From sequence record SRR2962707_5528: 38,678 bases of DNA; one strand, given 5' to 3'. A model generated the notes under the pieces. The model had not been told where the DNA came from, did no database searches, and saw nothing but the letters and a program-made list of their open reading frames with translations. Position 1 is the first letter of the stretch; each line of letters opens with the position of its first letter. A program made the position numbers and the translations under genes. Of the stretch, positions 1-38,678 are shown in pieces.

Positions 1-3
1 CCC

Positions 4-31
4 TGTAAGGGGACACTTGTAATAAGAGTCG
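4..31 (+). repeat. Left end (attL): TG terminus plus putative transposase site L1
   Basis: TGTAAGGGGACACTTGTAATAAGAGTCG matches the reverse complement of 38650-38677 at 19/28 positions. Confidence 0.8.
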
Positions 32-32
32 T

Positions 33-70
33 CCGGGATATGCCGGGATACGACGGGATATACTGGGACG
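33..70 (+). repeat. 10-bp-periodic tandem repeat (CGGGATA x3 plus degenerate TGGGAC); candidate pac region
   Basis: gtccgggata tgccgggata cgacgggata tactgggacg; Mu pac lies at a comparable distance from the left end. Confidence 0.6.
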
Positions 71-122
71 CCGCGGTGGGCGTGAGATACAGGGCGCCGG
101 CGCTTGCGAGCATCGTAACACC

Positions 123-178
123 GTAGAAACTGGAGTGCGGCAACACTTTGCGTCGCAGTCCTCTTGAAACTGGAGTCG
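123..178 (+). repeat. Putative transposase-binding sites L2/L3
   Basis: GTAGAAACTGGAGTGC (123-138) and CTTGAAACTGGAGTCG (163-178); the latter is 12/16 identical to L1 (16-31). Confidence 0.6.
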
Positions 179-234
179 CTCTCGGACGCCCGAGCGATCT
201 CTTAGAAGTCCATGAAGCCATGCTGAGAGGCGTC

Positions 235-720
235 TCACTCGTTGTCTGGCGCCGGCGGCGGTATGTGCTTCACGGCATCGATCAGCTGCGCCGTGTCGTC
301 TATCGATATGTCGTATTTAAACACCAACGACCTGAGCGTTTCCCAGATCACCTGGGGCGGCTCGTAGTCAGCAGCGATCACGGCCGCGTCGACGGTCTCC
401 CGAGAGCGCCTAAGCCGGTCGCCAACGGATTGCTGGACGCGCTGGTAGCCTTCTGTGCCGAACTCGGGACGCCGATCCGCAAGGCCAGGCACCGCCGACG
501 GCTGACCTGAGAGCATCTGCCCCCGTCCGGTGAGGAGCCAATCCGGCTCAACTCCCATCTCAAACATGAAGGACAGATCTGTCACACTTGGGTCAATATC
601 GCCCTTCTCATAGCGCTCCCAGGATTTTCGGCTCTTCCCGGCCAAGTCCGCGGCCCGACCTATAGTGAGATCGAGTGCTTTCCTAGCTTCCCGAAGGCGT
701 ACACCAAACTCGTTGCTCAT
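235..720 (-). CDS. Phage repressor (XRE/Cro-CI HTH)
   Basis: N-terminal HTH (RLREARKALDLTIGRAADLAGKSRKSWERYEKG...DWLLTGRG); leftmost gene, divergent from ner; start could be the GTG at 780. Confidence 0.85.
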   Translation of the reverse strand: MSNEFGVRLREARKALDLTIGRAADLAGKSRKSWERYEKGDIDPSVTDLSFMFEMGVEPDWLLTGRGQMLSGQPSAVPGLADRRPEFGTEGYQRVQQSVGDRLRRSRETVDAAVIAADYEPPQVIWETLRSLVFKYDISIDDTAQLIDAVKHIPPPAPDNE

Positions 721-973
721 GGTGACAGTTCCATCGCCAAACTGTCGCAAGCCGGTGAATCCACAGGCAACCGACGACACATCTCAAAAAAATGCGCAAT
801 ATCAATAAGATAAACAGAATGCGACATTATTGTACCATTTTTCAAAGATTCACCCATATTTGTCGTTGATTTTGGTTCATATCTGACGTACTCATTATAC
901 GAACGTGATTTTACACACCTCATAAAAACCGGCTCTGCAAAGCCGGCGATTTTGGAGAGAGGACCACCACACG
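721..973. promoter_or_regulatory. Divergent repressor/early promoter-operator region with IHF-like site
   Basis: AT-rich; A-tract then TATCAAtaagATA (800-812) close to the IHF consensus WATCAANNNNTTR; inverted repeat GACAGTT/AACTGTC (724-746). Confidence 0.65.
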
Positions 974-1255
974 ATGCACCCAGCGGACATCAAGGCGGCT
1001 GTCGAGAAAAAGGGCTCCAATCTGACCAAGATCGCCCTGAAAGCCGGCCTGTCCGAGAGCGCCTGCAGGATGGCTCTCCGTTTCGACTTTGTGCCGGCCG
1101 GAGAGCGGGCGATCGCGGCGTACCTCAACATGCCGCCTCACGATCTCTGGCCGGACCGCTACGACAAAGACGGCAATCGCGTCATTGGTCGTAACAAAAC
1201 CAATCCTACGAAATCAGAAGTGGATGGTCACCGTCAAAAAGGCGCCGTGGCATGA
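974..1255 (+). CDS. ner: Ner-like DNA-binding protein
   Basis: MHPADIKAAVEKKG...GERAIAAYL...LWPDRY Ner/Nlp signature; position opposite the repressor. Confidence 0.9.
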   Translation: MHPADIKAAVEKKGSNLTKIALKAGLSESACRMALRFDFVPAGERAIAAYLNMPPHDLWPDRYDKDGNRVIGRNKTNPTKSEVDGHRQKGAVA

Positions 1256-1299
1256 ACGCCCGGATTTGGCGAGTTAATTCCGGGGAGGCAACCGCTTGA
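1252..1299 (+). CDS. Possible 15-aa linker mini-ORF
   Basis: ATG overlaps the ner stop (ATGA) and its TGA overlaps the TTG start of the next gene. Confidence 0.3.
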   Translation: MNARIWRVNSGEATA

Positions 1300-2138
1300 A
1301 ATACGTCGAGACAAAGATGGTCGCGATCGACGAGATAGACGTCGGCAGCTCTTGGCGGCCGCTCAACGACGCCATGGTCAACGCTCTCGCGGCCAAGATC
1401 GCGAAGAACGGTCAGAAAACCCCGATCGAGCTGGTCAAGCAGAAGAAGGGCAAGCCCTACCGGATGGTTGCCGGCCGGCATCGCTTGGCCGCGATCAAGA
1501 AGAATGGCGATCCCCAGATCCGGGCCGATCTGTTCGAGCCCGATAAGAAGCACGCTTCACTCTATATTGAGCTCGCTGAGCTGGATGAGAACCTGGACCG
1601 TTACGAGCTCAACCCATTGGACCGTGCGGTTTTCATCGGTCGCCGCGAGGAAATCTACCTGACCCTGCACCCGGAAACCGCTCGCGGCGCCGCCGGGGCG
1701 AATGCCCGTCACGGACATGCAAACGAAACGCTTTCGTTTGCAGAAGAAACGGCCGAGATGATCGGCTTGGGCGTTCGAGCGGTCCAGCGTGCCACGCGGA
1801 TTTACAAGGCGGTCGAGCCCGACGTGCGCGCCCGGATCGTCGGCACGCCGCTGGCCGATAAGGAAGGCGAGCTCTACCAGCTGACGCAATACGATCACGA
1901 CCGGCAGCTAGCGATTCTCGATATGTGCCTCCGCGAGGCAGATCCGGTGCCGAGCGTGAAGGCCGCTGGCGACATCATCAACGGCCACGGGAAACCAACG
2001 CCTACACAGGCCGACGCGCACCACAAGAAACTCTATGAAACTTGGAAACGATGCGACTCGAAAACAGGCCGCAAGCGATATCTCGATGAGCTGATCGAGA
2101 TGGGTGTCATCACCTCTTACAACGAGGCGCAGCTCTGA
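1296..2138 (+). CDS. ParB/Srx N-terminal domain protein with HTH
   Basis: GQKTPIEL...YRMVAGRHRLAA and ELDENLDR ParB motifs. Confidence 0.85.
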   Translation: MKYVETKMVAIDEIDVGSSWRPLNDAMVNALAAKIAKNGQKTPIELVKQKKGKPYRMVAGRHRLAAIKKNGDPQIRADLFEPDKKHASLYIELAELDENLDRYELNPLDRAVFIGRREEIYLTLHPETARGAAGANARHGHANETLSFAEETAEMIGLGVRAVQRATRIYKAVEPDVRARIVGTPLADKEGELYQLTQYDHDRQLAILDMCLREADPVPSVKAAGDIINGHGKPTPTQADAHHKKLYETWKRCDSKTGRKRYLDELIEMGVITSYNEAQL

Positions 2139-2623
2139 TGGCAAAGCGGCGCGGCGACAACGACACCCTCGACCTATTGCTGGATTTCAAGCCGCAGGCA
2201 CCGATCGTTCGCCGCTATGACGATCGGCGCGTACAGGCGGTTTCTTTCAAGCAAAAGATCGCTCGTGCGATCTCTGAAACCTTCACCGAATCCGATCTGT
2301 CCCGCTCGGAGATTGCCAAGGCGATGAGCGAGTTCCTTGGCGAATGCGTCACCGTCAACATGCTCAACGCCTACGCGGCGCCGAGCCGCAACGACCACAA
2401 CATTTCATACGTCCGCCTTCTCGCACTAGTGCATGCCACCGGAGACGCCCGCCTGTTGCAGATCGGCGCCGACGTCTGCGGCCATCTTGTGGTCGACAAC
2501 AAGTACATCGAGTGGGTCGAGCTCGGCATGGAAGCCGAGCGGCTCGACCGCGTGCAGCAGACCGCGGCCGAGATCGAGGGCTCGTTCTCAGGGAAGCTAC
2601 GCCGAATCCGGAGGGGATCTTAA
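2138..2623 (+). CDS. Mu-like early protein (putative DNA-binding)
   Basis: Coupled between ParB-like and MuA; SRSEIAKAMSEFLG...NMLNAYA HTH-like segment. Confidence 0.7.
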   Translation: MAKRRGDNDTLDLLLDFKPQAPIVRRYDDRRVQAVSFKQKIARAISETFTESDLSRSEIAKAMSEFLGECVTVNMLNAYAAPSRNDHNISYVRLLALVHATGDARLLQIGADVCGHLVVDNKYIEWVELGMEAERLDRVQQTAAEIEGSFSGKLRRIRRGS

Positions 2624-4581
2624 TGAAGGAATGGTTCACCGCCGCTGAGCTGGCCGAGCTGAAACTGCCGGATTGCCCGACAAACCGGACGGCCTTCTCG
2701 AACAAGATCTCACGCGAGAGATGGAATGACCGAACCAACCTCGCCGGCCAGCCATTGGCGCGTCGGCGCAAGGGCCGCGGCGGCGGATTTGAGTATCACT
2801 ACACGCTTCTCCCCTCTCGGGCGCAGCTGAAGCTGACCGCTGACGATCGCCGCGCCGCAGAGGCGACAGAAAAGCCAACTCGCCAAGTCACCAGGGAGGA
2901 CATCGGCCGCGACGAAATGTGGCGTTGGTACGACGGGCTGCCGGCCAATCGCAAGAAGAAGGCGGAGCGGCGCCTCCGGATACTGGAGAGCGTCATCAAC
3001 CTCGAACGCGGCGGCATGCTCAAGAACTCGGCCGTGCACAGGCTTTCCGATGCCGAGGGCGTCGGCGCGTCGACGATCTGGACATGGTTCGACATGGTGC
3101 GCGGCAAGGCCCGTGCCGATTGGCTGCCCTATCTGGCGCCGCGCAACACCGGACGCACCAAGACCGTCGAATGCGATCCCCGTGCATGGGAAGCGCTCAA
3201 GGCCGATTACCTTCGTCTCGCGAAACCACCGTTCCAGGTCAGTTACGAGCGCGTGAAGGATATTGCCGAGGCGGAGGGCTCGCAGATCCCGTCCGCGCGG
3301 ACTTTGGAACGCCGAATGGCAAGCGAGGTGCCGGCAGCCGTCAAGGTTCTCTTACGGGACGGCGAAGACGCTCTCAGGCAGATGTATCCGCCGCAGGAGC
3401 GCGACCGCTCGAACATGCACGCGATGGAAGCCGTCAACATCGACGGCCACAAATGGGACGTCTTCGTGCGCTGGCCGGACGGCACGATCGCCCGCCCGAT
3501 CATGGTGGCAATCCAGGACCTGTACTCGAACAAATGTCTCGCCTGGCGTGTGGACCGCTCTGAGAACACGGACGTGGTACGTCTGGCGCTGGCTGACGTG
3601 TTCCGAGACTTCGGACTGTTCGACCACATCTACATGGACAACGGCCGGGCATTCGCGTCGAAGTACGTTTCAGGCGGCACATCCAACCGGTACCGGTTCA
3701 AGGTCAAAGCAGAAGAACCGACCGGCATCCTGACGACGCTGGGAATCGGCATTACCTGGACGCGACCCTATAGCGGCCAGTCGAAGCCGATCGAGCGCAT
3801 GTTCCGCGACTTCTGCGACCGGATCGCCAAGCATCCGAAATTCGAAGGCGCCTACACCGGTAACAAGCCGGACGCGAAGCCCGAGAATTACGGCAGCAAG
3901 GCCATACCGCTGGACGAGTTCCTCGCCGTCGTTGAGCAAGGTATTCGTCTTCATAACGCGAAACCGAACCGGCGCACGAGGGTATGTGGCGGGACCAGGT
4001 CGTTCGATCAGGCGTTCGAGGAAAGCTACGCGAAGGCCCTGGTCCGCAAATGCTCCGACGAGCAGCTGCGCATGTGCCTCATGGCGGCAGAAAGTGTCCG
4101 CACTGACCGTCGCTCCGGATCGATACGGCTGCTCGGAAACCGGTACTGGTCGGAATTCCTGCACGATCAGATCGGCAAGGCGCTGACCGTGCGGTTCGAT
4201 CCGGACAATCTCTACGACGGCGTTCACGTCTACCGGCTCGACGGTGCATATCTCGGCTTCGCCGGTTGCATCGAAGCGGCAGGCTTCGGCGATGCCGAAG
4301 CGGCCCGCGAGCACGCACGCAAATTCAAGAAATTCCGCCGCGCCACCAAAGAGGCTGCAGAACTCGAACGGCAGATGTCGATCGACGAGCTCACACGGCT
4401 GTTGCCTGACGTCGAGGAACGGCCGGCGCCAGAGACCAAAGTGGTTCGCATGTTCAGCGGCTCAGCCGCGCTCAAACAGCAGACCGAGACCGAAACGGAC
4501 GCCGATGAAGAGCAGGATTTCGATTTCAGCACGGCCTTTTCAAACGGGCTACGCCTGATCGAGACGGAGAGTGATCTCTGA
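2623..4581 (+). CDS. Mu transposase A (DDE)
   Basis: N-terminal Mu DNA-binding domain (EWFTAAELA...GGGFEYH); catalytic IDGH, MDNGRAF, SKPIER; C-terminal VRFDP; ATG at 2623. Confidence 0.95.
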   Translation: MKEWFTAAELAELKLPDCPTNRTAFSNKISRERWNDRTNLAGQPLARRRKGRGGGFEYHYTLLPSRAQLKLTADDRRAAEATEKPTRQVTREDIGRDEMWRWYDGLPANRKKKAERRLRILESVINLERGGMLKNSAVHRLSDAEGVGASTIWTWFDMVRGKARADWLPYLAPRNTGRTKTVECDPRAWEALKADYLRLAKPPFQVSYERVKDIAEAEGSQIPSARTLERRMASEVPAAVKVLLRDGEDALRQMYPPQERDRSNMHAMEAVNIDGHKWDVFVRWPDGTIARPIMVAIQDLYSNKCLAWRVDRSENTDVVRLALADVFRDFGLFDHIYMDNGRAFASKYVSGGTSNRYRFKVKAEEPTGILTTLGIGITWTRPYSGQSKPIERMFRDFCDRIAKHPKFEGAYTGNKPDAKPENYGSKAIPLDEFLAVVEQGIRLHNAKPNRRTRVCGGTRSFDQAFEESYAKALVRKCSDEQLRMCLMAAESVRTDRRSGSIRLLGNRYWSEFLHDQIGKALTVRFDPDNLYDGVHVYRLDGAYLGFAGCIEAAGFGDAEAAREHARKFKKFRRATKEAAELERQMSIDELTRLLPDVEERPAPETKVVRMFSGSAALKQQTETETDADEEQDFDFSTAFSNGLRLIETESDL

Positions 4582-4587
4582 GAAAGC

Positions 4588-4620
4588 GAGGGCGCCGCGG
4601 CGGCAACCGCGAACGCCCTC
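4588..4620 (+). promoter_or_regulatory. Intergenic stem-loop between A and B
   Basis: GAGGGCG-c-CGCGG-[CGGCAA]-CCGCG-aa-CGCCCTC. Confidence 0.5.
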
Positions 4621-4651
4621 AGGTTCAACTTTTCAACAAGGAGTGTTTAGC

Positions 4652-5632
4652 ATGGACGGCAACATCAACGCTACCGATAACGACAAGACCTTCAGCGATG
4701 ACGAGCTCGAACAGATCCGGGCGGATCTGAAGGGGATCAAGAATTCAAACATGACGTGGGAGCAAATCTCCCGCGAGTCCGGCATCCCGCAGGGCACCAT
4801 CTCACAATTCGCCACCGGGAAGTATGCCGGCGACAACCAGAAGCTCGCCGGACGCATCCAGATGTGGCTCTTCTCCCGCTCGGAGAAGGAAGCGCAGTCG
4901 CGGAAGCTGCGCCGTGAACCGGCGTTCCAGAACACGCCGACGGCGCAGAAGTTCAACGAGATCCTCCGGTTCGCCCACACGCTACCGGACATCGTCGTCA
5001 TCGCCGGTGTCCCGGGCGTCGGCAAGACCTCAGCCCTGAAGAACTACGCAGCGAATAACGCGAACGTCTACATGGCGACTATGAAGCCCAGTACGTCGTC
5101 GGTGAACACGATGCTGAACACTCTCGCCAAAGCCATGGGGGTACACGAACGCTCGCAGAGCAAGCTGAGCGGTGCAATCGGCGCCAGAGTCGAAGAAGCC
5201 GGCGCACTGATCATCGTAGACGAGGCGCAGCACCTGTCGAGCGCCGCACTCGATGAGTTGCGCTCGTTTCATGATCAATACGGTACCGGGCTCGCTTTGG
5301 TTGGAAACACCGCGGTCTATACGCAGCTTGAGGGCGGCGGCCGGCAGACCAGCTTTGCGCAACTGTTCTCGCGTATTGGCATGCGCATCACGCAGGCTAA
5401 GCCGGTGCAGGAAGACGTCTGCATGCTTCTCGACGCGTGGGAGGTGCCGGACAACCTGCGCCGCACCCTCAAGGCGATTGCCGCTAAACCGGGTGCGCTG
5501 CGCGTTCTCAACAAGACCCTGACGCTGGCCTACATGCTCGCCGCCGGCAACGAGGACGGAATCACCGAAGCGCACGTGAAAGCCGCTTACGAGCGCCTCT
5601 CGACCGAGAGCGGTAACAAGGAGCGGAAGTAA
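4652..5632 (+). CDS. MuB-like transposition AAA+ ATPase
   Basis: Walker A GVPGVGKT, Walker B IIVDEAQHL, N-terminal HTH, QLFSRIG; AAGGAG RBS. Confidence 0.95.
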   Translation: MDGNINATDNDKTFSDDELEQIRADLKGIKNSNMTWEQISRESGIPQGTISQFATGKYAGDNQKLAGRIQMWLFSRSEKEAQSRKLRREPAFQNTPTAQKFNEILRFAHTLPDIVVIAGVPGVGKTSALKNYAANNANVYMATMKPSTSSVNTMLNTLAKAMGVHERSQSKLSGAIGARVEEAGALIIVDEAQHLSSAALDELRSFHDQYGTGLALVGNTAVYTQLEGGGRQTSFAQLFSRIGMRITQAKPVQEDVCMLLDAWEVPDNLRRTLKAIAAKPGALRVLNKTLTLAYMLAAGNEDGITEAHVKAAYERLSTESGNKERK

Positions 5633-5940
5633 TGTTGAGTGACGATCTGCAGGGGTTACACAACAGCTTGCTGGCGCACCGCCAGGTCGGTTTAACGATA
5701 GAGCCGGCAGGCATTGCCTCGCTTTGCCGGATTCTTCAGACAGCAGCATCGGATGCCCGTGCGCTGGAGCGTTCGGCCGTTAAACAGCCGTGCCTGAGGG
5801 AGATCCGCACGGTCGGTGGCGACCCGGATGTTCTCGACTTTCAGGACATCAAGGCTCGGCGCGAAATCCTAGACTGGATTGCCGGTCAGGGCGTAACGAT
5901 CCTGCCGCCGGACGATGTCGGGCCGGGAGGTGCGGCATGA
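5632..5940 (+). CDS. Hypothetical phage protein
   Basis: Translationally coupled on both sides. Confidence 0.65.
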   Translation: MLSDDLQGLHNSLLAHRQVGLTIEPAGIASLCRILQTAASDARALERSAVKQPCLREIRTVGGDPDVLDFQDIKARREILDWIAGQGVTILPPDDVGPGGAA

Positions 5941-6716
5941 ACGCACCGGTAAGTATCATCAAGCGACATGTCGCCGACGAGTTCGGCGTACCCGTCGCCT
6001 CGCTCAGCGATCCGAGCCGTCTTCAGAAATACGTCCGCCCTCGGCAGGTTGCGATGTATCTCACTCGGAAATTGACGGTGCTGTCGACCTCCGGTGTCGG
6101 CCGTGCGTTTGGCAACCGTGACCATACCACCGTCATGCATAGCGAGAAGAAGGTGCTGCAGCTCATGAAGCAGGACCGTGATTTTCGGAGAACCGTTGAG
6201 GACATCCGGTCCAGCATAGAGATGGCGGTCGAAGACGCCGAGCTGGCGCCAGTCGACCTGCGGAACATGAACGGCGAACCTCGCCGCAAGATGCTGCGGC
6301 AGGTGAAGAAGACGCCAGGGCGCACGGCCGTAGCCTCTTACCGGCAACTGCTGCACGACCTCAACAGGGAGTTCGGCGAGAAACTCGTTCACGGCGCAAC
6401 TGATGCATTCGGCTCGGAGGTCAAGTTCCTGATCTCCGAGAGCGGTTCATGGTCGATGTTGTCGCTGTTCACCTCGAACGGCCTTCAGGCGCGGCTGATT
6501 GCCTTCGGCGACAGTTGGAAGCGCTTCGGTGGCGTCGAGATCAAGCGCGTTTCATCGACGCAGCCGACGAAGAATCAGGCAAAGAAGCGCCGCTGCAACA
6601 TGTGCTCCGAGACGTTCCTCAGCCGGCACTTCGGTGAGCGGACGTGCCCGAAATGCAAGGCAACAAGAGCCTGGAGAGAACCCGGCGAAGCTCGCCTCGT
6701 GGAGGCGCGGGTATGA
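5937..6716 (+). CDS. DnaA C-terminal (domain IV) HTH protein with C-terminal Zn ribbon
   Basis: RPRQVAMYLTR...VGRAFGNRDHTTVMHS; C-terminal CNMC...CPKC. Confidence 0.85.
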   Translation: MNAPVSIIKRHVADEFGVPVASLSDPSRLQKYVRPRQVAMYLTRKLTVLSTSGVGRAFGNRDHTTVMHSEKKVLQLMKQDRDFRRTVEDIRSSIEMAVEDAELAPVDLRNMNGEPRRKMLRQVKKTPGRTAVASYRQLLHDLNREFGEKLVHGATDAFGSEVKFLISESGSWSMLSLFTSNGLQARLIAFGDSWKRFGGVEIKRVSSTQPTKNQAKKRRCNMCSETFLSRHFGERTCPKCKATRAWREPGEARLVEARV

Positions 6717-6805
6717 AGCGCCGCAATCCCATCATCCGAGCAATCTGCCAGCAGCTGCGCTGGTGGCGGACCATGCTGCAACCACTACCGAGGACGAACC
6801 GATGA
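6713..6805 (+). CDS. Possible 30-aa basic peptide
   Basis: MKRRNPIIRAICQQLRWWRTMLQPLPRTNR; ATGA overlaps at both ends; GGAGG upstream. Confidence 0.45.
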   Translation: MKRRNPIIRAICQQLRWWRTMLQPLPRTNR

Positions 6806-7317
6806 CCACACTCGAAGATATAGAGCGCCTTGCGCAGGAGCACCGTGACGATCGCGACGAGCTAATCGACACGATCGACATCATGGAGGACGAGATAAAC
6901 ACGGTCAGGTCGCGCTACATGCGCGAGATCCGTCCGCTGATTAAGACGGCCGCGAGATCCGGCAAAGCGCTGTACGACGCCGTCGAGGGAGCGCCGGAGC
7001 TGTTCAAGAAACCGAAGTCGCAGACGTTCCACGGGATCAAAGTCGGGTTCCAGAAGCAGAAAGGCAAGATTTCGTTCAAGGACGCCGCGAGCGTGGTGGC
7101 GCTGATCCGGAAGCACCTGAAGGGCAAGTTCAAGTCGCTCGTTAAGGTCAGCGAAACGCCGGACAAGAACGCTCTCGCCAACCTCTCCGGCGCCGATCTC
7201 AAGAGGATCGGCTGCACCGTCACCGAGGACACCGACGTCGCCATCGTCCGACCCGTCGAGAGCGAGTCGGAAAAGGCCGTCACGGCTCTCCTCAAGGACG
7301 CGGAGGAAGCGGCATGA
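6802..7317 (+). CDS. gam: Mu Gam-like host-nuclease inhibitor
   Basis: Coiled-coil N-terminus then LFKKPKSQTFHGIKVGFQK...VKVSETPDKNAL; typical position. Confidence 0.75.
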   Translation: MTTLEDIERLAQEHRDDRDELIDTIDIMEDEINTVRSRYMREIRPLIKTAARSGKALYDAVEGAPELFKKPKSQTFHGIKVGFQKQKGKISFKDAASVVALIRKHLKGKFKSLVKVSETPDKNALANLSGADLKRIGCTVTEDTDVAIVRPVESESEKAVTALLKDAEEAA

Positions 7318-7514
7318 GCCGTAAGAAACCCAACAAGGTCTATCGCGTCATCACCATCGCTGGCCCCGACCTTTACGTGTTGGCACGCCACGCCAAAGGA
7401 GCGCGCTCGGTGGCCGAAGCGCATGGGCATGAGCCGATGCCTGGCAAGGACAAAGTCGTGCACGTCGAAGACGAATACGCCGAGCAGGCGATCAACCGGG
7501 AGAGAGCCAAATGA
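7314..7514 (+). CDS. Hypothetical protein
   Basis: Coupled ORF in early operon. Confidence 0.65.
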   Translation: MSRKKPNKVYRVITIAGPDLYVLARHAKGARSVAEAHGHEPMPGKDKVVHVEDEYAEQAINRERAK

Positions 7515-7951
7515 AGATCTACCTCGCAAGCAGTTGGAGAAACCTAAACCAGCCCGAGTGGGTGAAGTTCCTACGTGAACTCGGGCACGACGTTTACGAC
7601 TTCCGGAATCCACCTGCCGGAACCGGGTTCCAATGGACCCGGATCGATCCGCGTTGGGAGGAATGGACGCCGCTGGACCTGATCGAGGGGCTGCAGCATC
7701 CGAATGCCGAGGCTGGCTTCAAGTCCGATTTCGACGCCATGCAGTGGTGCGACGTTTGTCTCATGCTGCTTCCGTGCGGTCGAAGTGCGCACCTGGAACT
7801 CGGCTGGGCGGTTGGCGCCGGAAAGAAGACGGGCATCATCCTGGCCGACGGATGCGAGCCGGAGCTGATGATCAAGATGGCAGACCGGTTGTTCGTCAAA
7901 ACTTCGGAGGTGGTCGACTGGCTCGCCGCCCTGAACCGGGAGGCGGCGTGA
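7511..7951 (+). CDS. Nucleoside 2-deoxyribosyltransferase/N-glycosidase-like protein
   Basis: KIYLAS...DFDAMQWCDVCL...GRSAHLELGWA NDT-fold pattern (Tyr, Asp, Glu). Confidence 0.75.
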   Translation: MKIYLASSWRNLNQPEWVKFLRELGHDVYDFRNPPAGTGFQWTRIDPRWEEWTPLDLIEGLQHPNAEAGFKSDFDAMQWCDVCLMLLPCGRSAHLELGWAVGAGKKTGIILADGCEPELMIKMADRLFVKTSEVVDWLAALNREAA

Positions 7952-8181
7952 TGAAGGCGCTGGCCTACGAGGACGGGATGGCGTGCGAGATCTTCGATCA
8001 CGTGAACCTGTTGATCGAAGCCAAGGCCTTTGACGCCCGCGTTACGCATCTTCACCCCAAATCGGGGGAGGTGTCGGTGCGATATGAGGATTACACCGAC
8101 ACAACCCGTACCGGTGAGCCCAAGACCAAGTCGAAACGCGTTCCGACGCGTCAGATTGAGCTCGTGCGGAGGGACGGATGA
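7951..8181 (+). CDS. Hypothetical protein
   Basis: GGAGG RBS, coupled start. Confidence 0.6.
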   Translation: MKALAYEDGMACEIFDHVNLLIEAKAFDARVTHLHPKSGEVSVRYEDYTDTTRTGEPKTKSKRVPTRQIELVRRDG

Positions 8182-8384
8182 GTAACCCCGATTTCATCAT
8201 GCAGCCGGTCGTCACCGTCGTCGACCACAACGGCACGCCGGCGATCCGCTCCGAGGAAGTCCGCGGCGACCCCAAGCGCGGCGGTGGTACGCACGTCGAA
8301 CTATTGGCTTTTCACGACCCCAAGGAAGGGCTGCGCATCGCTCGTGATCTCGCCGTGATGTGCATGTCGAAGATCGAGGACTGA
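8178..8384 (+). CDS. Hypothetical protein
   Basis: GGAGG RBS, ATGA overlap. Confidence 0.6.
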   Translation: MSNPDFIMQPVVTVVDHNGTPAIRSEEVRGDPKRGGGTHVELLAFHDPKEGLRIARDLAVMCMSKIED

Positions 8385-8387
8385 CCG

Positions 8388-8726
8388 ATGGCAATCGAGC
8401 AGACCCGCCAAGACCTGGAGGCTGAGAATGCCGAGCTGAAGCGCAAGCTCGCGACGCTCGAAGCGGCCACGGTCGAGCTGCGGATCTGCGCAACGCCATT
8501 CTCCAAGTGGCATGAGGTCTCCGAGAAATGCGAGGCGCTTCGCCAGGCACTCAAGATCGTCGGCGTGGCCCTTAAGGACATCAAGCCGGCACCCGGTCAT
8601 TGCGACCGTGTTCGGGGCCTCCAGGCACGCGCCGAACACGAAGAAGTCGACCTCCGTACCCTTGCCGACGCCGCGGATGCTGAGCGGCGCGCACAGCCCG
8701 GCTACCGGGCGGACGTGGAGGGATGA
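8388..8726 (+). CDS. Hypothetical coiled-coil protein
   Basis: GAGG RBS, operon context. Confidence 0.6.
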   Translation: MAIEQTRQDLEAENAELKRKLATLEAATVELRICATPFSKWHEVSEKCEALRQALKIVGVALKDIKPAPGHCDRVRGLQARAEHEEVDLRTLADAADAERRAQPGYRADVEG

Positions 8727-8729
8727 GAC

Positions 8730-9380
8730 ATGGGTAAGAACTGGTTTTTCGATCCCCTGAAACCCGGCAAGTACAACGTGATCATCGCCGACGTTCCGTC
8801 GCGCTTTCAGAGCTTCACGCCGTTCGAGACGGCGAAGGGTCCGAACTACCCGGTGATGTCGGATTCATGGATACGCAGCCTACCGGTGCGTCACCTGGCC
8901 GCCGCCGATTGCCTCTTCTGGATCTGGGCGACAATGCCGAAGCTACGTGATTACCTCAGCTACATGGATGCGTGGGGCGTTCACTATGTCACTGGCGGCG
9001 CCTGGTTCAAGCGAACGAAGCACGGCAACATCGCGTACACTCACGGCCATGTTGTCCAGGGCGGCGCGGAGTTGTGGCTTCTCGGTCGTGTCGGCCGTCC
9101 GATCTACGTCGACCGCCCGATCAAGGGTGTCATAGAGACGGAAGAAGACTATGACGCCGAGATCATTACCCGGATCGACGGCGACAACGCCCTGAACGGT
9201 TCGCGCCGCGAGCACTCTCGCAAGCCCGACGAGCAGTACGCCTACATCGAGAAGCTGATGGGGCCTCCCTCGCAGGATGTTCGCTGCTGCGAAATCTTCG
9301 CCCGCCAGCAGTGGCCTGGCTACGACGCCTGGGGAAACCAGGCCGATCACTTCGAACCGATGGGAGGGTCCGGAAAATGA
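8730..9380 (+). CDS. MT-A70 family adenine methyltransferase-like protein (atypical motif IV)
   Basis: YNVIIADVPS, LFWIWAT, REHSRKPDE, EIFAR...WGNQ. Confidence 0.85.
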   Translation: MGKNWFFDPLKPGKYNVIIADVPSRFQSFTPFETAKGPNYPVMSDSWIRSLPVRHLAAADCLFWIWATMPKLRDYLSYMDAWGVHYVTGGAWFKRTKHGNIAYTHGHVVQGGAELWLLGRVGRPIYVDRPIKGVIETEEDYDAEIITRIDGDNALNGSRREHSRKPDEQYAYIEKLMGPPSQDVRCCEIFARQQWPGYDAWGNQADHFEPMGGSGK

Positions 9381-9574
9381 CCTTCCCGTTTCTTCACTGC
9401 GCAGTCTGCCCCCGCGCCCACCGCGAAGATACCGGCGACCAGAAACCTCGCGCTGCGATCGCGTGCCCGGTGCGCACGTCGCAGGGTCTTTGGGGCTGGC
9501 CGTGCACGCCTTCACAGGCGGACTTCATGCCGCCCACCGGAGAAGAGGAGCTCGTTCATGTCCGCAACGGCTAA
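9377..9574 (+). CDS. Small Cys-rich hypothetical protein
   Basis: CAVC...C...C; ATGA overlap. Confidence 0.5.
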   Translation: MTFPFLHCAVCPRAHREDTGDQKPRAAIACPVRTSQGLWGWPCTPSQADFMPPTGEEELVHVRNG

Positions 9575-10328
9575 CAAAGCGACGCCGCCGCGCAACCATC
9601 GTCGCGCGCTGACCGCGAAGGTGCATATTGCCAAGAAGGAGCTGAAGCTCGACGACGATACCTATCGGGCCATGATCCAGAACCGCTACGGCAAGCCTTC
9701 TTCGAAGGATCTCTCGATCGCTCAGCTCGTCGATCTGGTCGAACATCTGAAGGATCAGGGTTTCAAGCCGAAGCCCCCGCGGACGCCCGGCAATGTGATG
9801 CCGGCCGAGGATCGCGAAAAGCTGATCCGCAAGATCCGCGCGCTCTGGGTTTCATTGCATCATCTCGGTGTTCTCAGAGACGCCTCAGACACCGCTCTCG
9901 CGTCGCTCGCAAAGCGTGTGACGGGCGGCAAGCTGAAGGGGATCGACAACATCGCATGGCTCGACGGCGATGCGGCCTACAAAGTGATCGAAGCGCTCAA
10001 GAAGATGGCCGAACGGGACGGCGGCGTTTGCTGGGAGGCCTACACGTTCGGCTCGGTCAACGGCCCGTACACGGTCTACCTGCCGCGCTGCCGTGTACTC
10101 GAAGCGCAATGGCGGACCATGGCGGAGTTGAAGCTGGCGCGGATCTCGGACACCGACGCACTCGCCGCCTACGCAAGGCGCGTCGCCAAGGACGGTGCGT
10201 ACAAGACGCTCTCGCAGATGCGCGAAGCGGATCAGGACCTTGTGATCGCCAACCTCGGCGGTCAAATCCGGACGCAGCTCATTTCGCTTGGCTTCGAAAC
10301 CGTGCAGGCATGGAGGAAGGCTCAATGA
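9558..10328 (+). CDS. gemA: GemA/gp16-family regulatory protein
   Basis: AKVHIAKKELKLDDDTYRAM...GKPSSKDL...GFKP...KIRALW...VIEALK. Confidence 0.9.
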   Translation: MSATANKATPPRNHRRALTAKVHIAKKELKLDDDTYRAMIQNRYGKPSSKDLSIAQLVDLVEHLKDQGFKPKPPRTPGNVMPAEDREKLIRKIRALWVSLHHLGVLRDASDTALASLAKRVTGGKLKGIDNIAWLDGDAAYKVIEALKKMAERDGGVCWEAYTFGSVNGPYTVYLPRCRVLEAQWRTMAELKLARISDTDALAAYARRVAKDGAYKTLSQMREADQDLVIANLGGQIRTQLISLGFETVQAWRKAQ

Positions 10329-10618
10329 CCGCTGCGATCCACCGCCGCGAATTCGTCATGCATCGCCTCGCCTGCACGCTGCATTGCCGCAACCGCGCGG
10401 CCGAGCGCGCGCTTCCGCTGACGCTTGACGAGATCGAAATACTGAGCCGGCGGATCGATCAATGCCGGCCGGCGTTCGAACGGCCGGGCCAGACCCGTTA
10501 CCGGCTCGGCGTTCACCGCGGCAACGGCGACCGCTTCCGCGTGATCTATGACACGCAGCTGCAGACTGTTGTCACCGTGCAAATCGGCAGGCTTAGAGCG
10601 TTCGAGGAGAGCATTTGA
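10325..10618 (+). CDS. Hypothetical protein
   Basis: ATGA-coupled; HCRNRAAER...VIYD...VVTV. Confidence 0.6.
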   Translation: MTAAIHRREFVMHRLACTLHCRNRAAERALPLTLDEIEILSRRIDQCRPAFERPGQTRYRLGVHRGNGDRFRVIYDTQLQTVVTVQIGRLRAFEESI

Positions 10619-10944
10619 TGGCGACCGTCTGTACATGGCCAGAAAAGGACCCGGCCTTACTGGTACCGATGCTTCCATGCGTGTTCGATGACTGGGATGT
10701 TATTCCAGCCTGCCCGTGGTGCGGCAGCTTCGGTACCGAGGACGATGACAACATGTTCGACCCGGCGGCGGCGCGAGCTTGTGCGTCATGCCATCGCCTT
10801 TACGAGGTCGAACCGTACGGATACGAAAAGATCCGCATCATGGGTGCGCGCTCGGAAACCGATCTCCGCTTCATGACTTTCTATTCACTAAGCGAAGACA
10901 TCGTGAACGCCGTTCATCTCGGGCTGGCAGACGGCATTAGATGA
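10618..10944 (+). CDS. Hypothetical Zn-finger protein
   Basis: CPWC...CASC; GAGGAG RBS. Confidence 0.6.
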   Translation: MATVCTWPEKDPALLVPMLPCVFDDWDVIPACPWCGSFGTEDDDNMFDPAAARACASCHRLYEVEPYGYEKIRIMGARSETDLRFMTFYSLSEDIVNAVHLGLADGIR

Positions 10945-11303
10945 GCAAACACCTCCCTCACGGATTGCGCGTGATCTACGAGGCGGCCGGTATCGACGCC
11001 GCCTTGAGGATCTCGTTCGAGCGTGGGGGATCTCGGCTGTCCATTCCGCAAAAAGCCGAAGGTTCTATCCTTGAAGGACTCGTCGGCATTGACGACGCGC
11101 GCAAGATCGTGAAGAACTTGTCGGGCGAGCGCATCGAGATTCCGGTCGCGAACCGCCTCGTCAACGACTGGCTCCGTGAGAACACGGACTGGTCGCAGGA
11201 GACGCGAGCAACGAAGCTTCGCGTCGGCCGCCGCACCGTCCAGCGCTGGGACGGTGATAACAGCCCATCCATGCAGCGCGATCTTTTCGAAAACGCATCA
11301 TAG
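10941..11303 (+). CDS. Mor/C-like late transcription activator
   Basis: GIDAALRI...GGSRLSIP and C-terminal HTH (ATKLRVGRRTVQRW); last gene before lysis. Confidence 0.75.
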   Translation: MSKHLPHGLRVIYEAAGIDAALRISFERGGSRLSIPQKAEGSILEGLVGIDDARKIVKNLSGERIEIPVANRLVNDWLRENTDWSQETRATKLRVGRRTVQRWDGDNSPSMQRDLFENAS

Positions 11304-11309
11304 CCACAC

Positions 11310-11356
11310 GGGCGTCACATGACGCCCTGATATCGTCATGCACGCGAGAGCATCAT
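11310..11356 (+). promoter_or_regulatory. Putative late promoter (lysis/packaging operon)
   Basis: Palindrome GGGCGTCACATGACGCCC (11310-11327) and -10-like CATCAT (11351-11356); twin at 19700. Confidence 0.75.
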
Positions 11357-11362
11357 GGCGGC

Positions 11363-11983
11363 ATGGTTGAGCACAGCCAAACCTCGTCGTCCCGGAGCCC
11401 CGGCGGACCAAAACCCGCCGGGGCCTCTGCCGTGCGCGACATGGCGATCGACTTCGCAATGGCGCATGAAGGCGGGCTGGTCGATCATCCGTCCGACCCG
11501 GGCGGCATTACCAACTACGGCGTGTCGCTCCGATATGCCCGAAGCAAGGGCGTGATCCGGGGCGTGCATGCGGCGATCCTGCTCAACTTTGATCTCGACG
11601 GCGACGGCGACATCGATGCCGACGACATCCGCAAACTGACCCCGGAAAAGGCGCGTATCGTCTACGCCGATTTCTGGAACCGTTTCGCGTTCGACGGCGT
11701 ACGGGACCGTTTCGTCGCCACCAAGTTTTTCGATCTGACTTTGCCGATGGGATACGGCGGCGCCAGTCGCGTCGTGCAGCGCGCCATGCGTGCCTGTCGG
11801 TTCGACCTGGTCGAGGACGGATACGTCGGGCCCGTGTCCCGCCGTGTCATCAACCAGGCGAGCGAATGGAATACCGCCGCGACGGTAGCAGCGATCTGCG
11901 CCGAGGCGGCGGGTTACTTCCGGGATCTCGACGCCCCGGACTTCGAGGAAGGTTGGCTCAACCGGGCCTACCACTGGCCATGA
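11363..11983 (+). CDS. Endolysin, glycoside hydrolase family 108
   Basis: HEGGLVDHPSDPGGITNYGV; DGYVGP; FEEGWLNRA; start may be 11441. Confidence 0.9.
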   Translation: MVEHSQTSSSRSPGGPKPAGASAVRDMAIDFAMAHEGGLVDHPSDPGGITNYGVSLRYARSKGVIRGVHAAILLNFDLDGDGDIDADDIRKLTPEKARIVYADFWNRFAFDGVRDRFVATKFFDLTLPMGYGGASRVVQRAMRACRFDLVEDGYVGPVSRRVINQASEWNTAATVAAICAEAAGYFRDLDAPDFEEGWLNRAYHWP

Positions 11984-11994
11984 GGAGAAACGTT

Positions 11995-12381
11995 ATGCGT
12001 ACGATTAAGACGACTTTAGTGGCGGTGCTGGCCGTCATTGCCGTCACCGCCCTTGGCGGCTGTGCCGGCGCGGTGTTCGGCAACCCGCAGGGGAATGCCG
12101 GCATCACTCACGCCGAAGTGAAGGTCTGCGAGACCGACGCCGGCACACCTTTTGTCTGCGGCGCCGAGATCGTCGACGGCAAGGAGAAGCAGAACGTCAA
12201 GCTGACGGTCGAGCATCCGAGCGGTTGGAACGTGCGCTACGCGGCTGCCGGCGTGACGGCGTTCGAGGGTCAGAAAATCCGAGGCGTCGTCGAGGAAGCT
12301 GTCTCCGACGACGTGAAGGCAGCCACGCCTGGAATTGTCGATAAGATTACCGCGGCTCTGGTGAAGCTGCTGGTACCCTGA
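11995..12381 (+). CDS. Lipoprotein in lysis cassette (spanin-like candidate)
   Basis: Signal peptide with lipobox LGGC; GAGGAG RBS. Confidence 0.75.
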   Translation: MRTIKTTLVAVLAVIAVTALGGCAGAVFGNPQGNAGITHAEVKVCETDAGTPFVCGAEIVDGKEKQNVKLTVEHPSGWNVRYAAAGVTAFEGQKIRGVVEEAVSDDVKAATPGIVDKITAALVKLLVP

Positions 12382-12391
12382 CGAGGTTCCG

Positions 12392-13234
12392 GTGGATTTC
12401 TTCGGTCTCAGTGACGCGTCCAGGAACGCGGTGACCGGCGGGCGACGTGATTGTCCGCCGGTTGTTGCCGATCTCGTCTACCAGCGATTGTCAGCGATTG
12501 CGTATCAAGCGGAGGAGATCGCGAAGATCGAACTCGCCCGCCACGGCTACACGATGGTCGAGCATGTTCATGACGCTGCCACGGGCGCCGATGCGATCGT
12601 GGTAGTCAACGAGGCCGAAGTCGTCATCGCCTTTCGTGGCACGCAGCGTGACTACGCCGATATCCTGACGGACCTGAAATTTCGCCAGCGCGCGTTCGTT
12701 ACATCGGCGGACGGGATCTCATGCCGGGTGCACCGCGGTTTCGCCCAGCAGTGGGCGGCGATCCGTGAACAGGTATTTCTGACCGTCAACGCGGCCGCGG
12801 CCGGCCGCCGGCGCATCGTCGCAACCGGTCATTCGCTCGGCGGTGCTCTGGCCGTGCTCTGCTCGATCAGTTGGCGCATGGTCGATCTCTGCATCACGTT
12901 CGGCGCTCCACGCGTCGGCGACGCCGGCGTCGGCCGAGCCATGGAACTATCGCCCGCAAGCCATCGCCGGTACGTCTTCGGTGCCGACGTGGTCCCGGCC
13001 GTTCCGCTGCTGACGATGAACTACCGGCACGACGGCCGCCCGGTCTACCTGACCCGAAAGGGGCGCGCGATCCGTGCCTGTCCGATGTGGCGTGAAGTTG
13101 TCGGCCGATTCCGGTCACTGCTGACGCTCCGATGGTCGAAAGGCTGGGCACTGTGTCCGATTCCGTCACGGATGTTCACGGATCATCGGATCGGCGAGTA
13201 CGGCGCCGCGATCCAGCGGAGCTCGTGGCGATGA
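12392..13234 (+). CDS. Class 3 lipase / alpha-beta hydrolase
   Basis: VIAFRGT, VHRGF, TGHSLGGALA, TFGAPRVG, DVVPAVP, DH. Confidence 0.9.
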   Translation: MDFFGLSDASRNAVTGGRRDCPPVVADLVYQRLSAIAYQAEEIAKIELARHGYTMVEHVHDAATGADAIVVVNEAEVVIAFRGTQRDYADILTDLKFRQRAFVTSADGISCRVHRGFAQQWAAIREQVFLTVNAAAAGRRRIVATGHSLGGALAVLCSISWRMVDLCITFGAPRVGDAGVGRAMELSPASHRRYVFGADVVPAVPLLTMNYRHDGRPVYLTRKGRAIRACPMWREVVGRFRSLLTLRWSKGWALCPIPSRMFTDHRIGEYGAAIQRSSWR

Positions 13235-13437
13235 CGGATCTTATCGATCGTGCCCAGGAACTTGAGCAACGCCAGCGAGACCAGGCGCTGCAAAGACGGG
13301 TGCTGCGGCCGCAAGAACGCAACGATGACGGAACATGCATCGACTGTGACGAGAAAATCCCGGCGGCGCGACTTGCCGCCAACCCGCATGCGAAGCGGTG
13401 TATCGACTGTGAAGAAGACTGGGAGAAGGCCCGATGA
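13231..13437 (+). CDS. TraR/DksA C4-type zinc finger protein
   Basis: DLIDRAQELE...CIDCDEKIPAARL...RCIDC. Confidence 0.9.
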   Translation: MTDLIDRAQELEQRQRDQALQRRVLRPQERNDDGTCIDCDEKIPAARLAANPHAKRCIDCEEDWEKAR

Positions 13438-13778
13438 GCCTCACGTTTGAACAATGGTGCATGCTGGCGATGGCTGTCTCGTCAGTTGTGATGCTGATCT
13501 GGACCATCCTCTGGTCTCGCAAGGTGCTGCGCGAGGCGCGGCAGACCAGGTTGGTCGAACGGGTATCAAAAGTTGAGTCGTCCGCGGACAAGGCGCATAG
13601 CCGTATAGATCAAGTCGACTCAAAGGTCGATGCACTCCCGACCGCGGTTCAGCTAACAAAAATCGACGGCGACATGCGCGCGCTCAGAACAGAGCTTCAG
13701 GGCGTGCGCGATCTCCTGACCGGACAGAAGGAATGGATGGAGCGGATGGACAGCTATCTGCACAGCAAGGACAAGTGA
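13434..13778 (+). CDS. Membrane-anchored coiled-coil protein (Mu gp25/DUF2730-like)
   Basis: One N-terminal TM segment plus coiled coil with LPT motif; position. Confidence 0.7.
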   Translation: MSLTFEQWCMLAMAVSSVVMLIWTILWSRKVLREARQTRLVERVSKVESSADKAHSRIDQVDSKVDALPTAVQLTKIDGDMRALRTELQGVRDLLTGQKEWMERMDSYLHSKDK

Positions 13779-13779
13779 C

Positions 13780-14076
13780 ATGAGCCAGAACTACAAGGAA
13801 CACGAGACCCAGCACCTCCGACTGACGATCCTGCGCACGCTGCACCAGGACTCGGACTACTCAATCAACGACAGCCTGCTGCGCGATGCGATCAAGGCAT
13901 TCGGTTTCTCGCCGAGCCGTGACGCGCTGCGCACCCAGCTGCGTTGGCTTGAAGAGCAGGACCTGGTCGCCATCGAGGATCTCGGCGGTGTGTTTGTCGT
14001 CACCCTCACCGAACGCGGCGCCGACGTCGCCACCGGTGCGGCGACGATCGACGGCGTCAAGCGGCCGGGACCGTGA
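13780..14076 (+). CDS. Mu gp26-like winged-helix protein
   Basis: RLTILRTL...LRWLEEQDLV...LTERGADVATG...GVKRP. Confidence 0.85.
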   Translation: MSQNYKEHETQHLRLTILRTLHQDSDYSINDSLLRDAIKAFGFSPSRDALRTQLRWLEEQDLVAIEDLGGVFVVTLTERGADVATGAATIDGVKRPGP

Positions 14077-14648
14077 CGCAGATGACCGGGAAATCCTCAA
14101 TCGACACGTTGCCTGAAGACGTCCGCACGCTACTCAATCAGCGCATCGCCGCCGGCGCTTTCACTGTCGATGCTCTGACCGAGTGGCTTGAGGAACAAGG
14201 CTACCCGCGCTCGCGTTCGGCCATCGGCCGGCACAAGCTGAAGGTCGACAAGATCTCCGAACGCCTCAAGGAATCCCGCGAGATGGCGAAGGCCCTTGCT
14301 GCCGAAGTCGGCGAAGATATGGTGTCGTCGAAACAGGGCCGGATGATTACCGAGATCTTCCGCAATATCGTCTTCGACCAGATGACGGGCCGGATGGACG
14401 ACGAGCGGGACTTCGACCCGCAGGAACTGTTCTTCCTGGCGAAGGCGATCAAGGACGTCGCCGGTGCGAACCGACTTGACCAGGACTATGAGAAGAAGGT
14501 CCGCGAGCAGATCGCCGAGGAAATCAAGAAACAGGCGGCGGATCACGCGGAAACGGCAGCGCGCACCGGTGGCGCCAGCGATGAACAGGTCGCATTCATC
14601 CGCGCGGAGATCCTCGGGATCTCCGATCAGGTCAAGAAGGAACACTGA
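14073..14648 (+). CDS. Terminase small subunit (Mu gp27/DUF3486-like)
   Basis: KSSIDTLPEDVR...SRSAIGRH; directly upstream of TerL. Confidence 0.85.
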   Translation: MTQMTGKSSIDTLPEDVRTLLNQRIAAGAFTVDALTEWLEEQGYPRSRSAIGRHKLKVDKISERLKESREMAKALAAEVGEDMVSSKQGRMITEIFRNIVFDQMTGRMDDERDFDPQELFFLAKAIKDVAGANRLDQDYEKKVREQIAEEIKKQAADHAETAARTGGASDEQVAFIRAEILGISDQVKKEH

Positions 14649-16309
14649 TGCCTGACACGCCTGAGGTCAGGGTGCTTTCCGACGTCCCTCTCGAAGGCAA
14701 AGAGGAGAAGGCGGCGTTCGATCTGGTCGAGGATATCCAGGCGGAGCGGGAAACCCGAAAGCTGAAACCCGCCGACGTGCCGCATGTGCTCCTCGGGTAC
14801 CAGAAGGCGTGGCATGAAGATGACGCGGACGTTCGTTTCGCAAGGAAGTCCCGGCGCATCGGTTTTACCTGGGGCGGCATGGCGGCCGAATCCGTGGTCG
14901 AGGCGATGCCGGCGACGGGCGGCATGGATCAACACTACATGGGCTACAACCAGGGCATGGCTGCCGAGTACATCGGAGACTGTGCCTTCTTCGCCCGCGC
15001 CTTCAACGCCGCGATCCGCGAACGAAGCGTCTGGCGGACGCAGTTGCTGATCGATAAGGAACGGCGCGACATCATGCGCTACAAGATCCAGCTGGCCTCC
15101 GGACAGAAGATCGAGTCCCATTCGTCCAATCCGCACAACTGGCGGGGCCGCAAAGGTCACGCGCGGATCGACGAGGCGGCCTTCCACAAGGATCTCAAGG
15201 AAGTGATGAAAGGCGCGATGGCGTTCCTGATGTGGGGCGGCCGCGTCGATGTCGTATCGACGATGAACGGGGAGGACAATGACTTCACCGAGATCTGCCG
15301 CGACATCGAGGAAGGGAAGTTCCCTCGCTACAGCCTTCATACCGTCACGTTCAAGGATGCACTGGCGGCCGGGTTTTATAAGCGCGTCTGCCTTGTGCAG
15401 GGGAAGGATTGGTCTCCGGCTGAAGAGACGGATTATGAAGAGACGATCCGTTCATCGTATGTCAGTGCCGAGGACGCAGCCGAGGAACTGGACTGTGTGC
15501 CGAAGCGTGGCAGCGGCGCGTACTTCACGCGCCTGCTGATCGAGAAATGCCAGAAGGACGGCATCCCCATCTTGCGTTATCGGAAACCGGCGGACTTCGT
15601 TCTCGCCAACGACCGCCTTCAGGTCACGCAGGAGTGGATCGATACGCAGCTGAAGCCGATCATTGACAGCATGTCGACCGAGCAACGTTCCGTGTTCGGC
15701 CAGGACTTCGGCCGCACCGGTGACTTGTCTGTCGTCTGGCCGCTTCAGGAGGTCACCCCTCAGCTTTGGGCGACGCCGTTCCTGCTGGAAATGCGCAATA
15801 TTCCCTTCGACTGTCAGGAACTGATCGTCGCTTATATCGGCGACAACCTGCCACTGTTCCACCATGCCAAATTCGACGCCCGCGGCAACGGTCAGTCCAT
15901 TGCCGAGAAGATGATGCAGCGCTGGGGCCAGCAGCGCGTTGAATGTGTCATGGCGAGCGCGTCGTCGTATGCAGAGAACTTCCCCCGGTACAAACAGGCA
16001 TACGAAGGCGGCAACATCGTCGTGCCGAAATCCGAGGACATCATCGCGGATCACCGGAGCGTCGTCCTAGTCAAGGGCAACCCGACCATGTCGCCGCACC
16101 GTACAAAAGGGTCGGACGGTTTATTCCGGCACGGTGACACCGCCGTTGCCGGCATGCATGCCTGGGCGGCGGCGCGCACCGAAGGTCAGCCGGCGGCCGG
16201 CGAAAGCATCGACCCGAGACCGGGCGACTTCCGGGCGCAGGACCGACCGTCGATCGGCGGCCGCATGCTGTCCAAGCCCACCTTTCCGTTTCAGAGGAGA
16301 CAACCATGA
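14648..16309 (+). CDS. Terminase large subunit (Mu gp28-like)
   Basis: LLGYQKAW, KSRRIGFTW, IDEAAFH, GQDFGRTGD, HGD. Confidence 0.95.
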   Translation: MPDTPEVRVLSDVPLEGKEEKAAFDLVEDIQAERETRKLKPADVPHVLLGYQKAWHEDDADVRFARKSRRIGFTWGGMAAESVVEAMPATGGMDQHYMGYNQGMAAEYIGDCAFFARAFNAAIRERSVWRTQLLIDKERRDIMRYKIQLASGQKIESHSSNPHNWRGRKGHARIDEAAFHKDLKEVMKGAMAFLMWGGRVDVVSTMNGEDNDFTEICRDIEEGKFPRYSLHTVTFKDALAAGFYKRVCLVQGKDWSPAEETDYEETIRSSYVSAEDAAEELDCVPKRGSGAYFTRLLIEKCQKDGIPILRYRKPADFVLANDRLQVTQEWIDTQLKPIIDSMSTEQRSVFGQDFGRTGDLSVVWPLQEVTPQLWATPFLLEMRNIPFDCQELIVAYIGDNLPLFHHAKFDARGNGQSIAEKMMQRWGQQRVECVMASASSYAENFPRYKQAYEGGNIVVPKSEDIIADHRSVVLVKGNPTMSPHRTKGSDGLFRHGDTAVAGMHAWAAARTEGQPAAGESIDPRPGDFRAQDRPSIGGRMLSKPTFPFQRRQP

Positions 16310-17751
16310 GCGCCTCCATGCTACAGCGCTTTCGTGATGCCTGGCGCACCATCACCGGAGGCGGCGACGCCATGCGTGAGGCAGCCGGGATCAACGTTGA
16401 ACCGGACAGCGAGGAAGGCTGGCGCAAGCTGACCGCTGACCCAGGCAGGGAGCTCAACCCGTTAACGCAGCAACGCATGCGGGAGACGGCTGTTTACCTG
16501 GTGCGGTCCAATCCGCTCGCCAACCGCCTGATCGAACTTCCGCTCGCCTACTTGCTGGCGGAGGGCGCGTCCCTGGAGGTTGACGATGAAGACGCGCAGA
16601 CGATGCTCGATGCGTTCTGGCACGATCCCATCAACAAGATGGACATCAACCTGCCGAAGTACGCGCGTGAACTGGCAGTGTTCGGCGAGCAATGCTGGCC
16701 GGCGTTCGTGAACGAGTACAACGGACACCTGAGGCTCGGTTATCTAGATCCCGCGCTGATCGAGACCGTCGTCAAAGATCCGGACAACGCGGCGCAGCCG
16801 ATCGGCATCGTGACCAGGAAAGACAGCAAGGGTAACGCCCGGCGCTACAAGGTTATCATCAACGGACCCGAGGAAGTGTTCTCACAAAGAACGCGCGAGA
16901 TCCGCGAAACCTTCGATACCGGCGAGTGCTTCTATTTTGACATCAACGCGCTGGTGACGGACAGCCGCGGCAAGTCGGACCTTCTGCCGGTAATGGACAG
17001 CCTCGATGCCTACGACCAGGCGCTGTTCGGCGAGCTGGAACGTTGGCAGTTTCAGCGCCTGTTCATTTGGGACGTGACCCTCAAGGGTGCCACGCCGGAA
17101 GAGGTAAAACAGCGCGCGGGAGAGATCACGACGCCAAACGCCGGGAGCGTCCGTGTCCATAACGACAGCGAGGAATGGAAAGCGGAGTCGCCGGATCTGC
17201 AGGCGGGCGACTCGGATATTCTGGCGCGACTGTTCCGCAATCACATTCTCGGCGGCAACACGATCCCGGAGCACTGGTACGGCGGCGGCGGCGACGTGAA
17301 CCGCGCGACAGCTGCCGAGATGGGTGAGCCCACGATCAAGCTGCTGACCATGCGCCAGCGGACCCTGCGCTACATGCTGGAGATGGTCGGGCAATACCAG
17401 ATCTACCGCCGCCTCGACCCGACCGGCCCGTTGCCCGACCCTGCCGACTTCGACGCAGAACTGAAGCCGCGCGCCGTATTTGCGGAGATCTCCGCGAAGG
17501 ACACATCCAAGTTCGCGACGGCGTTCACACAGGTGGTTGTCGGGTGTGCCCAGGCGGTCGATGCCGGCCTGCTCACCGACGAAAGTGCTGTCGGCCTGAT
17601 CTCCGTCGTCGCCCTGCAACTCGGCTTTGAGATCGATGCCGCGGCGGAGCTCGAGCTCGTTCGCAAGGCGGCAAGCGATCGAGACGCTGAAGACACCTTG
17701 CCGCCGCTCGATCTGGAGGACGATGAAGATGAGCTCGGAGACGCCGCCTAA
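16306..17751 (+). CDS. Portal protein
   Basis: Follows TerL; NPLANRLIE, RGKSDL, IPEHW, NRATA; 481 aa. Confidence 0.8.
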   Translation: MSASMLQRFRDAWRTITGGGDAMREAAGINVEPDSEEGWRKLTADPGRELNPLTQQRMRETAVYLVRSNPLANRLIELPLAYLLAEGASLEVDDEDAQTMLDAFWHDPINKMDINLPKYARELAVFGEQCWPAFVNEYNGHLRLGYLDPALIETVVKDPDNAAQPIGIVTRKDSKGNARRYKVIINGPEEVFSQRTREIRETFDTGECFYFDINALVTDSRGKSDLLPVMDSLDAYDQALFGELERWQFQRLFIWDVTLKGATPEEVKQRAGEITTPNAGSVRVHNDSEEWKAESPDLQAGDSDILARLFRNHILGGNTIPEHWYGGGGDVNRATAAEMGEPTIKLLTMRQRTLRYMLEMVGQYQIYRRLDPTGPLPDPADFDAELKPRAVFAEISAKDTSKFATAFTQVVVGCAQAVDAGLLTDESAVGLISVVALQLGFEIDAAAELELVRKAASDRDAEDTLPPLDLEDDEDELGDAA

Positions 17752-17956
17752 AGTCGTCACGGTGCCGTCGACCGGGAGGCATACCGCCGGCGACATGTTG
17801 CAGTTGGCGGCCAAGAAAGAACTAAGGGAAGCTGTCGTTATCGGCAGGTATGAGAGCGGTGAGCTCTTCATCGATTCCAGCCGAGGCCTGACGACCGCCC
17901 AGGTCAACTGGTATCTGGATCTTTTGAAACTGAACGGTCTGGGGCTGCTCGGATGA
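17729..17956 (+). CDS. Hypothetical protein
   Basis: Fills the gap between portal and MuF; ATGA overlap with next gene. Confidence 0.55.
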   Translation: MSSETPPKVVTVPSTGRHTAGDMLQLAAKKELREAVVIGRYESGELFIDSSRGLTTAQVNWYLDLLKLNGLGLLG

Positions 17957-19320
17957 CCGAAGAAGAGCGGCGTAAGAAGTTCGAGAGAGAACGCCGGCGC
18001 CAGCGCAACCGGAAGGTCCAGATCCAGCAAGAGCTGGATGACGAGGTCAGGGGGCATCTGGAGGAAGCGCGGGACCGGATCAACGGCCGGCTTGGTGGCG
18101 GTGGCACCGACTTCGAGAACTTTGTCCTGCCGTCGCTGAAGCGCGAGATCGATCAGCTACTGACCGAGACCGGGGAGAAGATGGCGGGCGCCGCAGCCGG
18201 CGCCGCGGACAAAGCATTCGACGCCGGCGCGGATCTGATCGACAAGCCGATCGCCGCCGGCGGCATCGAGATCGCCGCCGTTCTGCCGAAACTCGACCGG
18301 GGCCAGGTCATGGCGATCCGCTCTTTCCTCACCGGACGCATGAAGGATGTAACCGCCGAGGCGCACCGCAGGATCAACGCGGAGATCGGACAAGTCATCA
18401 TCGGCACGCAAACCGCGCACCAGGCAACCGAACGCGTAGCCAGGCACCTTACGAAGGGCGGTTTGTCCCGCGCACAGGGAATTGTCCGGACAGAGATCGG
18501 CCGGGCGTACGCAACGGCGTCGCAGCTACGAATGGACCAGGCGGCCGAGAAGTTGCCCGGATTGCAGAAGATCTGGCGCCGATCGGGCAAGATCAATTCG
18601 CGCGTTGCGCACGACCTTGCCGATGGGCAGACCCGGCCGGTCGACAAGCCGTTCGACGTCGGCGGTGAGCAGCTGATGTATCCGCGAGATCCGAAAGGAA
18701 GCGCAAAGAACACGATCCGGTGCGGTTGCGACAATCTGCCGCACATGGCGCACTGGGAAATGAAGCATCCGCAGGATCAGCCGTTCACCGATCGCGAGCG
18801 TGCCCTAAGTCCACTGAAGCACCGGATCGATGCCGTACGCCTGCAGGGCTACGACACCTGGTCGAGGAACGTGATCGCCGAACGCATACCCGCTGCCGGC
18901 AATTTCGAGACGGTCGCCAGCCTGGGTGAACCGGAGCGCGCGTTCCTGGTGGCCCGCGGTATCGAGCCGGCGACGATGGAGATCGCGATCAGCGACCGGC
19001 GTATTCGTCACATGGCACGAGACAGCAAGCGCGGTCGAGGCAACGCCATTCCGCCCGGCGTGATCCGGCGGCTGCCGGACCGGCTACTGGAACCGAAAGC
19101 CGTTCTTTGGCAGAAGACGGCGAAGACGCCGACGCTGTTGTATGTGTTCGAAGTCAAAGGCGAAAAACGCCTGGCGGCCGTCCCGGTCAAGATCCGGCGC
19201 CGGGACCGTCGTGAGAAGGTCCACAGCCATAACTGGATCGCCAGCGGTGGTATGATGGAGCCTCGGGTCTTGGCTGACACGAACTCGTACCAGCTGATCG
19301 ACGGCTCAGTATCGAAATAG
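17953..19320 (+). CDS. MuF head morphogenesis protein with C-terminal PBECR-like nuclease extension
   Basis: RAQGIVRTEIGRA, KIWR, RVAHDLADGQ, LMYPRDP, TIRCGC; extension with IAISDRRIRHMARDSK...LPDRLLEPKAVLW...LLYVF. Confidence 0.85.
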   Translation: MTEEERRKKFERERRRQRNRKVQIQQELDDEVRGHLEEARDRINGRLGGGGTDFENFVLPSLKREIDQLLTETGEKMAGAAAGAADKAFDAGADLIDKPIAAGGIEIAAVLPKLDRGQVMAIRSFLTGRMKDVTAEAHRRINAEIGQVIIGTQTAHQATERVARHLTKGGLSRAQGIVRTEIGRAYATASQLRMDQAAEKLPGLQKIWRRSGKINSRVAHDLADGQTRPVDKPFDVGGEQLMYPRDPKGSAKNTIRCGCDNLPHMAHWEMKHPQDQPFTDRERALSPLKHRIDAVRLQGYDTWSRNVIAERIPAAGNFETVASLGEPERAFLVARGIEPATMEIAISDRRIRHMARDSKRGRGNAIPPGVIRRLPDRLLEPKAVLWQKTAKTPTLLYVFEVKGEKRLAAVPVKIRRRDRREKVHSHNWIASGGMMEPRVLADTNSYQLIDGSVSK

Positions 19321-19345
19321 AAAGGCCCGGCGTTTCCACCGGGCC
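19312..19345 (-). terminator. Rho-independent terminator on the minus strand
   Basis: GGCCCGGtG-GAAA-CgCCGGGCC followed by TTTCTATTT on the minus strand. Confidence 0.6.
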
Positions 19346-19456
19346 GGATATAAATGTCGCCGAGAGGGTGCGCAACGTCCCTGAAGCCACAAGGGTCGGG
19401 AGCGGTCTGATGACCGGCCCCGGAGCGGAACCGACTTCCCGCCAAACACGGCGACT
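19318..19456 (-). ncRNA. Candidate structured small RNA convergent with MuF (tRNA/tmRNA-like topology)
   Basis: -10 TATATT on minus strand; 7-bp closing stem GTCGCCG/CGGCGAC; internal stems; ends in an intrinsic terminator. Confidence 0.55.
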
Positions 19457-19462
19457 GCGGAG

Positions 19463-19491
19463 AATATAGCCCAGATCGCGAAAAAAATCGA
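19463..19491 (-). promoter_or_regulatory. Putative sigma70 promoter of the sRNA
   Basis: TCGATT-N17-TATATT on the minus strand (weak -35). Confidence 0.45.
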
Positions 19492-19566
19492 CCCGGAAAA
19501 AGCGGGCCGTGACGGCCGCGCACCTCTCAGGTGGGCTCAATCCCCCGTGAAAACCGGAGATAGGGC

Positions 19567-19592
19567 CTCTTAGACCTCTTAAAAGCTCTTAG
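19567..19592 (+). repeat. Triple CTCTTA direct repeat
   Basis: CTCTTAgacCTCTTAaaagCTCTTAg. Confidence 0.5.
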
Positions 19593-19699
19593 TCGGCAAA
19601 ATTTCGGCGAGATGAACCCGGCAATAGACGCGGCGGTCGACTTGCGCTATGAGTCGCTCACTTCCGCAAAATCGAAAACTGCGACCCGGCCTGGCCGCC

Positions 19700-19746
19700 G
19701 GGCGTCACGTGACGCCCTTATTCCGGCCGTGCCGAACCGTGATGAT
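19700..19746 (+). promoter_or_regulatory. Putative late promoter (head/tail operon)
   Basis: Perfect 18-bp palindrome GGGCGTCACGTGACGCCC plus GATGAT at the same offset as the 11310 copy. Confidence 0.75.
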
Positions 19747-19803
19747 GCTGCCCGACTAGCCAGAGCATTGGTGCTCGAAATCACTAGACCGGGAAGTATC
19801 GAG

Positions 19804-20067
19804 ATGTCTGAACAAAAACCCCAGGACAAGGCCGCGCCGGCGCCCGCCAAAGACGAGGACGCTGCAGAGGTCATGACCGCGGCTGCCGCCGCGAAGAAGA
19901 TCGGCGGCGCCATTACCGTGTTCAAGCGCAAGGACGGCGAGATCGTCCTCGACAAGGACACAGGTAAGCCGCAGGTCGAGAAAACCGCCCTCGGTGCCAA
20001 GCACATTGTCGCAGTCGGTGAGACGCACGCCGTCACCGTCGACGGCCAGAAACACGAGCTGGCCTGA
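19804..20067 (+). CDS. Small hypothetical head-region protein
   Basis: ATG downstream of the late promoter; ends VTVDGQK. Confidence 0.65.
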   Translation: MSEQKPQDKAAPAPAKDEDAAEVMTAAAAAKKIGGAITVFKRKDGEIVLDKDTGKPQVEKTALGAKHIVAVGETHAVTVDGQKHELA

Positions 20068-20069
20068 TC

Positions 20070-22448
20070 ATGGCCAAGCGTACAGGTTCCTCCGTTCCGC
20101 ACCCGGCCCGCTTCCGCGAGGCCCAGGACGACACTGTGTTTGCAGTGCCGGCGCTGGGTCTCGTGGGGGCGGCCCTGCGCGAAGCTTTTGAAGGCGAGCT
20201 CAGCGGCCTGCAGGAGCAAATGTGGGAAGCTGTGCGTGCTGCATACCGCAAGGGCGACGACGGCCCCTGGCCGGAGATCGAGGCACTGTTTCCCGATTTC
20301 GTCGTCGTCGAAGTGTCGGGCAAACATTTTCATCACACGTACACCGTCAACGACGACGGCGTGACGCTGGGCGCCGCGACTGAAGTCAAACAGGCCTTCG
20401 TGCCGATCGAGGGTGACGACAAGCCCGCCATGCCGGGCGTCCTGTTCATGGAGGCCGAGGCCGGTGAGCGCCCCGGCCGTTATCGCGTACGTGTCATCCG
20501 CGCCGGCCTTTCCGGCAACAACTGCTTTTATCCGGATGCCGTTCTACGTGAGGCGCTGCCGCTTTTCGATGGGGTGCGTGTCTTCGTTAAGCCTGACGAG
20601 CTGCATCTCGCCGGCAAAGGCAAGTCCGTCGATAACCTCGTCGGCCGCCTGGTGGAGCCGCGGTTCGTTGAAGGTCAGAGCCCGGATACGGGCGAAGTCC
20701 AGGCAATCCTTGAAATGATCGAGCCCGAGGGCGCGGTCGCGGTGAAGATCCGCGAAGCGCTCAATCGCGGCATGGCCGATCTGTTCGGCCTCTCGATCGA
20801 CGCGGTCGGTACGGCCGTCGTCCGGCGTGAAGGCAACAAGCCGATGCGAGAAGCCCGGACCATCAAGAAACTCAACTCCGTCGACCTGATCGTTGAACCG
20901 GGCGCCGGCGGAGCTGTTGTCGAACTCATAGAGGCGAAAGCCAACCAACCGGAGACCAAGATCATGGATCGTGACGAACTCATTGCCCTGCTCGAAGCGA
21001 AGGGTTTGCTGAAAGGCAAGAACGCGGAAGATCTCAGCGACGACCAGCTGAAGGCAATCTTCACCGAGGCGCTGGACAATTCTGCAGTCGGCGACACGCC
21101 CGGCGGCGAAACCGGCGACGACAACGACGACGCGGATCTCCGCGAAGCACAGAATGACGACCGCCCGGCGACCGCCGGTGAGGTCCGCATGATCGAGGCG
21201 CGTGCCGCGATGCGCGACACGGTCAATGCATCGAACCTGCCCGACGCGGCGAAGGTTCGGCTGATCGGTCGTTTCTCCGCCATGACGGCATTCCGCGAAG
21301 CGGATGTCGCCCAGGCAATCAAGGACGAAGCCGACTACCTGGCCAACTTCACCGAGTCCGGTACCGTTCAGGGCCTCGGCGATGGTCGGATCGAGGTCGG
21401 CGAGACCCGGTTCGAGAAGTCCCAGCAGATGCTGGAGGCATTCTTCGATCGCGAAAACCCGAACCACCGCCACGCGCAGTCCTTCAAGGAATGCTATGTC
21501 GCGCTGACCGGTGACCGGCGCGTGACTGGCCAGACGCGCGAGTGCGACCAGGCGCTGATGCGTGAATCCATGGGCACCGATACCTTCCCGGACGTGCTCG
21601 GGGACTCGATCGCGCGCCGCATGATCGCGCTCTACCGACAGCCGGACCAGTACGACCTCTGGCGGCGCATCGTCGACGTGACGCAGATCAACGATTTCCG
21701 CACGCAGGAGCGCACCCGCATGGGCGGCTTCGGCGATATGCCGGTCGTTGCCGAGCGGGCGCCGTACGAAGAGCTCGCCGATCCGTCCGACGACAAGGCG
21801 ACCTATGCCGTCGAGAAACGCGGCGGTACCGCCTCGGTGACGCTGGAGATGATCAAGAACGACGATACCGGTGTCATCCGCCGTATCCCGAACCTGTTGT
21901 CCCGCGCGTCCAAGCGGACGCTCGGCAAGTTCGTGTTCGACTTCCTGCGGACAAACCCGGCGATCTACGATGGCGTTGCGCTGTTCCATGGCGATCACAA
22001 CAACCTGTTCACGACCGCACTTTCGGACGCCCAGTTCGCCGCTCATCGCCTGGCGATGAAGAACCAGCAGGAACTGGACGGTCATGACACGCTCGGCTTC
22101 GGGCCGCGTTACCTGATCGTTCCGGACGAGCTCGAAGAGACCGCGTACGACATGTTCCGCCGTGACACGAACAACGATGAGACGTTCGTGCAGACCTTGA
22201 AGCCAGTAATCCTTCCGGTCTGGTACTGGACGGATGCGAACGACTGGTGCACCGCTGCCGATCCGATGGACGGTGTCGGCATCGAGGTCGGTTTCCTCGA
22301 TGGCCAGGAAGAACCGGAACTGTTCGTCCAGGACAGCCCGACCGGCGGCTCGATGTTCTCGAACGATCAGACCACGTACAAGCTCCGTCACATCTACGGC
22401 GGCGTGGTCTGTGACTTCCGCGTCTTCACGAAAGCGGTGGTCGCCTAG
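20070..22448 (+). CDS. Fused prohead protease-scaffold-major capsid protein
   Basis: Protease part (IRAGLSGN..YPDAVL, GLSIDA, SVDLIVEPGAGG), acidic scaffold, C-terminal Mu gpT-like capsid (ALFHGDHNNL, PRYLIVP, GFLDGQEEPE). Confidence 0.9.
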   Translation: MAKRTGSSVPHPARFREAQDDTVFAVPALGLVGAALREAFEGELSGLQEQMWEAVRAAYRKGDDGPWPEIEALFPDFVVVEVSGKHFHHTYTVNDDGVTLGAATEVKQAFVPIEGDDKPAMPGVLFMEAEAGERPGRYRVRVIRAGLSGNNCFYPDAVLREALPLFDGVRVFVKPDELHLAGKGKSVDNLVGRLVEPRFVEGQSPDTGEVQAILEMIEPEGAVAVKIREALNRGMADLFGLSIDAVGTAVVRREGNKPMREARTIKKLNSVDLIVEPGAGGAVVELIEAKANQPETKIMDRDELIALLEAKGLLKGKNAEDLSDDQLKAIFTEALDNSAVGDTPGGETGDDNDDADLREAQNDDRPATAGEVRMIEARAAMRDTVNASNLPDAAKVRLIGRFSAMTAFREADVAQAIKDEADYLANFTESGTVQGLGDGRIEVGETRFEKSQQMLEAFFDRENPNHRHAQSFKECYVALTGDRRVTGQTRECDQALMRESMGTDTFPDVLGDSIARRMIALYRQPDQYDLWRRIVDVTQINDFRTQERTRMGGFGDMPVVAERAPYEELADPSDDKATYAVEKRGGTASVTLEMIKNDDTGVIRRIPNLLSRASKRTLGKFVFDFLRTNPAIYDGVALFHGDHNNLFTTALSDAQFAAHRLAMKNQQELDGHDTLGFGPRYLIVPDELEETAYDMFRRDTNNDETFVQTLKPVILPVWYWTDANDWCTAADPMDGVGIEVGFLDGQEEPELFVQDSPTGGSMFSNDQTTYKLRHIYGGVVCDFRVFTKAVVA

Positions 22449-22495
22449 CCCATAACCTCGCCCTGAAAGCGAAGAACCCCATGCAGGTTTGAACA

Positions 22496-22526
22496 GTGGC
22501 CCGGGTCGGCATGGCGTCCGGGCCAC
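22496..22526 (+). promoter_or_regulatory. Stem-loop after capsid gene
   Basis: GTGGCCCGG...CCGGGCCAC 9-bp stem, no U-tract. Confidence 0.45.
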
Positions 22527-22542
22527 AGTTGGAGAAGTAACA

Positions 22543-22992
22543 ATGATCAAGCGAATTTCTCTTCTCGCCGCCGTCGTGTGCGCGGTGGCCGCGATCGGCC
22601 TGGCGTCGATCGATGCCTACGCCGACACCAAGAACCTCTCGGTGTCGACGCCGGGTGTCGTAGTCGTGCCGATCCAGATCGCAGGACAGCGGACGGCATC
22701 GGTCGACGACGTCGCCGTCATCAAGCTGCCGTTCCGTGCCTACGTGATGGGTGTCTCGGCGACGGCGCGGGCTTCCGGCGGCACTACGCCGACGTTGACC
22801 GTCGATGTCGAAGACGATGGCACCTCGATCCTCTCGGCGCCGGTATCTGTCACGGCGGCCGCGGTTTCCGAAGGAACTGTCACGACGAAACAGATCGCCG
22901 ACGAAAGTCTGGTCTCTATCGATCTGGCGATCGGCGGCACGTCGCCGACGTGGGATGACATCACCGTCCTTCTGACCCTGCAGCGAATTTAG
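22543..22992 (+). CDS. Beta-rich protein at head-decoration position with signal-peptide-like N-terminus
   Basis: GGAG RBS; MIKRISLLAAVVCAVAAIGLASIDAYA|D. Confidence 0.7.
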   Translation: MIKRISLLAAVVCAVAAIGLASIDAYADTKNLSVSTPGVVVVPIQIAGQRTASVDDVAVIKLPFRAYVMGVSATARASGGTTPTLTVDVEDDGTSILSAPVSVTAAAVSEGTVTTKQIADESLVSIDLAIGGTSPTWDDITVLLTLQRI

Positions 22993-23013
22993 CGGGGGCA
23001 TCGGCGGCGCGAC

Positions 23014-23691
23014 ATGGCGATCGAGGACTATCAGGACCTGGTCACTTCACTGGTACGCGATCCGGACGGTTTGATCTCCGTTGCGGAACGCGACCAGGCG
23101 ATCGCGCTCGCCGTCTCCCGCTACTCGCAGGACTGCCCGCGGGAACTGCTCGCGGATCTGACGACGCCGGCGGAAGGTCTGCTTGACCTCCCCGCGTCCT
23201 TCGATCCCGAGTGGTCCCGCGTTATTTCTCTTGAAAGTCCGGTGGAGCAATCCCCGCCCATTTTCCTCGATCGCGAGACATGGACGATCTACGAAGGGCT
23301 CACCGGCAAGAAGATCATGTTCATTTCCCGGCCGCTGGCCGGTCAGGCGATCCGAGCCCGTTTCACCGCGCCGCACGTCGTCGACAATGACGACGACACT
23401 ATCCCGGCGAAACACCTGGAGGCCGTCTCCAGCTGGGCCGCTGCCGTACTATGTGAGCAACTGGCCTCCCAGTTCTCCGGCGACAGCATTCCGACGATCG
23501 CGGCCGACAGCGTCGACCACCAATCCAAGGGCCGCGATTTTGCAAACCGCGCGTCGCGCCTGCGCAAACATTATTACGACAGCATCGGCGTCGATCCGAA
23601 GCGGAACGTTGCCGCCGGCGTTGTTGTGGATCTCGACATCAATGACAGCCGCGGTCGCGACCGCATCTTCCACAGGAGATCCGGACGATGA
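23014..23691 (+). CDS. Putative head-tail connector
   Basis: Position after head genes; inference only. Confidence 0.55.
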   Translation: MAIEDYQDLVTSLVRDPDGLISVAERDQAIALAVSRYSQDCPRELLADLTTPAEGLLDLPASFDPEWSRVISLESPVEQSPPIFLDRETWTIYEGLTGKKIMFISRPLAGQAIRARFTAPHVVDNDDDTIPAKHLEAVSSWAAAVLCEQLASQFSGDSIPTIAADSVDHQSKGRDFANRASRLRKHYYDSIGVDPKRNVAAGVVVDLDINDSRGRDRIFHRRSGR

Positions 23692-24206
23692 GTGGCCTGC
23701 AGATCCGCATGGACGTCCGTGGTGCTGAACGCATCGCCCAGCTTATCGACAAGGCACCGGAGATCGTTCTCGACGAGATGGACACCGCCGTCTACGAGAG
23801 CAGCCTGCTTGTCGAGCGCGAGGTTCGCGAGCGTACGCCGGCCGGTGTCGGCGCCGGCGGTGGTCTGCGCGGGTCCATCGGCGCACAACGGCCGCGGCGG
23901 TCGCTGGACGGCATCATCGGCGTGACCGGAACATCTGCGCTTCATGCGGTGCCCGTCGAGCTCGGAACCAAGCCGCACTTTCCGCCGCTGGCGCCGCTGG
24001 TGGAATGGGTCAAGGTCAAGTTCGGTCTTAGCGACAATGAAGCTCATGCGGCCGCCCGTGGCGTGCAGCGCAAGATTGGCCGCAAGGGCACCGAGGGCGC
24101 CCACATGTTCGAGAAAGGGCTGAAGGCCGCGGAACCTCAGATTGAGACGGTCTTCGAGCGCGCACTCGATCGCGCAGTCGAGCGGATCTCCGGAGGCGCG
24201 GCATGA
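23688..24206 (+). CDS. HK97 gp10-like neck/tail-completion protein
   Basis: RTP...GLRGSI...AVPVELGTKPH. Confidence 0.7.
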   Translation: MSGLQIRMDVRGAERIAQLIDKAPEIVLDEMDTAVYESSLLVEREVRERTPAGVGAGGGLRGSIGAQRPRRSLDGIIGVTGTSALHAVPVELGTKPHFPPLAPLVEWVKVKFGLSDNEAHAAARGVQRKIGRKGTEGAHMFEKGLKAAEPQIETVFERALDRAVERISGGAA

Positions 24207-24790
24207 CGCTCAATGCGCAACGCACAGCCATCGTATCAACCCTGACGTCGGTCGCCGGCGTCGGCATGGTGCACGGCTTCCAAAGATATGCCCGTCGCTC
24301 GGCAGATCTGCAGGCCCTTTATGAAGAGAACGACAAACTGCTCGGCTGGTACATCACCCGCAGGAACAGTGAGGAGCGCCAACACCACGCTCTTTCCAAC
24401 GAGGCGATCACACGTTGGGAGATCGTCGGTTATCGGGCGGTCGAGGACGAACTGCAGTCCGAGATCGAGTTCGACAACCTCATAGAGGCAATCCGGGCAG
24501 CGTTCCGCATCGATGAGACACTCGGCGGCGCGGTGAACTCGACCACTTATCAGAACCGGATCGGCGTCCAGGTCGACAGTGTCGAACCGGTGATGTTTGC
24601 CGGCGTGCTGTGCCACATGGCCGTCCTCTCGCTGGTGACGATCGCGGACGGCGACACGTTCGTCACTGTCCAGGATGCCTTTGAGCAACTTCACACCGAT
24701 TGGGACGTGCCGGTACACGGCAATGTCTCGACGAACCTGCCGGCCGTGACGGCCGACGCCCAAGACGACATCGAACCGGAGCAAGACTGA
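24203..24790 (+). CDS. Putative tail terminator/completion protein
   Basis: Position before gp38/sheath; FRIDETLGG, PVMFAGVLCH. Confidence 0.55.
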   Translation: MTLNAQRTAIVSTLTSVAGVGMVHGFQRYARRSADLQALYEENDKLLGWYITRRNSEERQHHALSNEAITRWEIVGYRAVEDELQSEIEFDNLIEAIRAAFRIDETLGGAVNSTTYQNRIGVQVDSVEPVMFAGVLCHMAVLSLVTIADGDTFVTVQDAFEQLHTDWDVPVHGNVSTNLPAVTADAQDDIEPEQD

Positions 24791-24975
24791 TGAAACTCAC
24801 GCTTAAACCCTCGTCCGCGGATCTCGTCGTCCGCGATCCCGTCACCTTCGAACAGCTGCCCGCCGAAGGGAAAGCCGTCGAGGTCACGTCCTACTGGCGC
24901 CGGCGTATCCGCTCCGGCGACGTCGAGCAGGTCAAGGCCGCGTCGAAAAAGAAACCCGAGCAGAAGGACTCCTGA
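24790..24975 (+). CDS. Mu gp38/DUF2635-like protein
   Basis: VRDP...LPAEG...YWRRRIRSGDV. Confidence 0.85.
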   Translation: MKLTLKPSSADLVVRDPVTFEQLPAEGKAVEVTSYWRRRIRSGDVEQVKAASKKKPEQKDS

Positions 24976-24978
24976 TCC

Positions 24979-26454
24979 ATGACCATCAGCTTCAACCAGA
25001 TCCCGATCAACATCCGGACGCCGGGTGCCTACATTGAGATCGACAACTCGAACGCCGTTCGCGGTCTGCCCGGCATTCCGTCGCGCATCCTCGTCATCGG
25101 TCAGCGCCTTACCACCGGCACCGTTGCCGAGGCCGTGCCGACGCGCGTTCTCAACGAGGACGAGGCGGAGGTGTTCTTCGGCCGTGGCTCGATGCTGCAC
25201 CTCATGTTCCGTGCCCTGAAGGCCAACAACGACTGGACCGAGACCTGGGCGATCGCGCTCGACGACGACGGCGCAGCCGTTGCCGCGTCCGGTACCGTCA
25301 CGTTCGGCGACGGCACGACGGCCGCGGGCACCCTCAATCTTTATATCGCCGGCCAGCGCGTGCGTGTCGCCGTGGCGGCTGACGACAGTGGCAGCGACAT
25401 CGCCACCAAGGTCGCCGCGGCGATCACGGCCGCGACCGATCTGCCGGTCACGGCCGCGGTCAATGGCGTTACCGCTGAGCAGGTCGACATCACCGCCCGC
25501 AACAAGGGCGTTGCCGGCAACGACATCGATCTCCGCGTCAACCACTACCCGGACGAAAAGCTGCCGGCCGGCCTGACCGTGACGTTTTCGGCCATGGCAT
25601 CGGGCTCCGGCAATCCGGACATCGCCGATGCGATCGCCGTGATCGGCGACCAGTGGTACACGGACTGGATCGTGCCCTGGACGGATGCCTCCAACCTGAC
25701 GGCACTCGAAGCCGAGCTGGCATCACGTTTCGGCCCGATGGTGATGCAGGACGCGAGCGCCTATACGGGCGCACGCGGCACGCATTCGGCGCTGACCACA
25801 CTGGGTAACGGCCGCAACTCGCCGCACCTTTCGATCATCGGCGCCGACAGCTCGCCGTCCGCGCCCTGGGCATGGGCGGCTGCCTTCGGTGCGGTCTGCG
25901 CGTACCACACCAAGATCGATCCGGCTCGGCCGCTGCAGACGCTCGGCCTCAAAGGCATCATCCCGCCCAAGGTCGAGGATCAGTTCACGCTGCAGGAGCG
26001 AAACCTTCTGCTGTACGACGCGATCGCGACCTTCACCGTCGACGACGGCGGAATCGTGCGTATCGAACGTGCGATCACGACGTACGAGACGAATGCGCAG
26101 AGCGTCGACGATCCGTCGTTCCTCGATCTAAACACCATGAAGACGCTGGCCTACCTGCGCTACAGCGTCCGGGCCCGCATCCTGCAGAAGTTCCCGCGCC
26201 ACAAGCTGGCCGATGACGGGACGCGTTTCGGCGCAGGTCAGTTGGTCGTCACGCCGATGATCATCCGGGCCGAGCTGATCGCACTCTTCAGGCAGTGGGA
26301 AGACGCCGGCCTGGCCGAGAACATTGACCAGTTCAAGACTGACCTGATCGTCGAACGCGACGGCAGCGATGTGAACCGCGTCAATGCGCTGATCCCGCCG
26401 GACATCATCAACCAGTTCCGCGTCCTCGCGGCGAACGTTCAATTCCGTCTGTAA
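24979..26454 (+). CDS. Tail sheath protein (Mu gpL-like)
   Basis: ISFNQIP..IRTPGAYIEIDNS, FGRGS, DPARPLQTL, FPRHKLADDG. Confidence 0.95.
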   Translation: MTISFNQIPINIRTPGAYIEIDNSNAVRGLPGIPSRILVIGQRLTTGTVAEAVPTRVLNEDEAEVFFGRGSMLHLMFRALKANNDWTETWAIALDDDGAAVAASGTVTFGDGTTAAGTLNLYIAGQRVRVAVAADDSGSDIATKVAAAITAATDLPVTAAVNGVTAEQVDITARNKGVAGNDIDLRVNHYPDEKLPAGLTVTFSAMASGSGNPDIADAIAVIGDQWYTDWIVPWTDASNLTALEAELASRFGPMVMQDASAYTGARGTHSALTTLGNGRNSPHLSIIGADSSPSAPWAWAAAFGAVCAYHTKIDPARPLQTLGLKGIIPPKVEDQFTLQERNLLLYDAIATFTVDDGGIVRIERAITTYETNAQSVDDPSFLDLNTMKTLAYLRYSVRARILQKFPRHKLADDGTRFGAGQLVVTPMIIRAELIALFRQWEDAGLAENIDQFKTDLIVERDGSDVNRVNALIPPDIINQFRVLAANVQFRL

Positions 26455-26482
26455 GCCGGAAAGACACAAAGGAGACTGAAAT

Positions 26483-26842
26483 ATGGCACGCGTAGGCGGG
26501 CAGATTTTCGTAAAGGTCGGTGGCCGACAGGTCGCGGCCAAGGGCAACTGGACGTACAACATCGGCAACCCGAAGAACGAGATGGTTGCCGGGTCCGATG
26601 GCGTGCATGGCCATACTTCCATGCCGCAGCCGTCCAAGTTCGAGGGCACCGTCACCGACACCGCCCAGGAAGACGTCGATGCGCTCACGCAGATCGACGG
26701 CGAGACCATCACGCTCGAACTCGCGAACGGCAAGACCTTCGTGATGCGCGAGGCGGTGTTCACGGCCGACGGCGACAACACCACGGAACAGGGCGAGGTG
26801 CCGGTCACCTTCCAGAGCCCGCATAAGCTGGAGAAGGTCTGA
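26483..26842 (+). CDS. Tail tube protein (Mu gpM-like)
   Basis: GSDGVHG...TITLELANGK; follows sheath. Confidence 0.9.
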   Translation: MARVGGQIFVKVGGRQVAAKGNWTYNIGNPKNEMVAGSDGVHGHTSMPQPSKFEGTVTDTAQEDVDALTQIDGETITLELANGKTFVMREAVFTADGDNTTEQGEVPVTFQSPHKLEKV

Positions 26843-27123
26843 TGGCCGGAGAGGTTGCCATCAAGCTCTCCCATCCGATCGAGGCGCACGGTGAACAGGT
26901 CAGCGAGCTGACCCTACGCCGTCCGCGCCTGAAGGATCTGAAGGGCATCAACATGGAGAACATCACCGGCGATCTGATGATCGAGCTGGTTGCACGCCTG
27001 GCGGAGATTCCGCCGAGTGCTGCGGGCGAGATTGACGCCGGTGATTTCGACGCCATCGGGGAGGCATTTGAGGTTTTTTTCCCAAAGCGACCGGCGGCGG
27101 ACGTGGGTGGGAAATCAAACTAG
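26842..27123 (+). CDS. Tail assembly chaperone (gp41-like)
   Basis: IKLSHPI...LTLRRPRLKDL. Confidence 0.85.
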   Translation: MAGEVAIKLSHPIEAHGEQVSELTLRRPRLKDLKGINMENITGDLMIELVARLAEIPPSAAGEIDAGDFDAIGEAFEVFFPKRPAADVGGKSN

Positions 27124-27239
27124 CCGAAGTCGCTTTCGGATACGGGTTCAGCCTCACCGATCTCTGGAACCTGACGCTCGACGATCTCGATTTCTGGCAC
27201 ACGCAACTGAGGGCAATTCATGACCGAGTTAAAGGCTAG
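27075..27239 (+). other. -1 programmed frameshift site and extended chaperone frame
   Basis: T TTT TTC heptamer (27075-27081); -1 frame open to TAG at 27237-27239 with FSLTDLWNLTLDDLDFW. Confidence 0.8.
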
Positions 27240-28941
27240 CATTCTTCTTCAGGCCATCGACCGGATGACGGGCCCCATGCGCGGGGCCGTCTCCAGTTTC
27301 AAGCGCGCGACGAACGAGATGACCGAGGCCGGCAAGCGTGCGGCTAAGAGCATGGAGGGGATCAGGAACGCATCAAACAGCATGCGCCAGGCGGGCCAGT
27401 CGATGGCGCTGCGCGTGACGGCCCCGATCGTTGCGTTCGGCGGATTGACGTTGCGATCGGCCGCGAACTTCGAAGCTGCCATGAACAAGGTCAGCGTCCT
27501 CACGAACTCTACCGGTGAGGATCTACAACGGCTGGAAGCGCAGGCACGCGAGCTCGGGCGCACGACGCAGTTCTCGGCGTCGCAGGCGGCCGACGCGATG
27601 GGCTTCCTCGCGATGGCCGGTTTCAGCACAGAGAAGATCATCGGCTCCATGCCGGGCACCTTGCAGCTCGCCGCCGCCGCAAACATGGATCTCGCCCGCG
27701 CTGCGGACATCGTCTCCAATGTGATGACCGGTTATGGCTTCGAGGCGGACCAGATCAATCGGATCAACGACGTGCTTGTGAAATCTTTCACCAGCGCCAA
27801 CACGGACCTCGGTCAATTTGCCGAGGCGATGAAGATTGCCGGCCCGGTTGCCAAAGGTATGAACCTGCAATTCGAGGAAGCAGCAGCCGTTATCGGCGTC
27901 ATGGGTAATGCCGGTTTTCAGGCGTCTCTGGCGGGCACTGCCCTTCGCGGCACGCTGTCTCGTTTAGCCAACCCGGCCAAGGACGCGCAGCGGGCGCTTG
28001 GACGCCTCGGTATCAAGAAGGCCGACATCTTCGAGGCGGGCGGTCAGCTTAAGTCGCTTACCGAGATTATCCGGGTGCTTGAAAAAAGCGGCGCCGGCGC
28101 GTCGGACCTTCTTGAGATTTTCGGCGAGCGGGCTGGGCCGGCCATGACCGCCGTCCTCTCACAAGGTTCCGCAGCGGTAGCGGATCTCACTGCCAAACTA
28201 CAGGAAGCCGGCGGCACCGCAGGCCGGGTAGCCGAAGCACAGATGAAGGGCGCCGCGGGTGAAGTCCGGAAGCTTGCCTCGGCGTTCGAAGGCCTGCAGC
28301 TGGCGATCGCCGACAGCGGGCTCCTGCAGTGGTTTACACAAATCGTTCAACGCATGACCTCGTGGGTGCAGAGTCTCTCCGAGTCCTCTCAGACGGCTCT
28401 TAAATGGGGCACCATCATCGCCGGCGTCGCGGCCGCAATCGCACCGTTGGTCATCGCCATCGGCTCGCTCGGTTTCGCGTTGAACGGGCTGATCATCGGC
28501 GGCGCCGCCATCAAGGCGTTCTCGGTCGCCCTTATGGCGACGCCCCTCGGATGGTTCATGGCGGCGATTGCCGCCATCGCGGGCGCGGCGTATCTGATCT
28601 ATGACAATTGGGAGCCGATCAGCGCGTTTTTCTCAAACCTCTGGGACGGCGTCGTTTCCAAGTTCACGAGCGCATTCGAGACGATCCGGAGCGGCCTGGG
28701 TGCCGTTACCGGAATGATACCGGATGGCTTCAGGAGCTTCTTCGGCCTCGGCGATCAGGCACCGGCTGCCGCTGCACCTTCTGCCTTTCCAAATGGACCG
28801 GGCGGCAGCCGCAGTACGGTCGGTGGCGAGATCAATATCCGGATCGACAGCGAGGGTCGCCCGCGCGTGCGCGAGCTGAAATCGAATAACAAGGACGTCG
28901 GCTTGACGGTCGACACCGGTCTCGTGATGGAGGGCGGTTAA
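27220..28941 (+). CDS. Tail tape measure protein
   Basis: ARELGRTTQFSASQAA, AGTALR, LIYDNWEPI. Confidence 0.95.
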   Translation: MTELKASILLQAIDRMTGPMRGAVSSFKRATNEMTEAGKRAAKSMEGIRNASNSMRQAGQSMALRVTAPIVAFGGLTLRSAANFEAAMNKVSVLTNSTGEDLQRLEAQARELGRTTQFSASQAADAMGFLAMAGFSTEKIIGSMPGTLQLAAAANMDLARAADIVSNVMTGYGFEADQINRINDVLVKSFTSANTDLGQFAEAMKIAGPVAKGMNLQFEEAAAVIGVMGNAGFQASLAGTALRGTLSRLANPAKDAQRALGRLGIKKADIFEAGGQLKSLTEIIRVLEKSGAGASDLLEIFGERAGPAMTAVLSQGSAAVADLTAKLQEAGGTAGRVAEAQMKGAAGEVRKLASAFEGLQLAIADSGLLQWFTQIVQRMTSWVQSLSESSQTALKWGTIIAGVAAAIAPLVIAIGSLGFALNGLIIGGAAIKAFSVALMATPLGWFMAAIAAIAGAAYLIYDNWEPISAFFSNLWDGVVSKFTSAFETIRSGLGAVTGMIPDGFRSFFGLGDQAPAAAAPSAFPNGPGGSRSTVGGEINIRIDSEGRPRVRELKSNNKDVGLTVDTGLVMEGG

Positions 28942-29321
28942 TGCAGATGCGTGCTGCCGAGTACCATCAGATCCTTGGACTTGCCGAGCGGCGCATCGTT
29001 CAACCGTTTGCAGAGATCCTTGCCGCCCTCAAGAACGTAGCCTTGGCGTGCATGTTTGTTCAGGACGGCGATCTCCGTGACGCCGTTAAGAATGTCCGGT
29101 CGCGAGATCTGCCCCATGCAGACGCCGGAGGTGATCACGCTGAGATAAATACGATCTGTAATCCGGTTCTGCGGCAGGATGATCTCGGCGCGCTTTCCGG
29201 CAACGCGGGCGTCGATCGGCCCCCACATCTCGACGGCCTTCATGAGCCCGTCGCGTGTTTCGGCGCCGGCAGCAGAAGCTGCAAGGCAAATCAGAACGGC
29301 AAACGTGAAGCGTTTCAACAT
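28938..29321 (-). CDS. Secreted hypothetical protein (moron)
   Basis: Signal peptide MLKRFTFAVLICLAASAAGA; GAGGAG RBS; opposite strand within tail operon. Confidence 0.75.
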   Translation of the reverse strand: MLKRFTFAVLICLAASAAGAETRDGLMKAVEMWGPIDARVAGKRAEIILPQNRITDRIYLSVITSGVCMGQISRPDILNGVTEIAVLNKHARQGYVLEGGKDLCKRLNDAPLGKSKDLMVLGSTHLH

Positions 29322-29345
29322 GGTGCTCTCCTCGTCATCACCGGG

Positions 29346-29373
29346 AGCATAGCACCATGAGCTGGCGGGACAA
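29346..29373 (-). promoter_or_regulatory. Putative sigma70 promoter of the moron
   Basis: TTGTCC-N16-TATGCT on the minus strand. Confidence 0.55.
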
Positions 29374-30541
29374 CCTTCGCAAAGCGTCGTTCCGGGGCGT
29401 TGAGTTCCACTACGAGGATCTCGGCCGCGATTTCGGCCGGCGCGTCAAGCGGCACGAGTACCCCGGCCGTGACGAGCCGTACCACGAGGATCTCGGTGCG
29501 GACACCGATGCGATCCGGATCAACGCGTACGTCCTTGAGCCGGATCACATGGCCAAGGCCGACAGCCTGCGCGATGCCCTGTTGAAGAAAGGCACCGGCA
29601 CGCTTGTCCATCCGTACTACGGCGAGATCACGGTCGTATTCCTGTCCGCGAATGAACAGATCACGACCCGGGAAGGCGGCATGATCCGCTTCAACCTGCG
29701 GTTCGAACGTGCCGGGCCCAACCGGAACCCGTCGTCTCGCGTAGACACAAGCTCGCTGGTCAGCACACGTGCGGCGGAGATCGACACGGCCGCGATCTCG
29801 AACTTCTCCACATCGTTTAGCGTCGATGACGCGCCGGGCTGGATCGCCGACAGCGCAGAAGAGGATCTTGGCGCCGTCCTGGACGCGACCGACCTGACGC
29901 TCGGCGATGCGGTCAACGCCGCCGGCGACGCCGCGGAGCTCGCATTCGCCATTTCCGACATCCGGAACAACGCCGCGGCGCTGGTTCGAGATCCGGTGAC
30001 CCTCGCCACCAGGCTGTCGGATACGATCGGCGGCATGTCCGGCGTCACGCCGATGCTGAAGCTGGCGTCGGACGGCTTCGGCCTCGCCACCGTCGCAGCG
30101 ACGACGCCGACGCGGCTCCTGCAGAAGAACAACCGTCAGGCGCTGGTCGACCTGGTTGGCGGCGTCTCGCTTTCCGGCGCCGTGCGCAGCCTGCCGGGCA
30201 CAACGTTCGAGACGACGTCCGAGGCCTACACCGCGCGCGACGCGATCGCGGCCGAGGTCGACCGACAGTCACTCACCGCACCCTACAGCCTGGCGCGTAC
30301 TTATTCCGCTGGCCTTGCCGCCGTTACGCGCCATGTGTCGGCCACGGCGCCGGCGCTACCGCGCCTGATCCGCGTGACGCCCAACATGACGCGGCCGTCG
30401 ATCGTGCACGCCTATGACCTCTACGGCGACGACATCGAGGGCGTGATTACCCGCGCCGGACAGATCACCAGCCGCAACCGTTTGCGCCATCCGGGCTTCG
30501 TGCCGGCAGGCGACGTGATGGAGGTGCTCGGCAATGTCTGA
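29357..30541 (+). CDS. DNA circularization protein (Mu gpN-like)
   Basis: WRDNLRKASFRGVEF, HEYPGRD, GTLVHP, RHPGFVP. Confidence 0.95.
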   Translation: MSWRDNLRKASFRGVEFHYEDLGRDFGRRVKRHEYPGRDEPYHEDLGADTDAIRINAYVLEPDHMAKADSLRDALLKKGTGTLVHPYYGEITVVFLSANEQITTREGGMIRFNLRFERAGPNRNPSSRVDTSSLVSTRAAEIDTAAISNFSTSFSVDDAPGWIADSAEEDLGAVLDATDLTLGDAVNAAGDAAELAFAISDIRNNAAALVRDPVTLATRLSDTIGGMSGVTPMLKLASDGFGLATVAATTPTRLLQKNNRQALVDLVGGVSLSGAVRSLPGTTFETTSEAYTARDAIAAEVDRQSLTAPYSLARTYSAGLAAVTRHVSATAPALPRLIRVTPNMTRPSIVHAYDLYGDDIEGVITRAGQITSRNRLRHPGFVPAGDVMEVLGNV

Positions 30542-31601
30542 CGCGCTCCCGGAACTCCATATCGGCGGCAAGATTTACAGCGGCTGGACCGGTGTATCCG
30601 TCACTCGCGATATCGAGCGTATGGCCGGCGCCTTCGACCTGCAGCTGACGGACAAATGGCCGGGCATCGAGAGCGCGCGTGCCGTCCGCCCCGGCGAAGC
30701 CTGCCGCCTGGTCGAAGGTGGAGACACGCTCGTGACGGGCTGGCTCGACGACGTGGATCTCGATCTCGGCTCGGCCGATCACACGATCTCCGCAGTCGGC
30801 CGCGACAAGACCGGCGACCTGGTCGACTGCGCCGCGATCCACGCCGGCGGCGAATGGACCGATCAGCCGCTCAACAGCATCGCCGAAGACATCTGCCGTC
30901 CGTTCGGTATTGAAGTCGTGGCTGCCGTGAGTGAAGCGCGCCAGACCGTTCGACGCTTCAAGCTGGAGGAGAGCGAGACCGCCTTCGCTGCGATCGAGCG
31001 GCTCTGCCGTATCAAGGGCGTCCTGCCGACATCGACGATAGCGGGCGGTCTGTTCCTCACCACGGCTCAGAACACGTCCGCTACGGGCGCCACGCTGCGC
31101 CAGGGCGACGGCGGCAACGTAAAGGCCGTCAAGGCGCGCTTCAGCGGCTCTCAACGCTTCAGCACGTACACCGTCAAGGGACAGGACGGCGGCTTCGAAT
31201 TCAGCGACGGCGAGGAGGCCGCTGGCCCGAAAGGCGAGGCCTCGGATAGTGGCATCAGCCGATACCGGCCGACGATCATCCTCGCGGAAGACTCGGTCGA
31301 CGCCGGCGCCTGCGAGCGCCGCGCCAAGTGGGAGGCATCCGTCCGCCGCGGCCGCGCGCGCCGTGCAACCGTCACCGTGCAGGGCTGGCGCCACCGTTCG
31401 GATCTGTGGCGGCCGTTGACTCTGGTCGATTGCGACATACCAAAGCTCAACCTCGCCGGCCGGATGTTGATTTCGGCCGTCACGTACAGCCTCAGTGAAC
31501 AGGACGGCACGACGGCGGAGCTGACGCTCGCCGATCCTGAAGCCTTCACCGGCCTTGCCATTGGCGAGAGCGACGACAGCGATTGGGGATGGGGCTCATG
31601 A
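30534..31601 (+). CDS. Baseplate hub (Mu gpP/gp44-like)
   Basis: YSGWTGVSV, GRDKTGDLVDC, RFSTYTVKGQ. Confidence 0.9.
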   Translation: MSDALPELHIGGKIYSGWTGVSVTRDIERMAGAFDLQLTDKWPGIESARAVRPGEACRLVEGGDTLVTGWLDDVDLDLGSADHTISAVGRDKTGDLVDCAAIHAGGEWTDQPLNSIAEDICRPFGIEVVAAVSEARQTVRRFKLEESETAFAAIERLCRIKGVLPTSTIAGGLFLTTAQNTSATGATLRQGDGGNVKAVKARFSGSQRFSTYTVKGQDGGFEFSDGEEAAGPKGEASDSGISRYRPTIILAEDSVDAGACERRAKWEASVRRGRARRATVTVQGWRHRSDLWRPLTLVDCDIPKLNLAGRMLISAVTYSLSEQDGTTAELTLADPEAFTGLAIGESDDSDWGWGS

Positions 31602-32179
31602 AGGCGCTGCTTGAGAAGCTCCAGAGAGGTATCCGTCTCATGGTTGGCCGCGCGGTCATTGCTGCCGTCGACGATGACACCGGCCTGCAGCGGCTGCAGC
31701 TGAAGGCGCTGGCGGACGAAGTCATGGATCTCCGCGAGCGGTTTCAGGAGTACGGCTTCAGCTCGCATCCTCATTCGGGTGCCGAGGCCGTGTTTGTGTC
31801 TCTCGGCGGCAACCGCACCAATACCGTCATCGTCGCGGTCGACGATCGCCGCTACCGGCTCAAGAGCCTGGCGGAGGGCGAGGTCGCGCTCTACGACGAT
31901 CAGGCACAGGTCGTGCACATCAAGCGCAATGGACTTTACCTCGCAGGGTCGAACATCCTGCTGGAGACGGACGGCGTATGCCGCATCGATGCAGACCGGC
32001 TTGAGCTGCACGGCCGCACCACGATCCAGCGCGACGTTCACGGCAAGGGCGACGAGGAAACCTGGAGCGGCGGCACGGCCTGGCACACGGAAACCTATCT
32101 GACGGGTGCGACGGATACCTCGAACGCGAACGCGATCTCGCCGCCGGCGCTCGACAGCAACCATCCGGAGGCGTCATGA
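31598..32179 (+). CDS. Baseplate spike (Mu gp45-like)
   Basis: ERFQEYGFSSHP, DRRYRL..LAEGEVALYD. Confidence 0.9.
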   Translation: MKALLEKLQRGIRLMVGRAVIAAVDDDTGLQRLQLKALADEVMDLRERFQEYGFSSHPHSGAEAVFVSLGGNRTNTVIVAVDDRRYRLKSLAEGEVALYDDQAQVVHIKRNGLYLAGSNILLETDGVCRIDADRLELHGRTTIQRDVHGKGDEETWSGGTAWHTETYLTGATDTSNANAISPPALDSNHPEAS

Positions 32180-32661
32180 CCGACATCAAGGCCGTATTCA
32201 TCGGCGAGCAGATGGTCTCCGACTTCGCCCTCGACGCCGGCGCACTGCAGACCGAATACGGGATGGAGACGGCGATCGTTATTTCGCTGTTTACCGATCG
32301 CCGCGCCGAGCCGGATGACGTGCTGCCGGCAGAAGCCACCGACCGCCGCGGCTGGTGGGGCGACGTCGCGCCGCCGATCGTCAACGGCCGTCCGGCCGAC
32401 GGCGCACGGATCGGCTCCCGTCTCTGGCTTCTCTCTAGGGAAAAGCAGGTGCAGAGCGTGGTCGACCGCGCCCGAGAATATTGTGTCGAGGCCCTCGCCT
32501 GGATGATCGAGGACGGTGTCTGCGAGCGCATCGATGTCGAGACGGCCGTCGTACGGACGGGCGTACTCGGGATCGGTATCCAGATCCACCGGCCGGACAG
32601 CAGCGTCATCAGCTTCCAATACGATTACGCCTGGCAGGGTCAGGAAAGGAGTGCCGCCTGA
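32176..32661 (+). CDS. Baseplate protein (Mu gp46-like)
   Basis: ISLFTDRRA, RGWWGD, GSRLWLLSREK. Confidence 0.95.
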   Translation: MTDIKAVFIGEQMVSDFALDAGALQTEYGMETAIVISLFTDRRAEPDDVLPAEATDRRGWWGDVAPPIVNGRPADGARIGSRLWLLSREKQVQSVVDRAREYCVEALAWMIEDGVCERIDVETAVVRTGVLGIGIQIHRPDSSVISFQYDYAWQGQERSAA

Positions 32662-33719
32662 TGCCATATAACATTCCGACCCTCACCGACCTGATCGACG
32701 CCACCGAGACCGATATCGAAGCGCGGCTGCCGGACGCCGATGCGCGTCTCCGGACGTCGAACCTGAACGTACTCGCTCGCGTGCTCGCCGGCGGCGAGAG
32801 CGGCATGTACGACTTCATCAACTGGGTGTCGAAACAGATCCTTATCGACACGGCCGAGGCGGAGATCCTCGATCGCCAAGCGTCGATCTGGGGCATCACG
32901 CGGACGCCGGCGGCCTTCGCTCAGGGAAACGTCACGATCTCCGGCACCAACGGCACGGTGATACCCGCCGGCACCCGGTTGCGCCGATCGGACGAGGTGA
33001 CGTACTCAACAGACGCCGAGGCAACGATCGCGTCCGGTACCGCCACCGTTGCCGTCACCGCCGAGGTCGCGGCCTCGGCCGGCAATGCGTCAGCCGCGGC
33101 CGCCGTCAGCCTGGTCTCGCCAATCGCCGGCATCACGACACAGGCAGTGGTTGCCGCCGGCGGACTGACGGGTGGCGCCGACGCTGAAACGGACGCCGCG
33201 CTCCGCACGCGTGGCCTCGACCGTATCCAGCAACCGCCGCATGGCGGCGCCAGCTTCGACTACGTGAAATGGGCGCTCGCATTCCCCGGCGTGACGCGGG
33301 CGTGGGTGTATGGGCAGGAGCTGGGGATCGGCACCGTCACCGTCCGTTTCATGATGGACGACACGTACGCTGACGGTATTCCGCAGGCAGCCGACGTCAC
33401 GGCCCTTCAGGCATATCTCGATGCACTCCGGCCGGTGACGGCGGACCTGACCGTCGTCGCCCCGGTCGCCGTGCCGCTCAACATCACCACGCTGAGCATC
33501 ACGCCGTCGACCACCGCCGTGCAGGACGCCATCGAGGCCGAGGTCGCGGATCTGATCCTTCGTGAGGCCGAGCCCGGCGCCACGATCCTGATCTCCCACC
33601 TGCGTGAGGCGATTTCGATCGCTGCCGGTGAGACGGACCACGCGCTGACCAACCCGAACGCCGACATCACGCATTCGACGGGCGAAATCGCCACTGTCGG
33701 CACGTTCCCGTGGAGCTGA
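32661..33719 (+). CDS. Baseplate wedge J-like (Mu gp47)
   Basis: GGADAETD, PPHGG..DYVKWA, GVTRAW, RPVTA. Confidence 0.95.
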   Translation: MPYNIPTLTDLIDATETDIEARLPDADARLRTSNLNVLARVLAGGESGMYDFINWVSKQILIDTAEAEILDRQASIWGITRTPAAFAQGNVTISGTNGTVIPAGTRLRRSDEVTYSTDAEATIASGTATVAVTAEVAASAGNASAAAAVSLVSPIAGITTQAVVAAGGLTGGADAETDAALRTRGLDRIQQPPHGGASFDYVKWALAFPGVTRAWVYGQELGIGTVTVRFMMDDTYADGIPQAADVTALQAYLDALRPVTADLTVVAPVAVPLNITTLSITPSTTAVQDAIEAEVADLILREAEPGATILISHLREAISIAAGETDHALTNPNADITHSTGEIATVGTFPWS

Positions 33720-34306
33720 CGATGCAGGCGGACACGAAACAGTACCTCCATCTTCTTCAGCAGCTGCTGCCGCCCGGCGCCGCCTGGCCGCGGGAACCGG
33801 ATGCGGTTCTGACGAAGCTCCTGAAGGCTTTCGCGGACGGTCTCGCAAGGGCGCACAACCGTGCCGCCGGCCTGATCGACGAGAGCGACCCGCGGACAGC
33901 CGTTGAAATGCTGCCGGACTTCGAGCGCGTCGTCGGGCCAGATACCTGCGTCGTCGGCGGTTTGACGACACTCGCCGAGCGGCAGGCATACGTTCACGCC
34001 AAATGGATCAGCCGCGGCGGACAGTCGCGGGCTTTTTTCACAGAGCTCGCGGCCGCGCTCGGCTACGAGATCACCATCACCGAGTACCGGCCATTCACGT
34101 GCGAGAGCGAATGCGAAGATCCACTCTGTGACGAGGAATGGCGCTTCGCCTGGACCGTCAACGCGCCCGAGACGACGATCCGCGAGTTCACCTGCAACTC
34201 GGGCTGCAACGAACCGCTGCGCACGTGGGGCAACGAGCTCCTTGAGTGCGCGATCGCCCGCGCCAAGCCGGCGCACACAACCTGCCACTTCGCCTACGGA
34301 GAATAA
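33710..34306 (+). CDS. Baseplate protein (Mu gp48/YmfQ-like)
   Basis: LLPPGAAW, GGQS, LECAIARAKPAHT; ATG alternative at 33722. Confidence 0.9.
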   Translation: MELTMQADTKQYLHLLQQLLPPGAAWPREPDAVLTKLLKAFADGLARAHNRAAGLIDESDPRTAVEMLPDFERVVGPDTCVVGGLTTLAERQAYVHAKWISRGGQSRAFFTELAAALGYEITITEYRPFTCESECEDPLCDEEWRFAWTVNAPETTIREFTCNSGCNEPLRTWGNELLECAIARAKPAHTTCHFAYGE

Positions 34307-34308
34307 CG

Positions 34309-34926
34309 ATGCATAGAGTAGATACCTCGACCGCCGTCGCCTCGCTGCCGACACCGGCCGCTGCCGGCACGCCCGGCTTCTTCACCGCCGGCGACCCGCA
34401 GGCGCCGACGCCGGCGACGATCCCCGGCGCTGACTGGTTCAACATGATCCAGGAAGAGCTCTATTATCTGGTCACGCAGGCGGGCGTCACACCAGACCCG
34501 TCTAAGGTGGACTTCACACAGGTTCACGAGGCGATCGCTGCAATGATCGCGGCCGCGGTGGGCCAACCTTATGACGTGCCGTTCTACGCCGGGTTCGGTA
34601 GTGATGGCACCGGCAAGGATCTCGTCGTGCAGGCTTACGGCCGCGTGACACTCGGCCGGGACGTGACGATTACCGGGTTTGTCGCGGATCTCGTAACGGC
34701 CGCCACGGGCGCGGCGCTGATCATCGACATCGAGCGCAACGGCACCTCCATCTTTACCGCGGCGCCCCAGTTTGCCGCCGGGTCGACGACGCTGACGGCC
34801 GGCACGCTCGACGGAGCCGAGGTCGACTGCGACGCCGGTGACATCCTGGAGTTCAAGGTCACGCAGATAGGCTCGACCATCGCCGGACAGCGGCTTACAG
34901 GCACGCTCGTGATGGGGACGCGCTGA
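34309..34926 (+). CDS. Short tail fibre / fibre-attachment protein
   Basis: MHRVD...GFFTAGDP...ADWFNMIQEEL Mu gpS-like N-terminus. Confidence 0.8.
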   Translation: MHRVDTSTAVASLPTPAAAGTPGFFTAGDPQAPTPATIPGADWFNMIQEELYYLVTQAGVTPDPSKVDFTQVHEAIAAMIAAAVGQPYDVPFYAGFGSDGTGKDLVVQAYGRVTLGRDVTITGFVADLVTAATGAALIIDIERNGTSIFTAAPQFAAGSTTLTAGTLDGAEVDCDAGDILEFKVTQIGSTIAGQRLTGTLVMGTR

Positions 34927-35534
34927 TGACCGGCGGACCCGACAATACGTCATGGGGTCATCGTGACGACTTGATCCCGACGACATGGAACCCGGCCGAC
35001 AAGGCGGCGGAGGTGACCCTGTCGAATGGCAATCTCACCGTATCCTGCTCGACGGGAGACAAGGGTGCGCGCGGGATATATGGCATCGACCTTGACGCTG
35101 GCGAAAGTGCCTACGTGGAGTTCAACATCGATGTGGTCGGTGCGACGATGTTCGGTGTCGGCAAGTCGACGGCACCTGTCAGCGGCACCAATCCGCAGGG
35201 ACATGCAGACAGCTGGGTGTACAGTGCCGCTTCAGGGTTCTGGGAGAACACCGGCGCTGGCACGGACTCCGGCGTTACTTTCGCGGTCGACGACATCATG
35301 ATGATGGCGGTCAAGGGTACGAAGCTCTGGTGGGGCAAGAACGGCACCTGGGCGTTGTCCGGAGATCCGGAAGGCGATGCTAATCCCGCATTCTCAAACC
35401 TGTCGGGCGTCATGTTTCCGATGTTCATCTGCCCGAGCGGCACGCTCTCGACCGGCACTGCGAATTTCGGCCAATCCGCCTTTTCCTACACCGTTCCTGA
35501 CGGCTTCACGGCCGGCTGGGGCGAGCCCACCTGA
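34926..35534 (+). CDS. SPRY/B30.2-like domain tail protein
   Basis: TWNPADK...TLSNGNLT, KLWWGKNG, NFGQSAFSYTVPDGF. Confidence 0.75.
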   Translation: MTGGPDNTSWGHRDDLIPTTWNPADKAAEVTLSNGNLTVSCSTGDKGARGIYGIDLDAGESAYVEFNIDVVGATMFGVGKSTAPVSGTNPQGHADSWVYSAASGFWENTGAGTDSGVTFAVDDIMMMAVKGTKLWWGKNGTWALSGDPEGDANPAFSNLSGVMFPMFICPSGTLSTGTANFGQSAFSYTVPDGFTAGWGEPT

Positions 35535-35545
35535 GGAGACAAGTC

Positions 35546-36169
35546 ATGAGCCTTTATATCGACATCAACGACCAGAACGCCGTACCGGTACCGAAACCGG
35601 CCCGTGTCGAGCTGCTCGATCAGCCGGGCACCATTGTCGGCTGCAGCCACTGGAGCGATCAGGATCTCGCCGATCTCGCGGGATACCTCGTCGTGACCGG
35701 TTTCGATCCGCGTCTGCACGTCGCCGAGGGCGGCGCTACCGACAACCAGGACGGCACCGCAACACCGAACAAGACGGATCGGGATCTCGCCACGGTGCAG
35801 GCGGAGATCGCCGCAACGATCGACCGCGCGGCCGAGGCGGCACGCCTTCAGTACATCACCGCCGGTGCCGGCCAGGCGCTGGCGTACCGTCGCAAGGATG
35901 ATCAGGCGCGTGACTGCCTGGCCAACTACGACGAGCAGTCGCCGCCAACCACGGGGATGTTCCCGGCGCTCGATGCGGAGGTGAATATCACGGCCGCGAG
36001 CATTCTCGGCGTCGCGGCCGTCGTGGTCGCCACCGCCGACGCCTGGGCGGCGGTCGCCGACACCATCGAGGCCACGCGCCTTGGCGCCAAAAAGGACGTC
36101 ACGGACGCGGCCGACGTCGCCGCGGCTTACGCCGTACTCGACGCCATCACCTGGCCGGCGCCGGCGTAA
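35546..36169 (+). CDS. Tail-fibre-associated hypothetical protein
   Basis: IDRAAEAARLQYIT..GQALAY..K...IEATRL..K...ITWP; position after fibre genes. Confidence 0.7.
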   Translation: MSLYIDINDQNAVPVPKPARVELLDQPGTIVGCSHWSDQDLADLAGYLVVTGFDPRLHVAEGGATDNQDGTATPNKTDRDLATVQAEIAATIDRAAEAARLQYITAGAGQALAYRRKDDQARDCLANYDEQSPPTTGMFPALDAEVNITAASILGVAAVVVATADAWAAVADTIEATRLGAKKDVTDAADVAAAYAVLDAITWPAPA

Positions 36170-36171
36170 GG

Positions 36172-36480
36172 GTGAGCGGCCGCAAGAAATGCACGACTTC
36201 GGTATGCGGGCGCACGTTCAGGGACGACGGAGCGGGATGTATTGTCATCTGCGGCCGTTGCATGAAGTGCGTCGACGCCGAGATCCGCGGGGAGTGGAAG
36301 CGGCGCCGTGCAGCGCATACGGCTTTCCTGCGACGCTGCCGCGCCAAGACGAAACCCTCACCGTACGTCCTGCCGATGGCCAACCGTCGCGCCGAGCTGG
36401 CACTGCGGCTCGACGCCAACGCCGGATTTCGGATGGCCGTGCAGGACGCCCGGATCAAGCGGGCAATGGAGATGGTTTAA
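36172..36480 (+). CDS. Basic hypothetical protein with Cys cluster
   Basis: CTTSVC...ICGRC; GTG start. Confidence 0.5.
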   Translation: MSGRKKCTTSVCGRTFRDDGAGCIVICGRCMKCVDAEIRGEWKRRRAAHTAFLRRCRAKTKPSPYVLPMANRRAELALRLDANAGFRMAVQDARIKRAMEMV

Positions 36481-36692
36481 TCGTCCATCAAAGCGGCGTT
36501 GTAAATCTGTTCACCGATGTAACCGAGCGACGACTCGATCCCTCTCAACGCCTTTGCGATCTCCATCTGCGCCACGATCGCAGCCTCGCTCTCGGTCAGC
36601 GAGCCGGTCGCACTCTCCTTGGACCCAACCTGCATGTAGTCGAGCTTGTTCTCGTCGTTCAAAAAGAAGCCGCGTGCAATCTCACCAGACAT
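36477..36692 (-). CDS. Small acidic hypothetical protein (moron)
   Basis: ATG at 36692 with GGAGGT RBS. Confidence 0.6.
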   Translation of the reverse strand: MSGEIARGFFLNDENKLDYMQVGSKESATGSLTESEAAIVAQMEIAKALRGIESSLGYIGEQIYNAALMDD

Positions 36693-36712
36693 CAATACCT
36701 CCGTTCCAAAAG

Positions 36713-36823
36713 ACCGGGGCGGGGGCCGGGGCGCGCCAACGCCCCAAGCCGAGCGCGTCAGACGCTCCTGACCAGAACCGGCCGTCAACTGGCCAACCCG
36801 CCACCTCCGCGCGGAGGCGGGCC
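36713..36823. promoter_or_regulatory. Multi-hairpin structured leader upstream of methyltransferase
   Basis: Four consecutive GC-rich hairpins. Confidence 0.5.
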
Positions 36824-36843
36824 CATTACAGGCAATTTTACTG

Positions 36844-37671
36844 ATGGAGTCACACCCGAATTCCGGCCTTACGGCCGTCACGCCGGTTCTGCCGGTCGCA
36901 CCCTACATCGGCGGTAAGAAGAACCTTGCCAAGCGTCTCTGCGCGCTGATCGAGTCCACGCCCCACAAACTCTATGCCGAGCCGTTCGTCGGCATGGGCG
37001 GAATATTCCTCCGCCGGCGTTTTCGGCCGAAATCCGAGGTCATCAACGACCGTAACCGCGAGGTCGCCAACCTGTTCCGGGTCGTGCAGCGGCATTACGT
37101 CCCGTTCCTTCAGATGATCCAGTTCCAGTTGACCGTGCGCGCCGAATTCGAACGCCTGGTCAAGACGGCGCCGGATACACTGACGGACATGGAGCGCGCT
37201 GCCCGGTTTCTCTACATCCAGCGTACCAACTTCGGCGGCAAGGTGGGCGGCACGCCCTCATTCGGCGTCTCGCCCGATCGACCGGCCCGGTTTGACGTGA
37301 CCAAGGTCGGGCCGATGCTGGAGGATCTGCACGCACGCCTCGCCGGCGTTGTGATCGAGTGTCTGGACTTCGCCTCGTTCCTGACTCGCTACGATCGGCC
37401 GCACACGCTCTTCTATCTCGATCCGCCGTATTGGGGCTCGGAGTCCGACTACGGCAAGGAGCTGTTCTCACGGGCCGATTTCGAGCGTCTCAGAGACGTT
37501 TTACGGGGCCTTAAGGGGCGGTTTATGATGTCCCTGAACGACGTCCCCGAGGTCCGTGAGTTGTTCGGAGAGTTCGACATCGAGGCCGTCGACACCACGT
37601 ACTCGATCGCCAAGGCTGGCAACAAGCGCGTCGGCGAGGTGATTATTATGAATGAGGTGCAGCATGAGTAG
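36844..37671 (+). CDS. D12-class N6-adenine DNA methyltransferase (at Mu mom position)
   Basis: YIGGK, YAEPFVGMG, EVIND, FYLDPPYW. Confidence 0.95.
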   Translation: MESHPNSGLTAVTPVLPVAPYIGGKKNLAKRLCALIESTPHKLYAEPFVGMGGIFLRRRFRPKSEVINDRNREVANLFRVVQRHYVPFLQMIQFQLTVRAEFERLVKTAPDTLTDMERAARFLYIQRTNFGGKVGGTPSFGVSPDRPARFDVTKVGPMLEDLHARLAGVVIECLDFASFLTRYDRPHTLFYLDPPYWGSESDYGKELFSRADFERLRDVLRGLKGRFMMSLNDVPEVRELFGEFDIEAVDTTYSIAKAGNKRVGEVIIMNEVQHE

Positions 37672-38179
37672 CGATAGCCCGGACAACGAGCGCTTCGAAC
37701 ACCAGCTACGGCACCAGAGCCGTCTCCTGGAGTGGGAGAAACGCTTCGACTTCGCCACTCACAGCGATCGATTAGCGGGCGAGATTGGAGTTTTCGTTAT
37801 CAAGACGATGCTGCTGATCAACGGGGGCGGCTCCATAGCGCTGATCGGTGCATTCGCAGGCCTGTCTAAGCATGCAACGGTCGGATCAGAGTTGGCATCC
37901 GGCGGCGGGTATTTTCTCTGGGGCCTCACGAGCGCTGTCGCAGGTGCCGTAATCGCCTACTTTTATCAGAGCGTGAATACTGAGAATGAGTGGTACCGTA
38001 TGAGACAGGCTTTCGGAGAGACCAGTGGTCGCAAATGGACAGAACGGACCCGAGTCGCCCTGATCAGCGTCTCGATGGCTTTCTTACTCACTTCTTTTGG
38101 TCTTTTCATTGCCGGCGCTCAGCACGTTCTGGGGGCATTCAATACGACCACTCAAATTAATGCCGGTTGGATGCTTTAG
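37664..38179 (+). CDS. Multi-pass membrane protein (moron)
   Basis: About 3 hydrophobic segments, LLINGGG; GAGGT RBS. Confidence 0.7.
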   Translation: MSSDSPDNERFEHQLRHQSRLLEWEKRFDFATHSDRLAGEIGVFVIKTMLLINGGGSIALIGAFAGLSKHATVGSELASGGGYFLWGLTSAVAGAVIAYFYQSVNTENEWYRMRQAFGETSGRKWTERTRVALISVSMAFLLTSFGLFIAGAQHVLGAFNTTTQINAGWML

Positions 38180-38195
38180 GTGTGGGACTGAAGCG

Positions 38196-38615
38196 GTGAA
38201 ATGGGATCTGGAGCCGTGGTTCGATAAGGCCACCGACGCTTTTCTCGACTGGACCAACTCGTCTGGTTGGCAGGTGGCAAACCGCATTTTTTCGCTCGTC
38301 GGCTGGCTGATGCTCGCGGCTGCCGTCGTCGCGATCGGTGAGCAGACAAAGGACGCTGCAATTGCCTTCGTGGGTATCATTCTGGCCGCGCTCTGGGTGG
38401 TCGCGGCCTTGTCTCAACTGTTCCGGTTCATGGGGTGGGGCCAGGATCTCGTACTCAAGAGACTCTGGGCTGACGAAGAGCCGCCGACGCCCATCCGGGC
38501 AGCGCTCGCGCTGGGCGGTTTCTTCATCGCCGTATGCTTGTCGGTCGTGGTCTTTCTGGACGTCCTCGACGTTGCTATGGCTATTGCCCGAGCTGTCGCG
38601 AAAGCGGGCTCATGA
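38196..38615 (+). CDS. Multi-pass membrane protein (moron)
   Basis: About 3 hydrophobic segments; GTG start uncertain. Confidence 0.65.
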   Translation: MKWDLEPWFDKATDAFLDWTNSSGWQVANRIFSLVGWLMLAAAVVAIGEQTKDAAIAFVGIILAALWVVAALSQLFRFMGWGQDLVLKRLWADEEPPTPIRAALALGGFFIAVCLSVVVFLDVLDVAMAIARAVAKAGS

Positions 38616-38627
38616 GGAGGAATTTTT

Positions 38628-38677
38628 CTGCTACAAGTTCAAATGGCGTCGAGTCTAGAAACAAGTGCCGCGCTACA
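38628..38677 (-). repeat. Right end (attR): CA terminus plus putative sites R1/R2
   Basis: Reverse complement TGTAGCGCGGCACTTGTTTCTAGACTCG; weaker second site TTTGAACTTGTAGCAG 22 bp further in. Confidence 0.75.
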
Positions 38678-38678
38678 G

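Follow-up and report, generated by a model that had tools for sequence, protein, structure and literature searches.

A tRNA-like RNA convergent with MuF-PBECR genes of Mu-like prophages: a candidate antidote to a predicted virion-borne RNase

To our knowledge, all described polymorphic or delivered bacterial toxins are neutralised by proteins. In the layout of type III toxin-antitoxin (TA) systems, the antitoxin is an RNA that lies upstream of the toxin gene and is co-transcribed with it. According to the accessible text of a report on ToxIN, this RNA usually consists of tandem repeats (PMC8860590). For MuF polymorphic toxins, the accessible part of one survey gives a small downstream ORF behind 89.4% of the toxin genes and hypothesises that the toxins enter with phage DNA (Jamet 2017, PMC5576092). 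PBECR domains, as far as the accessible text of another study goes, may spare host tRNA (Iyer 2017, PMC5512222). Here, we describe a muF gene with a PBECR-type C-terminal tail that is faced by a putative tRNA-like RNA gene. On comparative sequence evidence, which is strong, the feature is real and its RNA family is uncatalogued.

The MuF protein and its C-terminal domain

The DNA analysed, a stretch of 38,678 nucleotides called the window, is a Mu-like transposable prophage encoding a MuA-type transposase, MuB, Gam, GemA, a late activator, gp27, terminase, portal, MuF, a protease-capsid protein, and a contractile tail. muF and the RNA gene form a pair that occupies the middle of the genome, within the head module, with the portal gene (16306-17751) before muF and the protease-capsid gene (20070-22448) after it.

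17953..19320, plus strand: muF, 455 aa, a MuF head-morphogenesis domain and then a C-terminal PBECR/MuF-C domain
18820..19317, plus strand: PBECR/MuF-C domain of BECR fold, residues 290-455, with conserved H353 (19009-19011), R356, K359, N427, and S431 (19243-19245)

The MuF protein matched PHROG 2468 (head morphogenesis) with an E value of 4e-31 and, under the gathering score, Pfam Phage_Mu_F (E 7e-4, residues 146-259). An earlier sequence-only reading of this DNA had described a long MuF extension past the CGC motif, with no credible immunity ORF in the roughly 480 bp behind it, and had proposed a PBECR-like domain for the extension; the first two points were confirmed and the third was supported. 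The CGC motif occupies residues 257-259 of the ORF at 17953-19320 and is followed by 196 residues. A MuF domain joined to an exchangeable tail domain, encoded among the head genes of a temperate phage, is the arrangement of MuF polymorphic toxins; the small immunity ORF directly downstream was not found in the window. There, no ORF of at least 40 aa starts within -25 to +40 of the muF stop, and the next credible gene start is an ATG at 19807, 486 bp past the stop. When seven small post-muF ORF stretches were searched by tblastn among 314 loci, five had no match, and the other two, on the minus strand and overlapping the RNA or the muF end, matched only the family of L253, L267, and L314. These comparisons suggest that no conserved immunity ORF lies behind this muF.

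To characterise the extension, residues 290-455 were compared by sequence and by structure. The AF2 model (pLDDT 94) shows an N-terminal helix and a four- to five-stranded sheet, as in the BECR core, and its best structural matches were BrnT, CdiA-CT, RelE, and colicin D at Z 5.2 to 4.5. BECR-type toxins made up 13 of the 14 top structural matches (rmsd 3.6 to 4.4 over 76 to 91 residues), with a best Z of 5.2 that is modest alone. Foldseek against the PDB gave no match at E≤0.001, and the tail by itself, searched directly against viral contigs, had no match either. By sequence, a set of 50%-identity representatives contained 226 relatives of the tail at E≤0.001. In the ESM-Atlas, the ten best family-bearing matches were all of the tail's own family or clan, with scores of only 0.80 to 0.83. 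Pfam MuF_C matched this MuF with an E value of 0.015 (15.9 to 18 bits compared to a gathering cut-off of 27.6). Among 39 aligned members of the tail family, matches at E≤0.01 were to MuF_C in 20, PBECR3 in 8, and PBECR2 in 1, and the best values in relatives reached 7.5e-7 (MuF_C) and 9.6e-9 (PBECR3).

Conservation was counted across 150 aligned tail rows. At the H353 position, 123 of 147 homologues have His and 20 have Arg; 132 rows keep R356, K359 is kept in 133, and N427 in 136, and the S431 column is Ser or Thr in 140 of 146, with Asn in the enterobacterial tails. The His (or Arg) in the helix and the Ser/Thr in strand 4 are thus present, and an active-site role is assigned to them by analogy with the His plus Ser/Thr layout of active PBECRs, as given in the accessible text of Iyer 2017 (PMC5512222), which this tail matches. 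Judged from the model, the tail is a BECR-fold PBECR/MuF-C domain with its active-site positions kept and probably an RNA-cutting domain.

Several other features of the prophage were recorded. An 86-aa ORF without a family match (19807-20067) stands just before the protease-capsid gene, in which protease and major capsid are fused in a single 792-aa product (20070-22448). The lysis region contains a class 3 lipase gene (12392-13234; Pfam E 9e-22) two genes past a glycosyl hydrolase 108 endolysin, and the prophage also encodes a DnaA C-terminal-type HTH protein, an MT-A70 methyltransferase, and a D12-class adenine methyltransferase (5790-6716, 8730-9380, and 36844-37671). Its centre carries one further element:

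19567..19591, no strand: three phased CTCTTA repeats at the prophage centre, the only such match in the window

A CTCTTA-like motif follows 9 of 25, 16 of 45, and 37 of 98 muF genes, whatever the tail type, and the Mu gyrase cut site is annotated in the gap matching the post-muF gap of the window. The repeats are probably a gyrase-site-like element of the backbone, separate from the toxin/RNA pair, and part of the remaining post-muF gap is probably taken up by them, unrelated to the tail domain.

A tRNA-like RNA gene behind PBECR-tailed muF genes

The minus strand behind muF contains the following features:

19463..19491, minus strand: sigma70-type promoter, with -10 TATATT (19468-19463), a 17-nt spacer, and a weak -35 TCGATT (19491-19486); predicted start about 19456-19458
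19356..19455, minus strand: tRNA-like non-coding RNA of about 100 nt, convergent with muF, defined by family alignment, covariation, and model R1
19449..19455, minus strand: 5' strand of the closing (acceptor-like) helix P1, partner 19356-19362; 7 bp, pair probabilities 0.91 to 1.0
19424..19443, minus strand: D-arm-like hairpin with conserved loop AAGUCGG; 20 nt identical in L253 and L314
19397..19422, minus strand: variable arm, differing in length and sequence between homologues
19365..19382, minus strand: T-arm-like hairpin with loop UUGCG, conserved in the family
19312..19345, minus strand: intrinsic terminator, a 9-pair stem with GAAA loop and a U-tract overlapping the muF stop; peculiar to the window copy

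In the window copy alone, the RNA body (109 nt) folded no better than its shuffles, with a z of -0.76, or of -1.82 when the terminator was included, the T-arm-like hairpin was absent from the single-sequence minimum-energy fold, and a consensus promoter scan returned no promoter in the region. Because the body is not unusually stable and the weak -35 was missed by the scan, the case depends on homologues.

We therefore turn to the survey of muF loci. MuF motif searches yielded 240 loci, with 80 kept from each of the 182, 104, and 82 confirmed; together with three phage records and the window, these made 244 loci, 189 of them distinct, from which 9 at contig ends were dropped. The remaining loci comprised 25 with the window-type tail (class I), 16 with a second PBECR-like tail (class II, a class assigned by eye), 33 with other tails, and 106 with no tail. 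Class II is supported by Pfam PBECR3 or PBECR2 matches in 2 members, by hhalign to class I (probability 49%, E 1.7e-4), and by a BECR-like tail model with a best Z of 6.3. Inspection by eye placed a closed minus-strand element behind muF in 24 of the 25 class I loci and in 15 of the 16 class II loci. A blind detector, defined as a perfect helix of at least 7 pairs with a -10-like box 3 to 10 nt before it, was positive in 22 of 25 and 15 of 16, i.e., 37 of 41 PBECR loci, compared to 7 of 33 loci with other tails and 10 of 106 with short MuF. The Fisher P values of 8e-21 and 2e-9 overstate independence since the loci are related, and the detector has a background of 9 to 21%. One PBECR2 locus, L238, had no detected element. 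Searched against the 33 other-tail loci and 100 of the 106 short-MuF loci, model R1 gave nothing at E<0.4; the model is narrow, and class II, the enterobacterial type, and most of the distant held-out elements escaped it.

Other tails (ART, DUF6883, and several with no Pfam match) are mostly followed by overlapping ORFs of 50 to 130 aa, which form recurring protein families of 33 to 85% identity. The ORFs behind other tails agree with the 89.4% given in Jamet 2017 (PMC5576092). ORFs read across the RNA elements matched only between near-identical loci. A simple count of small ORFs after the stop was uninformative in GC-rich DNA (16/25, 12/16, 28/33, and 36/106 for class I, class II, other tails, and short MuF). 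These data bear out the proposal of the sequence-only reading that an RNA stands in place of an immunity ORF, and they suggest that PBECR tails are an exception among MuF toxins with respect to the small downstream ORF. Among the other tails, HxH-motif tails without a Pfam match in seven loci (L027, L041, L044, L130, L132, L189, and L240) are followed by a recurring Cys/His-rich protein of about 70 aa, probably an unnamed toxin-immunity family, and a short helical tail without a Pfam match (L032, L117, L127, and L172) has its own recurring downstream protein of about 80 aa.

Comparison of the 39 elements supports a conserved structure downstream of homologous MuF-PBECR genes. P1 is present in all 39 as a helix of 6 to 13 pairs that differs in sequence, with a mean duplex energy of -21.2 kcal/mol for cognate strands compared to -11.5 kcal/mol for non-cognate strands. 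Class I elements share this closing helix, the hairpin with the AAGUCGG loop, one or two variable arms, and the T-arm-like hairpin with the UUGCG loop. Pairs were named by hand and then counted, which favours the named structure against slid controls: in class I, 15 of 19 named pairs change on both sides compared to 9.9 in shuffles (0 of 500 reaching this), and in class II, 14 of 26 do so (0 of 500; subset of 7 distinct of 16), including 4 of 6 pairs of a pseudoknot that joins the 5' region to the T-like loop. From the raw MAFFT alignment, RNAalifold recovered 7 pairs only, because the helices are out of register in that alignment. The structured body of the earlier proposal thus stands on covariation across homologues and not on the folding of the single copy. 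Class I elements have CG in both loops, through which the T-like loop may pair with the D-like loop; L090 alone has CC in the D-like loop and GG in the T-like loop, a swap that we treat only as a lead because it is a single event. In Magnetococcales-type loci (L092, L095, L103, L122, and L125), the tail has KRPAR instead of the His helix and the D-like loop of the RNA is longer, a possible case of protein-RNA co-variation. A hammerhead reading of the plus-strand CUGAUGA was dropped, as this sequence falls in the variable arm and is not conserved.

The -10 box reported earlier was found at 19468-19463, and a TA...T box lies 3 to 9 nt upstream of the element on the minus strand in 32 of 39 homologues; on the plus side, none of the 39 has such a box, and among 2,079 control positions, the rate is 3.6%. 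With sequences aligned on the -10 alone, the letters of TTG occur 17 nt upstream in 29, 27, and 27 of 39. G-U cells outnumber A-C cells (49 vs 11). The box, the TTG, and this G-U bias together indicate that the RNA is the minus strand; the promoter of the window copy thus draws its backing from homologues. The terminator fared differently. Its hairpin, GGCCCGGUG-GAAA-CGCCGGGCC at 19345-19324 with the U-tract behind, is present in the window, but it is not family-wide: in 35 of 39 elements, the end of the closing helix falls between -3 and +11 nt relative to the muF stop, which leaves no room for one. Most RNA copies lack a terminator, and their transcripts would continue into muF as antisense.

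Likeness to tRNA varies within the family. Enterobacterial and Pasteurella copies have D- and T-loops near those of true tRNA, with a canonical T-loop UUCGA, and in RefSeq, tRNA-OTHER is the label of many E. coli copies and tRNA-Tyr that of one satellite unit, which shows likeness only. A canonical cloverleaf with fixed anticodon arm and T-loop was not seen, a variable arm occupying the anticodon position. ARAGORN predicted no tRNA in 48 sources, window included, and Rfam gave no match for the RNA, its tRNA model included. The literature search turned up no description of this RNA or of the satellite arrays below; it did not extend to subscription papers or to the supplements of PMC5737381 and PMC10690425 (10,006 candidate viral RNAs), in which the family could be present. 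The accessible text of PMC13502914 mentions Sp18 and not the RNA.

Held-out loci, RNA alleles, and satellites

A pattern built on the RNA alone returned 9 matches, i.e., 3 known loci, 5 chance matches in coding DNA, and 1 new true element (L253, 48.6 bits), which faces a MuF-PBECR gene. Loci found by the tail only, in two samples of 401 genomes and in phage records, served as a held-out set once three duplicates, a contig end, a frameshift, a doubtful homologue, and L267, of the family of L253, had been removed. Of the 13 loci whose His helix looked intact or was unaligned, the detector picked 9, and 2 others were evident by eye; in the five without it (Mu, D108, MuM16-1, L281, and L283), no element was found and the next gene abuts. 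L001, without the Ser/Thr, is likewise without the RNA. As the Mu tail is 50% identical to an RNA-bearing E. coli tail, this is joint loss inside one family, with few independent events. Several His-to-Arg homologues keep the RNA, and together with the enterobacterial tails, which have Asn and keep it as well, they suggest that the RNA may track RNA binding rather than catalysis.

Among 5,426 E. coli genomes, full muF was found in 226, and the muF end, RNA, and start of the next gene were also found in 226. Enterobacteria have at least three RNA alleles, each of which follows the last ~90 residues of the tail and not the backbone, although simple linkage of adjacent DNA could account for this tracking. 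In L265, muF and its RNA are followed by an orphan PBECR C-terminal stump with a second, different RNA. L269 apparently has two tandem elements behind muF, and L290 and L304 gave enterobacterial-type RNA matches for which the script found no adjoining long ORF.

Arrays of two or three tRNA-like RNAs were found in 14 E. coli genomes, the same 14 that alone carry a full SSB-PerC-Mor module. Three array elements inspected are capsid-less and PICI-type, without muF, and represent two backbones at two sites, being inserted in mdtP or beside yicC.

L272:38646-46639 (also L260, L311, and L312): capsid-less PICI-type element with a Mor/C-family activator, a short-repeat tract, and an RNA array behind a sigma70-like promoter

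The array units are closest to different phage alleles (67/78 vs 53/82; 65/82 vs 56/81). Because the RNA occurs in 230 genomes and muF in 226, at least 10 of the 14 array genomes also carry such a prophage, compared to 4% overall; five were seen directly, and one was seen without. We infer that these PICI-type elements use Mu-like helpers, and L272-type elements are candidate satellites of Mu-like phages; the satellite Mor protein gave no significant alignment with the late activator of the window. Arrays free of MuF argue for a trans-acting, allele-specific role of the RNA.

Possible roles of the RNA and comparison with described systems

We consider it rather probable that the tRNA-mimic RNA is the antidote to a virion-delivered RNase, the MuF tail, and rank this reading first because it accounts most simply for the fold and residues, the conserved RNA, its pairing with PBECR tails, the joint loss, the cassettes, and the MuF-free arrays. 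MuF would be a minor component of the head that probably passes into the next cell along with the phage DNA; gp7 of SPP1 is an established capsid component. The tail, with its colicin D/CdiA-like fold, would act as a BECR RNase, probably tRNA-directed. The convergent gene would express the tRNA-shaped RNA from its own sigma70 promoter, independently of the late operon, so that the RNA can exist in the lysogen and moments after DNA entry. The RNA may bind the tail domain as a decoy or inhibitor, replacing the immunity protein of other MuF toxins, in a pairing that is presumably allele-specific, and such pairing would explain why capsid-borrowing satellites carry several RNA alleles. Since satellites carry arrays of such RNAs, the RNA is most likely the putative antidote. 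Against this reading stand the modest structural Z values (5.2 and 6.3), Pfam matches below gathering, His-to-Arg tails that keep the RNA, Asn at the Ser/Thr position of enterobacterial tails, the suggestion in Iyer 2017 (PMC5512222) that host tRNA may be spared, the linkage that could account for allele tracking, the many copies without a terminator, and L238 without an element. If true, an RNA, a tRNA mimic, as antidote would connect polymorphic toxins with RNA antitoxins. It would also provide a first testable function for the PBECR/MuF-C tails, which are common in Proteobacterial phages, and account for a class of tRNA-OTHER annotations found in over 200 E. coli genomes. The finding also points to satellites of Mu-like phages and possible helper policing.

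More tentatively, the pair could be a virion-borne password, a stronger version that we hold to be doubtful: particles would inject a MuF-PBECR poison, and survival would need the matching tRNA mimic from the injected DNA or a resident prophage. If true, it would penalise satellites and transduced DNA travelling in a borrowed capsid, and would explain the multi-allele arrays in Mor/C-carrying PICI satellites as an RNA-level arms race between transposable phages and hitchhikers.

It is unlikely, though still to be weighed, that the pair is a non-toxic ribonucleoprotein, in which the tail binds, matures, or carries the tRNA-like RNA and the two serve the phage at entry, for example by decoying host anticodon nucleases or RNA-based defence or by aiding packaging or ejection, with satellites copying the RNA for the same service. 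This reading fits most of the observations; the His-to-Arg versions that keep the RNA favour it, joint loss and satellite arrays fit it equally well, and the 3' end of the many copies without a terminator must come from processing. In the accessible text of Iyer 2017 (PMC5512222), RNA binding is predicted for the inactive MuF-C of Mu, and counter-defence for PBECRs. However, the RNA occupies exactly the position of the immunity ORF of sister MuF toxins and travels with orphan C-terminal stumps, a generic decoy needs no obvious allele matching to the tail, and Mu propagates without the RNA and without an intact tail.

Control in cis or by antisense, in which the convergent transcript would extend into the 3' end of muF and silence leaky late transcription in the lysogen, or the folded element would be a processing site of the late mRNA, appears quite improbable. 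It would suit the convergent layout, the overlap or abutment of closing helix and muF stop in 35 of 39 elements, and a P1 so nearly all Watson-Crick (383 pairs, with 9 GU and 7 AC) that it would fold on either strand. Yet the satellite arrays have no muF as target, a tRNA-like fold with loop-loop covariation is left unexplained, the window copy stops at a terminator overlapping muF by a few bases only, and the G-U bias and promoter favour a minus-strand RNA. Very improbable is a decayed or repurposed true tRNA gene (a replacement for the toxin-cut tRNA) or incidental remnant, since, for all the RefSeq labels and UUCGA T-loops, the covariation is strong, ARAGORN found no tRNA, the arm at the anticodon position varies in length and sequence, and the loops of the window-type RNA are non-canonical.

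Compared to described systems, the putative antidote and its tail share with MuF polymorphic toxins an N-terminal MuF, a place in the head module of a temperate phage, interchangeable tails in one clade, and an orphan C-terminal cassette, here in L265; the account of those toxins, in its accessible part, mentions no RNA (Jamet 2017, PMC5576092). With Mu gp30, the locus shares the domain family, the MuF fusion, and the His plus Ser/Thr layout described in the accessible text of Iyer 2017 (PMC5512222), whose main text uses "noncoding" 0 times and leaves an associated RNA undescribed. Mu itself differs in that the His helix is lost, there is no RNA, and gp31 overlaps the gp30 stop. Colicin D, CdiA-CT tRNases, and BrnT/RelE (PDB 5znm, 5i4q, 6cp9, 3u97, and 2kc8) have the BECR fold in common with the tail, but they are neutralised by proteins, sequence identity is 3 to 18%, and a shared fold leaves the substrate unshown. 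The DUF3800-associated motifs resemble the present RNA as structured RNAs tied to one protein domain; in the accessible text, they are diverse, lie on either strand and side, and have an unknown function (Weinberg 2017, PMC5737381). The protein here is another one, and the RNA has no Rfam match.

In type III TA systems (ToxIN, PMC8860590; AvcID, PMC10511110; AbiF/RCd22, PMC12373285), according to the accessible texts, a protein toxin, often an RNase, is checked by a bound structured RNA, and AbiF/RCd22 is prophage-borne, as is the pair here. Here, the toxin would have another fold and is a putative virion protein, and its partner is one tRNA-shaped RNA, convergent and with a promoter of its own, in place of upstream repeats, with orphan multi-allele arrays in satellites. 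The earlier label of a type III-like TA system holds as an analogy, not as membership: the RNA is single, downstream, on the opposite strand, and under its own promoter, with arrays only in toxin-less satellites, and no described type III toxin (ToxN, CptN, TenpN, AbiF, or AvcD) or RNA family was found, Pfam giving MuF_C/PBECR only and Rfam nothing relevant. Anyone counting every RNA-neutralised nuclease as type III would file the pair there. By analogy, it would work like a type III TA system and sit like a MuF toxin-immunity pair, failing one defining feature of each.
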